A DNA stretch of 64,000 nt, taken from positions 32,001 through 96,000 of IMG/VR virus record IMGVR_UViG_3300009184_000033. One strand, 5' to 3'. Below, piece after piece: positions 1 through 64,000 of the stretch. Made by a program: the position numbers and the translations under genes. The notes below the pieces were generated by a model. That model searched no databases, was not told the origin of the DNA, and was given only the letters and a program-made list of their open reading frames with translations. Position 1 is the stretch's first letter. Every line of letters starts with the position of its first letter. This DNA is from a virus.

Positions 1-3000
1 TTGTTCAGCGGAATGCCTGAGGAGCCCTGTACGCTCGGGAATGTATCCTCATTGATCTCTATTCCGACCAGGGTCTTGTAGTAGAGCTCAAGGATGGAAG
101 ACACCGCAGTGTTTGAGCAGATGTCGAACTTCTGCGTGTTCGATTTCACGTATCTTATGGTCTGCTTCTTGATGAGCTTTGGAGCCGTCCCAGGAACCTC
201 TTGTACCTCAAAGTCGTTGTAGTAGAAGCTAGCCTGGTTGACAAGATCGTTAAAGTTGGAGAATGTGGTGACTCTGTCGAACGCCGATGGACCAGCGTAC
301 AGCCTGTTGTCAAAGTTGAAGCTCTTTGGCAGGAAGGTGAGATCGCTGTACTCTAGGTCAGCTATCCTTACTGCGACAGAGTACTCATTCTCATAGCCTA
401 TGTTTCCATTTGCGCCTGCGGGAATCCCGACTATCAGATTTCTAACGTTCAGACCCTCAGGAGATCTCATCCTCTGGGAAGCCGCAAGGCACTCTATCGC
501 AAGCTTCTCTCTGGAGCTAACGATGGAAATTCCTGGCACGTACCCATTTGCACGATCTCCAGACTGCCTAGACAGCGAGATGTCACGGAGAGTTATCTGG
601 GTCTGGTTGAGAGATTCAAGAATGTCAAGACCAGCATTTCCCTGCTTGACCAGACTTGTGGCTAGTTCATAGACAGCGTTTGTGTCGTCGCTTGATCCCG
701 TGAACGTGTCAATTGCCTTCTCAGAGAAACTGGAAGACCTCTTTGCGAAGCCATCGAGGATCTGTATTGCAACCTTGAGTCTCAGGTCATCTTCCTTGAC
801 CGATGTGATTGATGACTTAATCCGCTCTAGAGCTTTTAGGGTCGATGAGTTTGTAGACGCCACAGTGACATTTTTATACGAAGCTGGAGTGCTAGCAAGC
901 ACTGCAATGAACGCGTTTGGCACTTCAGAGAAGTATTGCTTGTAGCGCGAATTACCAGGAGGTCTTCCACCAACAATTGATGCAGTAGAAGTAGCCTCAG
1001 GAACATCTACAGAGAGATAAGCAAACTCAAGCTTGGGCATGCCTGCGACAAGAATCTCAGGCTGTTCTGCCCTCTTGACTTTCAGCATCTCGTAGTTTGT
1101 GCTCATCAGATTGCTCTGAACTCTGTAGATTCCTGTGAGGACATTTGCTACTGACATGCCGCTGAGCCATGTCTTTCCAGTGGATCCGCGGAAGAATCTA
1201 GATGAAAACTCTCTCACTGTTGGAATCCAGAATCTCGAGCTCAGGGTGGCCACGGGAAGCTGGTTGTAGTAAGGAGCTGGAACTTGATTGGACGTCGGGA
1301 ATGATGGCTCAACCACAGTGTTTGTGGTGATCGACACGTACTTCCCAGGATTTGGCCAGACTGGATCATCTTCTTCCAGCTCATTGATTGTGGCAAATCG
1401 TGAGATCAAACCCTTGAGCACGTCGATTCCGTAATCGATAATCTCAAATATCGCAACGTCCTCAAATGAAGAAACCTTAGACTCGTTGCCAGAGACAGTC
1501 GAGCTGGTGAAGATCACTGTCTGGGATCTAAGGTCTCCATCGACGGTTATCAAGACCTCTGGATCAGTCTTCTTTGAGAGGAAGCTTGGACTTGACTTTG
1601 AGCTGGTCTTTGTGGCAGTGCCGAGGTTAGATACCAGCTCCCTGGATCTCAGCCAGTCCCTGAAGTACTTCTTTGCCGACTGCAAGTTCGAGGACTGTGG
1701 CACCAGAGAAACAGCCGTACCGATGGAAGCAACTGCAACTGAAGTCCCAATTGCGCTAGCGGTAGGTGATGTGTTCAGCTTTCCTGAGTTGTAGTCCTTG
1801 ATGAAGGCTTCGAGAATCTTTGCCGCGCCCGATGGATTGTCCCTAATGAATACGTGTGCGATGCTCTTTACGTACTGGATTTGCTCATTCCCAGAGGTCA
1901 TTTTACCAGAAGACGGATAGGCTGAGCTTGAGATCTTGGTCGCAAACCGGTCGCTGAATGTCTTGATCGACGCCTGGAGCATTGATGCCGCAGTTATTCT
2001 CTCACCGACGGCAAAAGATGTCTCGGTGGGCGTCTTTCCTCTGAACCTCGGAAAGTAGAGAGTCCTCAGAAGACTTGACGCGTTCTTGCATGACGTGTAG
2101 AATGCCCTAGAAGCGTTCGTATAATCAGTGAAGTTCAGGGGAGAGGATGGTTTAAACGCGCTGTTGACAAGAGCGTTCGATGGCGTGTATGTGATCCCGT
2201 TATAGCTCCTGCTCCCATTCTCAAGCAGTAAGATGTTCTTGTCTGGTATGTCTATCTGCCCTATGAGTCCAGAGAAGTTTAGGGCATCTGTGATTTTGAT
2301 TGGAGACCTCGACTTCAAGTCAAAGTCTAGCTCCACTGACAGGTCCTGCCACGGATCAATTCCAATAGAGCGCTCAAAGACGGACTGATCTGGTACGACC
2401 GTGAGGCTGAAGTAGTCGCTTCCGACCGTCGACTTGATGGTGGGGTGAAGTTCCTTCTCATCTCCGCTGCCAGACTGGACCTCGCCAAGCTTCAGAGATG
2501 CGGCCAGCTCCCTGGCTATCCTGATCGAAGCGAGTGTCGTGCTGGTCTTTTGGACAGTAGAGACTCCAGGGTCATTGATTATCGCGTCAATTAGTAGGCT
2601 TCTCTGCTTTGAACCTATTGCACCTGGGAATCCAACCCTCGAGAAGATCACGATATCTGAGAGAAACTGACCGAACATTACGCTGGCATTCTTGGCAAAG
2701 CTGGGACTTTTGGGGTCGATCAGCAGAGACACTGGGTAGAAGTCCAGTGCCAGAGATCCGATGTTGGCGCCGTCAGAATTCTGGAGGATAGTGTTGCTCA
2801 GGTGGGAGTTGTAGTCAAGAGCTCTGGCACCATACTCTTTCATGAGATATGCGGTCTTGAGAAGCTCAGTGTCAACTCTTGCGGACTCTAAGTTGGCGGT
2901 GTAGATGTCAAGAGCGTTCTGGAAAGCATCTGGATTCTTAGTCTTCAGGTCAGAGATGATCTTCTTTGTTGTGGCAAGATCGATGCTCCGGAGACCATAC

Positions 3001-3299
3001 CTGACATTCAGCAAGTTCCCAGCTAGAGACCTAGACTCGCCCTCAAATAGTGGCTGAAAGTCCATGAGCGCAAGGATCTCGAGCCTCGTGTTGGTGATGC
3101 CCTTTGCCTGAAGCATGCGAGTGTCAAACTTGCTGCCAACGTCGATAGAAGTGTCTGACGTGGGCTTTGTGACCTGATTGGACTCCTTGTTCTCAACAAT
3201 CCTGACCGCACCTGAGTTCTTAAACTTCAGGGAAGAGCTTGCCGTCGACTTGCTCTGGGGAACCGGAGGTGGACCAATCTTAGAGCTGGCTGCTGGCAT
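1..3299 (-). CDS. Large hypothetical protein, probably virion structural (>1099 aa; 3' end beyond the window edge; not in the ORF track)
   Basis: ATG at 3299 overlaps the TAA of the upstream gene (TAATG). Hand translation of the first ~240 codons (MPAASSKIGPPPVPQSKST...), of a block near 2100 and of the last codons (...NEDTFPSVQGSSGIPLN) shows no stop. The whole frame was not checked codon by codon. The structural role is inferred from context. Confidence 0.75.
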   Translation of the reverse strand, partial: MPAASSKIGPPPVPQSKSTASSSLKFKNSGAVRIVENKESNQVTKPTSDTSIDVGSKFDTRMLQAKGITNTRLEILALMDFQPLFEGESRSLAGNLLNVRYGLRSIDLATTKKIISDLKTKNPDAFQNALDIYTANLESARVDTELLKTAYLMKEYGARALDYNSHLSNTILQNSDGANIGSLALDFYPVSLLIDPKSPSFAKNASVMFGQFLSDIVIFSRVGFPGAIGSKQRSLLIDAIINDPGVSTVQKTSTTLASIRIARELAASLKLGEVQSGSGDEKELHPTIKSTVGSDYFSLTVVPDQSVFERSIGIDPWQDLSVELDFDLKSRSPIKITDALNFSGLIGQIDIPDKNILLLENGSRSYNGITYTPSNALVNSAFKPSSPLNFTDYTNASRAFYTSCKNASSLLRTLYFPRFRGKTPTETSFAVGERITAASMLQASIKTFSDRFATKISSSAYPSSGKMTSGNEQIQYVKSIAHVFIRDNPSGAAKILEAFIKDYNSGKLNTSPTASAIGTSVAVASIGTAVSLVPQSSNLQSAKKYFRDWLRSRELVSNLGTATKTSSKSSPSFLSKKTDPEVLITVDGDLRSQTVIFTSSTVSGNESKVSSFEDVAIFEIIDYGIDVLKGLISRFATINELEEDDPVWPNPGKYVSITTNTVVEPSFPTSNQVPAPYYNQLPVATLSSRFWIPTVREFSSRFFRGSTGKTWLSGMSVANVLTGIYRVQSNLMSTNYEMLKVKRAEQPEILVAGMPKLEFAYLSVDVPEATSTASIVGGRPPGNSRYKQYFSEVPNAFIAVLASTPASYKNVTVASTNSSTLKALERIKSSITSVKEDDLRLKVAIQILDGFAKRSSSFSEKAIDTFTGSSDDTNAVYELATSLVKQGNAGLDILESLNQTQITLRDISLSRQSGDRANGYVPGISIVSSREKLAIECLAASQRMRSPEGLNVRNLIVGIPAGANGNIGYENEYSVAVRIADLEYSDLTFLPKSFNFDNRLYAGPSAFDRVTTFSNFNDLVNQASFYYNDFEVQEVPGTAPKLIKKQTIRYVKSNTQKFDICSNTAVSSILELYYKTLVGIEINEDTFPSVQGSSGIPLN

Positions 3300-5662
3300 T
3301 ATCTGTTGCTCCTCAAGAGTGTTCTCTCTGGTACGCTCTGGTCTATTGAGATAGACACAGGTCCGACTGGTTGCTTAAACTGCATGCCTCTCTCCACAAG
3401 AATTACCCTGTACTTCACTTCTCCAAGAAGATTTGCCAGCTTTCGATCTTCAAAAGCGAACGGAGAGCCAGAATCGAACTTGCTGCGCGAGGCTGTTCCA
3501 AGAACTCTCTCAGAACCCGAGTACTCTCCAAGAATCAAGAAGTGGTCGACTTCAGTGACGTCGCCGTTGACTGACCATGTCAGGTAGTTTACACGATTTG
3601 GTGCGTCTTGCTGGACCGCGAGGTCAGATACTTCTGGCCTCTTGATAGAGGGGCTGACCTCTATCGTCTTTTGCTCGCCCATGCCACCGATCTCCACGCC
3701 GTCTTCAAGTGAGTTCTTGACAATCTGTTGCTGGGACGGAAGCGACTCAATTCTCTTGATGCCAGAGCTTCTCCACTTTCTGTACCTGAACTTGTACCCG
3801 TTGCCAGTCTTAACGTCTTCTCTCTGCACCACCGTGAGATAGGAGACAGAAGCGGTGTTGACTGCAAGGAGCTTCACGATGTACTTGTACACGTGAGTTG
3901 GATCTCCATTGAATGACACCGTGATCGGACCAGGGCTATAGAGAGTCGGTATCGTCACCATGGCTCCGGTCTCAAGGTCCACCCTGGTGATCTTGTACCT
4001 GGAAGTGACAGAGAGCTGGGACTTGTTGTTCTCTCGCTCTTCATCGAACTTGTCACTGAGTCCTGACGAAACTATCTCACTCTGGAGAGATCCGGCCACC
4101 GTTGTGGTTCGAGTTTCATCTATCTGGATTACGTGGGTGATCAAGTTGCCGTTTGCCGAGCTGTTTGCGAGAGAGACGCTAAAGTCGATTTCAAGTATCT
4201 CCCTCTTTTTCTCCAGCACGGTTATGGGTATCGTGATCTTCTCGAGCACCTCACAGCCACCAGATATGAACCTGACACGGTAAACGTAGGGAGTGTACTC
4301 GATTATCTGCTGGTCAACGTACGGCGTGTTCGGCGGCACTGAGGTGAGGGTTTCGTATGAGTCTGAGTACTTGTCTTTCCTCTCAATCTTGACGGCGTCA
4401 ACAAAGTCGGGAACATTTTTGGTGTACACCGTCACTGTGTCACCACTCTGCTCTGCAAATGCTTCCAGCTTGATGGACTCATAGCTTATTTTTCTTGCCG
4501 CTGGAATCGAGACGCAATCCATGATCTTTGAACTTCCGTTCTTGACTGGCAGGTCCCTTATCCCAGACAGAGTGTATGACCTAGACTCAGACTTGTTGCC
4601 AAAGTCGACTTTTCCCGTGACTATCGTGGATGACTTCGGGAGTATCTTGCCCGAAGAAACTTTGGTGACCGTGAATGCCTGATTGACTATGGCATGCTGT
4701 TCAAGGTTGTAGAGCATGGGAAAAGGATTCGGGTTCGATATCCTGATCGAGTCTTTGCCAACCGTGAACTGGCCATTAGTGAGAGTCAGGCTCATGTCTT
4801 GAGCCCTGGTGCACAGGTTCTGAAACTCGGTCCTGTTCTGAAAACCAAACGAAGACTTGAGCTTGGGGACCTGGGATCGGTAGAACACGAGATCCAAGAA
4901 GTACTGCCTCTTTGCCGCGAGGCTCAGGAATTGCTGTTCGGTGAGAGAGTTTATGACCACGACTATTTCACAGGGCTTGTACTTCTGCTTTGCGCTCTCC
5001 GATGTTATCTTTGGGCTTGATGGTTGTGCTTCATCTAGAAGTTCAAACAGCTCAAGAGACGGAAGGAAATTGCTTGGAATTCTCCGAGAAAACATCTTGA
5101 CAATCTCGCTCGGATGAAGAGAGTACTCTTCAAAAGACTTCTTTGCGTTTCTAGACGCAGAGACTAAGTCGATATCTCTTGGCTTTGTTTCTGTCTCTAT
5201 CCATGAGTTCTTTGCGACATCCACACTCGGCAAGAACAGCTCATAGTTCTCTTCGTTGATTCTGCCGGAACCGATTCTCGCGACAGTCTGATCATCCAAG
5301 TAGGATGAGACTTTCACCCTTGTGCTGGCCAGCTCTGAGGTCTTTCTTGAGTCAGTAAGAGTCGTCCTGACTCTTGAGATGAAGCTGGTGACAGAGCTGG
5401 ATACTCCCTCTGGCGAAGTGTCTGATGTGAAGTAGCTGAGCTTCGGCTCTGTGTGATCTGTTATCCTGGCCTCTATCTCATCAAACTCCTTGATGAGAGC
5501 CAGATGCAGGTTCAGGTAGACACGCATGACGTACTTGACGTCGTAGAGCAGGCTGGCAGCCCCTTTGGAAGACCTCACGGTGCGCTGTGCCACGGTGACA
5601 TTCACGAAGTCAGGCTCGACAAACACAAAGTCCTTGTCTCTGAGCAGTTCTGGAGTGAGCAT
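3299..5662 (-). CDS. Putative virion protein with fibronectin-III-like beta-sandwich segments (787 aa)
   Basis: Long ORF coupled by TAATG at both ends. Segments VKIERK...YVDQQIIEYTPYVYRVR and LTWSVNG...FAFED...VKYRVILV resemble FN3 patterns. Confidence 0.6.
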   Translation of the reverse strand: MLTPELLRDKDFVFVEPDFVNVTVAQRTVRSSKGAASLLYDVKYVMRVYLNLHLALIKEFDEIEARITDHTEPKLSYFTSDTSPEGVSSSVTSFISRVRTTLTDSRKTSELASTRVKVSSYLDDQTVARIGSGRINEENYELFLPSVDVAKNSWIETETKPRDIDLVSASRNAKKSFEEYSLHPSEIVKMFSRRIPSNFLPSLELFELLDEAQPSSPKITSESAKQKYKPCEIVVVINSLTEQQFLSLAAKRQYFLDLVFYRSQVPKLKSSFGFQNRTEFQNLCTRAQDMSLTLTNGQFTVGKDSIRISNPNPFPMLYNLEQHAIVNQAFTVTKVSSGKILPKSSTIVTGKVDFGNKSESRSYTLSGIRDLPVKNGSSKIMDCVSIPAARKISYESIKLEAFAEQSGDTVTVYTKNVPDFVDAVKIERKDKYSDSYETLTSVPPNTPYVDQQIIEYTPYVYRVRFISGGCEVLEKITIPITVLEKKREILEIDFSVSLANSSANGNLITHVIQIDETRTTTVAGSLQSEIVSSGLSDKFDEERENNKSQLSVTSRYKITRVDLETGAMVTIPTLYSPGPITVSFNGDPTHVYKYIVKLLAVNTASVSYLTVVQREDVKTGNGYKFRYRKWRSSGIKRIESLPSQQQIVKNSLEDGVEIGGMGEQKTIEVSPSIKRPEVSDLAVQQDAPNRVNYLTWSVNGDVTEVDHFLILGEYSGSERVLGTASRSKFDSGSPFAFEDRKLANLLGEVKYRVILVERGMQFKQPVGPVSISIDQSVPERTLLRSNR

Positions 5663-6564
5663 TACTCAAACACCATGGTGAAAATGTTGACAAAGTTCAA
5701 GTTCTGAGCCGTGTCCCTGTATAGCTTTCCAGCGAAGAACACATGCTGGAACTTCCCATCTGAGCCTTCGAACTGGCCACCATCTACGACGGAAAGCTTC
5801 ATCACGCCGTTTGTCCCATGCTCAAACACCTGCGAGACCAAGTTGTTGCTGTCACTTGTGTTGGTGAATCTTATCTCTGAGATCTGCTTGCCAGCAAGGT
5901 ATTGCTGGAGCTCTTCCAAAGTGTCTAGTGGATTCTCGTTGATCTGTGTATAGGTTGCCATCTGCTTTGGGGCGATAGACTCATCGATGGGTCTATCGAG
6001 AGGCGGCATGAACTTATAGTTGTCAAAGTTCCCGAACCTGTAGTCTTGGAACACGCACTCGATATCATCGACGTAAGCTCGAGAAATTCCATTCGACTGT
6101 GAGACGAGGCTATCTGTGATGTAGAACTCCGTGTTGTCCACCCCCACTCGGAATCCGTAGTCCAGCTGGACCCTTAGCGTGTCTCGAGATCCAATGATCA
6201 TCTGCCTTCTGAAGCTGTCTATTGAAGAGCTTGATATGCTCTCGTACACTTGGACGCTTCCAGTTAGACTATGACCTGGAACTCTTCCGTTTGTCGTCTC
6301 AAAGTCATTGGTGCTGAACGGGAGCATGTCTCCATCAAAACTGGTCTCTGGAATGATCGAGTCGTCATTGTTGGACGAGGCTTCAAAGTAGATGCTCAAG
6401 CCCGGGTCCTCCAAGTACCCGTCTGAATCCTTGGAGTACACCACGTTTCGATCAGTGAAGCTTATGAAGTTCGCGCGCAGCATACCAGACGCAATCTGTC
6501 TTCTGCCCTCTCGGGTGATGATCGCGTCTACTACTCTTGACTTGTTGTCGAGGATGCCAGCCAA
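5662..6564 (-). CDS. Hypothetical virion-associated protein (300 aa)
   Basis: TTG start with GAGGG upstream. The N-terminus (GILDNKSRVVDAIITREGRRQIA) resembles a recurrent large-phage structural family from memory; not verified. Confidence 0.6.
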   Translation of the reverse strand: MAGILDNKSRVVDAIITREGRRQIASGMLRANFISFTDRNVVYSKDSDGYLEDPGLSIYFEASSNNDDSIIPETSFDGDMLPFSTNDFETTNGRVPGHSLTGSVQVYESISSSSIDSFRRQMIIGSRDTLRVQLDYGFRVGVDNTEFYITDSLVSQSNGISRAYVDDIECVFQDYRFGNFDNYKFMPPLDRPIDESIAPKQMATYTQINENPLDTLEELQQYLAGKQISEIRFTNTSDSNNLVSQVFEHGTNGVMKLSVVDGGQFEGSDGKFQHVFFAGKLYRDTAQNLNFVNIFTMVFE

Positions 6565-6579
6565 TTCATTCCCTCACTC

Positions 6580-6586
6580 TAAGTAT
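6580..6586 (-). promoter_or_regulatory. Candidate late-promoter motif ATACTTA
   Basis: Intergenic, 16 nt upstream of the 6564 start. The identical heptamer occurs at 18380, 51113 and 59263. Confidence 0.45.
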
Positions 6587-6602
6587 GAGACACTCAAAGT
6601 TT

Positions 6603-6962
6603 TCAAGTGGCAGACTGTCCCTCAAACTTGCTTGCGATCTGCTCGAAATCCTTAGAGTCCTCAGACTCCAGGGACTCGAGGACCTCGTCATAGGCCAGAA
6701 CCTTTCCACGCTCTATGTCGCCAGCCGATCGGAGCTTCACTGGTATCTGGACAATCTGGTCCCGGATGACCTCAAACGACTTCAGTAGTATGGTGCAAGC
6801 CGCCTCATAGTCGGGCGCTCCATTCACTGTCTGCAGGCGTTCTTGCATCGTGAGGATGACTGACTCGAGGTGAGGCAGGGTGTGCTTCTCTGCGACCTCA
6901 AACTCTCCAGCCAACTTGCTGGAGGCTTCTCTCTTTGTCTCTAGAACAGATTGGGGTATCAT
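6603..6962 (-). CDS. Hypothetical protein (119 aa, helical and acidic)
   Basis: ATG with an AGGAG Shine-Dalgarno; fills the gap between structural genes. Confidence 0.6.
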   Translation of the reverse strand: MIPQSVLETKREASSKLAGEFEVAEKHTLPHLESVILTMQERLQTVNGAPDYEAACTILLKSFEVIRDQIVQIPVKLRSAGDIERGKVLAYDEVLESLESEDSKDFEQIASKFEGQSAT

Positions 6963-7008
6963 GCTTTCTCCTGTGCAATCTTACACACGGGAGATCAGAT
7001 GATAGGCG

Positions 7009-10000
7009 CTAGATCGTGCCAGATGGATATGTCCTGTTCCTCACGACTTCATCATCAAAGTATGGGAGCGAAGACGTGGCATAGATGCTCAAGTTGCAGG
7101 ACTGGGTGGACATTGGATCTTTGCTGGAGCCAAGAAGGGTCGGATTCTCGTGCACTGGAGTCCTGAACTTGATCTCGATAGGGAACTTGGTTGGAGATTC
7201 AGTCTTTGGCCTGGTCGCCTTTTTGATCCTAGCAGATTTGCTGTTGGTGGCTGGAAAGATCTGAGACTTTTCTTGTATACTCTCCAGAGTTATCGCGGCG
7301 TACTGTCTCTGCTCAAGCATGTCTCTGAGATGTCCATAGTGGGTTGCTCTAAAGACAGCGCTGGTTGGCATCGGATTTGCGTTGATCAACCCGTACTTAA
7401 ATCCGACTGGCTTCTGGAGTGTGACGAGGGGAAGGGTCACATTTGCAAGAGTTGCCATAAATCTTGTTCTTTCTGCCGGAAGATGGATGCCATAGGGACC
7501 ATCTCCGATTCCAAACAGGATCCTGTTAGAAACTTCTGCGGGTAGTTGCTTAAGACCACCGACAATCGATGCATAAGCCGTAGAAGAAGTGTCTAGCGAA
7601 GTTCTTCTGATACCACTCAAGACATTTGAATTGCGCTGAGGATAAGAGAAATAGCTCAAGACGTCAGTGTACCCGCTTGAAGTCAAGAAACCGATATCTT
7701 GATTTACTAATCCCCTGTCTAGCTCATAGACAATAGAGTATGTCAGTTTTCTCTGCCTGCGCTGGAGGCCTGCAAACTCGCTTGAGAAGGGGTACTTGTG
7801 GAGCCAGCTGTCATTGATGTACTTTGTTCCTCCGGTCGCATTTCCAAAGAAAATCTCATATGTGCTACCTCCACCGCTGCCGTTTGTGCTAAATGGCGTG
7901 ATCTTGAGCAGATACAAGCCATCTTTTAGGCTCTGGCTGGTGCCAGATCCAACCAAGATCGGAGTGTAGCCAGTGGCTCTCCACATTTCCACGGGATCTG
8001 GAACAAAGCTGTCATAATAACGCTCTGCGGCATCAACGATCCTGATGTTTCTCTGCAAGCTAGCCATATCCCCTGCAGTTCCATCGATCACACTTCCAAA
8101 GACTTTTCTGATAGTGTTATCACCCTCAATCAGCTCAGAAGAACCAGATCTTGGCCAGCCAGTCCTTGGAACTGTCATGGATCCAGTGATCCAGCTAGAG
8201 CGGACCGATCCCGTGTACTCATTGATGCTAGCCACCTCGTGCTGATCTAGGACAGGGTTCAGATAGTGCAGAGACTCATGCACGGCTGGAGTATTAAGAG
8301 TCTGAGGGAGAGATGTGTGGTACTTTTCTCCGTCCTTGACATACCTTCCTTTTATGACCAGGCTCGTTATCTGCGGAGGCAAGCTCAGGTAAGATCCCGT
8401 TGAGAAAGAGTACTGCGGATATACTTCTGGGTCAGTGGTATAGAAGTCTGGCGCCGTATTGTTGACGTTGATTCCAAAGATCAGGTTATCTGTTGGCAGG
8501 AGCAAGTAAGACGTTTTGACAACTTCGGCGCTCTGGTTGTAGATTTGGAAGTCTCCAGGAGTCTTGACACTGAGCACTCCTGGCTTTCTACCGCTGAATG
8601 GAAATTTGGTTCTTGCGGATGGCCTGGCAGCCAGAGTGACAGTATCAAATGGGTTTCTTGCAGTGGTTGCAGTTACTTCCTGCGTCACCAGTGGTATCGA
8701 TTTTCCTGTCGGATCCACTCCCTCGCAGGAATAGTCATATGTGACTCCCGGAGTGGCTAACAAAACTGGCTGTGGGAGATTAGAAGATCCACCTCCCCAC
8801 CAACCACCTCTATCGAGATATCCAACTGATACCTGGTGGATATTTGCAGGTGCAATCTTTGGAGTCAGGTCTAAGGTACAGTCAAAACCTATCGAGCTAG
8901 TCCCTATTGCGGTCTGTCCATCTTGTCCCCACTCGTGCGAGAAAGCAAAATTGTCTTTGTTTATGAAGTAATCTAGACTTGCAGTGTAGCGTATCTTGAG
9001 ATTTCTTGTTCCTACTGAGTCTGCAAAGCTACCACTGAAGTAGTTGTTCTTGTTCCAGGCAAGCAGGGTGCTGTATGAGACCAGCTCCCTATAACTTGAT
9101 GAGACGTTCTTTGCGGTGGCGACATTGGCGTTGGGTCCGTCTTGGCGTATCAGGAAGAAAGTGTAAGCGTCGAATGGATAACCACCGGTGAACTGGCCAT
9201 CGAAAATCTTGTTCAGGCTTCCTGTAACTCGAATCTCTATGCTCTCCACCTCGAACGCAGCATTGATGTAGTCGCTCATCTTTATGAGGTTGCTAGAAGT
9301 AGCATAGAACCTAAAATTTGATGGACCACCGAAGACGTTAGAGGGCTGTCCCACTGAGGCGAACGAGCTTGTGAAGTAGGAATTGATCACATCATCTCCC
9401 CCAGTTCCAAGCTGTGACAGAAGAGACACTGCGTCCATCGACATCTCATGGAACATCGTGGCGCGAGTGGTGATTGGACTAGTCAGCCTCTGGTAGCCGT
9501 TCGGAGCCGTGTATGTGGCGTTGGTGTGATTTGCCGGCCTGTAGTAGCGAAATCCCGTGACCGGATCTCTTGGACCCACGATGTCAAACTCATAACCATT
9601 CTTGCTGTTGTAGTAGAAGACGCCATTTGAGGTCTCTCTTTTGTACCCTGGAACGCCAGTTGTCAGGGCTCTAGAGAACCGGTTTACACTACCTGAGAAT
9701 CTCATATCAATCTTGATGACGTCTTTCTCTCCAACACTGTCGATATTCTGCTCCGTGAATGGCGCCAGATTTGGAGATGGCCTGTTGGAGTCTTGGTACG
9801 GATCGAACTCCGCATACACAGAGCTACCAAAACCACCGTAGACCGTGATTGTAGAGCCTGAGTTTGGGGTCGTAACTGCGCTTTTTCGAAGCCCATATGG
9901 GCTCTCGGTGGGTATAGCCGATGGATAAGAGACAGTAAGTGGCCTGCTTCCAGTCTGGAAGACCCTGACGTTCGTGTCGTCGAAACACCACGTACGGGAA

Positions 10001-10134
10001 CCAAGGCGATTCTGGTCTCCTGGCAGCTGGATTACGGGGTACTCTGATCTGCTATCCCTGTCAGCCAAGATGTTCCTGGGGCTGGCAGAGATCACACCAC
10101 TTCCAGAGAAGTTAGTTCTTGAGTCTATCTTCAC
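7009..10134 (-). CDS. Large putative tail/baseplate structural protein (1041 aa)
   Basis: Long ORF, GTG start overlapping the upstream TGA. Ser/Thr/Gly-rich with a beta-rich pattern; lies in the baseplate operon. Confidence 0.65.
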   Translation of the reverse strand: MKIDSRTNFSGSGVISASPRNILADRDSRSEYPVIQLPGDQNRLGSRTWCFDDTNVRVFQTGSRPLTVSYPSAIPTESPYGLRKSAVTTPNSGSTITVYGGFGSSVYAEFDPYQDSNRPSPNLAPFTEQNIDSVGEKDVIKIDMRFSGSVNRFSRALTTGVPGYKRETSNGVFYYNSKNGYEFDIVGPRDPVTGFRYYRPANHTNATYTAPNGYQRLTSPITTRATMFHEMSMDAVSLLSQLGTGGDDVINSYFTSSFASVGQPSNVFGGPSNFRFYATSSNLIKMSDYINAAFEVESIEIRVTGSLNKIFDGQFTGGYPFDAYTFFLIRQDGPNANVATAKNVSSSYRELVSYSTLLAWNKNNYFSGSFADSVGTRNLKIRYTASLDYFINKDNFAFSHEWGQDGQTAIGTSSIGFDCTLDLTPKIAPANIHQVSVGYLDRGGWWGGGSSNLPQPVLLATPGVTYDYSCEGVDPTGKSIPLVTQEVTATTARNPFDTVTLAARPSARTKFPFSGRKPGVLSVKTPGDFQIYNQSAEVVKTSYLLLPTDNLIFGINVNNTAPDFYTTDPEVYPQYSFSTGSYLSLPPQITSLVIKGRYVKDGEKYHTSLPQTLNTPAVHESLHYLNPVLDQHEVASINEYTGSVRSSWITGSMTVPRTGWPRSGSSELIEGDNTIRKVFGSVIDGTAGDMASLQRNIRIVDAAERYYDSFVPDPVEMWRATGYTPILVGSGTSQSLKDGLYLLKITPFSTNGSGGGSTYEIFFGNATGGTKYINDSWLHKYPFSSEFAGLQRRQRKLTYSIVYELDRGLVNQDIGFLTSSGYTDVLSYFSYPQRNSNVLSGIRRTSLDTSSTAYASIVGGLKQLPAEVSNRILFGIGDGPYGIHLPAERTRFMATLANVTLPLVTLQKPVGFKYGLINANPMPTSAVFRATHYGHLRDMLEQRQYAAITLESIQEKSQIFPATNSKSARIKKATRPKTESPTKFPIEIKFRTPVHENPTLLGSSKDPMSTQSCNLSIYATSSLPYFDDEVVRNRTYPSGTI

Positions 10135-11042
10135 TTGAGCAGCCCTCCGAACGTGATGGAGTCAGTGCCGACCAGGCAATTGTCATAGACAAAACCGCAG
10201 CCAGTGGTCCGTGCCGTGAAGCTTGTCTGGGTGACATTGCTTCCTGACAGGCTAAGTGAAGTGATCTTGCTCTTCATCACAGAATCCTCAAGTGTGGCGA
10301 CCCTGGCTTCAGCATCATCAGAGTCTGTGAATGCGGGATTGCCAAAGTGTTCATCAGTAGTATACACAGGCTTTCCGTACAGTAACACCTCGTCGTCTGT
10401 GCCCATGCACTCTTTGAACGCCTCGAGGCTGGCGTCATTGCCTGGCTCATAGAAGCTCGACATCACATACGCCCTGCCGAGAGCCGACATTCCATAGGGT
10501 CCCGAGATCCCGCCGCGGGTCGCATGGGGCTCTGGATCCTGCTCATTTCCGAGGAACAGGGAACTCCTGATCGCGACGCTCCTGATGGTCAGCGGCTCGA
10601 TCACGCCATTCATGTCAAGGGGATCTATCGCGTTCGGATGGTCAAGGACTATCGGGTACTCGTAGGTTGGCCTCTTCTCAGTGATGTACTGCTTTGCGGA
10701 CAGGACACCCATCTCGAGGTATGGAGAGGTCGCCCTAAAATTGCGAGTGATTCCGTAAGTCGTGTCCTCGAGCTCGTAGTTCGGAGCCTTGATCACCTTG
10801 CTGGTGTCATCGCTTATCGTGCCGAGCTTCTCGATGGGGAATCGCAGGGAGTCATCAAAGAATCCCTTGGATGTGTCGTACTTGAGCACTCCATCTGAGC
10901 TCGAGACATATGTCACGTCCCTGTCAGAGCGCCCAATCAGCGGCAACAGGGACGAGCCGAAGGTGCGATAGTCCTTGACGTCAGTCCCCTGAAGGGTTGC
11001 TGATATGGATCCCGTGAATGATGGAGTCACCGTGGTTGACAT
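10131..11042 (-). CDS. Hypothetical structural protein (303 aa)
   Basis: Translationally coupled to both neighbours in the baseplate operon. Confidence 0.6.
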   Translation of the reverse strand: MSTTVTPSFTGSISATLQGTDVKDYRTFGSSLLPLIGRSDRDVTYVSSSDGVLKYDTSKGFFDDSLRFPIEKLGTISDDTSKVIKAPNYELEDTTYGITRNFRATSPYLEMGVLSAKQYITEKRPTYEYPIVLDHPNAIDPLDMNGVIEPLTIRSVAIRSSLFLGNEQDPEPHATRGGISGPYGMSALGRAYVMSSFYEPGNDASLEAFKECMGTDDEVLLYGKPVYTTDEHFGNPAFTDSDDAEARVATLEDSVMKSKITSLSLSGSNVTQTSFTARTTGCGFVYDNCLVGTDSITFGGLLK

Positions 11043-14000
11043 CAGAACCTCTTGAGCGATCCTACGATCTGCTGTAGAAAGATGTTGGATCCAATCCCAC
11101 GCCGGTCATTCTCGCCCATGTAAATATCCTCCTGGGCGTAACGCAGCTTTGTGCGCTCCATCATGTGGGACTCGATAACGTAGTTGATCCCGAGGAACCT
11201 GGTGTTTCTCGGAAGGAGCGCCTCGATCATTCCAGCCAGTGAATCATCGAACCACTTGTAGAACTCCAGCAGGTTCTTGTAGTTGACCCTCCCAGTCAGG
11301 CGTTTGAAGTACACCTCCCTGAGTCTCTGGAGCTCAGGATATCCCAGCGAGAACTGTAGCTCAGGGGCACCAATCGCATTGTCGAAGTAGTCCAGCGCAG
11401 AGATGATGTTGATCATGTCCTCGTTCAGGGCCCGCACCGATGAGATCTCGATTGAGAACCTGTTGTCATCAGTGACCGGCTCGTAGATCGGAATCGAGCG
11501 GACTGGAGCCTTGAGGGCATTGAACTCATCTATGTTGACCTGCTCATCGAATCCACGCACTCGGATCTTGTTGTCAGCAGTCCTCTCGTCGAACTGTGGG
11601 TTCAGGATTGTGAAGTTGAACTGCGCAGGTACCACGACATTGGTGTTTCCACCCAGGCCTGATGCCGAGAGGTGCAGAGAGTTCTGAGAGAAGTCGAAGA
11701 TGTCAAGCTTTCCAAGGGAATCAGAGCCCGTGGTGAGCTGGTCAGTGCTGGCGTCTATCCTCAGGCGTTCAAATGATCCAGAGTCCTTTGTCCGGAAGTT
11801 GTAATTCAGCAGCGGGTCATCCGAACCGAGCGACTTGAAGTTCCTGGCGTGCTCCATCGACTCGGCGGTGGTGAGATCCCTTGACCAGAATCTTATGTGA
11901 CCGACCTTACCCGTGAATTTTGATGTCCTCGTAAGGCTTGAGGTCGCTACCGTGGTGTCATTCAAGAAGCCGCCAGATCCCGCAGAGGTGACTGTGGCAT
12001 TTCCGATCTCAAAGAACGAACCGCTCGAGTTCCGTGTCGAGCTCTTGTTGGAGAACACGTTCGATGTCGGAGAGTCGAAGAACAGCTGGCTCTCCTCCTT
12101 GAATACCGTGAGGTCGCCAAATTCCTGCTTGCCAACTCTCAGGAAGTAAGATGACGTCGGAAATGTCTCCGTCGCATCTCCGATGTTCCTGCCGAAGGAG
12201 ACGTACCACTTGTCATTGTCAAACAGATTGACATCATAGACCTTGATCTCTGTGAACTGGCCCGTGCTTGTTGGGGCGAGATAGAGCGACAGGGATGGGA
12301 GGTCATCTCTGGTCGAGCCCGTTCCAAATGCGACCAAGTTTGCGACCAGCGCCCTTGTGCTGGCAGGTGCAGAAGATCCCGTGGTGTAGATTCTGGCGAG
12401 GCTCATGGTCGCGGGTTGGACCGTCGATAGACCACTGAAGTGGTAGTGGGCCTCGTAGGTCCAGCTGGCGGAGGTGAATAATCCGTCCGAGCTGTTCCCT
12501 GCGACAAATGGATATCCAGGCTCTGTCCTCGAGCCGGACAGGAACGGTGAGATGACCACCGCAGCGCTCGAAGTGAGCGCCAGCATGGTGGAGACCTCTG
12601 AGACCTTTGAGCGCTGCGAGTCGGTGGTGAGCAGTCGACTGCCACCAAATTCCCTGAAGCTGAAGCTGTTGTCGGGATTTATGCCTGCCGCCCTCATGAT
12701 TGCCTTGATAGAGTGCACAGTTCCCTTCGAGCGGATGATTTCGCTCATGTTTGTAAGAATACGCCTCCAGATCGTAGATTGAATCTGAGTCAACGACAGG
12801 GTGGCTGACGAGGCATTGGTCGTGAGGTCTCGACCCTCAAGGAACTGTGAAATGCTGGCGGCTGAGAATGAGTTCGGAAGCTGGAATCCGTAGTACTTTG
12901 CGACGTACGGCAGCATCAGGTCCGAGATTCCGTCCTGTGAGTTGTAGTCCACGTGAACCAGCTTTCCGAACTGGTCAATGAACAGCTTGACCTCATCGAA
13001 GAACTTAGCCCACATGTAGAGGATGGACGCGATAATCTGCGGAGATGAGATCTTGCCACCGCCTGGGAAGTCAATGCTATAGCCGTAGTTTCCCTCGAGG
13101 ATGGTGCCGTCATCAGGAAGACCCTGAGCCGCGGCTGACTCTTCAAGATAGTGGGCTGGAACCAGCTTCGTGATCAAGTTCGGGTTGTTGCTGTCGTAAG
13201 ATGACGCAGAGGTGAGCAGCGTGGAGTTTAGCGTGACGAGGTCTGGATAGCTTGGAAATAGTACAGGACTGTAGAATGGATCTTCGGTCGCAACTGGAAC
13301 TGGAAGAGAAGACGTGGTCCTGAGGGAGGTCCTGTAGTTGCTGATCTGAGTGTGGAGAGAGTTGCCTGAGAAGTCGAGGACGACGCGGTTGTTGTCATAA
13401 GTTCCAGGACCCTCGTTGAACCTCATGTAGAGGCGGAGGTCTGCCGATGGCTCCACTGTTCCAGAAGCGCTGGTCACTATAGCGGTCTTGGACCTGTTCC
13501 CGTGATAGAACTTGAACTCGTCTATCGAGCCGCTCAGGGTCTGCTTTGGCGTGAAAGCTGGAACTCCCAGAGATGTCAGGGACTGTGTGCTTCCTGACCC
13601 GATAATCAGAGGCGCGCTTGAGAAGTCGAACTTTGAGAACTCCACGGCTGACTGAGAGTACCCCAAGAGCTCACCGTCAACATACAGCTTCAGCGCTGGA
13701 GTTGTGGCGTATTTTCTCTCCATCACCGCAGCAACGTGGCTGAATCTGCCTCTTGCTATACCACAGCTCGCTGACATTGCCAGCGTACCGCTGGTCACCA
13801 GGAAGACGAGACTTGTTCCGACCCCTGATGAGCTCGAGAGCGCCAGCGTAAACCCGTGATTGTTGGTCCCGAGCTTCTGGAGGATCACCTGGTTGTCATT
13901 GCTGGCCACGTTTGCCGGAGCAAGATACATCTCAGCTGAGAATGACTTCTCAAGTGGGTCGATAACTCTCTGGCCAGACCTGTTCTTCGAGAGGGTCGGG

Positions 14001-14476
14001 TAGAGAATTCCAGCCCTGTCCTCGATAGAGACATAGGTTCCGAGACCTGCTGAGTACCCACCGCCCGGATTCTCGTTCCCTAGTGTGCCCGAGAAGTTCA
14101 GGTACCCGATATTTTTGGGCCAGGAGTCGTAGACCCACTTCTCAAATCCCGTGAGCCCGTCGATGAACTTGTTTATCTCAGACTTCGTGGAGTCGAAAGG
14201 AAAGTAGTTGATTATCGAGTCGAACGCGACGTTAGTCTTGCTCTCTGCGGAGTCAAAGAACGTGTGGTTTGCAAAGTTGGACCAGTCAACCGGCAGTTGC
14301 TGCGTGGATCTGAAGCCGTCTTCAAAGACCGTGAAGTCCACGCCGTTGCCGCCTCCGGACGACATCTCTGGAACCTGGGACATTGTCACGCCTTCCACGG
14401 CGCTGTTTCCATTCTGGAGCTTCTTGATGAAGCTTGGCGTGAAGATCTTCTGAGTGCTGTATGGATCTGTCGACAT
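11042..14476 (-). CDS. Baseplate-associated protein with LamG/concanavalin-A-like domains (1144 aa)
   Basis: LamG hallmarks FSHVAAV...LKLYVDG...LIIG...FxGSIDEFKFY, and a second copy WYVSFGR...FTGKVGHIRFWSRDL. It lies two genes downstream of the gp6-like gene. Confidence 0.7.
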   Translation of the reverse strand: MSTDPYSTQKIFTPSFIKKLQNGNSAVEGVTMSQVPEMSSGGGNGVDFTVFEDGFRSTQQLPVDWSNFANHTFFDSAESKTNVAFDSIINYFPFDSTKSEINKFIDGLTGFEKWVYDSWPKNIGYLNFSGTLGNENPGGGYSAGLGTYVSIEDRAGILYPTLSKNRSGQRVIDPLEKSFSAEMYLAPANVASNDNQVILQKLGTNNHGFTLALSSSSGVGTSLVFLVTSGTLAMSASCGIARGRFSHVAAVMERKYATTPALKLYVDGELLGYSQSAVEFSKFDFSSAPLIIGSGSTQSLTSLGVPAFTPKQTLSGSIDEFKFYHGNRSKTAIVTSASGTVEPSADLRLYMRFNEGPGTYDNNRVVLDFSGNSLHTQISNYRTSLRTTSSLPVPVATEDPFYSPVLFPSYPDLVTLNSTLLTSASSYDSNNPNLITKLVPAHYLEESAAAQGLPDDGTILEGNYGYSIDFPGGGKISSPQIIASILYMWAKFFDEVKLFIDQFGKLVHVDYNSQDGISDLMLPYVAKYYGFQLPNSFSAASISQFLEGRDLTTNASSATLSLTQIQSTIWRRILTNMSEIIRSKGTVHSIKAIMRAAGINPDNSFSFREFGGSRLLTTDSQRSKVSEVSTMLALTSSAAVVISPFLSGSRTEPGYPFVAGNSSDGLFTSASWTYEAHYHFSGLSTVQPATMSLARIYTTGSSAPASTRALVANLVAFGTGSTRDDLPSLSLYLAPTSTGQFTEIKVYDVNLFDNDKWYVSFGRNIGDATETFPTSSYFLRVGKQEFGDLTVFKEESQLFFDSPTSNVFSNKSSTRNSSGSFFEIGNATVTSAGSGGFLNDTTVATSSLTRTSKFTGKVGHIRFWSRDLTTAESMEHARNFKSLGSDDPLLNYNFRTKDSGSFERLRIDASTDQLTTGSDSLGKLDIFDFSQNSLHLSASGLGGNTNVVVPAQFNFTILNPQFDERTADNKIRVRGFDEQVNIDEFNALKAPVRSIPIYEPVTDDNRFSIEISSVRALNEDMINIISALDYFDNAIGAPELQFSLGYPELQRLREVYFKRLTGRVNYKNLLEFYKWFDDSLAGMIEALLPRNTRFLGINYVIESHMMERTKLRYAQEDIYMGENDRRGIGSNIFLQQIVGSLKRF

Positions 14477-16020
14477 CAGTTACCAACCCTGAACCTTCCA
14501 CTTACGCTCTTGTGAACAGTGCTCATACCGAAGTCATCGCATAAAAACTCTACTTCGTAGGTGTAGCCCTCCTGTAGAGATTTCATGAGAATGTTGAAGT
14601 ACATTCCATCTGAGTCGCTTGAGAGCCTGGTGCTATTGTTGAGCTTGTCAAAGGGAATCACTATCGTGTTGGAGTCAGCAAGCCTGATTTGGTAGTATAC
14701 GCTCGACAAGATGATTCCCTTTCTGACATACGGGGTGCGGAACACTGCGTCTTCTCGGACTTTGTCAAAGACAAAGACTTGAAGCTTCACGTCATCGGTC
14801 TTTGAGTAGCTCTGCCGGAGATTTGTTATCTTGAACTGCAGGTCTGCGGGGTCTCCAATCTGAGATGTCGCCATCGGCTTGTTGACTCTGAGAGTCTCTT
14901 TCTTGAAGGTGAAAGAGTCGTCCAGGGAGTTCCAGTATGCGTCGAACTCGATGAAGTCGCTGCCTGAGGCATTCATGATGTCTATAATTCTGTTAGAGCC
15001 TTGGACTCGGCTCCTGCTGAACATGTCTACAGCAAACGAAGCAGAGTAGAATCCTGTCACCCTGGTGTCATTTGTGCCCTGCTTGTGTTGCGAACCCGTG
15101 AAGTACAGCGTAAGGTCGTTCTTCACCATCTTCAGTAGCAGGCAGTTGTCTCCTGTGACGGGTGAGTTGCTGGATCCAGAAGTTAGATTTGAGGGAGCGC
15201 CGCGGACAAAATTGCGGAAGAAGATTGACCCAGACTGGTTGAACACCAGATCGTTCCTGTGGTCTTGCGCTGAGTCGTCCCACGAGACGGATACGATTGG
15301 AGACTTGAACTTGTTGGCAGAGTTTCTTGAGGCGAACCTCTTGACAAATCTCGTCTTGTTGTCGGTCTCCTGAGAGCCAGAGAAGGAGACCCTAAATCCG
15401 CAGTCTGGTATCAGACCTGCTAGGGTGGCTGAAACGACTGTCGTGATGTCTATGTCTAGATTCTCGTTGCCGTTCACGAAAGTCTGATAAGATCCGAGAT
15501 GAATTACTCCCGCTCCAAGATTTCCCGAAGCAATGACGTCGATGTTATTCGATCCAAGAAGACCCAGGGCGTTTGCGCCAGTGGCGTGCCATAGCACGCT
15601 GGCACCGTCGACATAGGAGCGTGTAACAAAGTTGCATGCATCGAGGTCGCTGAAGGCTGATATGTCCCTGCCGATTCCTTCGTCAAATGAGTTTGAGAGA
15701 GGGAAGACGGATACCGTGAAGTTCGATGGAGTCGCCTGGCCTGCAATGACGTCAAAAAGCTTTAAGCTGGCTTTAAAGTTTGAAGCGTTCAAGTCTATCG
15801 AGGAGCCTGTCAGATCTCTGACGGAACTTAGATCAAACTTCAGGAGTATCCTGGAGAGCTCGATGGGGTTCTCTTCGCTCGATAGCTCCGACTCGTTGTA
15901 GAGCTTGAACAGGTCGAGAGTGCCAGCCTTGCCAACATTAGCATCGGTAGCCCTGAAGCTGTTGTTGATTATCTTGTTTGTGATGTAGGTGTCGGCGCTT
16001 GCCGTGAGCAACAACTGCAT
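14476..16020 (-). CDS. Putative baseplate protein with DNRLRE/CBM96-like N-terminal domain (514 aa)
   Basis: The N-terminal pattern ASADTYI...SRILLKFDLS...ASLKLF resembles DNRLRE-type domains. Coupled to the gp6-like gene. Confidence 0.5.
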   Translation of the reverse strand: MQLLLTASADTYITNKIINNSFRATDANVGKAGTLDLFKLYNESELSSEENPIELSRILLKFDLSSVRDLTGSSIDLNASNFKASLKLFDVIAGQATPSNFTVSVFPLSNSFDEGIGRDISAFSDLDACNFVTRSYVDGASVLWHATGANALGLLGSNNIDVIASGNLGAGVIHLGSYQTFVNGNENLDIDITTVVSATLAGLIPDCGFRVSFSGSQETDNKTRFVKRFASRNSANKFKSPIVSVSWDDSAQDHRNDLVFNQSGSIFFRNFVRGAPSNLTSGSSNSPVTGDNCLLLKMVKNDLTLYFTGSQHKQGTNDTRVTGFYSASFAVDMFSRSRVQGSNRIIDIMNASGSDFIEFDAYWNSLDDSFTFKKETLRVNKPMATSQIGDPADLQFKITNLRQSYSKTDDVKLQVFVFDKVREDAVFRTPYVRKGIILSSVYYQIRLADSNTIVIPFDKLNNSTRLSSDSDGMYFNILMKSLQEGYTYEVEFLCDDFGMSTVHKSVSGRFRVGN

Positions 16021-17870
16021 TACTGGGCCGCTCCTATGATGTCACTATCCGGATACTTGAGCTCAAATATGGAACCCTGAGGGCCAAGATACAAGCCATT
16101 CAGCTTGGACTTCTGGAAGTCAAGAGAGAAATCGCTGTATGTGCGCTCAAGAATGACTCCCGTGAGGCCAGTAAGCGTGAGGCTGACAAGAGATAGCACT
16201 CCGGACACATTGATTATCGAGTTGATGAGGTCAGCTTCGATTATCGGCTGGTCAATCTGGTAATACTTCCTGTCGAGCTTTTCCTTGAGTGCGTTGATCA
16301 CATTTGCGACCACAACATTCTTGTTGGAGTTTGGCGTGCAGATGATCGAGAAGTTCACCTTGTAGTTGATGACGGTCGCGTCCAAGATGTCGACCGCATC
16401 TGAGACAAGTCTGAAGTCGTTCAGGTACGTGGCAAGGTTCTTCTTTAGGGTGTCTGATGTGTGAGTGAGCTCATCTGAGGAGTTCTTTCCAATCAGGTAC
16501 AGCCTGGATGCCAGAGGATTGTCTGTGCTCTTTGCCACACTGGCTCGGTATACCCTACCAAAGTTTGACGGCAGTGTGTAGACTCTGGATATCAAGTCTT
16601 CCTGCGTCACAATTCTCGACTGCTGGTTCCTGGCCGCAAATATCATAGAGCGCAGGTCCTCGAGGCTCATTGCAGAAGCGCCGCCTCTGGCCTCCTCTTC
16701 GTTCCTCACATCGATGCTTGTAACCACCGCATTTGACACTGCAAGCGTTGGGCTCCTTGGGAAGTCTATTATCAGGTTCGATATTGTCCTGATTGTATTT
16801 GCGCCCACGTTGTGGTTCAGTCCACCACCATAGCGGTACGTGACTCTGAGTGTTGTGTTTCTCGGGGCTGTGCCAAGCGTCTTGGTCTGCAATAGGGAAG
16901 TTGGATCAATCGAGAACCTGCTGAGCGTCCTCTTTCCGTAAAGCGGGAGGGCTAGCTCTGACGGGTCTGGCAGAATATCATCGTCCAGAGAGGTCGCATC
17001 ACCAGATCCAAACTGGAGCGTGGTGAGTCGATTCGTTATGTTCATGGTCGCAGTGAATCTTCTCGGAGCGGGTATGATCTGTAGCGACTCTGAGACGAGG
17101 TCGTCGTCATATCCGTAATTCTTGATCCTCTTGTAGACCACGTCCTGAGACAGAGATTCGACCTCATAGTAGTCTTCATCGTCTGAGTCCTTGACTTCAA
17201 TGATCTGCGTGACGTCGGGATTTGCAAGGTTTATCGTCCTGAACGGGACAAAGCTGTCAGAGATTAGGAAAGACTCGACTTTAGTCTCTCCAGAGACAGC
17301 CTCTATCGACCTGCTTACGATGAACGTCGATGGATTTCCATCATCACCGAGCTCTCCAACAACGTACTTGGCGTAGAGAGTTCCATAGCTGTCAGTTTCA
17401 CCAAAGTCAAGCTCGGAGTCGATCCTGAACTTGACGCCGGCTCCGCTTGACATTGTCGTGCCAGACCCTATGATGGGCAGCGCAGAACTGTCTGGCAGAT
17501 ATTCTCCATCCTCAGAGAGGAGAGCTGGCACCTCGATGTAGAAAGTCACGTTTGCAACGGCAGGAGCCGCGCCGATGGCTTTTACTCCAGCGTTTCTAGC
17601 ATGCGCCTGAATGTTGACTGACTCTACAGCCGTTCCAGGATCAAGCTCATTGAACTGGTGGTCCAGGTAGAACGACATGGAGTCGCCGACGTAGGCAGCC
17701 AGCTCAAGGAACATTCCACCGAGAGAAGCCTCGTTGAAGTCCTGGATCTGCTCGCCAAAATAGTTCCTCGCATAGGTGAGGAGATCTGCTCTGAATCCGG
17801 CAAAATCCTTTGCGAGGTAGGTCTTCTGGCTGAACCGACTGTTCAGTGATGTGGTCTTTAGTGTCGCCAT
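16020..17870 (-). CDS. Baseplate wedge protein, T4 gp6 / baseplate-J-like (616 aa)
   Basis: Motifs KDFAGFRADLL...GMFLELAAYVGD...FYLD...E and GG...E...RIVTQED. Directly follows gp25. Confidence 0.85.
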   Translation of the reverse strand: MATLKTTSLNSRFSQKTYLAKDFAGFRADLLTYARNYFGEQIQDFNEASLGGMFLELAAYVGDSMSFYLDHQFNELDPGTAVESVNIQAHARNAGVKAIGAAPAVANVTFYIEVPALLSEDGEYLPDSSALPIIGSGTTMSSGAGVKFRIDSELDFGETDSYGTLYAKYVVGELGDDGNPSTFIVSRSIEAVSGETKVESFLISDSFVPFRTINLANPDVTQIIEVKDSDDEDYYEVESLSQDVVYKRIKNYGYDDDLVSESLQIIPAPRRFTATMNITNRLTTLQFGSGDATSLDDDILPDPSELALPLYGKRTLSRFSIDPTSLLQTKTLGTAPRNTTLRVTYRYGGGLNHNVGANTIRTISNLIIDFPRSPTLAVSNAVVTSIDVRNEEEARGGASAMSLEDLRSMIFAARNQQSRIVTQEDLISRVYTLPSNFGRVYRASVAKSTDNPLASRLYLIGKNSSDELTHTSDTLKKNLATYLNDFRLVSDAVDILDATVINYKVNFSIICTPNSNKNVVVANVINALKEKLDRKYYQIDQPIIEADLINSIINVSGVLSLVSLTLTGLTGVILERTYSDFSLDFQKSKLNGLYLGPQGSIFELKYPDSDIIGAAQ

Positions 17871-18365
17871 TTATGCCGCCATGTACATGATAACTTCTAG
17901 ACCCTGATTCGTAACTCTCAAGTTCGGAATAGAGTATGTGATCTTGATGGATATTGCCGTAAGATCTTGTGTGGTAAGCAGCGCCAGCCTCCCTGTCTCA
18001 AATGTCTGGGGCTCGACAAATGGCATGTACCTCTTGATTGCAGCCTTGATCCTAGAGATTGCTTCTATGTCACCGTCTTCAGAGCCAAGCTCAGTGAGCA
18101 GCTCTTTAAGGTTTGCGCCAAAGTAATAGTTTCCAAGCCTCTCACCGTGATTTGTCAAGATCAGGTTCTTGAGATTGTCCTGGATGGTATCTTTTAGATT
18201 GTAATGCATGGCGAGAAATCCCTCTTTCTCGCCGCCGAGCTGGACTGGCGTCTTGATGCCAATTGGATTGATGACCTCGTCGTCCAACCGGTTGTTCTGC
18301 CGGTAGGGCGAGACTCTCTCTCCAACTGACTTGAAGTCATAGACTGTGCGGTTCTGCTGTGGCAT
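17871..18365 (-). CDS. gp25: Baseplate wedge subunit, gp25/GPW family
   Basis: IQDNLKNLILTNHGERLGNYYFGANLKELL and IKAAIKRYMPFV match the gp25 signature. Confidence 0.88.
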   Translation of the reverse strand: MPQQNRTVYDFKSVGERVSPYRQNNRLDDEVINPIGIKTPVQLGGEKEGFLAMHYNLKDTIQDNLKNLILTNHGERLGNYYFGANLKELLTELGSEDGDIEAISRIKAAIKRYMPFVEPQTFETGRLALLTTQDLTAISIKITYSIPNLRVTNQGLEVIMYMAA

Positions 18366-18379
18366 GGTATCTTACCTTC

Positions 18380-18386
18380 TAAGTAT
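18380..18386 (-). promoter_or_regulatory. Candidate late-promoter motif ATACTTA
   Basis: Intergenic, 15 nt upstream of the gp25 ATG. Confidence 0.45.
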
Positions 18387-18414
18387 TGTCGAACCGCTTT
18401 TTCAGTGTGCTTGC

Positions 18415-18681
18415 TTACGAAACTCCGACTCCAGGTCCTGTGGTAGCTCCCACTTGAGCCGACGGAGATCCAGCAGTTGTCACGGGTATTCCCGGTGACA
18501 CATTGACTGTCACTACAATTGTGGTGACGTAAGCATCTACCGCAGCGGCAATATCTGAGGCAAGCTCTGCAGTAATCTGGTCAGGATCAGCACCGTCCTG
18601 GGCACCAGCATCTTTGGCCTTCACAAAGGCAGCCCTTATCGACTGCTGCATAATGGATTTGCCCGGCGCGGCTATTGGCAT
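18415..18681 (-). CDS. Small protein following the spike gene (possible spike-tip/adaptor, 88 aa)
   Basis: Located between the gp5-like gene and gp25; helical N-terminal half and a Gly/Thr/Pro-rich tail. Confidence 0.55.
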   Translation of the reverse strand: MPIAAPGKSIMQQSIRAAFVKAKDAGAQDGADPDQITAELASDIAAAVDAYVTTIVVTVNVSPGIPVTTAGSPSAQVGATTGPGVGVS

Positions 18682-20229
18682 CTACTCTCCAAATATCCTT
18701 TCAGATTTGATGTTTGCTATCTCGCTCTCTCGAGTTGCCATGGCAGCCTTGAGCGCTGCTTGGGCTGACAGAATTTGAGGAGATGGCGCGCCGTACCCTG
18801 GCGTAGTGTGGGTGCTCAGCGTATCGCAGAAAGTCTTGATGTCTGCGATAATTGCCTTGAGCAGGTCTTCAAGCTGCTGGTACTTGACATATGGCTGACC
18901 CTCTCCTGGTCCGGGTCCACCGCCAGCTCCACCATCGTCTTTTGTGCGTCCCAAGAAGATCTTGCTTCCGCTTACCTGGACGGTACCGTCTGGCAGAAGA
19001 GCAATAACTGCAAGATCTTCTGATGGAGTTCCCTCTTTGACGATTCTAATTCCGCCATTTATGGTCTGCTCTTCATTCTTTCTTGCGATGATTCGAACTT
19101 GATCAGACTTGATCACTGCAAACGGAGAGTCAGCGATGTCCTCAATTGGGGACTCGAAGGGCTTTGCCATCCTCTCGTTGGCAGTGTCAATTCCGAACTG
19201 CAAGTCTCCTGAAGACCGCATAGAGAGGTACACCCTAGAAGAATCGTTGACTAGATCTGGATCTCCCTCAGAGGCTAGCCCTGGCTTTATCTTGTTGATT
19301 CCGGGATTCTTATCGAGCTCGTTAAATTTCCTAGAGTTTGCTATGACCCTTGGCGCGGTGAGCTTAGGGTCCTCTCCAGCTGCGCTCTCACTCGTTGGAC
19401 TTGCCGGTAAGAACCTGCCGCGGCCAACGACTATGTCAATTGCGCCCGCTTGCAAGATCTTTCTCTGGTCTTCTGTTTTTATCGCGTTGCTCGTCTTTGA
19501 CTTGTCAGGCTCTGAGTCTGCTCCCCAGCCGCGCTCCTCACCAAGGCATATGAGCGTGTTGTTAGAGCCCTGGATAGTCATGTCACCTGGTCTCTTTGTG
19601 AAGCGAGGCACAGGCTCTAGTGCGAGGTCCTTGTACGACTCAGAGCCTGCGATCAGGTCATCATATGGGTTCTTCTTTACGTCATCTAACCTAAGAGTAG
19701 CGCGAGCAATCGTTCCATCGCCATTTTCGAAGCTGGGTATTTTATTCCCGCCAGAAGATGCAGACTTGTCAGATTTCTCTGCGGTCGAGAGAGAAGTTGA
19801 GAGAGCTAGCTTCCTGTCACCATGGGTGAAGTTCAGGTCATCGATGGCTGAATTCTCTGGAATTCTTGAAATCCAGTAGGGTAGAGGTCCGACCCCGTCT
19901 GATCCTTCAGATATGAGCCAGACCTGCTCTCCAGGCTTGATTGGCATGCAGATATGCGGAGGAAACAGCGGGTAGGCAATCATTGCCTTTCCCTGCTTAT
20001 CAAAGTTGTCCGTCACAATCCTGACTATGCAGGAATTTCTAGGACAGGTGAGAAGATAGTTCTCATTTCCAATCGTAGGCTTGAGGAGTGCCAGCTTCTC
20101 TGCCGTGAATACCGATGGGTCACCTATGAATTCTGAGACCACAGCGCGGTACAGTATCTTTCCGCCTCCCGCGCCGGCAGTAGACGGAGAGGCTGGACCT
20201 GGAGCAGACTTATTGCGTACGTCAGACAT
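18682..20229 (-). CDS. Baseplate hub/central spike protein, gp5-like (515 aa)
   Basis: OB-fold-like N-terminus (AYPLFPPHICMPIKPGEQVW...YW) and KRPGDMTIQGSNNTLICLG motif, upstream of gp25 and gp6-like. No lysozyme domain recognised. Confidence 0.7.
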   Translation of the reverse strand: MSDVRNKSAPGPASPSTAGAGGGKILYRAVVSEFIGDPSVFTAEKLALLKPTIGNENYLLTCPRNSCIVRIVTDNFDKQGKAMIAYPLFPPHICMPIKPGEQVWLISEGSDGVGPLPYWISRIPENSAIDDLNFTHGDRKLALSTSLSTAEKSDKSASSGGNKIPSFENGDGTIARATLRLDDVKKNPYDDLIAGSESYKDLALEPVPRFTKRPGDMTIQGSNNTLICLGEERGWGADSEPDKSKTSNAIKTEDQRKILQAGAIDIVVGRGRFLPASPTSESAAGEDPKLTAPRVIANSRKFNELDKNPGINKIKPGLASEGDPDLVNDSSRVYLSMRSSGDLQFGIDTANERMAKPFESPIEDIADSPFAVIKSDQVRIIARKNEEQTINGGIRIVKEGTPSEDLAVIALLPDGTVQVSGSKIFLGRTKDDGGAGGGPGPGEGQPYVKYQQLEDLLKAIIADIKTFCDTLSTHTTPGYGAPSPQILSAQAALKAAMATRESEIANIKSERIFGE

Positions 20230-20588
20230 CAGTCCTTGATCTTGCTGAAGACGTCGTCGGGGTCTATCTTTGCGTTCTGAGCCTCAGCTTCAGAGACTAG
20301 CTCAGCAAGCTTGATGAGCTGTTCATTGCTCTTTGCCATTCTCTCGATGTACTTGTTCAGGATCGGTCCAACAGCAATGTGCTCAGCAACTGAATTCTGC
20401 ATGTTTCCATAAGCTTCGTGGAATAGCAGGAAGGCGTTCTGTCGGTCAGAGATCGCATTCTCGTAGATCTCCTTCCAAAGCGCCTTTTTCTTGTCCTCGG
20501 TGGTCGTGATGGTGTCAAGCAGCTCAGAAAATTGCTTGATCTTATTGAGCTTAACCTCTTGGAGATCTGCAACGTCAACGTGATTCAT
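20229..20588 (-). CDS. Hypothetical protein (119 aa, helical)
   Basis: Coupled between the sigma factor and the spike gene. Confidence 0.65.
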   Translation of the reverse strand: MNHVDVADLQEVKLNKIKQFSELLDTITTTEDKKKALWKEIYENAISDRQNAFLLFHEAYGNMQNSVAEHIAVGPILNKYIERMAKSNEQLIKLAELVSEAEAQNAKIDPDDVFSKIKD

Positions 20589-21324
20589 CTTTTCTCCCTG
20601 AGTCCTCGAGGTAAATTTCTCTCTGAACGTCCTTGTACAGCCGCCTTATCATCGACATTGATGACGAAAGCTGTTTGGAATTCAGGCCAGAAATGTCTCT
20701 CACATAGACATAAATAGCCCTCTTGTTCAAAAAGTCTAGATTGTCTAGGTTCTCGTGGACAGTTATGACGGCGTTAATGCAGGACACATCATTTTCGCTC
20801 TCGACACGGCTCTTGATACCGTGGAGGATACGCATGATCTCACCTCGCTTCTCGCGGTCGATCATGACATCATCAGGCGACGGTGAGATCTGACTGCTGG
20901 CTATCAGGTACTCATCTCTCTTCGAGAGCCTATCGGTGTCGTTGATGCTGACGTGATTATCGCGGTTCTTTTTCTTCCGGCGAGAGTTCAAGATCAGCCA
21001 GTTCTTTGCCACAACGTTGAAGTATGAGAAGGCCTTGGTGCCTCTTGAGCTGTCGAACTTGTGAAGTGTCTCATACAGGAATGAGACGCAGTCGTTCTTG
21101 AGCACTGAAAAGCTGTCATCTCTGGAGAATCCATAGATGAGGATCAGGTTCTCAACCAGCGTATTGAACGCTGGCATGATCTGCTGTTCGTAAACAACTG
21201 CCCTTGCGAGGTGGTCTGGAGTATTTTGGAACTCCACTATCCCCTGCTGGGTCTTGCTGTCAAAGTAGAAATTAGGACCGTCTGTCCCTGACTTCTTGGA
21301 GCGCCTAGTTCTTTTCTTCAGCAT
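20575..21324 (-). CDS. Phage RNA polymerase sigma factor (gp55-like, probably late)
   Basis: Region-2-like segment DCVSFLYETLHKFDSSRGTKAFSYFNVVAKNWL and a C-terminal helical segment. Sits at the head of the baseplate operon. Confidence 0.75.
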   Translation of the reverse strand: MLKKRTRRSKKSGTDGPNFYFDSKTQQGIVEFQNTPDHLARAVVYEQQIMPAFNTLVENLILIYGFSRDDSFSVLKNDCVSFLYETLHKFDSSRGTKAFSYFNVVAKNWLILNSRRKKKNRDNHVSINDTDRLSKRDEYLIASSQISPSPDDVMIDREKRGEIMRILHGIKSRVESENDVSCINAVITVHENLDNLDFLNKRAIYVYVRDISGLNSKQLSSSMSMIRRLYKDVQREIYLEDSGRKDESR

Positions 21325-21631
21325 TTGAACCCTCCTCTAGTTGCACTTCCTCTACTTTGCCGATGAGGTTGGCGACCTTCAGAATGGCATCTCTACAGAT
21401 TCTGATGTCCTCAAGCACGGCTCGTACCTGCGGGCTATCGAAGAACAGTGGGATTTGCAGTATCTCAGAAATCGAAGCATATCTCTCATCTAAGATGTCA
21501 AGAGAAGATTCGATCCTGTCAACTATCTTGAGAATCATCAGGCCATGCTTATAGTTGAAGTACAGAGAAACTATCAGCAAAACCAGCAAAACGATACATA
21601 TCACGCTAAGAGATACAACAGTGCCCATCAT
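21305..21631 (-). CDS. Hypothetical membrane-anchored protein (108 aa)
   Basis: Hydrophobic N-terminal helix VVSLSVICIVLLVLLIVSLYF followed by a coiled-coil-like region. Confidence 0.65.
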   Translation of the reverse strand: MMGTVVSLSVICIVLLVLLIVSLYFNYKHGLMILKIVDRIESSLDILDERYASISEILQIPLFFDSPQVRAVLEDIRICRDAILKVANLIGKVEEVQLEEGSNAEEKN

Positions 21632-22782
21632 CTGAAGTACCGTCCTATCTCCCTGTCGTAGCTCTCAGAAATTGCGGCGTGAGAGAAATTTTTCCGGACC
21701 TTGTCACCGAGATCAATGGCCCATTCCTTCGGCACCGCGCTTGATTCTCTGAACTTAGTGACCTTCTTCTTGAACTCTTGTTCAGATACTGATGCCCACT
21801 TCATTCCAGGAACAAATATCGTTCCATCAATTTTGCTCTGGTGCACATCAGTCAGCTGGTTCTCAAGCTTCACAAACTTCCCAAGGTTCATGAAGTCAAG
21901 GTGTCCAGACCAGTTTGTGGCAATCACAGGAACATCGCTTGCAGCCGCTTCCAAGATGGGAAGACCAAATCCCTCGCCTCTTGTCGCTGTAATGAGGGCC
22001 TTGATCTTCTCATTCTTGTACAGAGATGCAACTTCAGAAGTAGTCATCTCGCCGTGAAGAAGGTGGAATCTAGGGAATGGACCCTGTCGAACTTCCTTAA
22101 GAAGCTGGCGTAACATGTTCTCAGTGTGCTTTCTATCAAGAGTGCAGTTGCTGCCATGGTTGGTCTTGATGATGATGCCAACCTTGGGATCATTTCTAAA
22201 CAGCTCGCAAAGCCACTTGATGGTGTAGAACGTGTTCTTTCGGTCGTTCTCAGGGTTGTTCCCAGTGATCTGTCCGAACATGAGAAAGTTGAAGTCAGTC
22301 TGGACATCGATATCAAGAGGATCTGGACTCTTGAGAATATCTTCTGGAAAGCACTCGTGGACCACGGAAATCGGAGTGTTGACCCTTCCAGTCCTCTCGA
22401 TTGTCGATTTGACGAACGTAGAGGGAACTACAACGTGGCTCATGTTGTTGCATGCTTCAAGCCACTGTGGGTTGCACTTATCAGTCTCAACAAAGGCTGA
22501 GAGTCCAATGTTTACCTTTGCGAGGCTTGGATCCCACTCATTTGGAAGCTGGAGCTGAACAGAGACGTCGAACTTTTCATTTATCGGCGCAGTCCTCTTC
22601 ATGATCTCGCCGATGAGTCCATCTTCCATGTCGGGGTTTATCATCCAGGGTGTGATTCCCCAGTTCAAGACCTGACAGCGGAGGTCAATTCCCTTTTGGT
22701 CAAGAAGCCAGCGGAAGACTTGCCTCGAGTGATTTCCGTAACCAGATAAGGTGAGCAGCGGTGCTCGGCACAGTACTTTCAC
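21628..22782 (-). CDS. Glycosyltransferase, GT4 family (GT-B)
   Basis: TRGEGFGLPILEAAASDVPVIATNWSGHLDF (Ex7E motif). Confidence 0.9.
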   Translation of the reverse strand: MKVLCRAPLLTLSGYGNHSRQVFRWLLDQKGIDLRCQVLNWGITPWMINPDMEDGLIGEIMKRTAPINEKFDVSVQLQLPNEWDPSLAKVNIGLSAFVETDKCNPQWLEACNNMSHVVVPSTFVKSTIERTGRVNTPISVVHECFPEDILKSPDPLDIDVQTDFNFLMFGQITGNNPENDRKNTFYTIKWLCELFRNDPKVGIIIKTNHGSNCTLDRKHTENMLRQLLKEVRQGPFPRFHLLHGEMTTSEVASLYKNEKIKALITATRGEGFGLPILEAAASDVPVIATNWSGHLDFMNLGKFVKLENQLTDVHQSKIDGTIFVPGMKWASVSEQEFKKKVTKFRESSAVPKEWAIDLGDKVRKNFSHAAISESYDREIGRYFR

Positions 22783-24032
22783 TTGACCTCCTTGAGATTC
22801 CAGCGGCTCTTCTTAGTAGTCTTCCAGTCTTCTACAGTCTTCTTTAGGGTCTCATGCCAAAGATCGACTGTCTTCTGGTAAGAGAATTCGCTCTTGACAT
22901 AGCTCTTGGCCTTTGTGCCGAGCTCACGCCTCTTGTCAAATCCCATGTCGTACATCTTCACAAGGGCTTGCGCGGTCTCATCGATATCGCAAAAGTCTTC
23001 ATAGATGTAGGGAACGTGCTGAGATCCTACAAGCGTCTTCTGCCGGATCTCTAGAGCGATTCCATTCTCAGATCCATCTCTGTGGTCTACAACTTGCCTT
23101 GTCAGGCCTCCAGTCTTTGCAGCAATGATTGGCCTGCCGCACTGCATGGCCTCTAACGTTGCTAGACCAAATCCCTCTGCGTAAGATATGTTGAGACAAC
23201 AGTCCGAAACATTGTGGAGGATGTTGATCTGCTCAAACCCGACGCGATCTGGAGAGAAGACTACGGTGTCTCTAAGCTCCAACTGCTCGGCGACCGAGTA
23301 GAGATTCGGGCCTTCCATGTCTTTTGGATCCGTGTGCATCACGAGAGTCGCTTTCGGATTTGCGTCTCCACGAGACTTGAGAATATCAAGCATCTTTTTC
23401 CAGGCCCAAAGCACGTCAGAAGGGCGCTTGCGCCTAGCATTCCTGTTCATCCAGAAAGTAACAAAGTGATCTTCTCTGGCAGGTCCAAGAATGTTTCTCT
23501 TGTGGATCTTGACCTGATCTTCTGGCATCTGATAGTAGACGGAATCAGGAAGAGCGTGGGGAATGAAGTTCGTCTTCTCAGGGAACTTTTCCCTGATGAG
23601 CTCATAAGTCATGTGAGAGTGGCAATTGATCAGATCAGTCGCCTCATAGAACGGCGAGTTGAACTCTGGATACGGGTGATTGTCCCATACATGCCACCAA
23701 ACGATCGGACAGACCTGGTGTACTTCATCTTCCATCTCAAAAAGCCAATAGAAGAACCTGGGGTCCGTGAACAGGAAGATGACATCTGGCTTTTCGGCAG
23801 CCAAAGTCTTCCTGATCAAATCTCTATCCCCAAATCCGTCTATTGGCTTTATGATGAAGTCTGGGTTGACCTGTATCGCGTCGTAGTTATCGTGCTTGAC
23901 CGCAGCGCCGAACTGTCTAACAGTCCACTCGCCCTTTGCAATCAGGCCGTTCACCAGGTGGCGGCTCTGAGTTCCCACGCCAGAAGTGCTCAGTGCGTGA
24001 TCAGACAAAAGTAGTATTTTCTTCTTGCTCAT
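22779..24032 (-). CDS. Glycosyltransferase, GT4 family (GT-B)
   Basis: SYAEGFGLATLEAMQCGRPIIAAKTGGL; N-terminal SGVG motif. Confidence 0.9.
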   Translation of the reverse strand: MSKKKILLLSDHALSTSGVGTQSRHLVNGLIAKGEWTVRQFGAAVKHDNYDAIQVNPDFIIKPIDGFGDRDLIRKTLAAEKPDVIFLFTDPRFFYWLFEMEDEVHQVCPIVWWHVWDNHPYPEFNSPFYEATDLINCHSHMTYELIREKFPEKTNFIPHALPDSVYYQMPEDQVKIHKRNILGPAREDHFVTFWMNRNARRKRPSDVLWAWKKMLDILKSRGDANPKATLVMHTDPKDMEGPNLYSVAEQLELRDTVVFSPDRVGFEQINILHNVSDCCLNISYAEGFGLATLEAMQCGRPIIAAKTGGLTRQVVDHRDGSENGIALEIRQKTLVGSQHVPYIYEDFCDIDETAQALVKMYDMGFDKRRELGTKAKSYVKSEFSYQKTVDLWHETLKKTVEDWKTTKKSRWNLKEVK

Positions 24033-24086
24033 ATTCCTCTAGAACCTTTGCAAAACTATCAATGGCTCTAGATGGTTTAAAGGAGA

Positions 24087-24884
24087 TCAAGTGCAATACT
24101 TAGTCTGATGGTAGTCACAGTACTTACAGGACTCTCGATTCTTCATGAAGAGTCCGCGCTTCACTGAGGCGATCATGTTGGCAACCATCTTCCTCGCCTT
24201 CTCTTCAACGGTTGGCCCGACCGAGACTGTGAACAGCTCACAGGAGCGTCCAGGCTTCACGCCCTTCTTGAGAAGAACATAGCCGCACTTCACGTCCTTT
24301 GACGGCAAAGACTTCTTGGCTCGCCAGAAAGACTTGTAGAGAGCGATCTGTGCCAGGACATTGAAGTCTCGGCGTTTGTCTGTGCTCCATCCACGGGCAC
24401 TGGAAGTCTTCCAGTCGATCACCCAGTAGACCCGACCCCGCTTGCCATCGCACTCAATGAGACCGTCGATGAATCCCTTGAACTTGATCTCCTGCCCAGG
24501 GATATCCTCATAGAGTGCATGCTCAGCCTCTATTGCGACCCAATTAGGAAAATTCTGATCAAGGAAAGCTGGAACTTCATCAAGGATCTGACGAGCCCAC
24601 TTGACCCAGCTGTCGACAAGTCCATTCTTCTTGGCGTCAGGAAGCTCATCAAACTTCTTCTCCGCCCACACGCGGCGAATCTCAGCCTCGACATTGTCAG
24701 GATTCATGGTCCTGGTTGTCAGGAAGTTCTCGAGCTCGGCGTGGACTATGGTTCCAAAGTCAAGATTGGGAGATGGCTTCGAAAGATCGACCTTGTCGAT
24801 CTGAGCCAGCTTGTGACGCCATGGACACTCCTTCCAGGTCTTGATTTCAGAGTAAGATACGTGTGGCTTTTGGGTTGGGAACAT
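24087..24884 (-). CDS. PD-(D/E)XK nuclease, Cas4/AddB-like with predicted 4-Cys Fe-S site
   Basis: SYSEIKTWKECP, GFIDGL...VIDWKT, QIALY, and C-terminal CKYCDYHQTKYC. Confidence 0.85.
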   Translation of the reverse strand: MFPTQKPHVSYSEIKTWKECPWRHKLAQIDKVDLSKPSPNLDFGTIVHAELENFLTTRTMNPDNVEAEIRRVWAEKKFDELPDAKKNGLVDSWVKWARQILDEVPAFLDQNFPNWVAIEAEHALYEDIPGQEIKFKGFIDGLIECDGKRGRVYWVIDWKTSSARGWSTDKRRDFNVLAQIALYKSFWRAKKSLPSKDVKCGYVLLKKGVKPGRSCELFTVSVGPTVEEKARKMVANMIASVKRGLFMKNRESCKYCDYHQTKYCT

Positions 24885-24889
24885 GCAAA

Positions 24890-24918
24890 ATCATATACCA
24901 ACGCAATCTCAATTTCAC
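24890..24918 (-). promoter_or_regulatory. Possible sigma70-like promoter for the Cas4-like gene
   Basis: GTGAAA-17 nt-TATGAT on the minus strand, 6 nt before the ATG. It contains TGGTATA, as does the helicase promoter. Confidence 0.35.
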
Positions 24919-24920
24919 AT

Positions 24921-25892
24921 TTACAGAGACTTTTTTGTGAGTTCAAGATCCGCTTCGTACATCAGCTTTGCCAGACTCTTGAACGTAGTCTTAGGAGTCC
25001 ATCCAAGCTTTTCCTTCGCCTTTGAGTAGTCGCCCTCAAGCCACGGAACCTCGTGTGGCCTCTTCAACCTGTCGTCAATCACAAGGTGCTCGTCCACATT
25101 GAGACCCGCAATATCAAACACTTCGTTCAGGAATTCTCTGACCGTGTGGGTCTCACCAGTTGCGACAACGTAGTCATCAGGCTTGTCCTGTTGGAGCATA
25201 AGCCACATCGCCTCAACGTAGTCCTTGGCATAGCCCCAGTCTCGTAGAGCGTCGAGGTTCCCAAGAGAGATCTTGTCCTGTAGGCCAAGCTTGATCCGCG
25301 CCGCCGCCAAGGTGATCTTGCGAGTCACAAAAGTCTCGCCACGCCGCGGACTCTCATGATTGAACAGAATACCAGAAGATGCGTGGATTCCGTAACCCTC
25401 ACGGTAGTTGCGAGTGAGACCATGCGCGAAGACCTTGGCGCAAGCATATGGTGAGGCTGGCATCAGACGAGTCTCCTCACTCTGAGGGTGCTCGGGATTA
25501 TCTCCGTACATCTCAGAAGAAGATGCCTGGTAAAATCTGCAGCTCGGCTGCATGGTCCTGATACATTCTAGCAGTCTCAAAGGACCAACAGCGACGGCAT
25601 CCACAGTCTCTTCTGGAACGTCAAAAGAAACTCGGACGTGAGACTGCGCAGCAAGATTGTAGACTTCATCGAACTTTTGATTCGAAAAGAGCCTGTAGAA
25701 AGATCCTGCATCATTCATGGAGCCATAGACAAGCTGAAAGTTCGGGTGCTTAAGCAGGTGATCAATTCGATCAGTCGCAAGAAGAGAAGTTCTCCTCTTC
25801 ATTCCAATAACTCTGTAGTCTTTCTCTAGAAGGAGCTCGGCGAGATAGCTCCCATCTTGCCCAGTGACTCCAGTGACTAGTGCAGTCTTCAC
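24921..25892 (-). CDS. gmd: GDP-mannose 4,6-dehydratase
   Basis: [64 protein letters not shown]. Confidence 0.97.
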
Positions 25893-26602
25893 GTTGAGTC
25901 CTTTGTGCGGTTAAAGATTTCTTGCTTGACAAACACTGTGTTTACTTGATCTCTATAGACTTCACTATAACCAGAATTCAAGATGAAGTTTCTTACTCTC
26001 TGCTCTCTTTCTACAATTTCACTGTATCTGGCAAAGTCTTTGTGCCCATCTTGAATCTCGCAAATCAGCATCTTGGGGTCTAGCTGCTTGAGATCGAAAG
26101 ATCTCAATACGCTTTCTTCGTAGCCTTCAACGTCGATCACGAGTAGATCAGCATTCTTCAAGCCAACGGCGTCTAAGATAGTTTCCAACCTATAGACTTG
26201 AACCTCTCTTACTCCAGAGAAATTCTGTTCCAAAGCTTCTTTAGCCCACGAGATCTCTTTGTAAGCTTCAAGATGGTCCTTGTCAAGTGTCGTGATGCTG
26301 GCTGCGACAGCAATTCTTGCTTTTGATTCGACTTCTCCAACAGCGCAACAAACTACTTTTATCTCAGGATTGTGAGAGTGATTCAAAGAGCAGGCACGAG
26401 CGTACTCAGAGACAGGCTCAACATATAGCCCTTTCCAGCCAAGCTTAGATAAGGCGTAAGTGTTGCTCCAGCTTATTCCATCATAAGCGCCGACCTCTAC
26501 AAAAACTGGGTCCTCACCAGCGTTTGGCAAGAGCCACTTATTGTATATCTGCTCCAAAGATTCAATCTGGCAATCATGAGGAACCTCAAGCTTAGTGTAC
26601 AT
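25889..26602 (-). CDS. FkbM-family SAM methyltransferase
   Basis: [15 protein letters not shown]...GLYVEP and [10 protein letters not shown]. Confidence 0.88.
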
Positions 26603-27524
26603 GGAATCCTCTTACGTTTGGATATCGATCTTGGAATTTTCTAATAGTCTCTTGAAGGCCTTCTCGAAGTGGTGTATACTCTGCTGACCAGCCAAGAGAC
26701 CTCAGCTTATCATTTGAAGACGGCTTCTCGTACTGTCCGTCAGGCTTTGAAGAGTCAAACTTGATGTGTCCCTCAAATCCGATTTCCTCTCCGATCATCA
26801 GAGAAAGATTTTCGATAGAGACCCAATCAGGGTTACCGATGTTGATAGGCTCCTCGCCATCATAGTTTTCCGCAAGCCACAGAATGATCTTGGCTGCGTC
26901 CCTGGCAAAAGTGAACTCACGGATTGGACGTCCAGATCCCCAGACAACGACTTCATTCCTGCCTGCCTGCATTGCCTCATGGAACTTCCGGATGAGAGCT
27001 GGAATGACATGACCACTGTTGAGATCGTAGTTGTCATTGATACCGTAGAGATTGTTTGGAATGACCGAGATGAAGTTGCACCCAAACTGCTGGCGATAAG
27101 CCCTGCTCTGGACCTCAAGCATCCTCTTTGCGTACGCATATCCAAAGTTCGATAGATGCGGAGGACCCATGTGAAGCTGATCCTCTGTGAGCGGGTACTT
27201 CACATAAGGCGCGTCTGGGTAGATGCAGGTCGAGAGCACAGAGACAAGCTTCAGCTTATTCACTCTGCAGGCATTCAGCACATTCATGTTCATCTTGACA
27301 TTGTCATCAAAGAAGTCAGCGACATAGTCAGTGTTAGCCTTCACACCTCCGACCCTTGCGGCACAGTGAATGACCGTGTCTACTCGTCCATCTTCCAGAG
27401 TGAGGATAGCATGATTCGAATCCGTGAGATCACATTCTCTCGAGCTGAGTCCAACGGAACCAGGAGACAGAGCAAGAATCTCGCTGCCAAGAAGTCCAGT
27501 TGCTCCTGTGACTAAATTTTTCAT
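26592..27524 (-). CDS. fcl: GDP-L-fucose synthase (epimerase/reductase)
   Basis: LVTGATGLLG, HCAARVGG, STCIYP, YAYAKR, PNNLYG.NDNY...HVIPALIRKF, REFTF. Start moved to ATG 27524, which gives an ATGA overlap with the upstream gene. Confidence 0.95.
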   Translation of the reverse strand: MKNLVTGATGLLGSEILALSPGSVGLSSRECDLTDSNHAILTLEDGRVDTVIHCAARVGGVKANTDYVADFFDDNVKMNMNVLNACRVNKLKLVSVLSTCIYPDAPYVKYPLTEDQLHMGPPHLSNFGYAYAKRMLEVQSRAYRQQFGCNFISVIPNNLYGINDNYDLNSGHVIPALIRKFHEAMQAGRNEVVVWGSGRPIREFTFARDAAKIILWLAENYDGEEPINIGNPDWVSIENLSLMIGEEIGFEGHIKFDSSKPDGQYEKPSSNDKLRSLGWSAEYTPLREGLQETIRKFQDRYPNVRGFHVH

Positions 27525-27751
27525 TTGATAAGGACCTCGTCGCCTGTCCAGACAGCGACTCCAAGACAAGCTAAGTTCCACTTTTTCACGTCACCCTCAA
27601 GCGAAGATTCACTCCAGGATGGGACTTTAATGTTGACTCCAGAAGCGCATCTCTCGACTCCGTCTTGGAAGATACGCCACACAAGATTGCTATTGCCATG
27701 CTTTGTGTTAAATCTGATCAAGAACTTGCTGGTAGCTATGTCATCTTTCAT
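27521..27751 (-). CDS. Small hypothetical protein (76 aa)
   Basis: ATGA-coupled at both ends. Confidence 0.6.
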   Translation of the reverse strand: MKDDIATSKFLIRFNTKHGNSNLVWRIFQDGVERCASGVNIKVPSWSESSLEGDVKKWNLACLGVAVWTGDEVLIK

Positions 27752-28395
27752 GGCGCAATCTCAAAGAGGTAATCTGCCCACCATCTGTCATCAGAGAAAT
27801 CATGAAACTCTCCTCTAGTCACTATGCCGTGGCTAGAACCAACTAAAATGTAACCAAACTGTTTGAGATATTCAGCTGCTGATTGTACTGTGTTGTCTGG
27901 AAGATCAGGGTAGATTTTCCCCTTCCTTGCGTCTTCTAGCTCTAGGGTTATCGATCCAATCTTCTGCGACCTGAGATAAGCCTCAAAGGTCTTCAATATT
28001 GTGAGATCTGCACCCTGGGCGTCTGTTATCAGAGTGTCTATCTGTTCGATTCCCTTAGACTGCAAATAAGCAGGATAGTTCACGCTTCTGACCTTCACAA
28101 CTTTGCCATTATGAAGATTTTCATGTGAACGATAGGGAAAATCTAAACTATTTCCCTTTGATATAGAGCTTGTGCCAAGGTCTGATCCACCTGAAAGCGT
28201 AAACTCAATCTCGCCATCATGAGTCCATGCTGCGGCAGTCATGACCTCGACATTTGGAATCTCATTAAGTCGCTTGTGAAGATCCGCATACTTCTCAAGA
28301 GGGTCAATCCCATAGTGCCTATCGAATCTTCCTGAGTTCACTAGCTCTATGAATGTAGAGCAATAAGATAGACCGATGTATACCAGATTCTTCAC
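27748..28395 (-). CDS. FkbM-like methyltransferase
   Basis: YGIDP, AAWTHDGEIEF, and IDTLITDAQGADL. Confidence 0.7.
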   Translation of the reverse strand: MKNLVYIGLSYCSTFIELVNSGRFDRHYGIDPLEKYADLHKRLNEIPNVEVMTAAAWTHDGEIEFTLSGGSDLGTSSISKGNSLDFPYRSHENLHNGKVVKVRSVNYPAYLQSKGIEQIDTLITDAQGADLTILKTFEAYLRSQKIGSITLELEDARKGKIYPDLPDNTVQSAAEYLKQFGYILVGSSHGIVTRGEFHDFSDDRWWADYLFEIAP

Positions 28396-28410
28396 GGCTA
28401 ATTCCTTTGT

Positions 28411-29091
28411 CTAGGCTTCAAAGAGAGGGCTAGTAATGTTCTCACTGGTGATCATGCACCACGAAGAACAGCTGGGGTTGGGGTCAAAATCTAATCTTCC
28501 GCCTTGAAATCGATGGGTAGCGCTGTACTTTGGCCAAACTGCGCCGGCAGAATTTAGAGTGTCAATTATGGAAGCAGACCTAATCTGTGCATTGCAGCCT
28601 TCGACTCTAGGATTCTTGAGGTCGTCAATCAGTATGACGTAATTCTTGTACTTTTGAGTTATTAGCTCAACTTCTCTTAGGACGGTTGGATCATCATCTT
28701 CATCAGAATGAGCGTCTAGCCAAAATACAGGAATAGCATCGCGGGGCACGGCCTTATCGATCTGCCCAAGAAAGCTCAAAGAGTCCGAGTGAGTTATCGA
28801 GACATTTTTGCGGACGGAACATTGCAAAGTTGCTGCTTCGTAGTTGCTCCTTGAGAGCTCGCAGCTATGTAAAATTGTCCCTGGAGAATTCAAAGAAACG
28901 TAGTCGCAGGTGATGCCTAAGTACGTTCCTGTCTCTACAAAGATGTCATAATGCCTCAAGAGCTTGATCATAAAATCACAGAGAATCGCGTCTCTATGAA
29001 ATCCAGAGATCCTCTCGTTACGAAACTCGATGCAAGAGTTTGTTCTCAGGAACTCTTGCGCGTCAAACGCCGCAATTGAAACAGAAGACAT
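28411..29091 (-). CDS. Class I SAM-dependent methyltransferase-like protein
   Basis: FVETGTYLG motif I, VFWLDAH, and ILIDD. Confidence 0.7.
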   Translation of the reverse strand: MSSVSIAAFDAQEFLRTNSCIEFRNERISGFHRDAILCDFMIKLLRHYDIFVETGTYLGITCDYVSLNSPGTILHSCELSRSNYEAATLQCSVRKNVSITHSDSLSFLGQIDKAVPRDAIPVFWLDAHSDEDDDPTVLREVELITQKYKNYVILIDDLKNPRVEGCNAQIRSASIIDTLNSAGAVWPKYSATHRFQGGRLDFDPNPSCSSWCMITSENITSPLFEA

Positions 29092-29757
29092 TCACTTACC
29101 GGTGCTTTGAAAGATTTCTAGTCCTGAGACGTCGTGGTACTTCCAAGAACCGCCACAGTCTTTGTTGTCGTCAGAGACCTCAAGGAACAGTTGAATTCCT
29201 CTAGCGGCCTGCTCGGGTGGCATGTACATGTTCCATCCCATCATCTGGATCTTGTCCTGATCGTAGGGCACAGTAATATCGCGCCCCTCGTACCGAGCAA
29301 GCTTGAACCAGTCATATGCTGCCTTGTCATTTGTCAGGATCATGCCGCCCTTTCCAATCGGCACTGTCTTCTTGATGTGGAAGGAAAGACAGTGGAATGT
29401 ATCCTGCACATACATCCCCTTGGTGAATCTCGTAGCTCCATCGACAATGTTGTATGGATCTAGCTTGTAGCACCCAGACCAATCGAAGTCGACAAAATCT
29501 GGAGTACAGCCAGCGTGTATGATAGTCTGTGGAACTGAGACATACGTGCGGGATGGAATTTTTATCTTGCCGCTAGCGTTGTTGTACCTGAGACAGAGAA
29601 ACAACGCGTCGGTGCAATTATCGACGCTTACAGCGTACTTGCTACCTGCGTAGTTAGCGACCATCTTCTCAAACGCATCAACAACGTCCCAGGGGTCATT
29701 GATGACAAACCCAAGACCCTCTAGCTTTGGCTTAATTTCCTCAATACTAGCGAACAT
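29092..29757 (-). CDS. DegT/DnrJ/EryC1/StrS-family PLP aminotransferase (short form)
   Basis: FEKMVANYAGSKYAVSVDNCTDAL, IVDGA, and SFHIKKTVPIGKGGMILT, which contains the PLP lysine. Confidence 0.85.
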   Translation of the reverse strand: MFASIEEIKPKLEGLGFVINDPWDVVDAFEKMVANYAGSKYAVSVDNCTDALFLCLRYNNASGKIKIPSRTYVSVPQTIIHAGCTPDFVDFDWSGCYKLDPYNIVDGATRFTKGMYVQDTFHCLSFHIKKTVPIGKGGMILTNDKAAYDWFKLARYEGRDITVPYDQDKIQMMGWNMYMPPEQAARGIQLFLEVSDDNKDCGGSWKYHDVSGLEIFQSTGK

Positions 29758-30643
29758 TCTCCTCCCACCAAAGCAACAGGTTCAAATACTGCAGCTCATG
29801 TTCCTTTAGTTTATCTCGAGAGATCAGAAGTTTAGCAAGCTGCTTAGATCTCACGGGAGATCTTGACTTCCAAACTTCTGACTGATCATCTATGGCGCCT
29901 GCAACGTGGTCTTTGGTCAGCGTGAAGCTCTCAGCAGATGGACTCAAGCCGTACGTCAAAGCACAATTTTGAGCGTCTCTAAACTTGTGCGGGAAATCCT
30001 TGTGGTGAGTCATCTGATTGAAGACTTTCCAGACTAGATCGACAACTGATTCGCTTCTAGCGACTCTCTCAGGGTGCGCAAAAGTATCGTGCTCGTGTCT
30101 GGTGTTCCTTACTCTTATGCTGTCAAAGCATACCTGCTTGTTCGGCGCAATCTTGTTGCCCAAATACTGGCAGAATAAGCTGACTCCGCCGCTTGCGTGG
30201 CAAACAAATGGAAAGACATTCTCCATGAACGACCGGTGATAGACATTAGTCTGTTGGTCGTAGTCGGTGATGCAGAACGCCTCTTTGCCTTCTGGATTTT
30301 CATAAACAATTTTTCCGCTACTGACTTCTTGGAAAGTAGCGCAAAGTGGCTTCCACTTCTCGAGGCAACGAAGAATCTCGCTGGCAGGATCTTCAGTGAT
30401 GAATTCCGTGTCATCATCTATGAAGATGTAGTACTCGTAGTTCTTCTGGACCACATCGTACAAGAATGTCCGACCCTCAGAAAATAGAAGCTTAGACTGG
30501 TAGAAGTCCGACGCAGGATCTTCAGGGGTGCTCCAGTTCAGTCTATAGAAGTCGCAAAAGTCACGCGTGAATAGCTCGCGCTTTTGGACTGACAGAGGGT
30601 CATTGACGTACCTTCCCTGCTCGAGTATGCAGAACTTTTTCAT
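29747..30643 (-). CDS. Putative GT-A fold glycosyltransferase (298 aa)
   Basis: YEYYIFIDDD (DxD) motif; glycan-island context. Confidence 0.5.
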   Translation of the reverse strand: MKKFCILEQGRYVNDPLSVQKRELFTRDFCDFYRLNWSTPEDPASDFYQSKLLFSEGRTFLYDVVQKNYEYYIFIDDDTEFITEDPASEILRCLEKWKPLCATFQEVSSGKIVYENPEGKEAFCITDYDQQTNVYHRSFMENVFPFVCHASGGVSLFCQYLGNKIAPNKQVCFDSIRVRNTRHEHDTFAHPERVARSESVVDLVWKVFNQMTHHKDFPHKFRDAQNCALTYGLSPSAESFTLTKDHVAGAIDDQSEVWKSRSPVRSKQLAKLLISRDKLKEHELQYLNLLLWWEENVR

Positions 30644-31311
30644 CGAGAAAACTCAGAGTAGTAGCCTCCAACCTTGAAATCTGTTCCCTTGGTGACTGAG
30701 GTGAGGTTTCTCTCTGGAAAGTATTTGTCTCTTGGCAGGATTCTAAAGTCCAAGCTCACGCGAGTGAGACCAGTCTCATTGATCTTGTTTCCGTGCGTGA
30801 GCTTGTTTCCATTGAAGCAGACCAGTTGGCCAGGATGACAGTTCATGGGCTTATAGTCTCCGAGTCCTGGTACGCTCTCGCACCAAGTAGCGCTGGTCCC
30901 ATACATCACTGTGAGAGGGATCTGGAAATTGATTTCTCCATCAGGGTGCCTGTGGTCTATATCGCTATCATAGTGCCACTTGTAAGTGGCCTTGTAGTTT
31001 GGAACATGGACTCTGAACGAAGGAAATGTCTGATAGATAAATTCCTTGTTGACGAGGGGAGAAACGACTTCACGCAAGATGCCGTGATAAGCATCGATGA
31101 TTTCAGTCCAAGAGAATGGACCATCATGGTTCAGCCTCTTATAGAAAGCAGAGTGATACTCAGTCTTGCTCTCATTGCTACTGTCAAGGTTATCGAACAT
31201 GAGGTCGCTTCTCTGGACATGCAGAAGCTCTAAAGCAGTCACGCCGAACAGATCTTGCACGTGGCTTCTGATCGGAAATTTGGTCTCATCGTAGTCAAGA
31301 ATTACCGGCAT
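30640..31311 (-). CDS. 2OG-Fe(II)-type oxygenase, StrG-like
   Basis: PSFRVH...WHYDSD...H...INFQIPLT, FNGNKLTHGNKIN, and RVSLDFR give an HxD...H...R pattern. Confidence 0.75.
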   Translation of the reverse strand: MPVILDYDETKFPIRSHVQDLFGVTALELLHVQRSDLMFDNLDSSNESKTEYHSAFYKRLNHDGPFSWTEIIDAYHGILREVVSPLVNKEFIYQTFPSFRVHVPNYKATYKWHYDSDIDHRHPDGEINFQIPLTVMYGTSATWCESVPGLGDYKPMNCHPGQLVCFNGNKLTHGNKINETGLTRVSLDFRILPRDKYFPERNLTSVTKGTDFKVGGYYSEFSR

Positions 31312-31319
31312 GGAGTCTC

Positions 31320-32024
31320 CTATCTTAGTCCCGCAAATTGCTCTCTGATGATTGAATCGTAAGCGACCCTGAACCTCTCTCTGGTGTTCTCATAGACTTC
31401 GGGGGCTTGGACGGCTTCAGCACTTAACGCGGCTGGATCATGAGGAGTCACAGACTTAGTGAGGCTCTTGTTGCACTTCTCATATACGGCAAGAATTTTG
31501 GTGGTATCTACTTCCCTACCGAGGAATCTAAGAACGTGGGCCATGGATTCGACTGGATTTGACTTGAGCTCTTCATAAGAGAGGCTGATCATCGACTCAA
31601 TGTCAGAATTATCCCTAGTCCACCTGGAGAGGTGCGCTCTGTATTCTTCAACTAGAGACTGAACCTGATCGTCAAGCCACTGATTCCTCTCGCCGTTCCA
31701 GTTGCTGGCAATAGTGTGATCGTAGCGTAACTGGGAATAAATCGTGTCTACTGGGTCTCTGTGGAGGTAGATCACCTTCTTGAGGCCAGCGGTGAGACCC
31801 TCAGAGGGTTCGTAATTTCCCACGCGCCGATCATGAATGTGGAATCCCCAGAACGACTTTGGATTAGGGTCAAAGAAGCTCTGGACATAAGACGGCTCTC
31901 CGAGATATGACTCGAGCAGAATTCTGAGCCAGTGAGAACCAGTCCTCGGATAAGAGACTAGCCGTGGAAATTCCGGATTGTTCTTGACTCCATCCCTATC
32001 TAACATAGCGGTAATGTCATACAT
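31320..32024 (-). CDS. PAPS-dependent sulfotransferase
   Basis: 5'-PSB loop VSYPRTGSHWLR, 3'-PB motif YLHRDPVDTIYS, and LSYEELK. Start placed at ATG 32024. Confidence 0.85.
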   Translation of the reverse strand: MYDITAMLDRDGVKNNPEFPRLVSYPRTGSHWLRILLESYLGEPSYVQSFFDPNPKSFWGFHIHDRRVGNYEPSEGLTAGLKKVIYLHRDPVDTIYSQLRYDHTIASNWNGERNQWLDDQVQSLVEEYRAHLSRWTRDNSDIESMISLSYEELKSNPVESMAHVLRFLGREVDTTKILAVYEKCNKSLTKSVTPHDPAALSAEAVQAPEVYENTRERFRVAYDSIIREQFAGLR

Positions 32025-32796
32025 CGATAACCTCGTAGTGTTCTGGAAGAAGATCCTGAGTGTCTTTTGGTCCAGAGGGTCCGAACCAATTTTTCGGAGC
32101 AATCACGACTTGCTCACTTGAGCTGGCCAGCCAAGATCCCCACCAGCTGAAAGAGCTATTTGCGATGATGTGGTGTTCACAGCTTGACATGGCACACAGG
32201 TCTTCAATGTTAGAGAGGCCTTCATACACCGTTGCTTCAGCAATATTTTGCCGGCACCACTCTCTGTCGTCCGAGAAAGCAATGAAGTCAACGCTACCAA
32301 GCCTCTTCCTGAGTATATCAATCGCCGCTCGATAGTAATCAACGCTTAGCGGTGGATGAGTGTCTCTGAGCTTGACATAGTCTCCCCTCCTTACGTGGAT
32401 AGCGACTCTCTGCTTACCAACAGGTAGCTTGTCTTTAGTGGCGTTTCTCAGCGTCTCTTCAAACTGGAAGATCTTTCGTACATGCTCTGGATCGGTGATG
32501 TACTTCCAAGACTGTAGATAGCCGACAACATCGCAGTTCCCAGGTATCAAAGCCATCTCTCGAGAATGGGAGAACCCGGGTTCATTCCACCTATATTTTA
32601 TGAACTGCGCAGTCTGCTCGTTCAGATCAACGGCTGGAATCTTGAAGTGATTTCTAATCTCTGCTCTGCTCTCATCAGGCAGGATAAGCTGGAGATTTCT
32701 ATCTTTTGCAAGGCAAGACACAGCCGCGACCTGGAACATTTGATTGCAGAGCCGACCGTAGCTTCCCAGCATGGAGAAGCTCACATACTCACTCAA
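32017..32796 (-). CDS. Alpha-1,2-fucosyltransferase-like, GT11
   Basis: GRLCNQMFQ, GYLQSWKY, AIHVRRGDY, FSDD, and HIIANSSFSWWGSWL. Confidence 0.92.
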   Translation of the reverse strand: MSEYVSFSMLGSYGRLCNQMFQVAAVSCLAKDRNLQLILPDESRAEIRNHFKIPAVDLNEQTAQFIKYRWNEPGFSHSREMALIPGNCDVVGYLQSWKYITDPEHVRKIFQFEETLRNATKDKLPVGKQRVAIHVRRGDYVKLRDTHPPLSVDYYRAAIDILRKRLGSVDFIAFSDDREWCRQNIAEATVYEGLSNIEDLCAMSSCEHHIIANSSFSWWGSWLASSSEQVVIAPKNWFGPSGPKDTQDLLPEHYEVIDV

Positions 32797-33631
32797 CTCC
32801 GAATCTCCTGCTCAGGATATCAGCCACGATGTTGTCAATGCTGTAGTAATCGAGGCTCTTTGCGTGATTTGCCTCTATGGGATCTAGCATTGACAGGTAG
32901 AGGTCTTCATTTAGCTTTGGAATGATCTGCATGAGGTCCATTGCGCTCTCAAAGACAATGATGCCCTTCTGGTCAAAATGCTCAAATACGGTTGGATCTC
33001 CCCAGTACACTGGTACCGTGCGGCAAGCAAAGCAGTCTAGTATCTTTTCAGTGTGGTAGTTTGGCGCCCTGTTGTTCTCGATCGATATCGAGAATCGATA
33101 CGGCAATAGGGCTTCGGCTTTTCTGTCGATTGGATTGCAGCCTCGACCGTAGAAATCGACATCATATCCAGCCTTCCGAATGTGGTGCGCAATGTCATGC
33201 CTCAACCTGTGACCTTCAAGGATTCTCTTGTCAGAGAATATGTGAGAGCAGTCTCTTGACTTGGCATGCTTGTCGTGAATCGCTGGCGTATCAACAAAGA
33301 TCCCATCTGCAGGCATGTAAGCCGCTTTTTCGGGATACATGTCGAGAAGCTTCTGGTCGTGGGTCAAGATTAGGTCAAAGCTAGATCCAATCTGCTCGAG
33401 GATCTGGTAAGACTGAGGCTCAAAAGCCCTGGGCTCCATGATCCAAGCAACGTTCTTCTTTGTGTTTACCCTCCCAACAAATTGCGTCATCCTGCCTGTG
33501 AAGATTGTGATGCCGTCGTACTCTGAGAGCATCTTGACGTAGGAGATTTTTTCAGGGATTCTCCCACGCTCAAGCGTCTCGTCATAGGAGTCGGCATGCG
33601 AGATGTTCTCGTCTATCAAGTTCACAATCAT
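32789..33631 (-). CDS. GT10-like (alpha-1,3/4-fucosyltransferase-like) protein
   Basis: K...L.PYRFSISIEN....NYHTEKILDCF...TVPVYWG. Confidence 0.8.
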   Translation of the reverse strand: MIVNLIDENISHADSYDETLERGRIPEKISYVKMLSEYDGITIFTGRMTQFVGRVNTKKNVAWIMEPRAFEPQSYQILEQIGSSFDLILTHDQKLLDMYPEKAAYMPADGIFVDTPAIHDKHAKSRDCSHIFSDKRILEGHRLRHDIAHHIRKAGYDVDFYGRGCNPIDRKAEALLPYRFSISIENNRAPNYHTEKILDCFACRTVPVYWGDPTVFEHFDQKGIIVFESAMDLMQIIPKLNEDLYLSMLDPIEANHAKSLDYYSIDNIVADILSRRFGVE

Positions 33632-34218
33632 CTGAGCGCTGGCCTATTTCTCTTTGAGAGCATGTGGCCCTCGATGACTTCCTTGTCGAGCCTGCCCAAG
33701 TCCAAGAGTCCATCTAGACCGAGGAAATGTGTGTTGGTGAACCCCAGCCTCTCGAGGTGCTGCTCAAGTGGGTACTTTGCGGCATTGAAGTTATTCCTGC
33801 CCAAGAGGTAACCGCCTTGGACCACGTTCTTTGCTGCCCAGTCCTGACCAGCCCACTTGGCGACTGGCGTGGTCGGGAACGAGCCTATGTCGTTGTGGAC
33901 AAAGGCGATCTCAAAATTGTCATCAGGAGATAGGTCAAGGGAGTTCTTGATCCTCACTCTGTCGTGGTTCTTCGGGTTTGCGATGTCAAATCCAATACAG
34001 CGATCCCTGCCAAAGAACTCACACAGCATGTCAAACCCAACGCAGTTGTTGGTCCCCATCAGGAGGATGAATCCATGCTTTGGAATGTCAGAAATCTTGA
34101 AGACCACGTCTTCATAGATCTTGCAAGCGTAGTAGTCCCTGCTGTAGTTGTCAACATCACCGTGGAGATGGACTTGCTCAAACCAGAACTTTTGGCTGTA
34201 GTAATCAGACTCTTTCAT
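33628..34218 (-). CDS. Hypothetical protein, possibly a divergent methyltransferase fold (196 aa)
   Basis: ILLMGTNNCVG...CIGFDI pattern; coupled within the island. Confidence 0.5.
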   Translation of the reverse strand: MKESDYYSQKFWFEQVHLHGDVDNYSRDYYACKIYEDVVFKISDIPKHGFILLMGTNNCVGFDMLCEFFGRDRCIGFDIANPKNHDRVRIKNSLDLSPDDNFEIAFVHNDIGSFPTTPVAKWAGQDWAAKNVVQGGYLLGRNNFNAAKYPLEQHLERLGFTNTHFLGLDGLLDLGRLDKEVIEGHMLSKRNRPALR

Positions 34219-34224
34219 GGAACC

Positions 34225-34974
34225 TCAGCTGATCCTGCTATATTTTGGTCGGGTCCTGATCAGCCTATCAACTCTACCCTGATCGGCAGAATTGATAACA
34301 TCGTCGCTCAAAGGATTCCAACGATTATAGACATAGAGAGCGTTCGGAATGAAAGCGTGGCGCTCTCCAGCCATCTCAAGCATTGGAATCATGAAAGAAA
34401 CGTCCCAGCCAGTCTTGAAGTACGTTCCGTCAACGTCCCTCAGATCCTCGTCCCTTATCGCGTTCCAGATCCTGCTCTTGAACGTGCGTAGGTGGCTGGA
34501 GATGAACTTATAATCTCTGTAGGAGTTACTCCTGACAACATCATCGGGAAATGGCTCGCAGTTTGTTCGGGTCTGGCCAGTTGGCCAATGAATATGATTT
34601 CCGTAGGTCAAGAGGACGCGAAAGTCTCGGTACACATTGCTGACAATCGCAAGAGAGAACTCAGAGAACAGGAAATCGTCTCCATCGATGACCATAAGAA
34701 CTGACTCAGGATCTTTGTCAGTCTCGAGGAGCTTGAAGCCTTCGACAATGTTGTGCAGCGCCTTCCTGTTCTCGGTGTTGTGGACTACTGTGAACCTGGC
34801 GTCTGGAAATTCCGCAAAATGCTTGTCAATTGCTGCCCCAGTGTTATCGGTGCTGGCGTCATTATAGACAATGCACCGAAAATCAGTGTGGCTCTGCGAC
34901 TGGATGGAGTGCAAGCACCTGGAGATCCAGTGCTCTGTGTTGTAGGTTGGTACGACAATATTGAATCGCATCAC
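34225..34974 (-). CDS. Glycosyltransferase, GT2 family
   Basis: IVVPTYN, VYNDASTD, and VIDGDD. Confidence 0.9.
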   Translation of the reverse strand: MMRFNIVVPTYNTEHWISRCLHSIQSQSHTDFRCIVYNDASTDNTGAAIDKHFAEFPDARFTVVHNTENRKALHNIVEGFKLLETDKDPESVLMVIDGDDFLFSEFSLAIVSNVYRDFRVLLTYGNHIHWPTGQTRTNCEPFPDDVVRSNSYRDYKFISSHLRTFKSRIWNAIRDEDLRDVDGTYFKTGWDVSFMIPMLEMAGERHAFIPNALYVYNRWNPLSDDVINSADQGRVDRLIRTRPKYSRIS

Positions 34975-35711
34975 TTGTCCTGATTGTTCGTAGATGTGTT
35001 CCTGCGGTAACAGTACTGGCGCTCAGCAAGAATCGAAGTCTTTCCCAAGAGGGCTGTCGCTCTGAAGTTAAAGTCGCTGTCCTCACTGTTCAGCACACGG
35101 AGGCCGACACCGGGAGGATTGAACCTGAGCCCATATCCGAACAGCGCTCGGTGGAACATTGCAGAGACTCCGGCAGTCTCAAACCTTCCAGTCGAGTAGT
35201 GGTTCACTCCTGGCGTGTGGAATCCACCCAGGACAAGCTTCGAGACTGTTTCCTGCTCCATCACAGTTAGTTCTTCTCCGAGAGCAGGCAGTGACATCGC
35301 TTGATCCACGTCATCTTCGTCATAACAGTGGTAGAAACCACAGAGATTGTGCAGCGTATTTGTCTCAAAGAGGCATCTGAGCTGACGGAAGATCCTATCA
35401 GGAAGCGAGATGTCATCGGAGTCGTGGGACGTGAAGAAGTCACATTCGCTATTTGACATCACGTAGTTGAGGGCATGCCACTTTCCGTGATTATCTTCGA
35501 ACTTGTGGTACTTGACGCGCAGATCTTCCTTTGCGAGCTCGCTAACAATCTCATCGATCCCTTGGTCAGGGCTCGAGCCGTCATTAACGACGGCAATTTC
35601 GAGGTTCTTCCACGTCTGATTTTGGATGCTCTGGACGCTCTGCTTGAGATACCTTCCGTGATTGTAGCACGCAATCACGACCAGAACCTTCGGCTCTTTC
35701 TCACTTATCAT
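34971..35711 (-). CDS. Glycosyltransferase, GT2 family
   Basis: VVIACYNHG, VVNDGS, HDSDDISLPDRI, and SEDSDF. Confidence 0.9.
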   Translation of the reverse strand: MISEKEPKVLVVIACYNHGRYLKQSVQSIQNQTWKNLEIAVVNDGSSPDQGIDEIVSELAKEDLRVKYHKFEDNHGKWHALNYVMSNSECDFFTSHDSDDISLPDRIFRQLRCLFETNTLHNLCGFYHCYDEDDVDQAMSLPALGEELTVMEQETVSKLVLGGFHTPGVNHYSTGRFETAGVSAMFHRALFGYGLRFNPPGVGLRVLNSEDSDFNFRATALLGKTSILAERQYCYRRNTSTNNQDK

Positions 35712-37608
35712 TCATGACTCCGGGCTGTGGCTTAGGCGGGTTCAGGTGAGGAGTCTTTCTGCTCCAGTCGATTTTCTGGTGGAAGATCCATCCACCCATC
35801 TCACTAGAGAGCTTATTGGCTAGCTCGCGGATGTCCGCGTCAGTGACCTCTGACCAAGGCTTGTCGAAGAACATGTTGTTTTCAGATGTATCGACCTGCG
35901 GGATATTGTACATGCTCTGCCAGTGCTTTGACCAGTAGTCACGGTAGGTCCTGATCTTGCGTTCCATATCAAACCACGAGTAGTGGTGCACTGAAGGGAG
36001 GCCATCGGTCGCGGCGTAGAACCAGTTCTGGTAAGCTTCAAGGGCAGCAGAGTTTCCATTGAGTCCCGCAATCCTGGCACCGTGGACATTGTCATCGTAG
36101 AAGTTGGCAAACTTGATGAAATCACCAGTCTCAGCGTCGACATAGTCACAACCATCAGATCCCGGCTTAGAGTAAGTGCCGCCATCCTCATCGGTGACCC
36201 TAAAGACTCCAGGAATCCCGTGGGTGATGTTTGGTCTGTTGCGGCTCAAGCGCCACTTCCAGGGATTTATGTCAGCGCGGACCTTGCTTGGACCTCCCCA
36301 GTACTCGATCACCGGCAGCGCGAGGAGGTCAACCCCAGCTGGGAACCTCTTACAAAGCTGCTGGACCTTGGAGTAGTCGTCCTCATGGACGACCTCATCG
36401 GCGTCCTGTTGCCACAGGAATTCGAGCTTACATCGCCGGCGGGACTCGGCCTTCTGGGCGCCATCGAACACCGCAAACCGGGGGTGGTTCCAGTCTCTGG
36501 CGACCTGGTGGACGTCGAGCTTTGGCTCCAGCTTGGCCCACTCCTGAAGCTCCTCCCAAGTACCATCCTTGCTACCGCCGTCGACCACCACGACTTGCCC
36601 GCAGAATCCCAGCAGGGAAGTTATGCTTTCCCGCCAAGGATAACTGTGCCTTATGCAGTCGAGTGTCGTCGTGTACCCAGAGATTCCCACGACTGGGGTC
36701 CTTGAGCTGAGGATGGAGTTCCAGAACTTGCCCCTCGCAGCGTAGAGATAGGATTCAGTGAGACCTGCGTCATCAGTCGCAAACCACTCCTCCTTGGCAT
36801 GCTCGACGTTGTCGTTGGTTACGACCTCGCAGCCGAGCAGCTTCGCCTCGATGACCATTCGGGGGCAGGTGTCGCCACCGAGCGGGAGGTAGACGAAACC
36901 CTCTGCGGTGGACATGCGCTCGAGGACCTGCTCATACCTCCAGCCGCTGATGACCTCGTACTCCTTCCCGTTGTCCTCGCACCACTTCACGGCGTCGGCA
37001 AAGCCCTTGATCCAGGAATCAGAACCGAGGACGAGCCACTTTGTTCGAGGCTTTCCAGCAGCGCGCTCCCTGAGGAACTTCACTGACGCAAAGAACTGGT
37101 CGTCAAAGACCGAAGACAGGACCCAGTTCTCTCTCTCGAGCAGGAACGGGAAACGCTTGGTATACCTCTCCTGCTGGCGCTCAGACATGAACCAGAGGGA
37201 CTGAGCACCGTACATGAACGCTGATACGAGCTTGCCGTGATCCTCGTTGTTGCAATTGCAGTGCTTGCCTTCGGCAGCCTCATGCTTCTCGGGAGAGCGG
37301 TACCTGCAGAACTTGTAGTCGTACTCAAGGATGGAGTACTTGATATTTGCAGCGATCGACGGGATCAGATTGAGATCCATCTGTGCAAAGTTTCCGAAGA
37401 TCCAGTACTTGTCCTTGCCCTCTTCGAGGAGCTCGTGCGAAACGTCCCTGGAGTGGAGCTTCAGGATAGGCAAGGGAGCTGAGCTGATCAGGGCACCAGA
37501 GGTGAGCTCCGCACCTCCGAGATACTCCTCCTGGAACAGGTCAGCTACGAAGATGATCTCGCACTCCTGAGGGATGCTGAGCTTCTTACCAAAGGGACTG
37601 TCGAACAT
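35701..37608 (-). CDS. Fused GT-B (GT4-like) plus GT-A (GT2-like) glycosyltransferase (635 aa)
   Basis: N-terminal half has FVYLPLGGDTCPRMVIEAKLLGC; C-terminal half has VVVVDGGSKDGT and WQQDADEV. Confidence 0.8.
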   Translation of the reverse strand: MFDSPFGKKLSIPQECEIIFVADLFQEEYLGGAELTSGALISSAPLPILKLHSRDVSHELLEEGKDKYWIFGNFAQMDLNLIPSIAANIKYSILEYDYKFCRYRSPEKHEAAEGKHCNCNNEDHGKLVSAFMYGAQSLWFMSERQQERYTKRFPFLLERENWVLSSVFDDQFFASVKFLRERAAGKPRTKWLVLGSDSWIKGFADAVKWCEDNGKEYEVISGWRYEQVLERMSTAEGFVYLPLGGDTCPRMVIEAKLLGCEVVTNDNVEHAKEEWFATDDAGLTESYLYAARGKFWNSILSSRTPVVGISGYTTTLDCIRHSYPWRESITSLLGFCGQVVVVDGGSKDGTWEELQEWAKLEPKLDVHQVARDWNHPRFAVFDGAQKAESRRRCKLEFLWQQDADEVVHEDDYSKVQQLCKRFPAGVDLLALPVIEYWGGPSKVRADINPWKWRLSRNRPNITHGIPGVFRVTDEDGGTYSKPGSDGCDYVDAETGDFIKFANFYDDNVHGARIAGLNGNSAALEAYQNWFYAATDGLPSVHHYSWFDMERKIRTYRDYWSKHWQSMYNIPQVDTSENNMFFDKPWSEVTDADIRELANKLSSEMGGWIFHQKIDWSRKTPHLNPPKPQPGVMNDK

Positions 37609-37774
37609 TTTTCACTCCTCAAAATTGAACACTTCAACTTCTGGAGGTACTAGTTTTAAGAGAAAAGAGAACAGAGACTAGTAACGACCAGTAGAACAAC
37701 TAGTAGATTCTACTGAGCAGAAAAAATAGATAAAAGACTCTATTGAGGAAGCTTCTCATCTTGAAGAAGTTTCT

Positions 37775-38806
37775 CTAGAAACCTCTTGTTGCTGGGCTAT
37801 AGAAGACCTTTCCTGTTACAGTCGTCGTCTTGCCGATTGTTGCAGTCGAGTGGCTGAAGGTCATGATATCACCACCGCCATTCTCACCGAACTGGAACCT
37901 GACCGGATAGTAGACTCCAGCAGTGAGTGATGCTGTTCCTGATACCTCAACTGGACCATGGAGACCGCCGTTGTTGATAGTCGCATTAGTTGTTGAGAAT
38001 CCGGAGACTGCGTTACTTCCTATCCACATGTAAGATGCGTCGTCAGAATTCAGATAGAAAGTGTAGGTCTCTGTGGTCGTAGGAACAAAGTATCCAAGCC
38101 ACTGCCTGCTGAAGCTCTCGCCTTCTTCTGCGCTGGAATCTTCAATGACCGTTGTCTGCACATTAGTGGCCGTAGCCGTCGCAGTTGCGAACCAGCTCAC
38201 AGCATCTGCGAAGTATCCAGAGTACGTTGTGCGATAGAGACCAGCAAGGTAAGGGCTCGATCCTCTTGTGATGTAGAAGATCTGTGTTGCCGTTATCCTG
38301 CTGGTGGTGATTGAGGCGTCTGTCGACTGGACATAGATTACCGTCCATGACGAGGCATCATTGCTTCCCTCCAGAATCCACTGGACTGGATCACGACCGT
38401 TGACATCGGCACCCGTAATATACCTAAAACCGTCAACTGTTCTTCTGGAACCAAAGTCAATCTGTAGGACCCAGGACTTGGTGACACCGGTCACATTGCC
38501 ACTCACAGTTCCGTTTCCAGACCAGTCGAGGAAAACGGTTCCGGTGTTGTTGTCGATCGCCTTGCTCGCGTCCTGACCGGCTGGGTTGACTCCGCTTGGA
38601 TTGGTCGCAGTTGCTCCTGTGTAGTCAACACGAGTGCCCATGAATGTGAGATGGAATTCAGCCATCTGCATCATCCCGACGGGGTAGGTCGGATCCTGCG
38701 TGATGTCGCGTACCTTGGTGACAGCGAATCTGAAGTAACGGAATGTTTGGTTTGTCACGTTTCTGGGAGCGAGTGAGCCAGCGAATGAAGAAACTCTAGA
38801 AAACAT
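37775..38806 (-). CDS. Putative virion carbohydrate-binding protein (discoidin/F5-8-like plus PA14 domain)
   Basis: SKAIDNN...WVLQIDFG...GFRY...DPVQWILEGSND..W, followed by FSRQWLGYFVP..TETYTFYLNSDDASYMWI...GVYYPVRFQFGE. Confidence 0.8.
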   Translation of the reverse strand: MFSRVSSFAGSLAPRNVTNQTFRYFRFAVTKVRDITQDPTYPVGMMQMAEFHLTFMGTRVDYTGATATNPSGVNPAGQDASKAIDNNTGTVFLDWSGNGTVSGNVTGVTKSWVLQIDFGSRRTVDGFRYITGADVNGRDPVQWILEGSNDASSWTVIYVQSTDASITTSRITATQIFYITRGSSPYLAGLYRTTYSGYFADAVSWFATATATATNVQTTVIEDSSAEEGESFSRQWLGYFVPTTTETYTFYLNSDDASYMWIGSNAVSGFSTTNATINNGGLHGPVEVSGTASLTAGVYYPVRFQFGENGGGDIMTFSHSTATIGKTTTVTGKVFYSPATRGF

Positions 38807-39555
38807 TAGACACCGTACCTGCTGCGACCAGCCTGGAAGTTAGTTGAGACCTGCCCTGCCGAGAGTGCTATGTTGTACACTTGGAATGCGCCAAGTCTCA
38901 TGTTGGAGAAAGTTCCGTCTCCCAGGTTCGTTGCGTCTGTGTGGGCGATGGCGTAGTGTAACGGTAGGTTGCCACCATCGTTGTAGGGAGTCGAACGTGT
39001 TATAGTGGAGGATGTAACGGCAAGCGCACCGTTGACATATCCTCGCAGGACCGATCCATCGAACGTGAAACCTGCGTAGTACCAGGCACTCAGCGGGGTC
39101 GATATCGTCGATGAAAATCCTGGCTGGTTGCTCCAGACAGAGAACTTCATTGTTCCGGCAACCATCTCAATCTGAGAGTCGTGCCAGGCAGAATTTGGAG
39201 TAGTCTGGCCCATCTCCTGGACAATGACACCGTTGTCCATGGGATAGACCCAGGTGAATATGGAAATCACTGTCGAAGTGTTTGCCGGAGACAGCTTCGA
39301 GTTGAGGCTGGTGTTGGTCGTGAGGTACTGGTTGGTGCCGTTGAACGTGAGGTAGCCGGATGCGTATGTCGGGGTGTTGAAAAGAGAGGCATTGCTGCTG
39401 GCCTGAAGATCTGTGACAGTCGCGCCGGATCCCGGATAGGAGGACGCATTACCGATGTCGTAGTTGAGGATGAGCCCTGTTGACACGATTGAGCTACCGC
39501 TCGTGAAAGGGCGGGTTGAGATAGGTCCTGCAAAATTTGAGAACCTGCCATACAT
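38806..39555 (-). CDS. LamG/concanavalin-A-like lectin domain protein
   Basis: LNYDIGNASSYPGSG, FNGTNQY, WYYAGFTFDG...YVNG, and QVYNIALS. Confidence 0.85.
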   Translation of the reverse strand: MYGRFSNFAGPISTRPFTSGSSIVSTGLILNYDIGNASSYPGSGATVTDLQASSNASLFNTPTYASGYLTFNGTNQYLTTNTSLNSKLSPANTSTVISIFTWVYPMDNGVIVQEMGQTTPNSAWHDSQIEMVAGTMKFSVWSNQPGFSSTISTPLSAWYYAGFTFDGSVLRGYVNGALAVTSSTITRSTPYNDGGNLPLHYAIAHTDATNLGDGTFSNMRLGAFQVYNIALSAGQVSTNFQAGRSRYGV

Positions 39556-39559
39556 TAGA

Positions 39560-42500
39560 TCAACCGTATGTGCTCATCTGACCAAGGACCTTCCATGTGG
39601 ATCCTGATCTGATGAGGCTGAATCCAAAGACATCCTGCTTGCCTGCAGTTCCAGCTGGAGTAGTTCCGTTTGCCCAGTTGATTGTTTGAACTGCTGTGTC
39701 AATTTGGACTGCACTGACGATTCTTGCAGTGGCGCTCTGCGAGAGGATGACGGTGGGTGTGATAATTCTATTGTTGGTTGTTGGGACATTCGTAAAGTTT
39801 GCGGTGATGTCGCCTGTTGGTGCATTGGCATAGAATATGCTTGCAAGCGACAGGTCATAAGCAACTGTTCCCGTACCGCCGACTGATGGGACCATCTTCT
39901 CAGTGATTGATGAGAGTGTAGTCCTTCCGTCAACTTGTATTGCTCCCGTGAAGCTGCTCGTTGCCATTGTTCCACCAACCAAAATGGAGCTTGCCAAGGT
40001 TCCGAAGTTAAGCGTCCCAGTGAGTGCCGTTGTAAGAAGGTTATAAGTTGTAGTTGTTACAGTCTGTATTGAACTTCCGCTAACAACCAAACTTCCTGAT
40101 AGCTCGGCATTTCCGTTCTCACCGACAGAAAATTGGTCGATGTCCCTCCAATCCCGGACCGCAAACTTGTGCCCTTCAGCGCTATTATCAGTGTCAATCT
40201 TTGCGATGATATTTCCGCTGGAGATTAGCGTCATCACATTGTTGCCTGTCCCAGGCGCACCGATGATATTGCCCGTAGATGTTGCTAGGCTTCCTGTCAC
40301 CGTGAAGAGACCGTCGCCTCTCAGACTTGCGATCTCTGTTGTTCCTGCATACCACTTGAAGCGAGGCGTCGTAGTTGCAACATTGACACCAAACCACATG
40401 GCTTGGTTCTCCATTCCAATTGCCCAATCTGCGCTAGAAGCACCTATGCTTGGGTATAGAAGAAGTCGTGTACCGATAGATGAGTTTGTGAACGTGGGTG
40501 CGCCTAACGCCCCTCCACCAACTGGGAAGCTAATAAGGCTTCCGGCCGCATTTGTGAGAGCAATCTTGCCGCTACTTGCTGTAATAACACCATTTAACGT
40601 CATTACGCTGTTTGATGATCCTGATCCGATTGTAATGGCTGTTGCTGATCCGCCGATATTAAGTGTAGCAACAGACCCTGTTACTAGATTAAAAGTTGAT
40701 GATGTTGATGTTATATCACCACCGTTAACTGCAAGATCTCCACTTAGAAGTGCATTCGAACCTGTGATATTTCCTTGGAAAGTTGTTGAACCTCCCGAGG
40801 CTCCGGCTACAAGTGTTGTTGCAGCTCTCGCGAAATTGACGGTCGTCGCAGAGCCTGTCACCAGGTTAAATGTTGCTGCCGTTGTTGTGATGTCACCGCC
40901 ATTGACTGAAAGGTCACCGCTCAGCAACGCGTTCGATCCTGTGACGTTACCAGCAAATGTCGTTGCGCTTCCTGCAGCGCCGATGTTGACCGCAGAAGCG
41001 CCACCGCCCAAGTTGACTGTTGTCGCAGTTGAGTTCACCAGGTTGAAAGTACCTGCCGATGTGGTGATGTCCCCGCCGTTGACCGCTAGATCACCCGCTA
41101 TCGTCAGTGTGTCAGTCGTCTTGTCGTAGGTGAGTCCTGCGTCACCGCCGAATGTGGAACCACCATCATTGAACTGGACGTAGGTGTCTAAGCCAGCAGC
41201 GCTAGTTGCTCCGACCGCTACACCACCTCCACCACCAGCACCTGCTCCGCGAGATACACCAGCTTGGATAAATCTTGCTTGTGCTGTGTTAGATAAGTTT
41301 GTGGCATTTCCAAGTGCAAGGATGTAACCAACTAAAATAGCAGCACCAGCCGTATTTTCACCCTCTACAAAGTTCTCTGATGCAATGCTCTGCTGTGCAA
41401 CGTCAAGCGCGTTTGTACCTCCGGGTGGATTTGCGTAGACATCAGAACCATAATAGACGGTGAAAGCACGGGAAACAGTATTAGGATACCAGTAAACTCT
41501 TTGAATTGATGCGTCTGATGCTCCAACTGATGCAAGTGTTCCGTTGTTATTATATTGGGCTGGATTGATAGTGGTGTAACCTGCGTTGTTTACACCCGTA
41601 TCTAATCTGAGTGTGGAACCAGATACATAAGCCCTGTAAATCTTAGAAACCGTGACGGCAGTATCGGTTGCAGATGAGATGTTGTTGGGATTATTTGGGT
41701 CTGTGGTATAGTTTTTTCCAATAACATAGGAATCACCAGCGGTCTTTGTGATTCCGAGCGTGGAACCGCTGGCTGCTAGTATGTGACCAGAAACTTTGAG
41801 AGGACCAAATGCGCGCATGAAGTCGTCTTGCCAATGATTGTTTCCGTAAGATACAATGGGTTGTGTAGAAACACCATTTGTTACAGAACCAGATTGATGC
41901 AGAACCCTACCGATTGTAATGTAGTCAGAGTCGGTGGTAAGTGTGAAGGGTGAGGTCTGCTGGATTATTCCACCCGTTGAATTGATTCCGATGTAGGTAG
42001 TGAGGGAGGAAGTAACGTAAGTAAGAGATTGGCTAACGTAGGCAGGCCACTGGACGAAATTGATAGTCGGGTAGGGATCGGTAGTCAACGTGGCATTGTA
42101 GGAGAGTATGATGCCCGAACCGGATGTGATCGAGAATGTTGTGGAACCAGTAGCAGTTGAAAGGACACCGCCGTGAAGGAGACCCGTGGTGAGCATACCT
42201 TCCAACCAGCGGAGACGGGTGGTGTTCGTGTAGGGACCCGAGTACTGGGTGAAGTAGAGGTCGTTCGTACTTCCTGAGGTGTAGATGTAGCTCGCGGTGG
42301 TGTTGGTGGGAATCCGGAGGGTGTTGACCGGCTTCATCTGGAAGTAGCTGTCAGTTCCGAAAGCTCCGGAGACGAAGGTGTCACCTCCGAAGATCGCATT
42401 GGGGGTGTCGGCACCGAGCTGTGTCTTGTTGCCTGAGACAAAGAGCTTCACACCTGAAGCCAGCGTTGGAAAGCTAGATGGTGCTGCATCCGCTATGATT

Positions 42501-42577
42501 AGCGTTCCTGATACTGCAGTGGTGGAAGTCAGTGCGCCAGAGCTCACACTTCCAGAGATTGTTCCTATTAGCGCCAT
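39560..42577 (-). CDS. Tail fibre-like protein (1005 aa)
   Basis: Gly/Ser/Thr-rich with internal 59-aa repeats. The C-terminal module (INWANG..P...KQDVFGFS) resembles fibre tips. Confidence 0.75.
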   Translation of the reverse strand: MALIGTISGSVSSGALTSTTAVSGTLIIADAAPSSFPTLASGVKLFVSGNKTQLGADTPNAIFGGDTFVSGAFGTDSYFQMKPVNTLRIPTNTTASYIYTSGSTNDLYFTQYSGPYTNTTRLRWLEGMLTTGLLHGGVLSTATGSTTFSITSGSGIILSYNATLTTDPYPTINFVQWPAYVSQSLTYVTSSLTTYIGINSTGGIIQQTSPFTLTTDSDYITIGRVLHQSGSVTNGVSTQPIVSYGNNHWQDDFMRAFGPLKVSGHILAASGSTLGITKTAGDSYVIGKNYTTDPNNPNNISSATDTAVTVSKIYRAYVSGSTLRLDTGVNNAGYTTINPAQYNNNGTLASVGASDASIQRVYWYPNTVSRAFTVYYGSDVYANPPGGTNALDVAQQSIASENFVEGENTAGAAILVGYILALGNATNLSNTAQARFIQAGVSRGAGAGGGGGVAVGATSAAGLDTYVQFNDGGSTFGGDAGLTYDKTTDTLTIAGDLAVNGGDITTSAGTFNLVNSTATTVNLGGGASAVNIGAAGSATTFAGNVTGSNALLSGDLSVNGGDITTTAATFNLVTGSATTVNFARAATTLVAGASGGSTTFQGNITGSNALLSGDLAVNGGDITSTSSTFNLVTGSVATLNIGGSATAITIGSGSSNSVMTLNGVITASSGKIALTNAAGSLISFPVGGGALGAPTFTNSSIGTRLLLYPSIGASSADWAIGMENQAMWFGVNVATTTPRFKWYAGTTEIASLRGDGLFTVTGSLATSTGNIIGAPGTGNNVMTLISSGNIIAKIDTDNSAEGHKFAVRDWRDIDQFSVGENGNAELSGSLVVSGSSIQTVTTTTYNLLTTALTGTLNFGTLASSILVGGTMATSSFTGAIQVDGRTTLSSITEKMVPSVGGTGTVAYDLSLASIFYANAPTGDITANFTNVPTTNNRIITPTVILSQSATARIVSAVQIDTAVQTINWANGTTPAGTAGKQDVFGFSLIRSGSTWKVLGQMSTYG
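40618..41095 (-). repeat. Three tandem 59-aa repeats (GDLxVNGGDIT...TFNLV)
   Basis: Unit starts at 41095, 40918 and 40741, an exact 177-nt period. Confidence 0.9.
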
Positions 42578-42596
42578 GTGCTTACCTCAGATGTAA

Positions 42597-42628
42597 ATAT
42601 CGCCTCCACCCGGAAGTGGAGGCGATAT
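42597..42628. terminator. 13-bp perfect inverted repeat (possible terminator or mRNA-processing hairpin)
   Basis: ATATCGCCTCCAC-ccggaa-GTGGAGGCGATAT between two fibre genes, with only a short U tail. Confidence 0.6.
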
Positions 42629-42660
42629 GCTCCACTGGGAGCTAGCTCTTGACTAGATTA

Positions 42661-45270
42661 TCACAGTTCCTGGAGTACGAACTTGTAGCGCTTGCCGCTG
42701 ATGTTGTTCGTGATCGAGAGGTATTCCTCTTCCTCGATGATGGTCCAGTTGCCGCGATCGTTGCGGAGGTGCAAGTCTCCGGTGTAGACGTTGGCCCATC
42801 GCCTCTGCGGCGAACCGAGGCTCGCTCCTGAGTCTGAGCTCGGGAAGAGTCCAGTGATTCCATCCACCGTCTGACCGGCCACCGCAAAGGCCGCTCCATC
42901 CTTCTTGAAGGTGACGCCAGAAAGAACACTGGCATTGAGCTCAACCGCACTTCCACTCATTATAAGAGTCGTTGTTCCAAGTCCAGAGGCCAGAGTAACG
43001 CTCTGGCTTGCTGATCCAGACAGTGTTGTCGTTGTACCGGCTGCATTGATGTGAAGCTCTGGAGATCCTCCATCTTTCTGGAAGACGAATCCACCTGAAC
43101 CAGCGTTTGCTACAACTGTGCTGCCGCTGAGAGTAAGAGTGGTTGCACCAGTTCCTGAACCAAGAGTGACGTTGGCGCTAGTGCCACCGAGTATATTGGC
43201 ATTGTTGCTCGAGTTCTGGACCGTGAGGAACGTTGTGTTGGAGCTGTTCTTGTATAGGACCTCGTCGCCAGCAGGCTTCAGGATGATGTCCTGCAGCGCG
43301 CTGAACAGTGAGTCTCCAGGGCCATCTGACAAGATCGTAAGGTGGTCTCCATCAGCGCCTTCCTTCCTGAATGTGTAACCATTGGTTCCGTGTATCGAGC
43401 GAATGCCATTTGCGCCGCTGAGCGAGAGAAGAACTCCGCTCTCAGTTCCTAGCGTCAGAGTGTTTGCTCCATACGTCATCGAACCGCGGTTAGTACCGAC
43501 AAACCTGTACTCGATGCCCTGAGTGTTGGCACCAAGCACGAGGGATGATCCAGTCAGGACCAGCTGCCTTGCGGTTCCAACTCCACCTGCGCCTGGACTC
43601 TGCGCGGTTAGGGTGAGGCTCGTGTTTGCAGCGCCGGTGAATCTTCCGACCTCGATGCCACCGCTGTACATCTTCAAGGCCTGGTTGCCGCCGCTTCCAT
43701 GTCCAATGTTGACGCTGGTGCCTGAGAGCCAGAGGCTTCCAAGGCTTGTGCCGTTCATGCCCTTGATCTCGCCCTCTCCTGTACCGGCGATGTCTCCGAA
43801 CTGGATCCTGGTCGTACCGTTCTGCGAGAATGAAGCCGTTGCAGAGGTGGCCACCGCTAGATTTACTGACTGGCCGTCAGAAGATGATAGGAATACGTTG
43901 ATTCCACCGCCAAGCTCGAACTTTCCAGCCCTCAGGTTAGAGTAGTCAGTTACGGTGATTGGTGAACCAGTTGCAGTGCCTGAAGTGGTCCTGATCGCCG
44001 CAAACCCACCCTCAGATTGATCCCAGATGAATGCCGCGTTGTTGACTCCGTTGAGTCCACCGATGAATCCTCTGTCTCCGACCGACACCGCCGTCGAGCC
44101 GCTGGTGAATCCGAGCCCGATGACTGGATCTTCCATCTCAATCGTGGTCGCGTCGACCGTTAGCGTGGTTCCCTGGATTGTGAGGTCACCAGGGATGATA
44201 ACGTTGCCACCCGAGAGCGTGATTGCAGTGGCGCCAGTGCTGGACTTGATGTCGTTGCCTGTGACCGTGAGGTCGCCTGCGACTGTGACATCACCGCTTG
44301 CTCCAAGCGTGAGGTTTAGGCCTGCTGAACCTGAGATGTAGTTGCTGTTGACCTGGAGGTCTCCAGCCGTCGTGACCTTTGTGCCGGCAAGAGTGATTGC
44401 AGTTGTTCCACCGGAGGACTTTATGTCGTTTCCTGTGACCGTGAGATCACCAGTTACTGCAACGTCTCCTGTTCCAGAGAACGTGATGGCGGTGGTTCCA
44501 CCGTTCATCTTAATGTCATTACCACCGACAGTGATGTCACCGCTCAGTGTAACGTCGCCAACCAGATTCGAAGTTCCTGCAATAGTGAGATTTCCACCAG
44601 CCTGGAGGTTGCTGGAACCGCTGATTGCGCCGCCTCTTGTGAGGTCTACCGCAGTAGAACCATCTGTTGCTACGATGCGTACAAAGGAGCCAGAGGCAAT
44701 GACAGGACCACCGAATAGAGATACCTTGTTGTTTGCACCACCGGCGTTGCTGCCTGAGACGAAGAAGAATACATCGGCGCCATTGGCATCTGCGGTGGCC
44801 GCAGTTCCAATTGCAATGGAGCTTGTGGTGTATGCCTCTGAAGCGTTTGCGGCAGTGAAAATTGCGTCGCCGCCACCACCACCTGAAGCTAGCTCTGAAA
44901 GCGTCTTACCAGAGGTGTTGTTGCCGTCGAAGAACTTGAGGTCTGATCCAACGAGAGAGACCCTGTTTGCCGCAGTTCCGAACTGTACGTGACCTGTGCT
45001 TCCAATTCGAATGTCATTTGACGTGACCACGATCGAGCCTGAGCCGACCGTGAGGGCGCCTGAGACCACCATGTCGCCGCCAAATACGGCAACGTTACGT
45101 GTAGCACCGCCCTTACCGCCAACTGAGCCAGAGACAAAGAACTGAACATCAGCTCCAGGTAGGCTTGATGGGAAAGATCCAGCTGGATTGTTTGAGAAGA
45201 TTACTGAACCGGTGACGCCAATCAGTGAGTTGGCGCTCGATGAACCTGATATGTTGCCGACTAAAGCCAT
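42661..45270 (-). CDS. Tail fibre-like protein (869 aa)
   Basis: Gly/Ser/Thr-rich with 29-30 aa repeats; C-terminal LGSPQRRWANVYTGDLHL module. Confidence 0.78.
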   Translation of the reverse strand: MALVGNISGSSSANSLIGVTGSVIFSNNPAGSFPSSLPGADVQFFVSGSVGGKGGATRNVAVFGGDMVVSGALTVGSGSIVVTSNDIRIGSTGHVQFGTAANRVSLVGSDLKFFDGNNTSGKTLSELASGGGGGDAIFTAANASEAYTTSSIAIGTAATADANGADVFFFVSGSNAGGANNKVSLFGGPVIASGSFVRIVATDGSTAVDLTRGGAISGSSNLQAGGNLTIAGTSNLVGDVTLSGDITVGGNDIKMNGGTTAITFSGTGDVAVTGDLTVTGNDIKSSGGTTAITLAGTKVTTAGDLQVNSNYISGSAGLNLTLGASGDVTVAGDLTVTGNDIKSSTGATAITLSGGNVIIPGDLTIQGTTLTVDATTIEMEDPVIGLGFTSGSTAVSVGDRGFIGGLNGVNNAAFIWDQSEGGFAAIRTTSGTATGSPITVTDYSNLRAGKFELGGGINVFLSSSDGQSVNLAVATSATASFSQNGTTRIQFGDIAGTGEGEIKGMNGTSLGSLWLSGTSVNIGHGSGGNQALKMYSGGIEVGRFTGAANTSLTLTAQSPGAGGVGTARQLVLTGSSLVLGANTQGIEYRFVGTNRGSMTYGANTLTLGTESGVLLSLSGANGIRSIHGTNGYTFRKEGADGDHLTILSDGPGDSLFSALQDIILKPAGDEVLYKNSSNTTFLTVQNSSNNANILGGTSANVTLGSGTGATTLTLSGSTVVANAGSGGFVFQKDGGSPELHINAAGTTTTLSGSASQSVTLASGLGTTTLIMSGSAVELNASVLSGVTFKKDGAAFAVAGQTVDGITGLFPSSDSGASLGSPQRRWANVYTGDLHLRNDRGNWTIIEEEEYLSITNNISGKRYKFVLQEL
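44170..44541 (-). repeat. Five 29-30 aa repeats (GD[IL]xVxGNDIK...AITLSG)
   Basis: Unit starts at 44541, 44451, 44364, 44277 and 44190. Confidence 0.85.
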
Positions 45271-45294
45271 GGGATTACCTCTGCTAGCTGTTTC

Positions 45295-45301
45295 TAACTA
45301 T
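45295..45301 (-). promoter_or_regulatory. Candidate late-promoter motif variant ATAGTTA
   Basis: Intergenic, 25 nt upstream of the 869-aa fibre ATG. The same variant occurs at 62877. Confidence 0.4.
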
Positions 45302-45339
45302 TACGTACTAGACGACATTTAACTTTCTAGACGACTCAA

Positions 45340-47070
45340 TCACTTGATTTCATCAAATTCTGGAGCGCGCTCCAGAACAAACCTGTACCTCTTTCCATTC
45401 TTGTTGAACCTCACCGTGAGGCAGTCCTCTTCCTCGATGAGGGTGTAGTCTCCACGCTCGTTTCTTAGGTGGAGGTCTCCAGTAAATATGTTTGCAAATC
45501 TTGCGGTGTCTGAGCCGAGATTCCTGGTCCTATTTCCATCTGGTATGATGTCGGAAGCCAGAAGAGAGTTGACCACGAGCGTGTCAGTGGAATCGGTGCC
45601 GAGATGAGCTGAGCCTGAGACTACTGCGTCACCACCAAACACGGAAGCACCGCGGGTGATTCCTCCCTTTGCTCCCCTCTTGCCTGATACAAAGAAAGTC
45701 GTGTCGTTCGATGAGAAGGGGTTGGCAGGACCAGCATACAATCCAGAGAATATCGACATCACTGATCCGGTGGCGGCGCCGTTAGGCCTGACCTCCAGAT
45801 AGTTTACGGTGTTTCCGATAGAGGTGTTCACTGAGGCGAGGAATGTCCCACCCAAGGTCCTGTTCCTGATGCTGAGCTCTCCGCCAGAGCTCATGTTGAA
45901 GATTGAGTAGCCTGTTGCGCCGTCAATGTACAGCGTACCTGAGACTAGAGTATCACCACCAAACACCGACATGCCAGAAGATGGCTTTGCAGAAAGTGTT
46001 CCCTTTGAACCGGAGACAAAGAAGAAGACCTCTGAACCGACATTTGCCGTGGTGTAGCTGGCGCCCAGCGCTCCTGCCAGTGCAAGGGATCCAGTGGAGT
46101 TTAGCTTTCCCGCTGATGGATCTGTGAAGAATGAAGTTCCACTTCCGCCACCAGCTGCAGAGATAGTGATTGCACCGCTGGAGCCCGTGGTGATTGTGAT
46201 GTTGGAACCAGCTATGAGATAAGAAGATCCATCTGAGAGCTTAGTTAGAGATCCCGATATTCCTCGAACTGCAGCTATTGTTCCTGATATGACAAGGTCG
46301 CCACCAAAGACTGATGTTCCTCTGGTAGTGCTGCTCCTCGTGCCTGGAATTCCTTCGACATAGAAGTTTGTGTCTTGAGACACAGTTGGATTTGCAGCAA
46401 CTGAGCTGGGAAGCGTCCCTGAGCTGATTAGCGTTACGCTTTGGCCATTATTTCTTGGATAGATTCTGATGACGTTGGCGCCGATACCATTTGGCGCAGT
46501 AACACTCAGCCAAAGCTCGCCACCAGACTTTGAGTTTGTGACATAGTAGTTCCCATCTGAGTAGTAAGAGTGGTCTACTCTACCTGCGCTTGAGCTCAGG
46601 ACTAGTTGCGGCCTATCAACATTATCGTCTTTGACCGTGAGAGATCCGGTTACTCCAGCTGATCCCGACAGGATCATCGCACCCTTTATGTACGATGAAC
46701 CGGTTAGGGTCAGGTTGTTGCTGGAGAAAGTTAGGTTGCTGCTTCCAGCAAAGGAGCCTGCGTTATTGTACTGAATGCTATTTGTCGGAAGACCTGGCGT
46801 AGTTGACGAGACTCCGAATAGAGATCCAGAGATGTATACGTCACCACCGAAGGTGACTCTGTCGTTGCCACCAGCTGATCCAGATATAAACAGCCATGTG
46901 TCTGATCCAGTGCCGGCAAGCACTAGATTGCTGGTATCGACGTTGACACCTTCGTTTCCAGAGGCTCCACTGCCGATCAGCAAAAGCCTCGGATTCGCAG
47001 AGCTACCAGATGCTATGATCCTCTCGGCTCTTATGCCAGATGCTTTGAAGTCTGATGGTTTCTGTGCCAT
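45340..47070 (-). CDS. Tail fibre-like protein (576 aa)
   Basis: Four FxVSG...FGGD.VSG-type units; C-terminal LGSDTARFANIFTGDLHL module shared with the 869-aa protein. Confidence 0.78.
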   Translation of the reverse strand: MAQKPSDFKASGIRAERIIASGSSANPRLLLIGSGASGNEGVNVDTSNLVLAGTGSDTWLFISGSAGGNDRVTFGGDVYISGSLFGVSSTTPGLPTNSIQYNNAGSFAGSSNLTFSSNNLTLTGSSYIKGAMILSGSAGVTGSLTVKDDNVDRPQLVLSSSAGRVDHSYYSDGNYYVTNSKSGGELWLSVTAPNGIGANVIRIYPRNNGQSVTLISSGTLPSSVAANPTVSQDTNFYVEGIPGTRSSTTRGTSVFGGDLVISGTIAAVRGISGSLTKLSDGSSYLIAGSNITITTGSSGAITISAAGGGSGTSFFTDPSAGKLNSTGSLALAGALGASYTTANVGSEVFFFVSGSKGTLSAKPSSGMSVFGGDTLVSGTLYIDGATGYSIFNMSSGGELSIRNRTLGGTFLASVNTSIGNTVNYLEVRPNGAATGSVMSIFSGLYAGPANPFSSNDTTFFVSGKRGAKGGITRGASVFGGDAVVSGSAHLGTDSTDTLVVNSLLASDIIPDGNRTRNLGSDTARFANIFTGDLHLRNERGDYTLIEEEDCLTVRFNKNGKRYRFVLERAPEFDEIK

Positions 47071-47312
47071 TATCTAGAGCTCACAATCAAGTAGTTCACG
47101 GCAGAGACCTCATCTTGTGTGGCGTTTATGAGGTACACCTCTTCGTCGACCGTGTGGATCGAGATGTTTGTGTTCTCATCTGGGGTTGCCACTATCGCAG
47201 TAGTTGACGTCTCAAGCTCAGTATTGGTGACCAAGAGCGGCGCAATGCCACCCGTGGTCACAGATGTCTTCCCAAACTGGATTTGGACGTTGTGTACTCC
47301 GAACCAGCTCAT
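47070..47312 (-). CDS. Small beta-rich hypothetical protein (80 aa)
   Basis: Coupled at both ends in the fibre operon. Confidence 0.6.
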   Translation of the reverse strand: MSWFGVHNVQIQFGKTSVTTGGIAPLLVTNTELETSTTAIVATPDENTNISIHTVDEEVYLINATQDEVSAVNYLIVSSR

Positions 47313-47623
47313 GTATTCACCACCACGACTGAGGCTGCGCTATTGTTTGGTATGCTTGCCCCAATCTGCACCTGAGTCGTGGAGATTGATAGAACAAATA
47401 CGCTAAAAGATTCATCTAGAGATGTGGCCACGACATTTGGGACTGACGTATACTCATTCTCAAAGAGATAAGTTACTGTCGAGCCGCCGTTGAAGTTCAG
47501 CGTGGCACTCTCTAGGGCAAATGGCTCCTCGGTCGTGTACACGTTACGAGCAGCCCACCTGACGCCTGGGTAGGTCTTTCTATATCTGTTTAGGTCTCTA
47601 GACTTGAGAACGACTCTTCCCAT
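47309..47623 (-). CDS. Small beta-rich tail-associated protein (104 aa)
   Basis: F..EY...PNVVAT pattern of small fibre-tip beta-sandwiches. CTATTTA lies 15 nt upstream. Confidence 0.55.
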   Translation of the reverse strand: MGRVVLKSRDLNRYRKTYPGVRWAARNVYTTEEPFALESATLNFNGGSTVTYLFENEYTSVPNVVATSLDESFSVFVLSISTTQVQIGASIPNNSAASVVVVNT

Positions 47624-47656
47624 GGAACCCTCTGACGTAAATAGGCGTCTTTGGGA

Positions 47657-48973
47657 TTATAGTTCTCTGCTTGCCAAAGTTGCAAGAGGAGAACGTTCGC
47701 CACGGTCAAGCTTTATGTGTCCAAACAGCTCGTTGCCCTTCAGCTTCTCGATTGCAATTGCGAGGCCGTTTGAGTGGCGGTCGAGGTACGGAGTGTCAAC
47801 CTGGTCAGTGTCACCAAGCAGGACAATCTTTGTCCCTGCGCCACATCGAGTCACAATTGTCTTGATCTCATGGATGCTCAGATTCTGAGACTCATCGACA
47901 ATCACATAACAATTGTTGAAGCTTCTTCCTCTGATGTAGCTTACCGGCGAGATTTCGATGTTTCCCTTCTGGCGCATCATCTCAAAGTAGGACGGGTCAT
48001 GGAATGCGCTCCTGAAGTTGTCAATGATGGGCATCAGCCACGGTGCCATCTTGTCGTCGATAGTGCCGGGTAGGAATCCGAGGTCGCGACCGACAGGTTC
48101 GATGGACCTCGTGATCACAATCCTGTCGTACACCTTGGCGTTGAGACCTGACATGCCGGCAACAAGAGCCAAGAAAGTCTTTCCAGAGCCGGCTAGCCCC
48201 GTGAGGCTTACCAGTGGAATGTCCTTGTTGGTGAGCAGGTGGAGCGCCGCGGTCTGCTCCTTGCTTCTCGGCTTCACGCCGATCGACTGCTCCATGAACA
48301 TCTTCGGCTTCACTACCTTTCCCTTGTTGTAGATGCCGATGAATCCCTTCTGCGGATCAATGTCGCTAGTCGCATGGACCAGCTGGTTCTCATAGAGCAC
48401 CACCTCTGGATCAATGAGCTCGACCTCTCCGTCTCGGTAGAAGTCATCCACATCTCTTGTGGTCACGTCGATTGAGCACTGACCAGTGTATGCCTCTGAT
48501 CCGTCTCGATAAGCCTTGGGGATGTCCGTGTAGTAGTCCTCGGCGCGGACACCGAGGGCATCGCACTTGACTCTGAGATTTATGTCCTTGGAGATGACTC
48601 TGACTTCTCGGTCAGGATTCTGCGACTTGATGGCCAGTGCGACAGCGACGATCTTGTTGTCGCCCTTCTCGATAGGAAACTCGACTGGCGTGGCATCTTC
48701 CTCGACAGGAACCCGCTCGACTCTGATCACAATGTCGGTGTTTGGAACCTGGACTCCGTCATGCAAGCTGCCAATCTTACGGAGCGAGTCGAGGAATCTA
48801 TTGACCTCTCTCGCGGCAGATCCAATCTGCTCCTTCTTCTCCTTGAAGCGGTCGAGCTCTTCCAGAACGATCAGGGGAATGATAACATCGTTCCCGTGGA
48901 AGAACTTTAGCGAATTCGGATCGTACAGCATCACACTAGTGTCGATTACTAGAAGCTTTCTCTGGTTCAACAT
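47657..48973 (-). CDS. phoH: PIN-PhoH fusion (PhoH2-type ATPase/RNase)
   Basis: PIN: VIDTSV...LEELD...DNKI...SKDINLRVK. PhoH: GLAGSGKT, YIRGRS, IVDESQN, RCG...K.VLLGD..Q.D. Confidence 0.93.
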   Translation of the reverse strand: MLNQRKLLVIDTSVMLYDPNSLKFFHGNDVIIPLIVLEELDRFKEKKEQIGSAAREVNRFLDSLRKIGSLHDGVQVPNTDIVIRVERVPVEEDATPVEFPIEKGDNKIVAVALAIKSQNPDREVRVISKDINLRVKCDALGVRAEDYYTDIPKAYRDGSEAYTGQCSIDVTTRDVDDFYRDGEVELIDPEVVLYENQLVHATSDIDPQKGFIGIYNKGKVVKPKMFMEQSIGVKPRSKEQTAALHLLTNKDIPLVSLTGLAGSGKTFLALVAGMSGLNAKVYDRIVITRSIEPVGRDLGFLPGTIDDKMAPWLMPIIDNFRSAFHDPSYFEMMRQKGNIEISPVSYIRGRSFNNCYVIVDESQNLSIHEIKTIVTRCGAGTKIVLLGDTDQVDTPYLDRHSNGLAIAIEKLKGNELFGHIKLDRGERSPLATLASREL

Positions 48974-49025
48974 GTCTCCCTTGACAATCTTATCTTATTG
49001 GCTTCAGCTGCAGATGATACAGAGA

Positions 49026-51089
49026 TCAATCCAGTGTCGGCACTAATCCACCGCACACTGCGTACCAACCGTTGTCATTTCCACCGGCAACAAACTTTGC
49101 AACTAGCTCGACCCACTGCCTCTGCGTGGGGAGCGTCACAGATCCAAGGCCTGAAGTGCCAAGAACAATAACATTCTCGGTGCCATCTGGCTTGATTGTT
49201 CCAGTGCCACCTGCAAATATCATGTTGGAAATTGTCAGCACCCTACCGTGGATCGACTCAGAAAGAGCAGGAAGAGCTAAATCTGCTGTTGCCGTGAACC
49301 TTATGTAGCGTGCAGTGCTGCTTACTCCAACATTGGATGAAACAACTTGAATGTCGCTTGCGTAGAAGTCGCCATTGTACTCGAATGATCCGCTGACAGT
49401 TGTCTTTCCGCCTTGTGCAGTGCCGAGATTGATTACTGTCTTTGAGCCGCTTGCATTTCCTGTACCAATGTTGACTGTCTTGTCATTACCAGAAGTTGAA
49501 GTTCCTGTGCCAATGTTGTAGGTTGAAGCGCCTGTCGAACCACCGCCTATTGTCACCGTCTGGGCTGCAGAAGCGCCGCCGATGTTGAGAGTGGTAGCAG
49601 TTCCAGCAAAACTTACCGTTGTCGCAATCGTGTTCAGGACGTTGACACTGGTGAATCCTGTCGAGGGTATCAAATCACCGTTGAAGTAGGTCCTGCCGCG
49701 GTGCTCAGTGTCTGCGCTTGATAGCCTTATTGCAACTGCACCCGATGATGACTGGATGTCGTTGCCAGAGATGTTGACGCCGTTGTAGACGCCCATCTGG
49801 GCACCAACAATAAGCTTTGAGAAGTTTACCTGTCCAATGGTGAGGGTGTTGTTTCCAAGCGTCGGGAATAGATTTATGTCTTTGGTCGAAGGTATGTCGA
49901 TCGTGTTTGCACTGCCAATGACTAACGCGCCCGAGAGATAGAGGTTGTTCCCGTTTGAAGTGTACCAGAGCCCACCGCTTCCGCTGAATGCGCTTCCAGC
50001 CGCATTTGCCAGCTGTATCTGGTTTCCAGCGCCGCCTGGAGTTCCTCCACCTGTAGCTCCAATAGTCCACTGACCGTTTGTGGCATTGTAACTGACCGTT
50101 GCGTTTCCACTCTGTGCCAAGAATGCCGTGGAGCCATCGACAGTGCCAATCGATCCGGTCATGTTTCTGGCCATGAACGAGCCAGTGACGGCTGTCAGGT
50201 CAGAGGAGTCATTGCCAAGCAGAGACGTACCAGAGACAATCAAGTTTCCTGAGACCGCGACATTGCTTCCAGTTGTCTGGATTGCCACAGCTCCGGCGCT
50301 TGACTTGATTTCATTTCCCTTGAGCTGGAAGTTTGTGGCCGTGATTGTGCCTGAGACATACAGGTTGTTTCCGTTCGAAGTGAACCAAAGCCCGCCGCTT
50401 CCGCTGAAAGCCGTGCCTGCTGAGTCCGCTAGCTGTACCTGATTGGAAGCTCCACCTGGAGTTCCACCACCACCCGATGCGCCGATTGTCCACTGCCCAG
50501 TGGCACTGTTGAAGCTCACGGTAGCATTTCCACTCTGTGCAAGAAATGGCGTAGATCCATCGACCGATGAGATCGAGCCAGTGATGTTTCTAGAGAGCAG
50601 AGATCCAGTTATGGTAGTCTTGTTCGAAGAATTCTGTCCAAGAGTAGAGTTTCCTGAGGTGTAGACACCACCCGAGACGTACAGGTTGTTTCCATTTGAC
50701 GTGAACCAAAGTCCAGAGCTGGCACTCATGGCACTAGCGCCGGCATTCGCCATCTGGATCTGGTTCACAAATCCCGCAGGAGTTCCTCCGCCACTGGCAC
50801 CAATCGTCCACTGTCCACTTGCGGCATTGTAGCTTACTGTGGCGCCAGAACCCTGGGTCAGGAAAGCCGTGGAGCCATCGACAGTGCCAATGGATCCAGT
50901 CATGCTCCGCGCCTTGAACGATCCAGTGACCTGCACCTGGTCAGCCAGCGTGTCTCCCATGTAGGAAGATCCGCTCACGATCAGGTTGTTGTTCACAGAA
51001 TTGATGGAGCCAAGAAGCAGTGAGTAGCTTCCATCAGATCCGCTGTATGTGTATGTGGTCCCAGGGACTAGCGACAATTTGCTGGCCAA
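49026..51089 (-). CDS. Tail fibre-like protein with three ~106-aa repeats (687 aa)
   Basis: TTG start with GGAG upstream; repeated GQWTIGASGGG...GLWFTSNGNNLY. Confidence 0.75.
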   Translation of the reverse strand: MASKLSLVPGTTYTYSGSDGSYSLLLGSINSVNNNLIVSGSSYMGDTLADQVQVTGSFKARSMTGSIGTVDGSTAFLTQGSGATVSYNAASGQWTIGASGGGTPAGFVNQIQMANAGASAMSASSGLWFTSNGNNLYVSGGVYTSGNSTLGQNSSNKTTITGSLLSRNITGSISSVDGSTPFLAQSGNATVSFNSATGQWTIGASGGGGTPGGASNQVQLADSAGTAFSGSGGLWFTSNGNNLYVSGTITATNFQLKGNEIKSSAGAVAIQTTGSNVAVSGNLIVSGTSLLGNDSSDLTAVTGSFMARNMTGSIGTVDGSTAFLAQSGNATVSYNATNGQWTIGATGGGTPGGAGNQIQLANAAGSAFSGSGGLWYTSNGNNLYLSGALVIGSANTIDIPSTKDINLFPTLGNNTLTIGQVNFSKLIVGAQMGVYNGVNISGNDIQSSSGAVAIRLSSADTEHRGRTYFNGDLIPSTGFTSVNVLNTIATTVSFAGTATTLNIGGASAAQTVTIGGGSTGASTYNIGTGTSTSGNDKTVNIGTGNASGSKTVINLGTAQGGKTTVSGSFEYNGDFYASDIQVVSSNVGVSSTARYIRFTATADLALPALSESIHGRVLTISNMIFAGGTGTIKPDGTENVIVLGTSGLGSVTLPTQRQWVELVAKFVAGGNDNGWYAVCGGLVPTLD
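49926..50987 (-). repeat. Three ~106-aa repeats
   Basis: The W of GQWTIG lies at 50810, 50492 and 50069 (spacings 318 and 423 nt; the second interval carries a 35-aa insert). Confidence 0.9.
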
Positions 51090-51112
51090 TCTACGCTCCA
51101 GTTCTCACTGAC

Positions 51113-51119
51113 TAAGTAT
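51113..51119 (-). promoter_or_regulatory. Candidate late-promoter motif ATACTTA
   Basis: 24 nt upstream of the 687-aa fibre start. Confidence 0.45.
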
Positions 51120-51184
51120 CACTCTCTAGAGCCGCGCCACTGATGACAAAATGAACATAGCGTTTTGGACTCTTATAGTATCTC

Positions 51185-51448
51185 ATGGCGGAGATCATGA
51201 AAGACACTGTAATACCTGAGACCACTTGCTTTGAGGAGCACAAGAAGCGCTCACTGACCTGCGAGAAGTCGAGCTGCAGAAACTGGATGAAGTGCGGTGA
51301 GCACCTCAATTGCGCGATTCTTGCGGCTGATACTGGACCCTGGATCCTTCAGGACATTGGTGACATCTTTGGCGTCACCAGGATGAGAATCTGCCAGATC
51401 GAGAAGGACATCATCGGGAAGCTGGCAAAGACTGAGCTCGGTACATAG
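51185..51448 (+). CDS. Small Cys-rich protein with sigma70 region-4 HTH (87 aa)
   Basis: WILQDIGDIFGVTRMRICQIEK matches the region 4.2 consensus (TL.EIG..FGVTRERIRQIE). N-terminal C/H cluster. The only convincing plus-strand gene. Confidence 0.8.
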   Translation: MAEIMKDTVIPETTCFEEHKKRSLTCEKSSCRNWMKCGEHLNCAILAADTGPWILQDIGDIFGVTRMRICQIEKDIIGKLAKTELGT

Positions 51449-51452
51449 AGAA

Positions 51453-51476
51453 ATCGCCGGCCTCTCGACCGGCGAT
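51453..51476. terminator. Hairpin between convergent genes
   Basis: ATCGCCGG-cctctcga-CCGGCGAT. Confidence 0.65.
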
Positions 51477-51495
51477 GCGCCTCTGCCTGAGGAAT

Positions 51496-51693
51496 TTACT
51501 CCTCAGTCTTTCGATCCTTCTCGACCTCGAGGCTCTCCTTCACCAGGGCGGCAACCTCGGTCTTCAGGAGGCGAAGTCCCTTTCGGGCTCGAATGCCAGC
51601 ACTGGCATTTCCATTCTCCTGCTTTGCAATGTCGAGGTCCAAGCTATCGACCAGGACCTTGATCTCTTCCCACTTGCTCTTTAGATTTGCCAT
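51496..51693 (-). CDS. Histone H1-like Hc1-family protein (65 aa)
   Basis: K..NGNASAGIRARKGL..LK....L.K.SL matches the Hc1 core; AGGAG Shine-Dalgarno. Confidence 0.8.
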   Translation of the reverse strand: MANLKSKWEEIKVLVDSLDLDIAKQENGNASAGIRARKGLRLLKTEVAALVKESLEVEKDRKTEE

Positions 51694-51703
51694 GTTGTCT
51701 CTC

Positions 51704-51943
51704 CTAAGTTATGATTGGACTGGAACTCTGAGCCTCGTCGAGTCCATCGAGCAGAGGCTTCACGACTTCCACGACGCCCTCAAGAGCGTCTCTATCTTCT
51801 AGCTCAAGGGCTAGCAAGTAGATTATCTTTGTGATCTGATACTGAGAAACTCCAAACTTGAGTATCTCTTGCGTAATCTCGCGAGACTTGATCGACTCTT
51901 CGACCCTCTTCTCGCCCTCAATCTGACCGTATAGCTTTGTCAC
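51704..51943 (-). CDS. Hypothetical protein (79 aa)
   Basis: GTGA overlap with the upstream gene. Confidence 0.65.
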   Translation of the reverse strand: MTKLYGQIEGEKRVEESIKSREITQEILKFGVSQYQITKIIYLLALELEDRDALEGVVEVVKPLLDGLDEAQSSSPIIT

Positions 51944-52398
51944 ATATCCTCCGTGTTGAAGGGCTCGACCCTGAAGTTTGTCGGTCCATCAATCCGCAAG
52001 ATCTTCCCAGAAGTTCCGCCCTCAAGCTCTTCACGGACCAGCGTTGTCCATGTTCCCCACTTCTGGTTGTGGAAAGCAAACTGGACTAGCTGCCAGGTCG
52101 CCAGGTCGCACGAATAAGACTCAAGGACGTTGGACAGAGATGTCGGAAGCGTCAGCTTGATGTCTTTTTCAGTGATCATCGACCTGAGCTCGTCTTTGCC
52201 GATCATGATTTCAGACTTACAGACGTCAGTGATCTTGTGGACAGCCCCGCAATTATTGCACTGTGCATGGGCCTGCTGGACCTTTCCCTCGTCATCAATG
52301 ACACTGAAGACGACAAACTTGTGAAACACCTGATTCGGCTTGCCCTTTAGCTGGGGCAAGATGCACATACACTCGATCAGATGTTTTGTCCCCTCCAT
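51940..52398 (-). CDS. Hypothetical protein with probable Zn ribbon (152 aa)
   Basis: ECMC...QCNNCGAVH...C. Confidence 0.65.
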   Translation of the reverse strand: MEGTKHLIECMCILPQLKGKPNQVFHKFVVFSVIDDEGKVQQAHAQCNNCGAVHKITDVCKSEIMIGKDELRSMITEKDIKLTLPTSLSNVLESYSCDLATWQLVQFAFHNQKWGTWTTLVREELEGGTSGKILRIDGPTNFRVEPFNTEDM

Positions 52399-52399
52399 G

Positions 52400-52633
52400 T
52401 CAGTTGTACAGTCTCACCAGCTGGTCAAGAGCAACAGTGCGGCTCTTCTCGTTGCAGACTCGAAGAAGCTCTGCAATCCTCTGTACCGACTCATCATCGA
52501 GCTTCAGTAGGCGTCGATTCTCTAAGATTGCCGTAAGAGACTCGTTTCGATTGATCTCAAACACGTCATTGATCATCTGGCCAACCTGGCCCTGCTTCGG
52601 ACCAGAGGGCTGTGAACTTGCAGGCTTTAACAT
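52400..52633 (-). CDS. Hypothetical protein (77 aa)
   Basis: Start moved to ATG 52633, which has an AGGAG Shine-Dalgarno. The longer tracked ORF would overlap the YkuK-like gene. Confidence 0.6.
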   Translation of the reverse strand: MLKPASSQPSGPKQGQVGQMINDVFEINRNESLTAILENRRLLKLDDESVQRIAELLRVCNEKSRTVALDQLVRLYN

Positions 52634-52664
52634 TTTTATTGTACTCCTGAGGAAGTCTAAGACA

Positions 52665-53171
52665 TTAAGCAGCGTTAGTAAATGCATTTTTGGTCTTTTT
52701 GTCCGCGAGACAGCTGGCAGCCCAAGACTCTGGCTTGATGATCGGCTTGAAACCCATTCCCTGGACATATGACTGGAGGCTCTTCTGGCAAACAGAAGAT
52801 CCAGCAGAAGGGTCACTGTTGCAGTCCAGGTGGACTGAGATGTCGAGGCTCTCATTTCTGTCGCGAAGTGTCTGGGCAACTTCAAGCGAGTGTGAAGTCT
52901 CGAGCTCCAGCCTCTTCCTGAGATTTGGCACAGAGCTCTTCATGATCTTCTCTCGAGACCAGAAGTACTTGCCACCACGTCCAGGTCGATAGAGGGCAAT
53001 CACAGTGACGAAAGAGACCTGCTTGCCCTTGGGGTCAGAGTCAGTTCCAACGTGGAGCTCAGCACCGCTCGAGATTTCTTCAAGGACCTGGTCGATGATT
53101 TCATTGAAGTCGTACTCGACCTGAGCTCCAGAAAACCAGTTTCTGTCCTGAATGTTCTTATCTGGTATCAT
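52665..53171 (-). CDS. Ribonuclease H-like YkuK (DUF458) family protein
   Basis: HVGTDSD, RLELETSHSLEVA, VHLD, and ASCLAD. Confidence 0.8.
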   Translation of the reverse strand: MIPDKNIQDRNWFSGAQVEYDFNEIIDQVLEEISSGAELHVGTDSDPKGKQVSFVTVIALYRPGRGGKYFWSREKIMKSSVPNLRKRLELETSHSLEVAQTLRDRNESLDISVHLDCNSDPSAGSSVCQKSLQSYVQGMGFKPIIKPESWAASCLADKKTKNAFTNAA

Positions 53172-54468
53172 TTGCGATCACAGCTCCTATCTTTCTCATG
53201 GAATCTGCCAGCTCAGTGCCAATCTTCATTCCACTAACCAGAGATCCAGCTGGCAAGGACCTAATTTTAGGTAGCAGATCAGAGGTGGAAATTCCCTCAA
53301 CGTCTCCTGCTGAGATTCTACCCGTCAAACAGAACCCGTTTACGATCCCAAGCGCAGAACGTATGCGGTCTTCGATAAGTCCAGACATCTCACCAACGCT
53401 GCGACCCAGCCAGATCTCAACAACGGCAGGGTTTAGGTTGGCCGCTCGATCCTCAAAGAGCTTACGCTTGTCTTCGACTTGCTCGCTTGCAGCCTGATCC
53501 AGAAGCCACCTGGCGTGTTCCCAGACGCTGTGGGAACGTTCAGGATTTTCGATAGTGCACTCTCTTACGCTAGACACGATCCTCTTGACGCTTGGAATTT
53601 CTTCTAGCTTTATGCTCGAGATCAGGTCGCCCTTGAGCGGCGAGACAGCCGAATGACCAATGCATACGCAAAGGTCACGGATCAAGTTTATCGTATCCAA
53701 GCTCGTGGGCACAATGTGCGGAATGACCCTCAGAGACCCTCTGAGGTAGTTCACTGCAAGTGTGTGGATTACTTCTGGTTCGAATCCCCGGGCAAACAGA
53801 AACAATCTGCGTTTGGTCTGTGAGTATGATTCGAGTATGTGGTTGATCTCTGAGACGGTGGTGACTACTCCATCGATTGCAGCAACGTCACAGTCGAGAA
53901 AATCAAAAGTCTTCTGGCCAGAGCCCTGGCAGAAATTTGGATCGACCCCAGCTCCAAACCTGTAGCCCTCGTGGACTTTGATTCTGATGTCGAACTCATC
54001 AGATCTCTTCAGGCGAATTGTGCCAGAACTTCCCGCGGCGGCAAGGGCTTGTCTAACCACCGCGGTGGTGATGGGGCATGATGAGACATGAGATAACGCG
54101 GCATTGAGCTCATCTATGTCCATGAACCTCGAAGTGTGGCTGATCTCATGCAGGTCCTTTTTACCAGATCCGAGATAAGATGACACGAATCCGCAGACCA
54201 CAAAATAGCTGGATCCTGGAATCTTCCTCTCGGCTGAGACAATCGCCTCAATGAGCGCAGCCCTACAAGACCTTGCTGACATTGAATTCGCACGCTGTTC
54301 GTGGACGACACGAAGGCAATCAAGGTACTCGAGCCTCTCAGCGCGATTTCCAAATGAGACTGTGAGATGGCCATCACGAAGCTTCTTCACCGAAGCCTCA
54401 AGAGACTCAACCCATGAACGGATCTCGTCGTGGTGCTGGTCTCCTGAGATGGGAAGGCTATTTTCCAT
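53158..54468 (-). CDS. Highly divergent GroEL/Cpn60-like protein lacking ATPase motifs (436 aa)
   Basis: EGYRFGAG corresponds to EGMQFDRG; RLFLFARGFEPEVIHTLAVNYLRG to [30 protein letters not shown]...VEIWLG to ERVAKL...AVIKVG. Confidence 0.75.
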   Translation of the reverse strand: MENSLPISGDQHHDEIRSWVESLEASVKKLRDGHLTVSFGNRAERLEYLDCLRVVHEQRANSMSARSCRAALIEAIVSAERKIPGSSYFVVCGFVSSYLGSGKKDLHEISHTSRFMDIDELNAALSHVSSCPITTAVVRQALAAAGSSGTIRLKRSDEFDIRIKVHEGYRFGAGVDPNFCQGSGQKTFDFLDCDVAAIDGVVTTVSEINHILESYSQTKRRLFLFARGFEPEVIHTLAVNYLRGSLRVIPHIVPTSLDTINLIRDLCVCIGHSAVSPLKGDLISSIKLEEIPSVKRIVSSVRECTIENPERSHSVWEHARWLLDQAASEQVEDKRKLFEDRAANLNPAVVEIWLGRSVGEMSGLIEDRIRSALGIVNGFCLTGRISAGDVEGISTSDLLPKIRSLPAGSLVSGMKIGTELADSMRKIGAVIANDTR

Positions 54469-54740
54469 TAGTTGACGCTCTCGTTCTTGTTTTTGACAAA
54501 GCTCGAGAGATTTATCGCAGATCCACGCTCCGCAAGTTTAGAAGTCAATGATTCCACTGTCTTGCTGAGGATCTCTGCCTGATTCTTCTTCTCCTGAGAG
54601 ATGTAAGCAAGCCTGAGGAAAGATCCCGCAGATCCCACAGTGATGAGGGACCACCCAGGAATGACCTGACCAATCCCAAGCAGCGCAATACCGCCCGCAA
54701 CCATGATCTCAGGTACCCCAATTGTAATGTTCATTGACAC
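54468..54740 (-). CDS. Small membrane protein (90 aa)
   Basis: Two short hydrophobic segments at the N-terminus; AGGAG Shine-Dalgarno. Confidence 0.6.
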   Translation of the reverse strand: MSMNITIGVPEIMVAGGIALLGIGQVIPGWSLITVGSAGSFLRLAYISQEKKNQAEILSKTVESLTSKLAERGSAINLSSFVKNKNESVN

Positions 54741-54781
54741 TCCTCTTCACAATCTATATTGATTTCGAGAGTGTATAGAGC

Positions 54782-54812
54782 AAAAACTGAAATGGCCCGC
54801 CGAAGCGGGCCA
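54782..54812 (-). terminator. Rho-independent terminator after prkA
   Basis: TGGCCCGC-TTCG-GCGGGCCA followed by TTTCAGTTTTT on the minus strand. Confidence 0.85.
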
Positions 54813-54827
54813 GTCCAGGGCTAAATA

Positions 54828-56768
54828 TCAGCTATCGCGCCACAGGTTGTTGCTGGCAAAGGTAAGGACCTCTTCCGCAGACTCCGGGGTGTATCCGTAC
54901 TCGTCAACCATCGTGGTGATCATGTTGGAGTACTTCTTCTGCTGCTCGTCGTCCCTGGTCTTCGACTTGGTAACGATGCGCGCCATGTCCTTGACGGAGG
55001 CGATTAGGTAGCCCTCGATAGCCTCCTTGAGCGGCTCATAGGAGGTGTAGCTCACCTTCTCGTTGCGACGCATCTTGGCAAACATATAGGCGGTGACGTC
55101 TGACCTGAACCCGTCTCGAGAGGAAGCCACAATGCCGATCTGCTCCTCGATTGCTCGCATGAACTTCTCGTCAGGCTCACGCTCCTCTCTTGTGACTCGA
55201 TCCTTGATCTTCTGGCGAGTGGTGTGGGCCTCGGCATTGTCAAGGTAGTTGTCAAACAGGGACTGTGCTTGCTCCTCGTAGGCCGTCACAAACGCCTTTG
55301 CGATCTCGGTCTCGAGGATCTTCAGGTACTCCTCGCGGACGACCTTCTGGATGAGCTCAAGGCACCGGGTGCGGAACTCTTCGTCGATTACCTGCTCCTG
55401 CACCTGCTTGGTGACTGCGGACATCACCGAGATGGGCGTGATGAAGCTCTTTTCGGAATCAGAGAGCGCGTTGTCAATTGCCTTCATGATGAATCGGGTC
55501 GAGATGCCATTCATACCCTCATCACGGGACTCCTCACGGAGGTCCTTGATGTCGATCTTCTTGACCCTGCCCTTCTCGATCACTTCCTCACCGTTGTAGA
55601 TCTTCATCTTTGTCATGATGTCGCACTTCTGGGTCGGCTTCAGGCGGCTCATCACGGAGAACATCGAAGCGACCTTGATCGTGTGAGGGGCAATGTGCGC
55701 CTTGAAGTCAGACTTCTTGAGGATCTTCTCGTAGATCTTCATCTCCTGCGCCAGCTCGAGGACATAGGGGACGTTGATCTTGACGATTCGGTCGAGGATC
55801 GCCTCGTTGGTGTGCTGCGCGCGGAACCGGTTCCACTCGGCCTCGTTACAGTGCGCAAGGATCACACCATCGAAGTAGATCATGTCGTGCTTGCCAGGGG
55901 ACGGGACTCGCTTCTCCTGGGTGGCAGTGATGATAGTGTGGAGGAACTCGATCTCGTTCTTGAAGACTTCGACAAGCTCCACGATGCCACGGTTTCCGAC
56001 GTTGAACGCGCCGTTCAGGGACAGGATGCGGGGATCGTCCTCAGAGAACTTGTCAAGCTTTGAGATGTCCTCAGAGCCGATAAGGACCGATACGTCCTGC
56101 GAGTTTGCATCCATGGGCGGGACCACTGCAACACCACGACGAGCGCGCTGTGAGAACGTAGACTGTACGACCTGGAACTTCTCGTACTCGCCCTTGTACT
56201 TCTCGAGGAGGACGTGGCGGGCAACGGGACTGAGGTCACCCTCGATCTTCACGCCAAGCAGCTCTTCGAACTCTGGACGAAGGGAGCGGGGGATGAGCTG
56301 GAGAGGCTCTCCGCGCTGGGGGTCGTCCTTGAGGTGGTAGAACGGCTCAGCGTGCTCCACCGCCTTCTTTATGTGTTCTGCAAGGGCAGACTTGCCGGAA
56401 CCGACAGGACCCATGAGGAGCAGGACCTGGCGGCTCTCCTCACCCTTGAGGGATGCGGACTTCAGGAAGCGCATGATCTTTGCAATGACTCGCTCATGAC
56501 CAAAGAACTCGTCCTTGAAGTACTCGTAAAGCTTCAGGTTGTCACCGTCAAAGACCTTACGCTTGCGCGGGTCCTCATCCGGTATGATAGAGACTCCGAA
56601 ACCCTCGATGGTATCGTTGAGTCGCTTGTGGGCGTGCTTCACAACGCCCGGGTTATCACGGACCAGGTCGAGGTACTCAAGAAAGTTACCCTCGAACTTG
56701 GTGTCCGACTTGTTGTCCCTCTGGCTCTTGATGAGGTCGAGAAACTTGTTCTTGCTCTTATCCGACAT
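54828..56768 (-). CDS. prkA: PrkA/YeaG-family AAA+ serine protein kinase
   Basis: Walker A GPVGSGKS, LNGAFNVGNRGIVELVEVFK, NEAILDR, GMNGISTRF. ATG 56768 has GAGG upstream (a GTG at 56774 is the alternative start). Confidence 0.96.
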   Translation of the reverse strand: MSDKSKNKFLDLIKSQRDNKSDTKFEGNFLEYLDLVRDNPGVVKHAHKRLNDTIEGFGVSIIPDEDPRKRKVFDGDNLKLYEYFKDEFFGHERVIAKIMRFLKSASLKGEESRQVLLLMGPVGSGKSALAEHIKKAVEHAEPFYHLKDDPQRGEPLQLIPRSLRPEFEELLGVKIEGDLSPVARHVLLEKYKGEYEKFQVVQSTFSQRARRGVAVVPPMDANSQDVSVLIGSEDISKLDKFSEDDPRILSLNGAFNVGNRGIVELVEVFKNEIEFLHTIITATQEKRVPSPGKHDMIYFDGVILAHCNEAEWNRFRAQHTNEAILDRIVKINVPYVLELAQEMKIYEKILKKSDFKAHIAPHTIKVASMFSVMSRLKPTQKCDIMTKMKIYNGEEVIEKGRVKKIDIKDLREESRDEGMNGISTRFIMKAIDNALSDSEKSFITPISVMSAVTKQVQEQVIDEEFRTRCLELIQKVVREEYLKILETEIAKAFVTAYEEQAQSLFDNYLDNAEAHTTRQKIKDRVTREEREPDEKFMRAIEEQIGIVASSRDGFRSDVTAYMFAKMRRNEKVSYTSYEPLKEAIEGYLIASVKDMARIVTKSKTRDDEQQKKYSNMITTMVDEYGYTPESAEEVLTFASNNLWRDS

Positions 56769-56777
56769 TGACACCTC

Positions 56778-58088
56778 TCAGATTTCGAAGGGTTCGCCTT
56801 CCAAAGTTGTTAGGAGCTTGACTTCGCTCTTCCAGATTTTTGATACGTGGCCTATGACTTTTTCTGCGTAATTGATCTCTAGATCTCTGCCATCGTGCTC
56901 GTGGTGAAGCACAAGAACGTTTCCCTTGTCGATCGATTCAACATAGATCGTTGGTATCGTATTTGCGCCAACTTGCCTGATTAGGTTATGCTTCACCTCT
57001 TTCCAGCCCATCTCATCAGAGACATCCTCGACAACGTAGTTCTCCTTCTTCCTGCCGTAGGAGAAAAGGTTCAGCTCCTCGCACATCTCTTGGGTGAGGT
57101 AGTTTCTGATGAAGGACTCATCGTTGCACGCCTCTCTTGCGATGAAGCATTCCTCTAGTCCCATACGCTTCTCTATATCGTGAAACATGTGGAAGCCGAG
57201 GTGGTAAGGATTGATTGATCCGATCGCGGGTCTGATGACCTGGTTGTGCGACTTGATGAATGGAAGGTGAAGTTCAGGCGGGAGATTGAGCTCGTGGAGG
57301 ATCCGGTAGTGCCAGTAGCTGGCCCAGCCCTCGTTCATAATCTTGGTGCGGATCTGCGGCATGAAGTACTGTGACTCAGTCCTCACAATGTCGAGAACGT
57401 CCCTCTCCCAGTCTTCCATGTTTGCGTGCTCGCCCAGGAATCCCAGAACATCGTACTCCTTCTCCAGAGGAACCTTCTCGAGGCTGTCCATTGAGACCTT
57501 GAGTCCGCGTTCCTTCTGCTCCTTGAAGCGTAGTATCATCTCCTTCTTCTTCACAGAGTGAGGAATGTACTCCTTCGGGAAGCGGTAGGTCTGGAACTGG
57601 ATTGCGTGCGCAGAATCCAGTAGCTCCTCCACCTTGATGATTCCAATGCTTGGGTCCTCGATGTAGCCCTGGATGCGCTTTCTGGCATTCCTAAAGCGGT
57701 GCACAATGATGTCCGGCTGGGTGCTGGAGAACATCCTGTTGTTCTTGAAGAAGTCACTGTGGCCAACACAGTGCGCCATGATGAGCACCTGCAGGTACAG
57801 AGGATTCTCCCGCATCAGGTAAGCAATGCTGGGATTCGAGTTGATGATGAGCTCGTATGGAAGACCCTCAGCACCAATGTTATACATCTGCTGAGTGCGC
57901 TCGAAAGACTTTCCGAAAGACCAGTGCGGGTAGTGGCTCGGCATGCCGTGGTATGACATGTGGCCCATCATCTCGTAGTAGTCGCAGGTCTCGTACACAA
58001 TTGGAAACCAGTCGAGATTGTGGCTCTCTGCGATCTCAATGATCCTCTTATCGTATTCTTCCAGTTCCTTGAAGGTCCAATCTGACAT
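56778..58088 (-). CDS. spoVR: SpoVR/YcgB family protein
   Basis: GMPSHYPHWSFGK, YELIINSNP, HCVGHSDFFKNN, PQIRTKIMNEGWASYWH, NPYHLG, L.H.HDGRDL. Confidence 0.96.
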   Translation of the reverse strand: MSDWTFKELEEYDKRIIEIAESHNLDWFPIVYETCDYYEMMGHMSYHGMPSHYPHWSFGKSFERTQQMYNIGAEGLPYELIINSNPSIAYLMRENPLYLQVLIMAHCVGHSDFFKNNRMFSSTQPDIIVHRFRNARKRIQGYIEDPSIGIIKVEELLDSAHAIQFQTYRFPKEYIPHSVKKKEMILRFKEQKERGLKVSMDSLEKVPLEKEYDVLGFLGEHANMEDWERDVLDIVRTESQYFMPQIRTKIMNEGWASYWHYRILHELNLPPELHLPFIKSHNQVIRPAIGSINPYHLGFHMFHDIEKRMGLEECFIAREACNDESFIRNYLTQEMCEELNLFSYGRKKENYVVEDVSDEMGWKEVKHNLIRQVGANTIPTIYVESIDKGNVLVLHHEHDGRDLEINYAEKVIGHVSKIWKSEVKLLTTLEGEPFEI

Positions 58089-59257
58089 TAAAGCTTCCCT
58101 CCAAAGAATGACTTGAATGCTGGCCAGATGTCTTTCGGCGTGTTGATGTTGGCGATCTTGAAGTTGCTGTCCTTGAGCGGCTGGAGCAAGTTTCCGAGCA
58201 TCGAGTCGTTGTGAGCCCAGCGCATCTTGTCCTTCTCAGGCTCAATCTCACAGTAGCCGTACAGCTGGCACAGTGGCTTTAGCACTCTGAGTCGCTCAAG
58301 GAGCTTTGGATTGTCGTTGGAGAAGTTGTCACCGTCGCTACACTGGAACGCATAGATGTTCCAGGCGGACTGGTGGTACCGCTTCTCAATGATCTGGCTC
58401 ACCATCTCGATTGCCGGCGAGACCGTGGTGCCGCCAGAGGATCCGCGCTTGAAGAACTGGTCTTCCGTGACCTCGTAGGCGGCGGTATCATGGGCAATGA
58501 ATACGATCTCGGTGTTCTCATACCGTGAGCGTACAAAGTGGTATAGCAGGAAGAAGAAGCTCCGTGCGAGATACTTCTTCTCATCGGTCATCGAGCCTGA
58601 CACGTCCATGATGAAGAAGATCACGGCGTTCGAAGAGGGCTGTGAGACCTGCTTGATGTGCTTGTAGCGCAGGTCGTCATCATTGAACGAGAAGCTCTCC
58701 TGCTCCTCTGGATCATAAGAGCCGCTCGACTTTGCCACGTTTCGCCGGCGGAGCATGCGCTTCACCGTCTCCTTCTTATCAAGCCTGGGCCTGATTCCCT
58801 CGTTCCTGTAGCCGTGGCGCTTTGGCTTCTCGGTGATGATCTGCTTTAGGGACTTCTTCTCCAGCTCGGGAAGCTCTAGGCTATCGAAAAGGTAGTGTGC
58901 GAGCTCTTCGAGCGTGATCTCGACCTCGTACACTTCCTCACCAGCATCCTCGCCGGCCTTTCCTGGCTTTCCCTTCTGGGGCTTTCCGGCACTGCCGACC
59001 GTCTGTCCCCTGGATACGTCCTTTCCTGGAGCAGAACCGACCTGGCGATTTCCATTATCGCCATAGACGAATCGATACTCCTTGATGCCCTTCACGGGAA
59101 TCTTGATCTTCTTCTTACCGTCCTGACCTATGATCGACTCATCCGCGACTATGTCGTGGATTCCGTCCTTGATTGCCCTATCGATCTTCTCTTTGTGACG
59201 TCGGCGGTCAGAAGCCGACCTGTCAGCGGAGGTCTTGTGCTCTTTGAAAACGGACAT
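58088..59257 (-). CDS. yeaH: YeaH/YhbH (DUF444) vWA-domain protein
   Basis: DRRRHKEK, MIDAS-like MDVSGSM, SSGGT, WNIYAFQCSDGDN, and YGYCEI. Confidence 0.95.
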   Translation of the reverse strand: MSVFKEHKTSADRSASDRRRHKEKIDRAIKDGIHDIVADESIIGQDGKKKIKIPVKGIKEYRFVYGDNGNRQVGSAPGKDVSRGQTVGSAGKPQKGKPGKAGEDAGEEVYEVEITLEELAHYLFDSLELPELEKKSLKQIITEKPKRHGYRNEGIRPRLDKKETVKRMLRRRNVAKSSGSYDPEEQESFSFNDDDLRYKHIKQVSQPSSNAVIFFIMDVSGSMTDEKKYLARSFFFLLYHFVRSRYENTEIVFIAHDTAAYEVTEDQFFKRGSSGGTTVSPAIEMVSQIIEKRYHQSAWNIYAFQCSDGDNFSNDNPKLLERLRVLKPLCQLYGYCEIEPEKDKMRWAHNDSMLGNLLQPLKDSNFKIANINTPKDIWPAFKSFFGGKL

Positions 59258-59262
59258 ACCAA

Positions 59263-59269
59263 TAAGTAT
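59263..59269 (-). promoter_or_regulatory. Candidate late-promoter motif ATACTTA
   Basis: 6 nt upstream of the yeaH ATG, which has no Shine-Dalgarno; overlaps the NUDIX stop codon. Confidence 0.4.
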
Positions 59270-59721
59270 CAGGTTCTGAGCGAGTATAAACTCTCGTTGC
59301 TCTTCAGTATGTCACGGGCCCAAACAACTGCTGGCTGAAGGTAGGGGTGAAACTTATCGTGGTCGGCCTCAAGATCAAGCCACTTGAGTCCGTGATGCTC
59401 GAGGATTCCGGTCTTCTCGTTCTTCTTGATCTTTGCGTCCTTGCTGGTCACCGCAATATAGAGAGTCAGGTGCTTGACTTTGAGGCTGAGATCTCCGAAT
59501 GGCATCTCGCCGTCTTCGATTAGGATGTCAGCCTCCTCAAAGCACTCTCTCTTTGCCGTGCTAAGAAGCGGCTCGCTGTTGGAGTCCACGCCACCCTTGG
59601 GTAGATCATAAGTGCTGTAGAACCTGAGCCCCAGCACTTTCCAGCCGTCATCAAACTTTCGCAGGACTACAAATCCTGCTCCAGGACGCCGCTCCCTCTT
59701 ATTGCTCCCGCGAGTAGTCAT
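59269..59721 (-). CDS. NUDIX hydrolase
   Basis: PKGGVD...E......AKRECFEEA Nudix box. Start uncertain; ATG 59721 was chosen. Confidence 0.88.
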   Translation of the reverse strand: MTTRGSNKRERRPGAGFVVLRKFDDGWKVLGLRFYSTYDLPKGGVDSNSEPLLSTAKRECFEEADILIEDGEMPFGDLSLKVKHLTLYIAVTSKDAKIKKNEKTGILEHHGLKWLDLEADHDKFHPYLQPAVVWARDILKSNESLYSLRT

Positions 59722-60040
59722 CTTCAAGCCTCACTACATCGTTGATTTCAGGGGTCGAGACTTCAATCAGCTGGACATCACCATCGTAAGCACAGAACCT
59801 GTGGACCGTCTTTGGAGTCACGTGAAACGTGCTTCCCTCAGTGTATTTCCACTTGTTCTCGCCCTTGGCTCCGACTTCGATTGTGAGAGTTCCACTGAGA
59901 ACCCTGATTGTCTCGTCCTTGATATTGTGGTACTGACGGCTCAGACGGTGGCCATTCTTGATCACCAGAATCTTTCCAAGGTACTTGGGGTTCTCAGCCC
60001 AAATCTCTTCGTGTCCCCATGGCTTATTTACGATTCTCAT
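59699..60040 (-). CDS. Cupin, mannose-6-phosphate-isomerase-like
   Basis: KPWG, LSRQYH..K.ET..VLSG, and HRF. Start at ATG 60040 (ATGA overlap). Confidence 0.85.
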   Translation of the reverse strand: MRIVNKPWGHEEIWAENPKYLGKILVIKNGHRLSRQYHNIKDETIRVLSGTLTIEVGAKGENKWKYTEGSTFHVTPKTVHRFCAYDGDVQLIEVSTPEINDVVRLEDDYSREQ

Positions 60041-60516
60041 TTCTTCACCTTTGAGACTAGATCTGATGACGACTGGATCTTGCCGCCGCCAATTCCAAAT
60101 ACCACATCGCACCCAATCTTTGAGCACAGCTCAAACTCTGGAACGTTCTGCGCCGTGTCTCGGTCTCCACCCTTTGTGAAATAGTTCGGCTTTAGAGCAT
60201 CAATTGCGCCAACCACGGTCTGTGATCCATCATCCCACGGTACAACATAGTCGACTCCTCGGACACCGTCGATTATCTCCATGCGCTCTTCATCGGGCAT
60301 GAAGGCATAACCCTTCTTCCTGAGGAGAAATCCGTCTCCGTTCACAATCACGACCGTTACGCCGCCCTCTTTGCTTGCCAGCCTGGCAGTGTCAAGAAGG
60401 CAACGAAGGTGTCCGACGTGCATGGGATCAAATCCGCCGCTCGTAGCCCAGACCTTCTGGTTTGGGTGGAATTCGCTGAGCACATCTCGCAGGTGCTCGA
60501 CATTCTTGCAGATCAT
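60037..60516 (-). CDS. Cytidylyl/adenylyltransferase (HIGH-motif; RfaE/TagD-like)
   Basis: TSGGFDPMHVGH, ERMEII..V..VD, KGGDR, and SSS. Confidence 0.9.
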   Translation of the reverse strand: MICKNVEHLRDVLSEFHPNQKVWATSGGFDPMHVGHLRCLLDTARLASKEGGVTVVIVNGDGFLLRKKGYAFMPDEERMEIIDGVRGVDYVVPWDDGSQTVVGAIDALKPNYFTKGGDRDTAQNVPEFELCSKIGCDVVFGIGGGKIQSSSDLVSKVKK

Positions 60517-62144
60517 TTTACGATAGACTCCCTGAAATCTTCTGGAAAGAACTTGGAGTTCTTCGAGTAAAATCTATCCCAGTCGCCATCGAGAATATAG
60601 GTCACTGCGTGGTCAGTCTCACTTCGGACAGATCGGCCCACAGACTGGACGATGGTCTTTGCGGTCTGGAGCGGGTACCACCAGGGCCAGCGGTGCATGC
60701 GCTTCTTCACGATCTTGTCACCGAGGTAGGGGTATGGGACCTTGCAGAGGATCTGGAAGCGGCTGGAATCGTCCTTGAGGTCCACACCTTCCGTCATCGA
60801 GGGTGACAGCAGAACCGTTGGCTGGGTCCCCGTGATGTGCTTGGACAGCGTCTCATCCCGGTCTGCGCTGCCATGGGTAAGGAGCCGGTTGGACTTCACG
60901 TTCTTCATGAGATAGTTCGCGATCTTGTAGGAGTGGCAGTGGATGATGCCCTTCTCATTCGGGTGATTGCGCAGAATCTCGGTAACGGCGGTGGCCAAAC
61001 GAGGCAGGGTCTGCTCGATCTTGTCCGCTGACATGCTGCCGACGGGGCTCACCAGGATCGGCTTGTTCTCGACCGGGAACGGTGACGGGATAGAGATGAA
61101 GGCGCAGTCCTCGGACTTGATTCCCAGGAGACCGCAGAAGCCCTCCTTGTCGAGAATCGTCGCCGACATCAGCAGGACCTTGTGACCGTGACGGAACAGG
61201 AACTCGTCCGCATAGTGGGAGACATCAACCGGCTTGAACTCGAGCTTGCGACCGGACTGCCCCTCGGCAGGAATCAGGTTGAAGATCCAGTTCTCGTCGT
61301 CGTAGATCTTCAGGAATCGGTGGACCTTGCAGATGTGCTTGTCGAGGAGCTCATACCGCTTTGCGATTGTAGTGAACTCCTTGAGTTTGTCCTTGAAGCC
61401 GACGTACTTCTCCATCATCTTTTCCATGTGCTTCACATGGGTATCAAGCTTGGGCTCGTACTCCTCGCGCAGCCACTTGATCGCCTGGAGCTGGGTCTTG
61501 ATCTCGGGCATCTCAAGCTTGAGGGCAGTGGATGCAAACCGCTCGCTGATGTCGATCTCGATGAACTTGCTGAGCTCCATGTCAGCATTGTGCGCCTCGT
61601 CGACCACCAGGAGCCGCCGGGGCTGGAGGCGGCCAGCGTACACCGTCTCAGCCAGGAAGTAGCTGAAGTTCGTCACGCTCTCCTCGCCATTGATGAACGC
61701 GTTCTTGGCCTGCCGGTAGACACAGTGGTGGGCACAGTTCTTGAAGAACGCAGAGGACTTGTCTGCGACCTTGAGTGCCCTGAGGCTGTCCGCGCAGGTG
61801 TTCGCCTTGTGGTAAGTGCACTGGAAGTTTGCTGAAGACTTCAGCGAGAGCATCGTGCCTTTCGGTGCCCCAAAGTCGCGCAGGTACTGGTCCTGCAGGA
61901 TCTTCTGGGTCGTGATGAAGTAGCCGCCCGGCTTGAAGTCTGCCGGGGCACTGTGACCGGACACGGTCCGGGAAAGCGCGAGACCGATCGCCGACTTGCC
62001 GACGCCGGTACCCGCCTCGATCACCACGAACTTCTTGTCTTCCTCGAAGAATGCCTTGAGCGCGAACTCGATTGCATCCTTCTGGGCGTCACGGATCTGA
62101 GAGAATGGGAAGTTGATCTCGTACTCGGGAATCACAGTTTGCAC
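60513..62144 (-). CDS. DinG/XPD-like SF2 DNA helicase
   Basis: Q motif IRDAQ, EAGTGVGKS, DEAH, MSAT, EGVD, QSVGRSVR; Cys cluster C...C...C..C. Confidence 0.9.
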   Translation of the reverse strand: MQTVIPEYEINFPFSQIRDAQKDAIEFALKAFFEEDKKFVVIEAGTGVGKSAIGLALSRTVSGHSAPADFKPGGYFITTQKILQDQYLRDFGAPKGTMLSLKSSANFQCTYHKANTCADSLRALKVADKSSAFFKNCAHHCVYRQAKNAFINGEESVTNFSYFLAETVYAGRLQPRRLLVVDEAHNADMELSKFIEIDISERFASTALKLEMPEIKTQLQAIKWLREEYEPKLDTHVKHMEKMMEKYVGFKDKLKEFTTIAKRYELLDKHICKVHRFLKIYDDENWIFNLIPAEGQSGRKLEFKPVDVSHYADEFLFRHGHKVLLMSATILDKEGFCGLLGIKSEDCAFISIPSPFPVENKPILVSPVGSMSADKIEQTLPRLATAVTEILRNHPNEKGIIHCHSYKIANYLMKNVKSNRLLTHGSADRDETLSKHITGTQPTVLLSPSMTEGVDLKDDSSRFQILCKVPYPYLGDKIVKKRMHRWPWWYPLQTAKTIVQSVGRSVRSETDHAVTYILDGDWDRFYSKNSKFFPEDFRESIVK

Positions 62145-62155
62145 TCCAATACCCG

Positions 62156-62183
62156 ATTATACCACGCGTAAATCGCTTTTCAA
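62156..62183 (-). promoter_or_regulatory. Sigma70-like promoter with extended -10
   Basis: TTGAAA-16 nt-TATAAT with a TGn extension (TGGTATAAT), 12 nt before the helicase GTG. Confidence 0.7.
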
Positions 62184-62482
62184 CGCTCTTTTGCCATCTT
62201 ATCCCGTTTCATCTTCTCGAACTCGGTCCGGATCCACATCTTCGCTTGCTCTTCATCAGCAAACGTGCGGGTGTAGCTCTGCTTTCTGCCCTTGGTGGTG
62301 TCGGTGATGCTGGCAAACGTCTTGCCCTTCTCATCTGTGGAGATCTCGTACTCCATGTCTTCGTAGTCTTCCCAGGTGTACGGGTCAGTGTGGACGCTGT
62401 GGGCATTTCTACCGACACCGGGAGGGACCTGGGTCATCGAAGTTCCGAATCCAGTCTCAAAAAGCAGATCGACTAATTTCAT
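62180..62482 (-). CDS. Hypothetical protein (100 aa; alternative start 62491)
   Basis: Begins MKLVDLLFE. Confidence 0.65.
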   Translation of the reverse strand: MKLVDLLFETGFGTSMTQVPPGVGRNAHSVHTDPYTWEDYEDMEYEISTDEKGKTFASITDTTKGRKQSYTRTFADEEQAKMWIRTEFEKMKRDKMAKER

Positions 62483-62506
62483 TCTGTGCATGCTATAACT
62501 GTACGT

Positions 62507-62848
62507 CTAGTACACATCGTATTCCGTTAGCTTGTCAGCCACTTCCTCGAGGAAACTTTCAGGGATCCCAACGTAACCGATGTCCTTCGCGGCTCTCTTC
62601 AGCTTGCGAACGTTGGTCTCTGCCTTCCTGGAGGGGCGCATCTCAAGGTCCATCATGGCATCAATAAGCTCCTGCTCCAGGTCCGCCCAGTCAATCTCTT
62701 CACCCTGGGGTGTGACGTAGTACTCGGGAGGAGACATAGGAGGGGGTGCGAGCGTTGACATCTCTGAGATACGACGTGAACGTGTGAGCTTGGAAGCTTC
62801 CTCGCGGATGATCTGACGAAGTCTCGTCTCTGTGAGTCTGATTGCCAT
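62507..62848 (-). CDS. Hypothetical acidic protein (113 aa)
   Basis: ATG 62848 has an AGGAG Shine-Dalgarno; begins MAIRLTETRLRQIIREE. Confidence 0.7.
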   Translation of the reverse strand: MAIRLTETRLRQIIREEASKLTRSRRISEMSTLAPPPMSPPEYYVTPQGEEIDWADLEQELIDAMMDLEMRPSRKAETNVRKLKRAAKDIGYVGIPESFLEEVADKLTEYDVY

Positions 62849-62911
62849 TTGATGATTCTCCTGTGAGCTGTAACGATAACTATCCTCTTTCGGGCATGTT
62901 TTCAATCTGAC

Positions 62912-62946
62912 AAAAAAAAAGCCGTCGAACCCAAGAGAACGACGGC
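62912..62946 (-). terminator. Rho-independent terminator after hsp20
   Basis: GCCGTCG...CGACGGC stem followed by T9 on the minus strand. Confidence 0.85.
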
Positions 62947-62969
62947 ATCACAGAGCGGGTGATTGCTGA

Positions 62970-63353
62970 CTACTCGACGGAGATGATCCGCTTCACGCTC
63001 TTCTGGACGGGGACCTCGACATAGAGGATGCCGGCGTCATACCGCGCCGAGATTCCATCCTGCGCGACGTTCTCACCGAGAGTCCAGGACCGGGAGTATG
63101 TGGACTTGGTGCCGTTCACCTCACGGTTACCGGTGACGGTGAGGCTGTCGTGCTCGGTGGAGATCTCAATGTCGGAGCGGCTGAGGCCCGGCATCTCCAC
63201 GGCGATGGAGTAGCCCTTGTCGGTCTCATTGATCTGAGCACGCGGCATCAGGGCAGTCGTCTTACGAGCGTACCGGTCACTGCGCTCATCGAGGAACGAG
63301 TCGAGGAAGGTGTCGAAGCTGGCATAGGGGCTGCGATTCACGATGCTGAACAT
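62970..63353 (-). CDS. Small heat-shock protein, Hsp20/alpha-crystallin family
   Basis: VEMPGLSRSDIEI, YSRSWTL, and SARYDAGILYVEVP; AGGAG Shine-Dalgarno. Confidence 0.93.
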   Translation of the reverse strand: MFSIVNRSPYASFDTFLDSFLDERSDRYARKTTALMPRAQINETDKGYSIAVEMPGLSRSDIEISTEHDSLTVTGNREVNGTKSTYSRSWTLGENVAQDGISARYDAGILYVEVPVQKSVKRIISVE

Positions 63354-63436
63354 GTTTTCTCTCCTTTTGATCTACGGCGTCGTTGCCGTGTGAAGAAGAT
63401 AAGCACCAATGCTCATAAGAAAACGGCCTGAGAGAA

Positions 63437-63583
63437 CTATTTTTTCGCCTCGACGATGAGGTACTTCATGAGCTTCTCTATCTGGATTATCGCGCTGACT
63501 GACTGAGGGTCAGTGAACATGAACTTGCACTGGGATAGCAGGAGGGTGATCTTCTTGATCAGGTAGGCTTTCTGTTGGTCCAT
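63437..63583 (-). CDS. Small hypothetical protein (48 aa; below the ORF-track cutoff)
   Basis: MDQQKAYLIKKITLLLSQCKF...EAKK*, with GAGG upstream; fills the gap between SET and hsp20. Confidence 0.55.
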   Translation of the reverse strand: MDQQKAYLIKKITLLLSQCKFMFTDPQSVSAIIQIEKLMKYLIVEAKK

Positions 63584-63600
63584 CGAGTCCTCGATACTAA

Positions 63601-64000
63601 CTAGACGTCGCTGAGCTTTCTCGCAACAAATCCGTCATCAAACCACAGCATTCCAGAGTCGGGAGAGTACTTGATGAGCACCTCTTCACCTGCCGCAATT
63701 GGCTTTCTGGTCCAGATCTGGATGGAGTAGGTGTCCTCACCTGTGCTCTCGTACTTCCAGAATGCATTTGGCTCGTGGTTGTGGTTGTAGATGCTCGCCC
63801 AGCCCAGCGCCACCAGCGCAATCCCATCCTTGTGCATGAAGACGTAGTCGTGGAGTATGTGCCGAGACTCATGCTCAACCATGTACTCCTTGAGGATCGA
63901 GCGACCGAACGCGATCGTTGGCGAGACCTCGACGCAGTAGTGCTCAGGAAGGTCTTTGGTCGCAAAAACTCCGAGACCGTGGATTGTTGACCTACGGATC
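63601..64000 (-). CDS. SET-domain lysine methyltransferase-like protein (5' end beyond the window edge)
   Basis: The frame is open to the edge: RSTIHGLGVFATKDL...SIYNHNHEPNA...I.AGEEVLIKY (HG.G, NH..PN and GEE...Y motifs). Confidence 0.9.
   Translation of the reverse strand, partial: IRRSTIHGLGVFATKDLPEHYCVEVSPTIAFGRSILKEYMVEHESRHILHDYVFMHKDGIALVALGWASIYNHNHEPNAFWKYESTGEDTYSIQIWTRKPIAAGEEVLIKYSPDSGMLWFDDGFVARKLSDV

Follow-up and report, generated by a model that had tools for sequence, protein, structure and literature searches.

An uncultured marine jumbo myovirus carries full-length homologues of all three genes of the bacterial PrkA/YeaG-YeaH-SpoVR module, in the order yeaH>spoVR>prkA. 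The genes lie in a 64-kb stretch of DNA (the window) that is part of a 132-kb fragment of the viral genome. Phylogeny and synteny indicate that the three genes were captured together, once and long ago, from a bacterium with subtype 2 of the module, and are no recent acquisition; their substitution pattern points to strong purifying selection, and a GroEL-like gene forms a fourth member of the module that is specific to this lineage. The PrkA/YeaG-YeaH-SpoVR system is among the most widespread of the poorly understood stress modules of bacteria, and its three genes are all held under very strong constraint in a large family of jumbo phages that is abundant in the ocean. The explanation preferred here, tentatively and with slightly more room for doubt than for confidence, is that the trio would be a machine for turning over proteins late in infection, comparable to YeaG/SpdA of E. 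coli.

The yeaH, spoVR and prkA genes

The sequence-only reading of this DNA had described three full-length genes with intact Walker A and MIDAS motifs, and both Pfam and the motif columns of alignments confirm that description (Table 1). YeaH has a C-terminal vWA domain with a complete MIDAS site, the residues of which (D218, S220, S222, T277 and D308) are invariant in an alignment of 34 homologues. The invariant residues of SpoVR include H55, E79, H106, H110, E154, D158, E253, H260 and H281. PrkA consists of an N-terminal AAA+ domain followed by a full C-terminal PrkA ('kinase') domain, with Pfam scores of 453.5 bits for PF08298 and 275.8 bits for PF06798 against curated cut-offs of 25; in the PDB it matches 9xip, a 'serine protein kinase', with E 4.7e-93. 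Its Walker A motif, GPVGSGKS, is intact, and G122-S129 are invariant in comparison with bacterial and Thermus-phage homologues; E266/E269, N310 and R329 are likewise invariant across phage and bacterial homologues. Of the features by which the PrkA-YeaH-SpoVR module family is recognized, the PrkA domains, the AAA+ site, DUF444 with its vWA domain and MIDAS, and SpoVR are all present. The analogy drawn earlier with MoxR-type proteins and ATV is conceptual only; PrkA has no MoxR-type Pfam match (AAA_5 scores 19.2 bits, below its cut-off of 22, and AAA_3 gives no match) and has been placed in AAA+ clade III (PMC13001217).

Table 1. Features of the yeaH-spoVR-prkA region, in window coordinates.
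Feature	Position	Strand	Details
GroEL-fold gene	53158-54468	-	436 aa; phrog_5725, E 2.5e-10
Small hydrophobic ORF	54468-54740	-	about 88-90 aa; likely ATG at 54734, behind GAGGAG
Intrinsic terminator	54783-54812	-	8-bp stem with 7 GC pairs, TTCG loop, T-rich tail
prkA/yeaG/spdA homologue	54828-56774	-	646-648 aa; AAA_PrkA PF08298, E 6.6e-136; PrkA C-domain PF06798, E 5.3e-82
spoVR/ycgB homologue	56778-58088	-	436 aa; PF04293, E 7e-124, 414 bits; SpoVR_C PF24755, 30.9 bits
yeaH/yhbH homologue (DUF444)	58088-59257	-	389 aa; PF04285, E 2e-114, 383 bits; phrog_19072
ATACTTA motif (copy of ATAnTTA)	59263-59269	-	followed by TTGGT (5 nt), then yeaH ATG at 59257
Sigma-70-type promoter	62156-62183	-	TTGAAA-16-TATAAT, TG-extended; before helicase-cytidylyltransferase-NUDIX genes
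Hsp20 gene	62970-63353		PF00011, E 3.4e-16

In the window, the trio is surrounded by helicase, NUDIX, RNaseH-like and PhoH genes and does not lie inside a structural block; its flanks, on the same strand, contain baseplate, fibre and PhoH genes. NAD-related genes as well as PhoH are found near the trio. A megablast search of the region against GenBank phages returned no match, and therefore the virus has no near relative in culture.

Gene order, phylogeny and selection

Every locus of this lineage that spans the genes, among about 45 related viral contigs, has the order yeaH>spoVR>prkA, and so do three additional loci that were reached independently through PhoH. The permutation relative to bacteria that had been noticed from the sequence is cyclic and is borne out by the bacterial loci examined, 79 out of 79 of which have prkA>yeaH>spoVR. 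Gene order is a habit of the module family, and no defining biochemical feature of it.

Each of the three proteins forms a single phage clade (SH-aLRT 99, 90 and 99) that is sister to bacterial subtype 2 (SH-aLRT 95, 97 and 68). The nearest bacterial subtype, found in metagenome-assembled genomes labelled Binatia, 'delta proteobacterium', Udaeobacter, Geminicoccaceae and Gammaproteobacteria (loci L050-L075), is 50-58% identical to the phage lineage in PrkA, 38-50% in YeaH and 40-46% in SpoVR. A recent host capture had been proposed as the alternative to be checked; the genes form a phage-specific clade and do not nest among recent host sequences, and neither their order nor their linkage to the GroEL-like gene (see below) speaks against the sequence-only reading. 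The dN/dS ratios of the trio genes are 0.03-0.04, and PrkA is 69-79% identical among relatives, compared with 51-65% for the neighbouring helicase. This strong constraint, together with the greater conservation of PrkA than of the helicase, suggests that the trio works as a single unit, one that is useful to the virus.

Operon structure and transcription signals

The yeaH, spoVR and prkA genes are translationally coupled on the minus strand: the stop codon of yeaH and the start codon of spoVR overlap by one base, and prkA starts either 3 nt (GTG) or 9 nt (ATG) past the stop codon of spoVR. In nearly all relatives, yeaH and spoVR likewise overlap or are separated by a gap of 0-8 nt.

The first A of the ATACTTA motif is also the final base of the stop codon of the upstream NUDIX gene, and the spacer between the motif and the yeaH start codon contains no Shine-Dalgarno sequence. 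Because the motif ends 5 nt before the ATG, yeaH may be translated from an mRNA with little or no leader. Over the whole 132-kb record, ATAnTTA has 23 copies on the coding strand against 3 on the opposite one, and 13 of the 23 coding-strand copies are located 5-35 nt before the first start codon of an ORF that is 60 aa or longer (binomial P 6e-11), preceding fibre, baseplate and sheath-sized genes as well as yeaH. Many relatives have ATACTTA, ATATTTA, ATAATTA or ATACATA 5-15 nt upstream of yeaH. The strand bias, the start bias and the position before structural genes make ATACTTA a credible candidate for a late promoter, and so the enrichment supports what had been suggested from the motif at this start codon.

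The UUCG terminator that had been reported to close the trio is present, its stem-loop (54812-54793) starting 15 nt beyond the stop codon of prkA. No terminator was found between the sigma-70-type promoter and yeaH, and for that reason transcription from this promoter may also read through into the trio.

The GroEL-like gene and Hsp20

According to its AlphaFold2 model (pLDDT 88.4; Foldseek match to GroEL with E 6.6e-25 over about 530 alignment columns), the protein encoded downstream of prkA has the three-domain fold of GroEL, and the profile of its family matches GroEL in the PDB with E 1e-33; there is no match to Pfam Cpn60 at E 0.01. In the family profile, the nucleotide loop (GDGTTT in GroEL) reads G-y-v-f, the position of D398 is a weakly conserved Lys, and the N-terminal equatorial part aligns poorly. 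The ATP-binding loop and D398 have likely been lost.

The linkage of the trio to this gene across the lineage had been named as a point to check, and it holds in 35 of 39 relatives, in which an HMM search of six-frame ORFs placed the GroEL-fold gene downstream of prkA, in many cases coupled to it. The gene is absent from all 79 bacterial loci and also from the Thermus-phage, RsoM2USA and huge-phage loci examined. A small hydrophobic ORF, which belongs to a sub-lineage only (loci L005, L009, L013 and L046), sits between prkA and the GroEL-like gene; since both this 90-aa ORF and the terminator intervene, the GroEL-like gene of this phage is in a different transcription unit from the trio. As for Hsp20, which had also been put forward as a partner, the gene is real but only loosely syntenic: of about 45 related loci, 10 showed it upstream of prkA at a distance of up to 10 kb, and in one more (L040) the hit is downstream of prkA.

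The predicted fold of SpoVR

The AlphaFold2 model of SpoVR (pLDDT 84.6) looks like a zincin-like peptidase fold that lacks the catalytic Glu. Nearly all of its best 50 structural matches in an exhaustive VIA-align search are zincin peptidases, with Z scores of 11.3-6 in a method that can give values of 8-11 to helical models without homology, and a Foldseek search of the model against the PDB returned nothing significant. H106 and H110, with three residues between them, are invariant, and the motif AH[C/V/A/S]xGH is present in 37 of 37 sequences, none of which has the catalytic Glu of HExxH; given this absence, SpoVR may be a pseudo-peptidase. A literature search found no paper on the structure of YeaH or SpoVR or on a link between SpoVR and zincins. 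The zincin-like model recalls an FtsH/YME1-like combination of AAA+ motor and zincin, here divided between two genes.

Trios in other phages

This system had been taken for an undescribed one, but phage trios are already on record and their function has never been studied in phages. Those of the Thermus phages phiYS40, TMA, phiLo and Lalka8, annotated since 2006, are labelled 'conserved bacterial protein/vWA', SpoVR and 'serine kinase/AAA ATPase'; the phage trios have PHROG families (19072, 35217 and 22605); and Ralstonia phage RsoM2USA and uncultured phages of 595-642 kb (LR756502, LR756504, LR745206 and LR756511) carry prkA and yeaH. Along with these, spoVR was detected in RsoM2USA, LR756504, LR745206 and LR756511, and not in the LR756502 locus. 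The only literature found on phage PrkA or SpoVR is an annotation table for RsoM2USA. RsoM2USA, LR756502, LR756504 and LR745206 nest within the canonical proteobacterial YeaG clade and are thus separate captures, and LR756511 is on a long branch with the Thermus phages.

A common origin of the permuted order in the marine and Thermus phages was rejected (AU p 0.0003, on long branches and for a group named after the tree had been seen), indicating that yeaH>spoVR>prkA arose twice, independently. The Lalka8 trio lies between a portal/minor head protein and TerL, and the TMA trio lies near the terminase. A 616-aa ORF between spoVR and prkA of TMA was considered as a GroEL-like partner and rejected, since Pfam recognizes no domain in it and its sole PHROG is its own.

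Possible functions of the trio

A role of the module in starvation survival and protein turnover comes from bacterial genetics (PMC13684143, PMC4664914). Starving E. coli cells break down their cytoplasmic proteins in a largely non-specific way to supply new synthesis, and this degradation requires yeaG (YeaG/SpdA; PMC13684143, 2026); by analogy this work points to bulk protein turnover, an option beyond the two that the sequence-only reading had offered. PrkA of B. subtilis has been reported as an ATP-dependent protease (PMC9512850), whereas pure B. anthracis PrkA has neither protease nor kinase activity, and the B. subtilis activity may have been due to a contaminant according to the authors (PMC13001217).

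For the phage trio we infer proteolysis or recycling, the roles of the partners, and late timing, as follows. A jumbo-myovirus lineage would have captured the trio once, re-ordered it to yeaH>spoVR>prkA, and added an ATP-blind protein of GroEL fold. PrkA would be the ATP-driven AAA+ motor, YeaH its MIDAS-vWA adaptor and SpoVR a Glu-less zincin-like partner, and together they would turn over or unfold a broad range of proteins of the cytoplasm, chiefly those of the host, so that in nutrient-poor hosts virion synthesis is supplied with amino acids and energy. Transcription would proceed mainly from the late ATAnTTA promoter, supplemented by read-through from the upstream sigma-70-type promoter, and the GroEL-like protein may bind non-native substrates or shield phage proteins. 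Counting against turnover are the low degradation flux of E. coli, just a few percent per hour, the Glu-less SpoVR, and the inactivity of pure B. anthracis PrkA (PMC13001217); late expression beside virion proteins and the position of the Lalka8 trio suit morphogenesis too.

Morphogenesis or proteostasis, in which the AAA+/vWA pair, SpoVR and the GroEL-like protein would fold, remodel or mature the large virion proteins of the phage late in infection, is rather unlikely but deserves serious consideration. The late-type promoter is common to the trio and the structural genes, many relatives have the GroEL-fold gene coupled to prkA, the trios of Lalka8 and TMA lie near head or terminase genes, and the same gene order is found independently in Thermus phages (AU p 0.0003, with the reservations given above). 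Yet no assembly client is known for the bacterial module, the trio of the present virus is among helicase, NUDIX, RNaseH-like and PhoH genes, PrkA has no MoxR-type Pfam match, and none of YeaH, SpoVR and PrkA bears the N-terminal cargo leader of the putative head-internal proteins of this genome. It is improbable that PrkA is instead a Ser/Thr kinase through which host responses of the starvation, dormancy or sporulation type are reprogrammed, whether by keeping the host metabolically active or by imposing starvation: although the full C-terminal 'kinase' domain is kept, the nearby PhoH and NAD-related genes hint that host physiology is manipulated, and autophosphorylation of E. coli YeaG and its phosphorylation of AceA have been reported (as cited in PMC9512850), no kinase activity was found for PrkA of B. 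subtilis or B. anthracis, and the kinase P-loop is degenerate (PMC9512850, PMC13001217). Late expression would also be a poor moment for reprogramming the host, and signalling leaves the strict co-retention of YeaH and SpoVR and the added GroEL-like gene unexplained.

Targeted counter-defence or takeover, by which the machine would unfold or remove particular host proteins (defence factors or regulators, for example) rather than the bulk proteome, is decidedly improbable. AAA+/vWA pairs generally act on specific clients, the GroEL-like protein could serve as a specificity factor, and several unrelated phage groups have captured the trio independently; however, no defence or anti-defence context was seen, and the 69-79% identity of PrkA across presumably differing hosts speaks against a target in an arms race. 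That the genes are recently captured passengers without a phage role, or bacterial contamination, is scarcely credible and was ruled out by phylogeny, synteny and dN/dS. The record of Enterobacter phage LAU1 does end with host yeaG-yeaH, and one relative was binned as a Methylococcaceae genome, but the 305-kb contig of the latter has phage synteny, and the phage-specific clade and gene order, the at least 45 syntenic viral contigs, the dN/dS of 0.03-0.04, and the baseplate, fibre and PhoH genes flanking the trio on the same strand all weigh against this account.

Within the preferred explanation of late protein turnover, a bolder form is conceivable but unlikely: a four-part, split FtsH-like machine, with PrkA as motor, YeaH as adaptor, SpoVR, and the ATP-blind GroEL-fold protein as substrate trap, would break down the host proteome in bulk late in infection to fuel virion synthesis. 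If so, the same order reached independently by the Thermus phages would reflect a phage-specific requirement for assembly of the complex. If recycling is true, protein turnover joins nucleotides, phosphate and NAD among the host resources mobilised by marine phages. The phage version also offers natural variants, in the form of a fixed GroEL-like partner, a re-ordered operon that arose twice and a minimal promoter context, which could help to dissect the workings of the bacterial machine.

Comparison with known systems

The trios of the Thermus phages resemble those of the marine clade in being phage-borne and in their gene order, but they are only 29-33% identical, on separate long branches, and have no GroEL-like gene. 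RsoM2USA and the huge phages differ from the marine clade in having kept the bacterial gene order and in having no GroEL-like partner. With cellular GroEL and its phage homologues (phrog_5725), the GroEL-like protein shares the fold over the whole chain, with well-conserved apical and intermediate domains; it is about 110 aa shorter than GroEL, and its gene is partnered with prkA and not coupled to a GroES gene. Like a T4-type late promoter, ATAnTTA is a single -10-like A/T element with no -35 box that recurs before structural genes. FtsH/YME1-type AAA+ zinc proteases are similar to the trio in having an AAA+ motor (clade III includes YME1; PMC13001217) paired with a zincin-fold partner, whereas the trio has its motor and zincin-like partner on separate genes, a Glu-less HxxxH and no membrane anchor; the analogy is functional and homology is not claimed. 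The closest counterpart is the bacterial prkA-yeaH-spoVR module of the L050-L075 subtype, which has the same families with full-length domains, the same adjacency of genes, and the same invariant Walker A, MIDAS and SpoVR HxxxH residues; the phage trio differs from it in being virus-encoded, with prkA last, a late-type motif in front and a GroEL-fold gene appended.

A complete yeaH-spoVR-prkA trio and its transcription

The phage carries the complete YeaH-SpoVR-PrkA triad that the sequence-only reading had proposed: three minus-strand ORFs fit the expected families, each with its own PHROG. Walker A (GPVGSGKS) and MIDAS (DVSGS with downstream Thr and Asp) motifs are intact, as claimed, and their positions are invariant in phage and bacterial homologues. 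The trio is translationally coupled, yeaH and spoVR having one base in common and prkA starting 3-9 nt past the spoVR stop, and the terminator said to close it is a strong hairpin 3' of prkA (8 bp, 7 GC pairs, TTCG loop, T-rich tail). The window spans positions 32001-96000 of an IMG/VR record 132,044 bp long with a CheckV completeness of 39%, so the full genome would be about 300 kb or more. Nearly all long ORFs lie on the minus strand. Judged from its baseplate-wedge, tail-fibre-like and PIN-PhoH genes, the phage is of myovirus type.

Features of the trio and its surroundings in the window
Feature	Position	Strand	Evidence or remark
PIN-PhoH fusion	47657-48973	-	PF13638 + PF02562; 3' of GroEL-like gene; kept in lineage
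RNaseH-like protein	52665-53171	-	PF04308; 3' of GroEL-like gene; kept in lineage
GroEL-like protein, 436 aa	53158-54468	-	Profile and AlphaFold model match GroEL
ATATTTA	54822-54828	-	Second late-type motif copy
prkA (AAA_PrkA + PrkA C-terminal domain)	54828-56774	-	E 6.6e-136 and 5.3e-82; PHROG 22605
spoVR (SpoVR + SpoVR_C)	56778-58088	-	SpoVR E 7e-124; PHROG 35217
yeaH (DUF444/YeaH)	58088-59257	-	E 2e-114; PHROG 19072
ATACTTA	59269-59263	-	Overlaps NUDIX stop codon; ends 5 nt 5' of yeaH ATG
Cytidylyltransferase-like + NUDIX genes	59269-60516	-	Immediately 5' of trio
Hsp20/alpha-crystallin	62970-63353	-	PF00011, E 3.4e-16

The candidate late promoter before yeaH is supported by its general form, ATAnTTA, which has 23 copies on the coding strand of the whole record against three on the opposite strand. 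Fourteen of the 23 copies fall in non-coding DNA (4.6% of the sequence), and 13 lie 5-35 nt 5' of the first start codon in an ORF of 60 aa or more (P 6e-11). Genes with a copy in front include those for a 1005-aa fibre-like protein and for proteins of 869 aa and 687 aa, a 1026-aa ORF, a group of MRITE-leader genes and the gene ahead of the baseplate wedge; divergent relatives have ATACTTA, ATATTTA, ATAATTA or ATACATA 5-15 nt 5' of their own yeaH. On this distribution, ATAnTTA acts like a T4-style single-element late promoter. No Shine-Dalgarno sequence was seen before the yeaH ATG, and the 5-nt spacing implies that the message would be leaderless or nearly so. The same spacing is found at only one further gene of the record, a 1260-aa ORF outside the window (ATAATTAcaggtATG; G000:C1:117338-117344, minus strand, on full-record coordinates), pointing to a small class of late messages without leaders. 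The helicase gene 5' of the trio has a sigma-70-type promoter (11/12 match), and the minus strand from helicase to yeaH showed no terminator-like site, so earlier read-through transcription into the trio is also possible.

The ATATTTA copy overlaps the prkA stop codon immediately 5' of the terminator hairpin, so that a transcript starting there would open with the hairpin. The arrangement may be fortuitous; alternatively, the hairpin may stabilise the 5' end of the message for the small ORF and the GroEL-like protein. The cytidylyltransferase-like (NMNAT/FAD-synthetase-like) and NUDIX genes, syntenic in many relatives, may be a NAD or nucleotide-sugar salvage pair.

Gene order and ancestry

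PrkA is present in only 17 GenBank phage records, all below 33% identity to the phage PrkA; IMG/VR contains 44 loci at 69-95% identity, and a 5.8-billion-protein collection has thousands of matches at about 75-80%, some of them from Tara Oceans samples and with contigs as long as 292 kb. Every viral lineage locus that spans the genes has the order yeaH>spoVR>prkA, within a common neighbourhood of helicase, cytidylyltransferase-like, NUDIX, trio, GroEL-like, 152-aa ORF and PhoH genes; three further loci found independently via PhoH have the same arrangement. Full synteny from helicase to PhoH, with the permuted trio and the GroEL-like gene, is also seen in a 305,838-bp contig (NHDW01000006.1) deposited in the MAG 'Methylococcaceae bacterium TMED69', which, from its gene content, is almost certainly a phage genome of this lineage and very likely a near-complete jumbo phage genome that was wrongly binned.

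The bacterial order is prkA>yeaH>spoVR in all 79 loci from one-genome-per-species contigs. Bacterial subtype 1, the canonical YeaG type, has 33-36% identity to the phage PrkA. Subtype 2, from MAGs labelled Binatia, 'delta proteobacterium', Udaeobacter, Geminicoccaceae and Gammaproteobacteria, has 50-58% (PrkA), 38-50% (YeaH) and 40-46% (SpoVR). In maximum-likelihood trees run to distinguish a phage-specific clade from recent host capture, the marine phages form one clade for each protein (SH-aLRT: PrkA 99, YeaH 90, SpoVR 99), sister to subtype 2 (support 95, 97 and 68, respectively). All three genes have a dN/dS of 0.03-0.04 when compared with the nearest relative, and across the lineage PrkA is more conserved than the helicase. 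The single phage clades, low dN/dS and PrkA conservation mark the trio as an old, single, en-bloc acquisition under selection rather than a recent host capture.

Ralstonia phage RsoM2USA, like three phages of 630-640 kb, falls inside the canonical proteobacterial clade and retains the bacterial order; on this placement, these are separate captures. The Thermus phages TMA, phiLo and Lalka8 have the marine order, although their clade is distant and sits on a long branch. A tree that forces them to group with the marine clade is worse by 62.8 log-likelihood units (AU p 0.0003, with long branches and a group named only after tree inspection), and the permuted order thus appears to have at least two separate origins in phages. 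In TMA, spoVR and prkA are separated by an additional ORF of 616 aa, of unknown fold; in Lalka8, a 72-kb phage, the trio is flanked by the genes for portal/minor head protein and TerL.

A GroEL-like neighbour

At an E-value cut-off of 0.01, Pfam has no match to the 436-aa protein encoded 3' of the trio. GroEL structures are matched by a profile built from 21 members of the family (E 1e-33), and the AlphaFold model of the protein (pLDDT 88.4) resembles GroEL along its full length (Foldseek E 6.6e-25). The TTT nucleotide-loop and Asp398 positions are not conserved in profile alignments, and the protein is therefore probably ATP-blind. Its proposed linkage to the trio is real and lineage-specific: by family HMM, the gene is immediately 3' of prkA in 35 of the 39 lineage loci whose downstream sequence is long enough, all within one broadly syntenic family, and absent from every bacterial, Thermus-phage and huge-phage locus examined. 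In 16 of 37 loci the open frame has its first in-frame start codon at most 20 nt past the prkA stop or upstream of it, although the true start may be further downstream in some. In the window, the terminator and a 90-aa ORF are inserted between the two genes. Four loci of one marine sub-clade (L030, L032, L033, L034) have no GroEL-like gene after prkA, their downstream genes being on the opposite strand, and offer a natural 'minus-GroEL' variant for comparison. The Hsp20 gene with which the trio had also been associated is genuine, but its linkage is only loose: it was located within 10 kb 5' of prkA at 10 of some 45 related loci, and one more locus (L040) has the match downstream of prkA.

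Possible functions

In E. coli, yeaG (renamed spdA) is needed for starvation-induced, largely non-specific breakdown of cytoplasmic proteins, which provides new synthesis with amino acids and ATP (PMC13684143). PrkA of B. subtilis is reported to be an ATP-dependent protease requiring the Walker A lysine (PMC9512850); highly purified B. anthracis PrkA had neither protease nor kinase activity and was assigned to clade III AAA+ proteins, like YME1 (PMC13001217). These reports suggest that PrkA is a motor needing partners for proteolytic or remodelling output. Three PDB entries (9xip, 9xiq, 9xir; 30 chains), for which no describing paper was found in a literature search, contain a PrkA-family 692-aa 'serine protein kinase' (E 4.7e-93 to the phage PrkA).

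The SpoVR model (pLDDT 84.6) gave no significant Foldseek match; when it was aligned exhaustively with 48,161 chains, nearly all of the listed matches were zincin peptidases (M1, M3, M32, M4, M9, M61, DUF885 and others; Z 11.3 to 6). SpoVR has an invariant His-x3-His in which Cys, Val, Ala or Ser, never Glu, follows the first His. The predicted fold and this motif point to a Glu-less zincin-like protein, which may be an unusual hydrolase or a pseudo-enzyme.

The trio may be a late-expressed protein-turnover machine, a reading that we rank first while giving it slightly less than an even chance; it would recycle host proteins, serving a large, slow-growing phage in nutrient-poor hosts. A chaperone for virion assembly is unlikely, though the likeliest rival of protein turnover; it draws support from the late promoter, the coupling to the GroEL-like gene and, in Thermus phages, the location of the trio next to portal and terminase genes. 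Kinase signalling is improbable, and targeted removal of host factors more so. Sequence evidence does not separate these four readings decisively.

Comparison with known systems

The trio had been put forward as the top candidate for an undescribed system, a description that does not stand: phage trios have been annotated since phiYS40/TMA, have PHROG families and are listed in an annotation table for RsoM2USA. A literature search found no study of the module in any phage. The interest of the trio lies in the fourth gene present throughout the lineage, a change of gene order that apparently converged in two phage groups, its extreme conservation, and a direct tie to the 2026 protein-turnover result that makes a concrete experiment possible. 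The trio belongs to a known module, of which it is a well-documented variant, and is no new kind of system.
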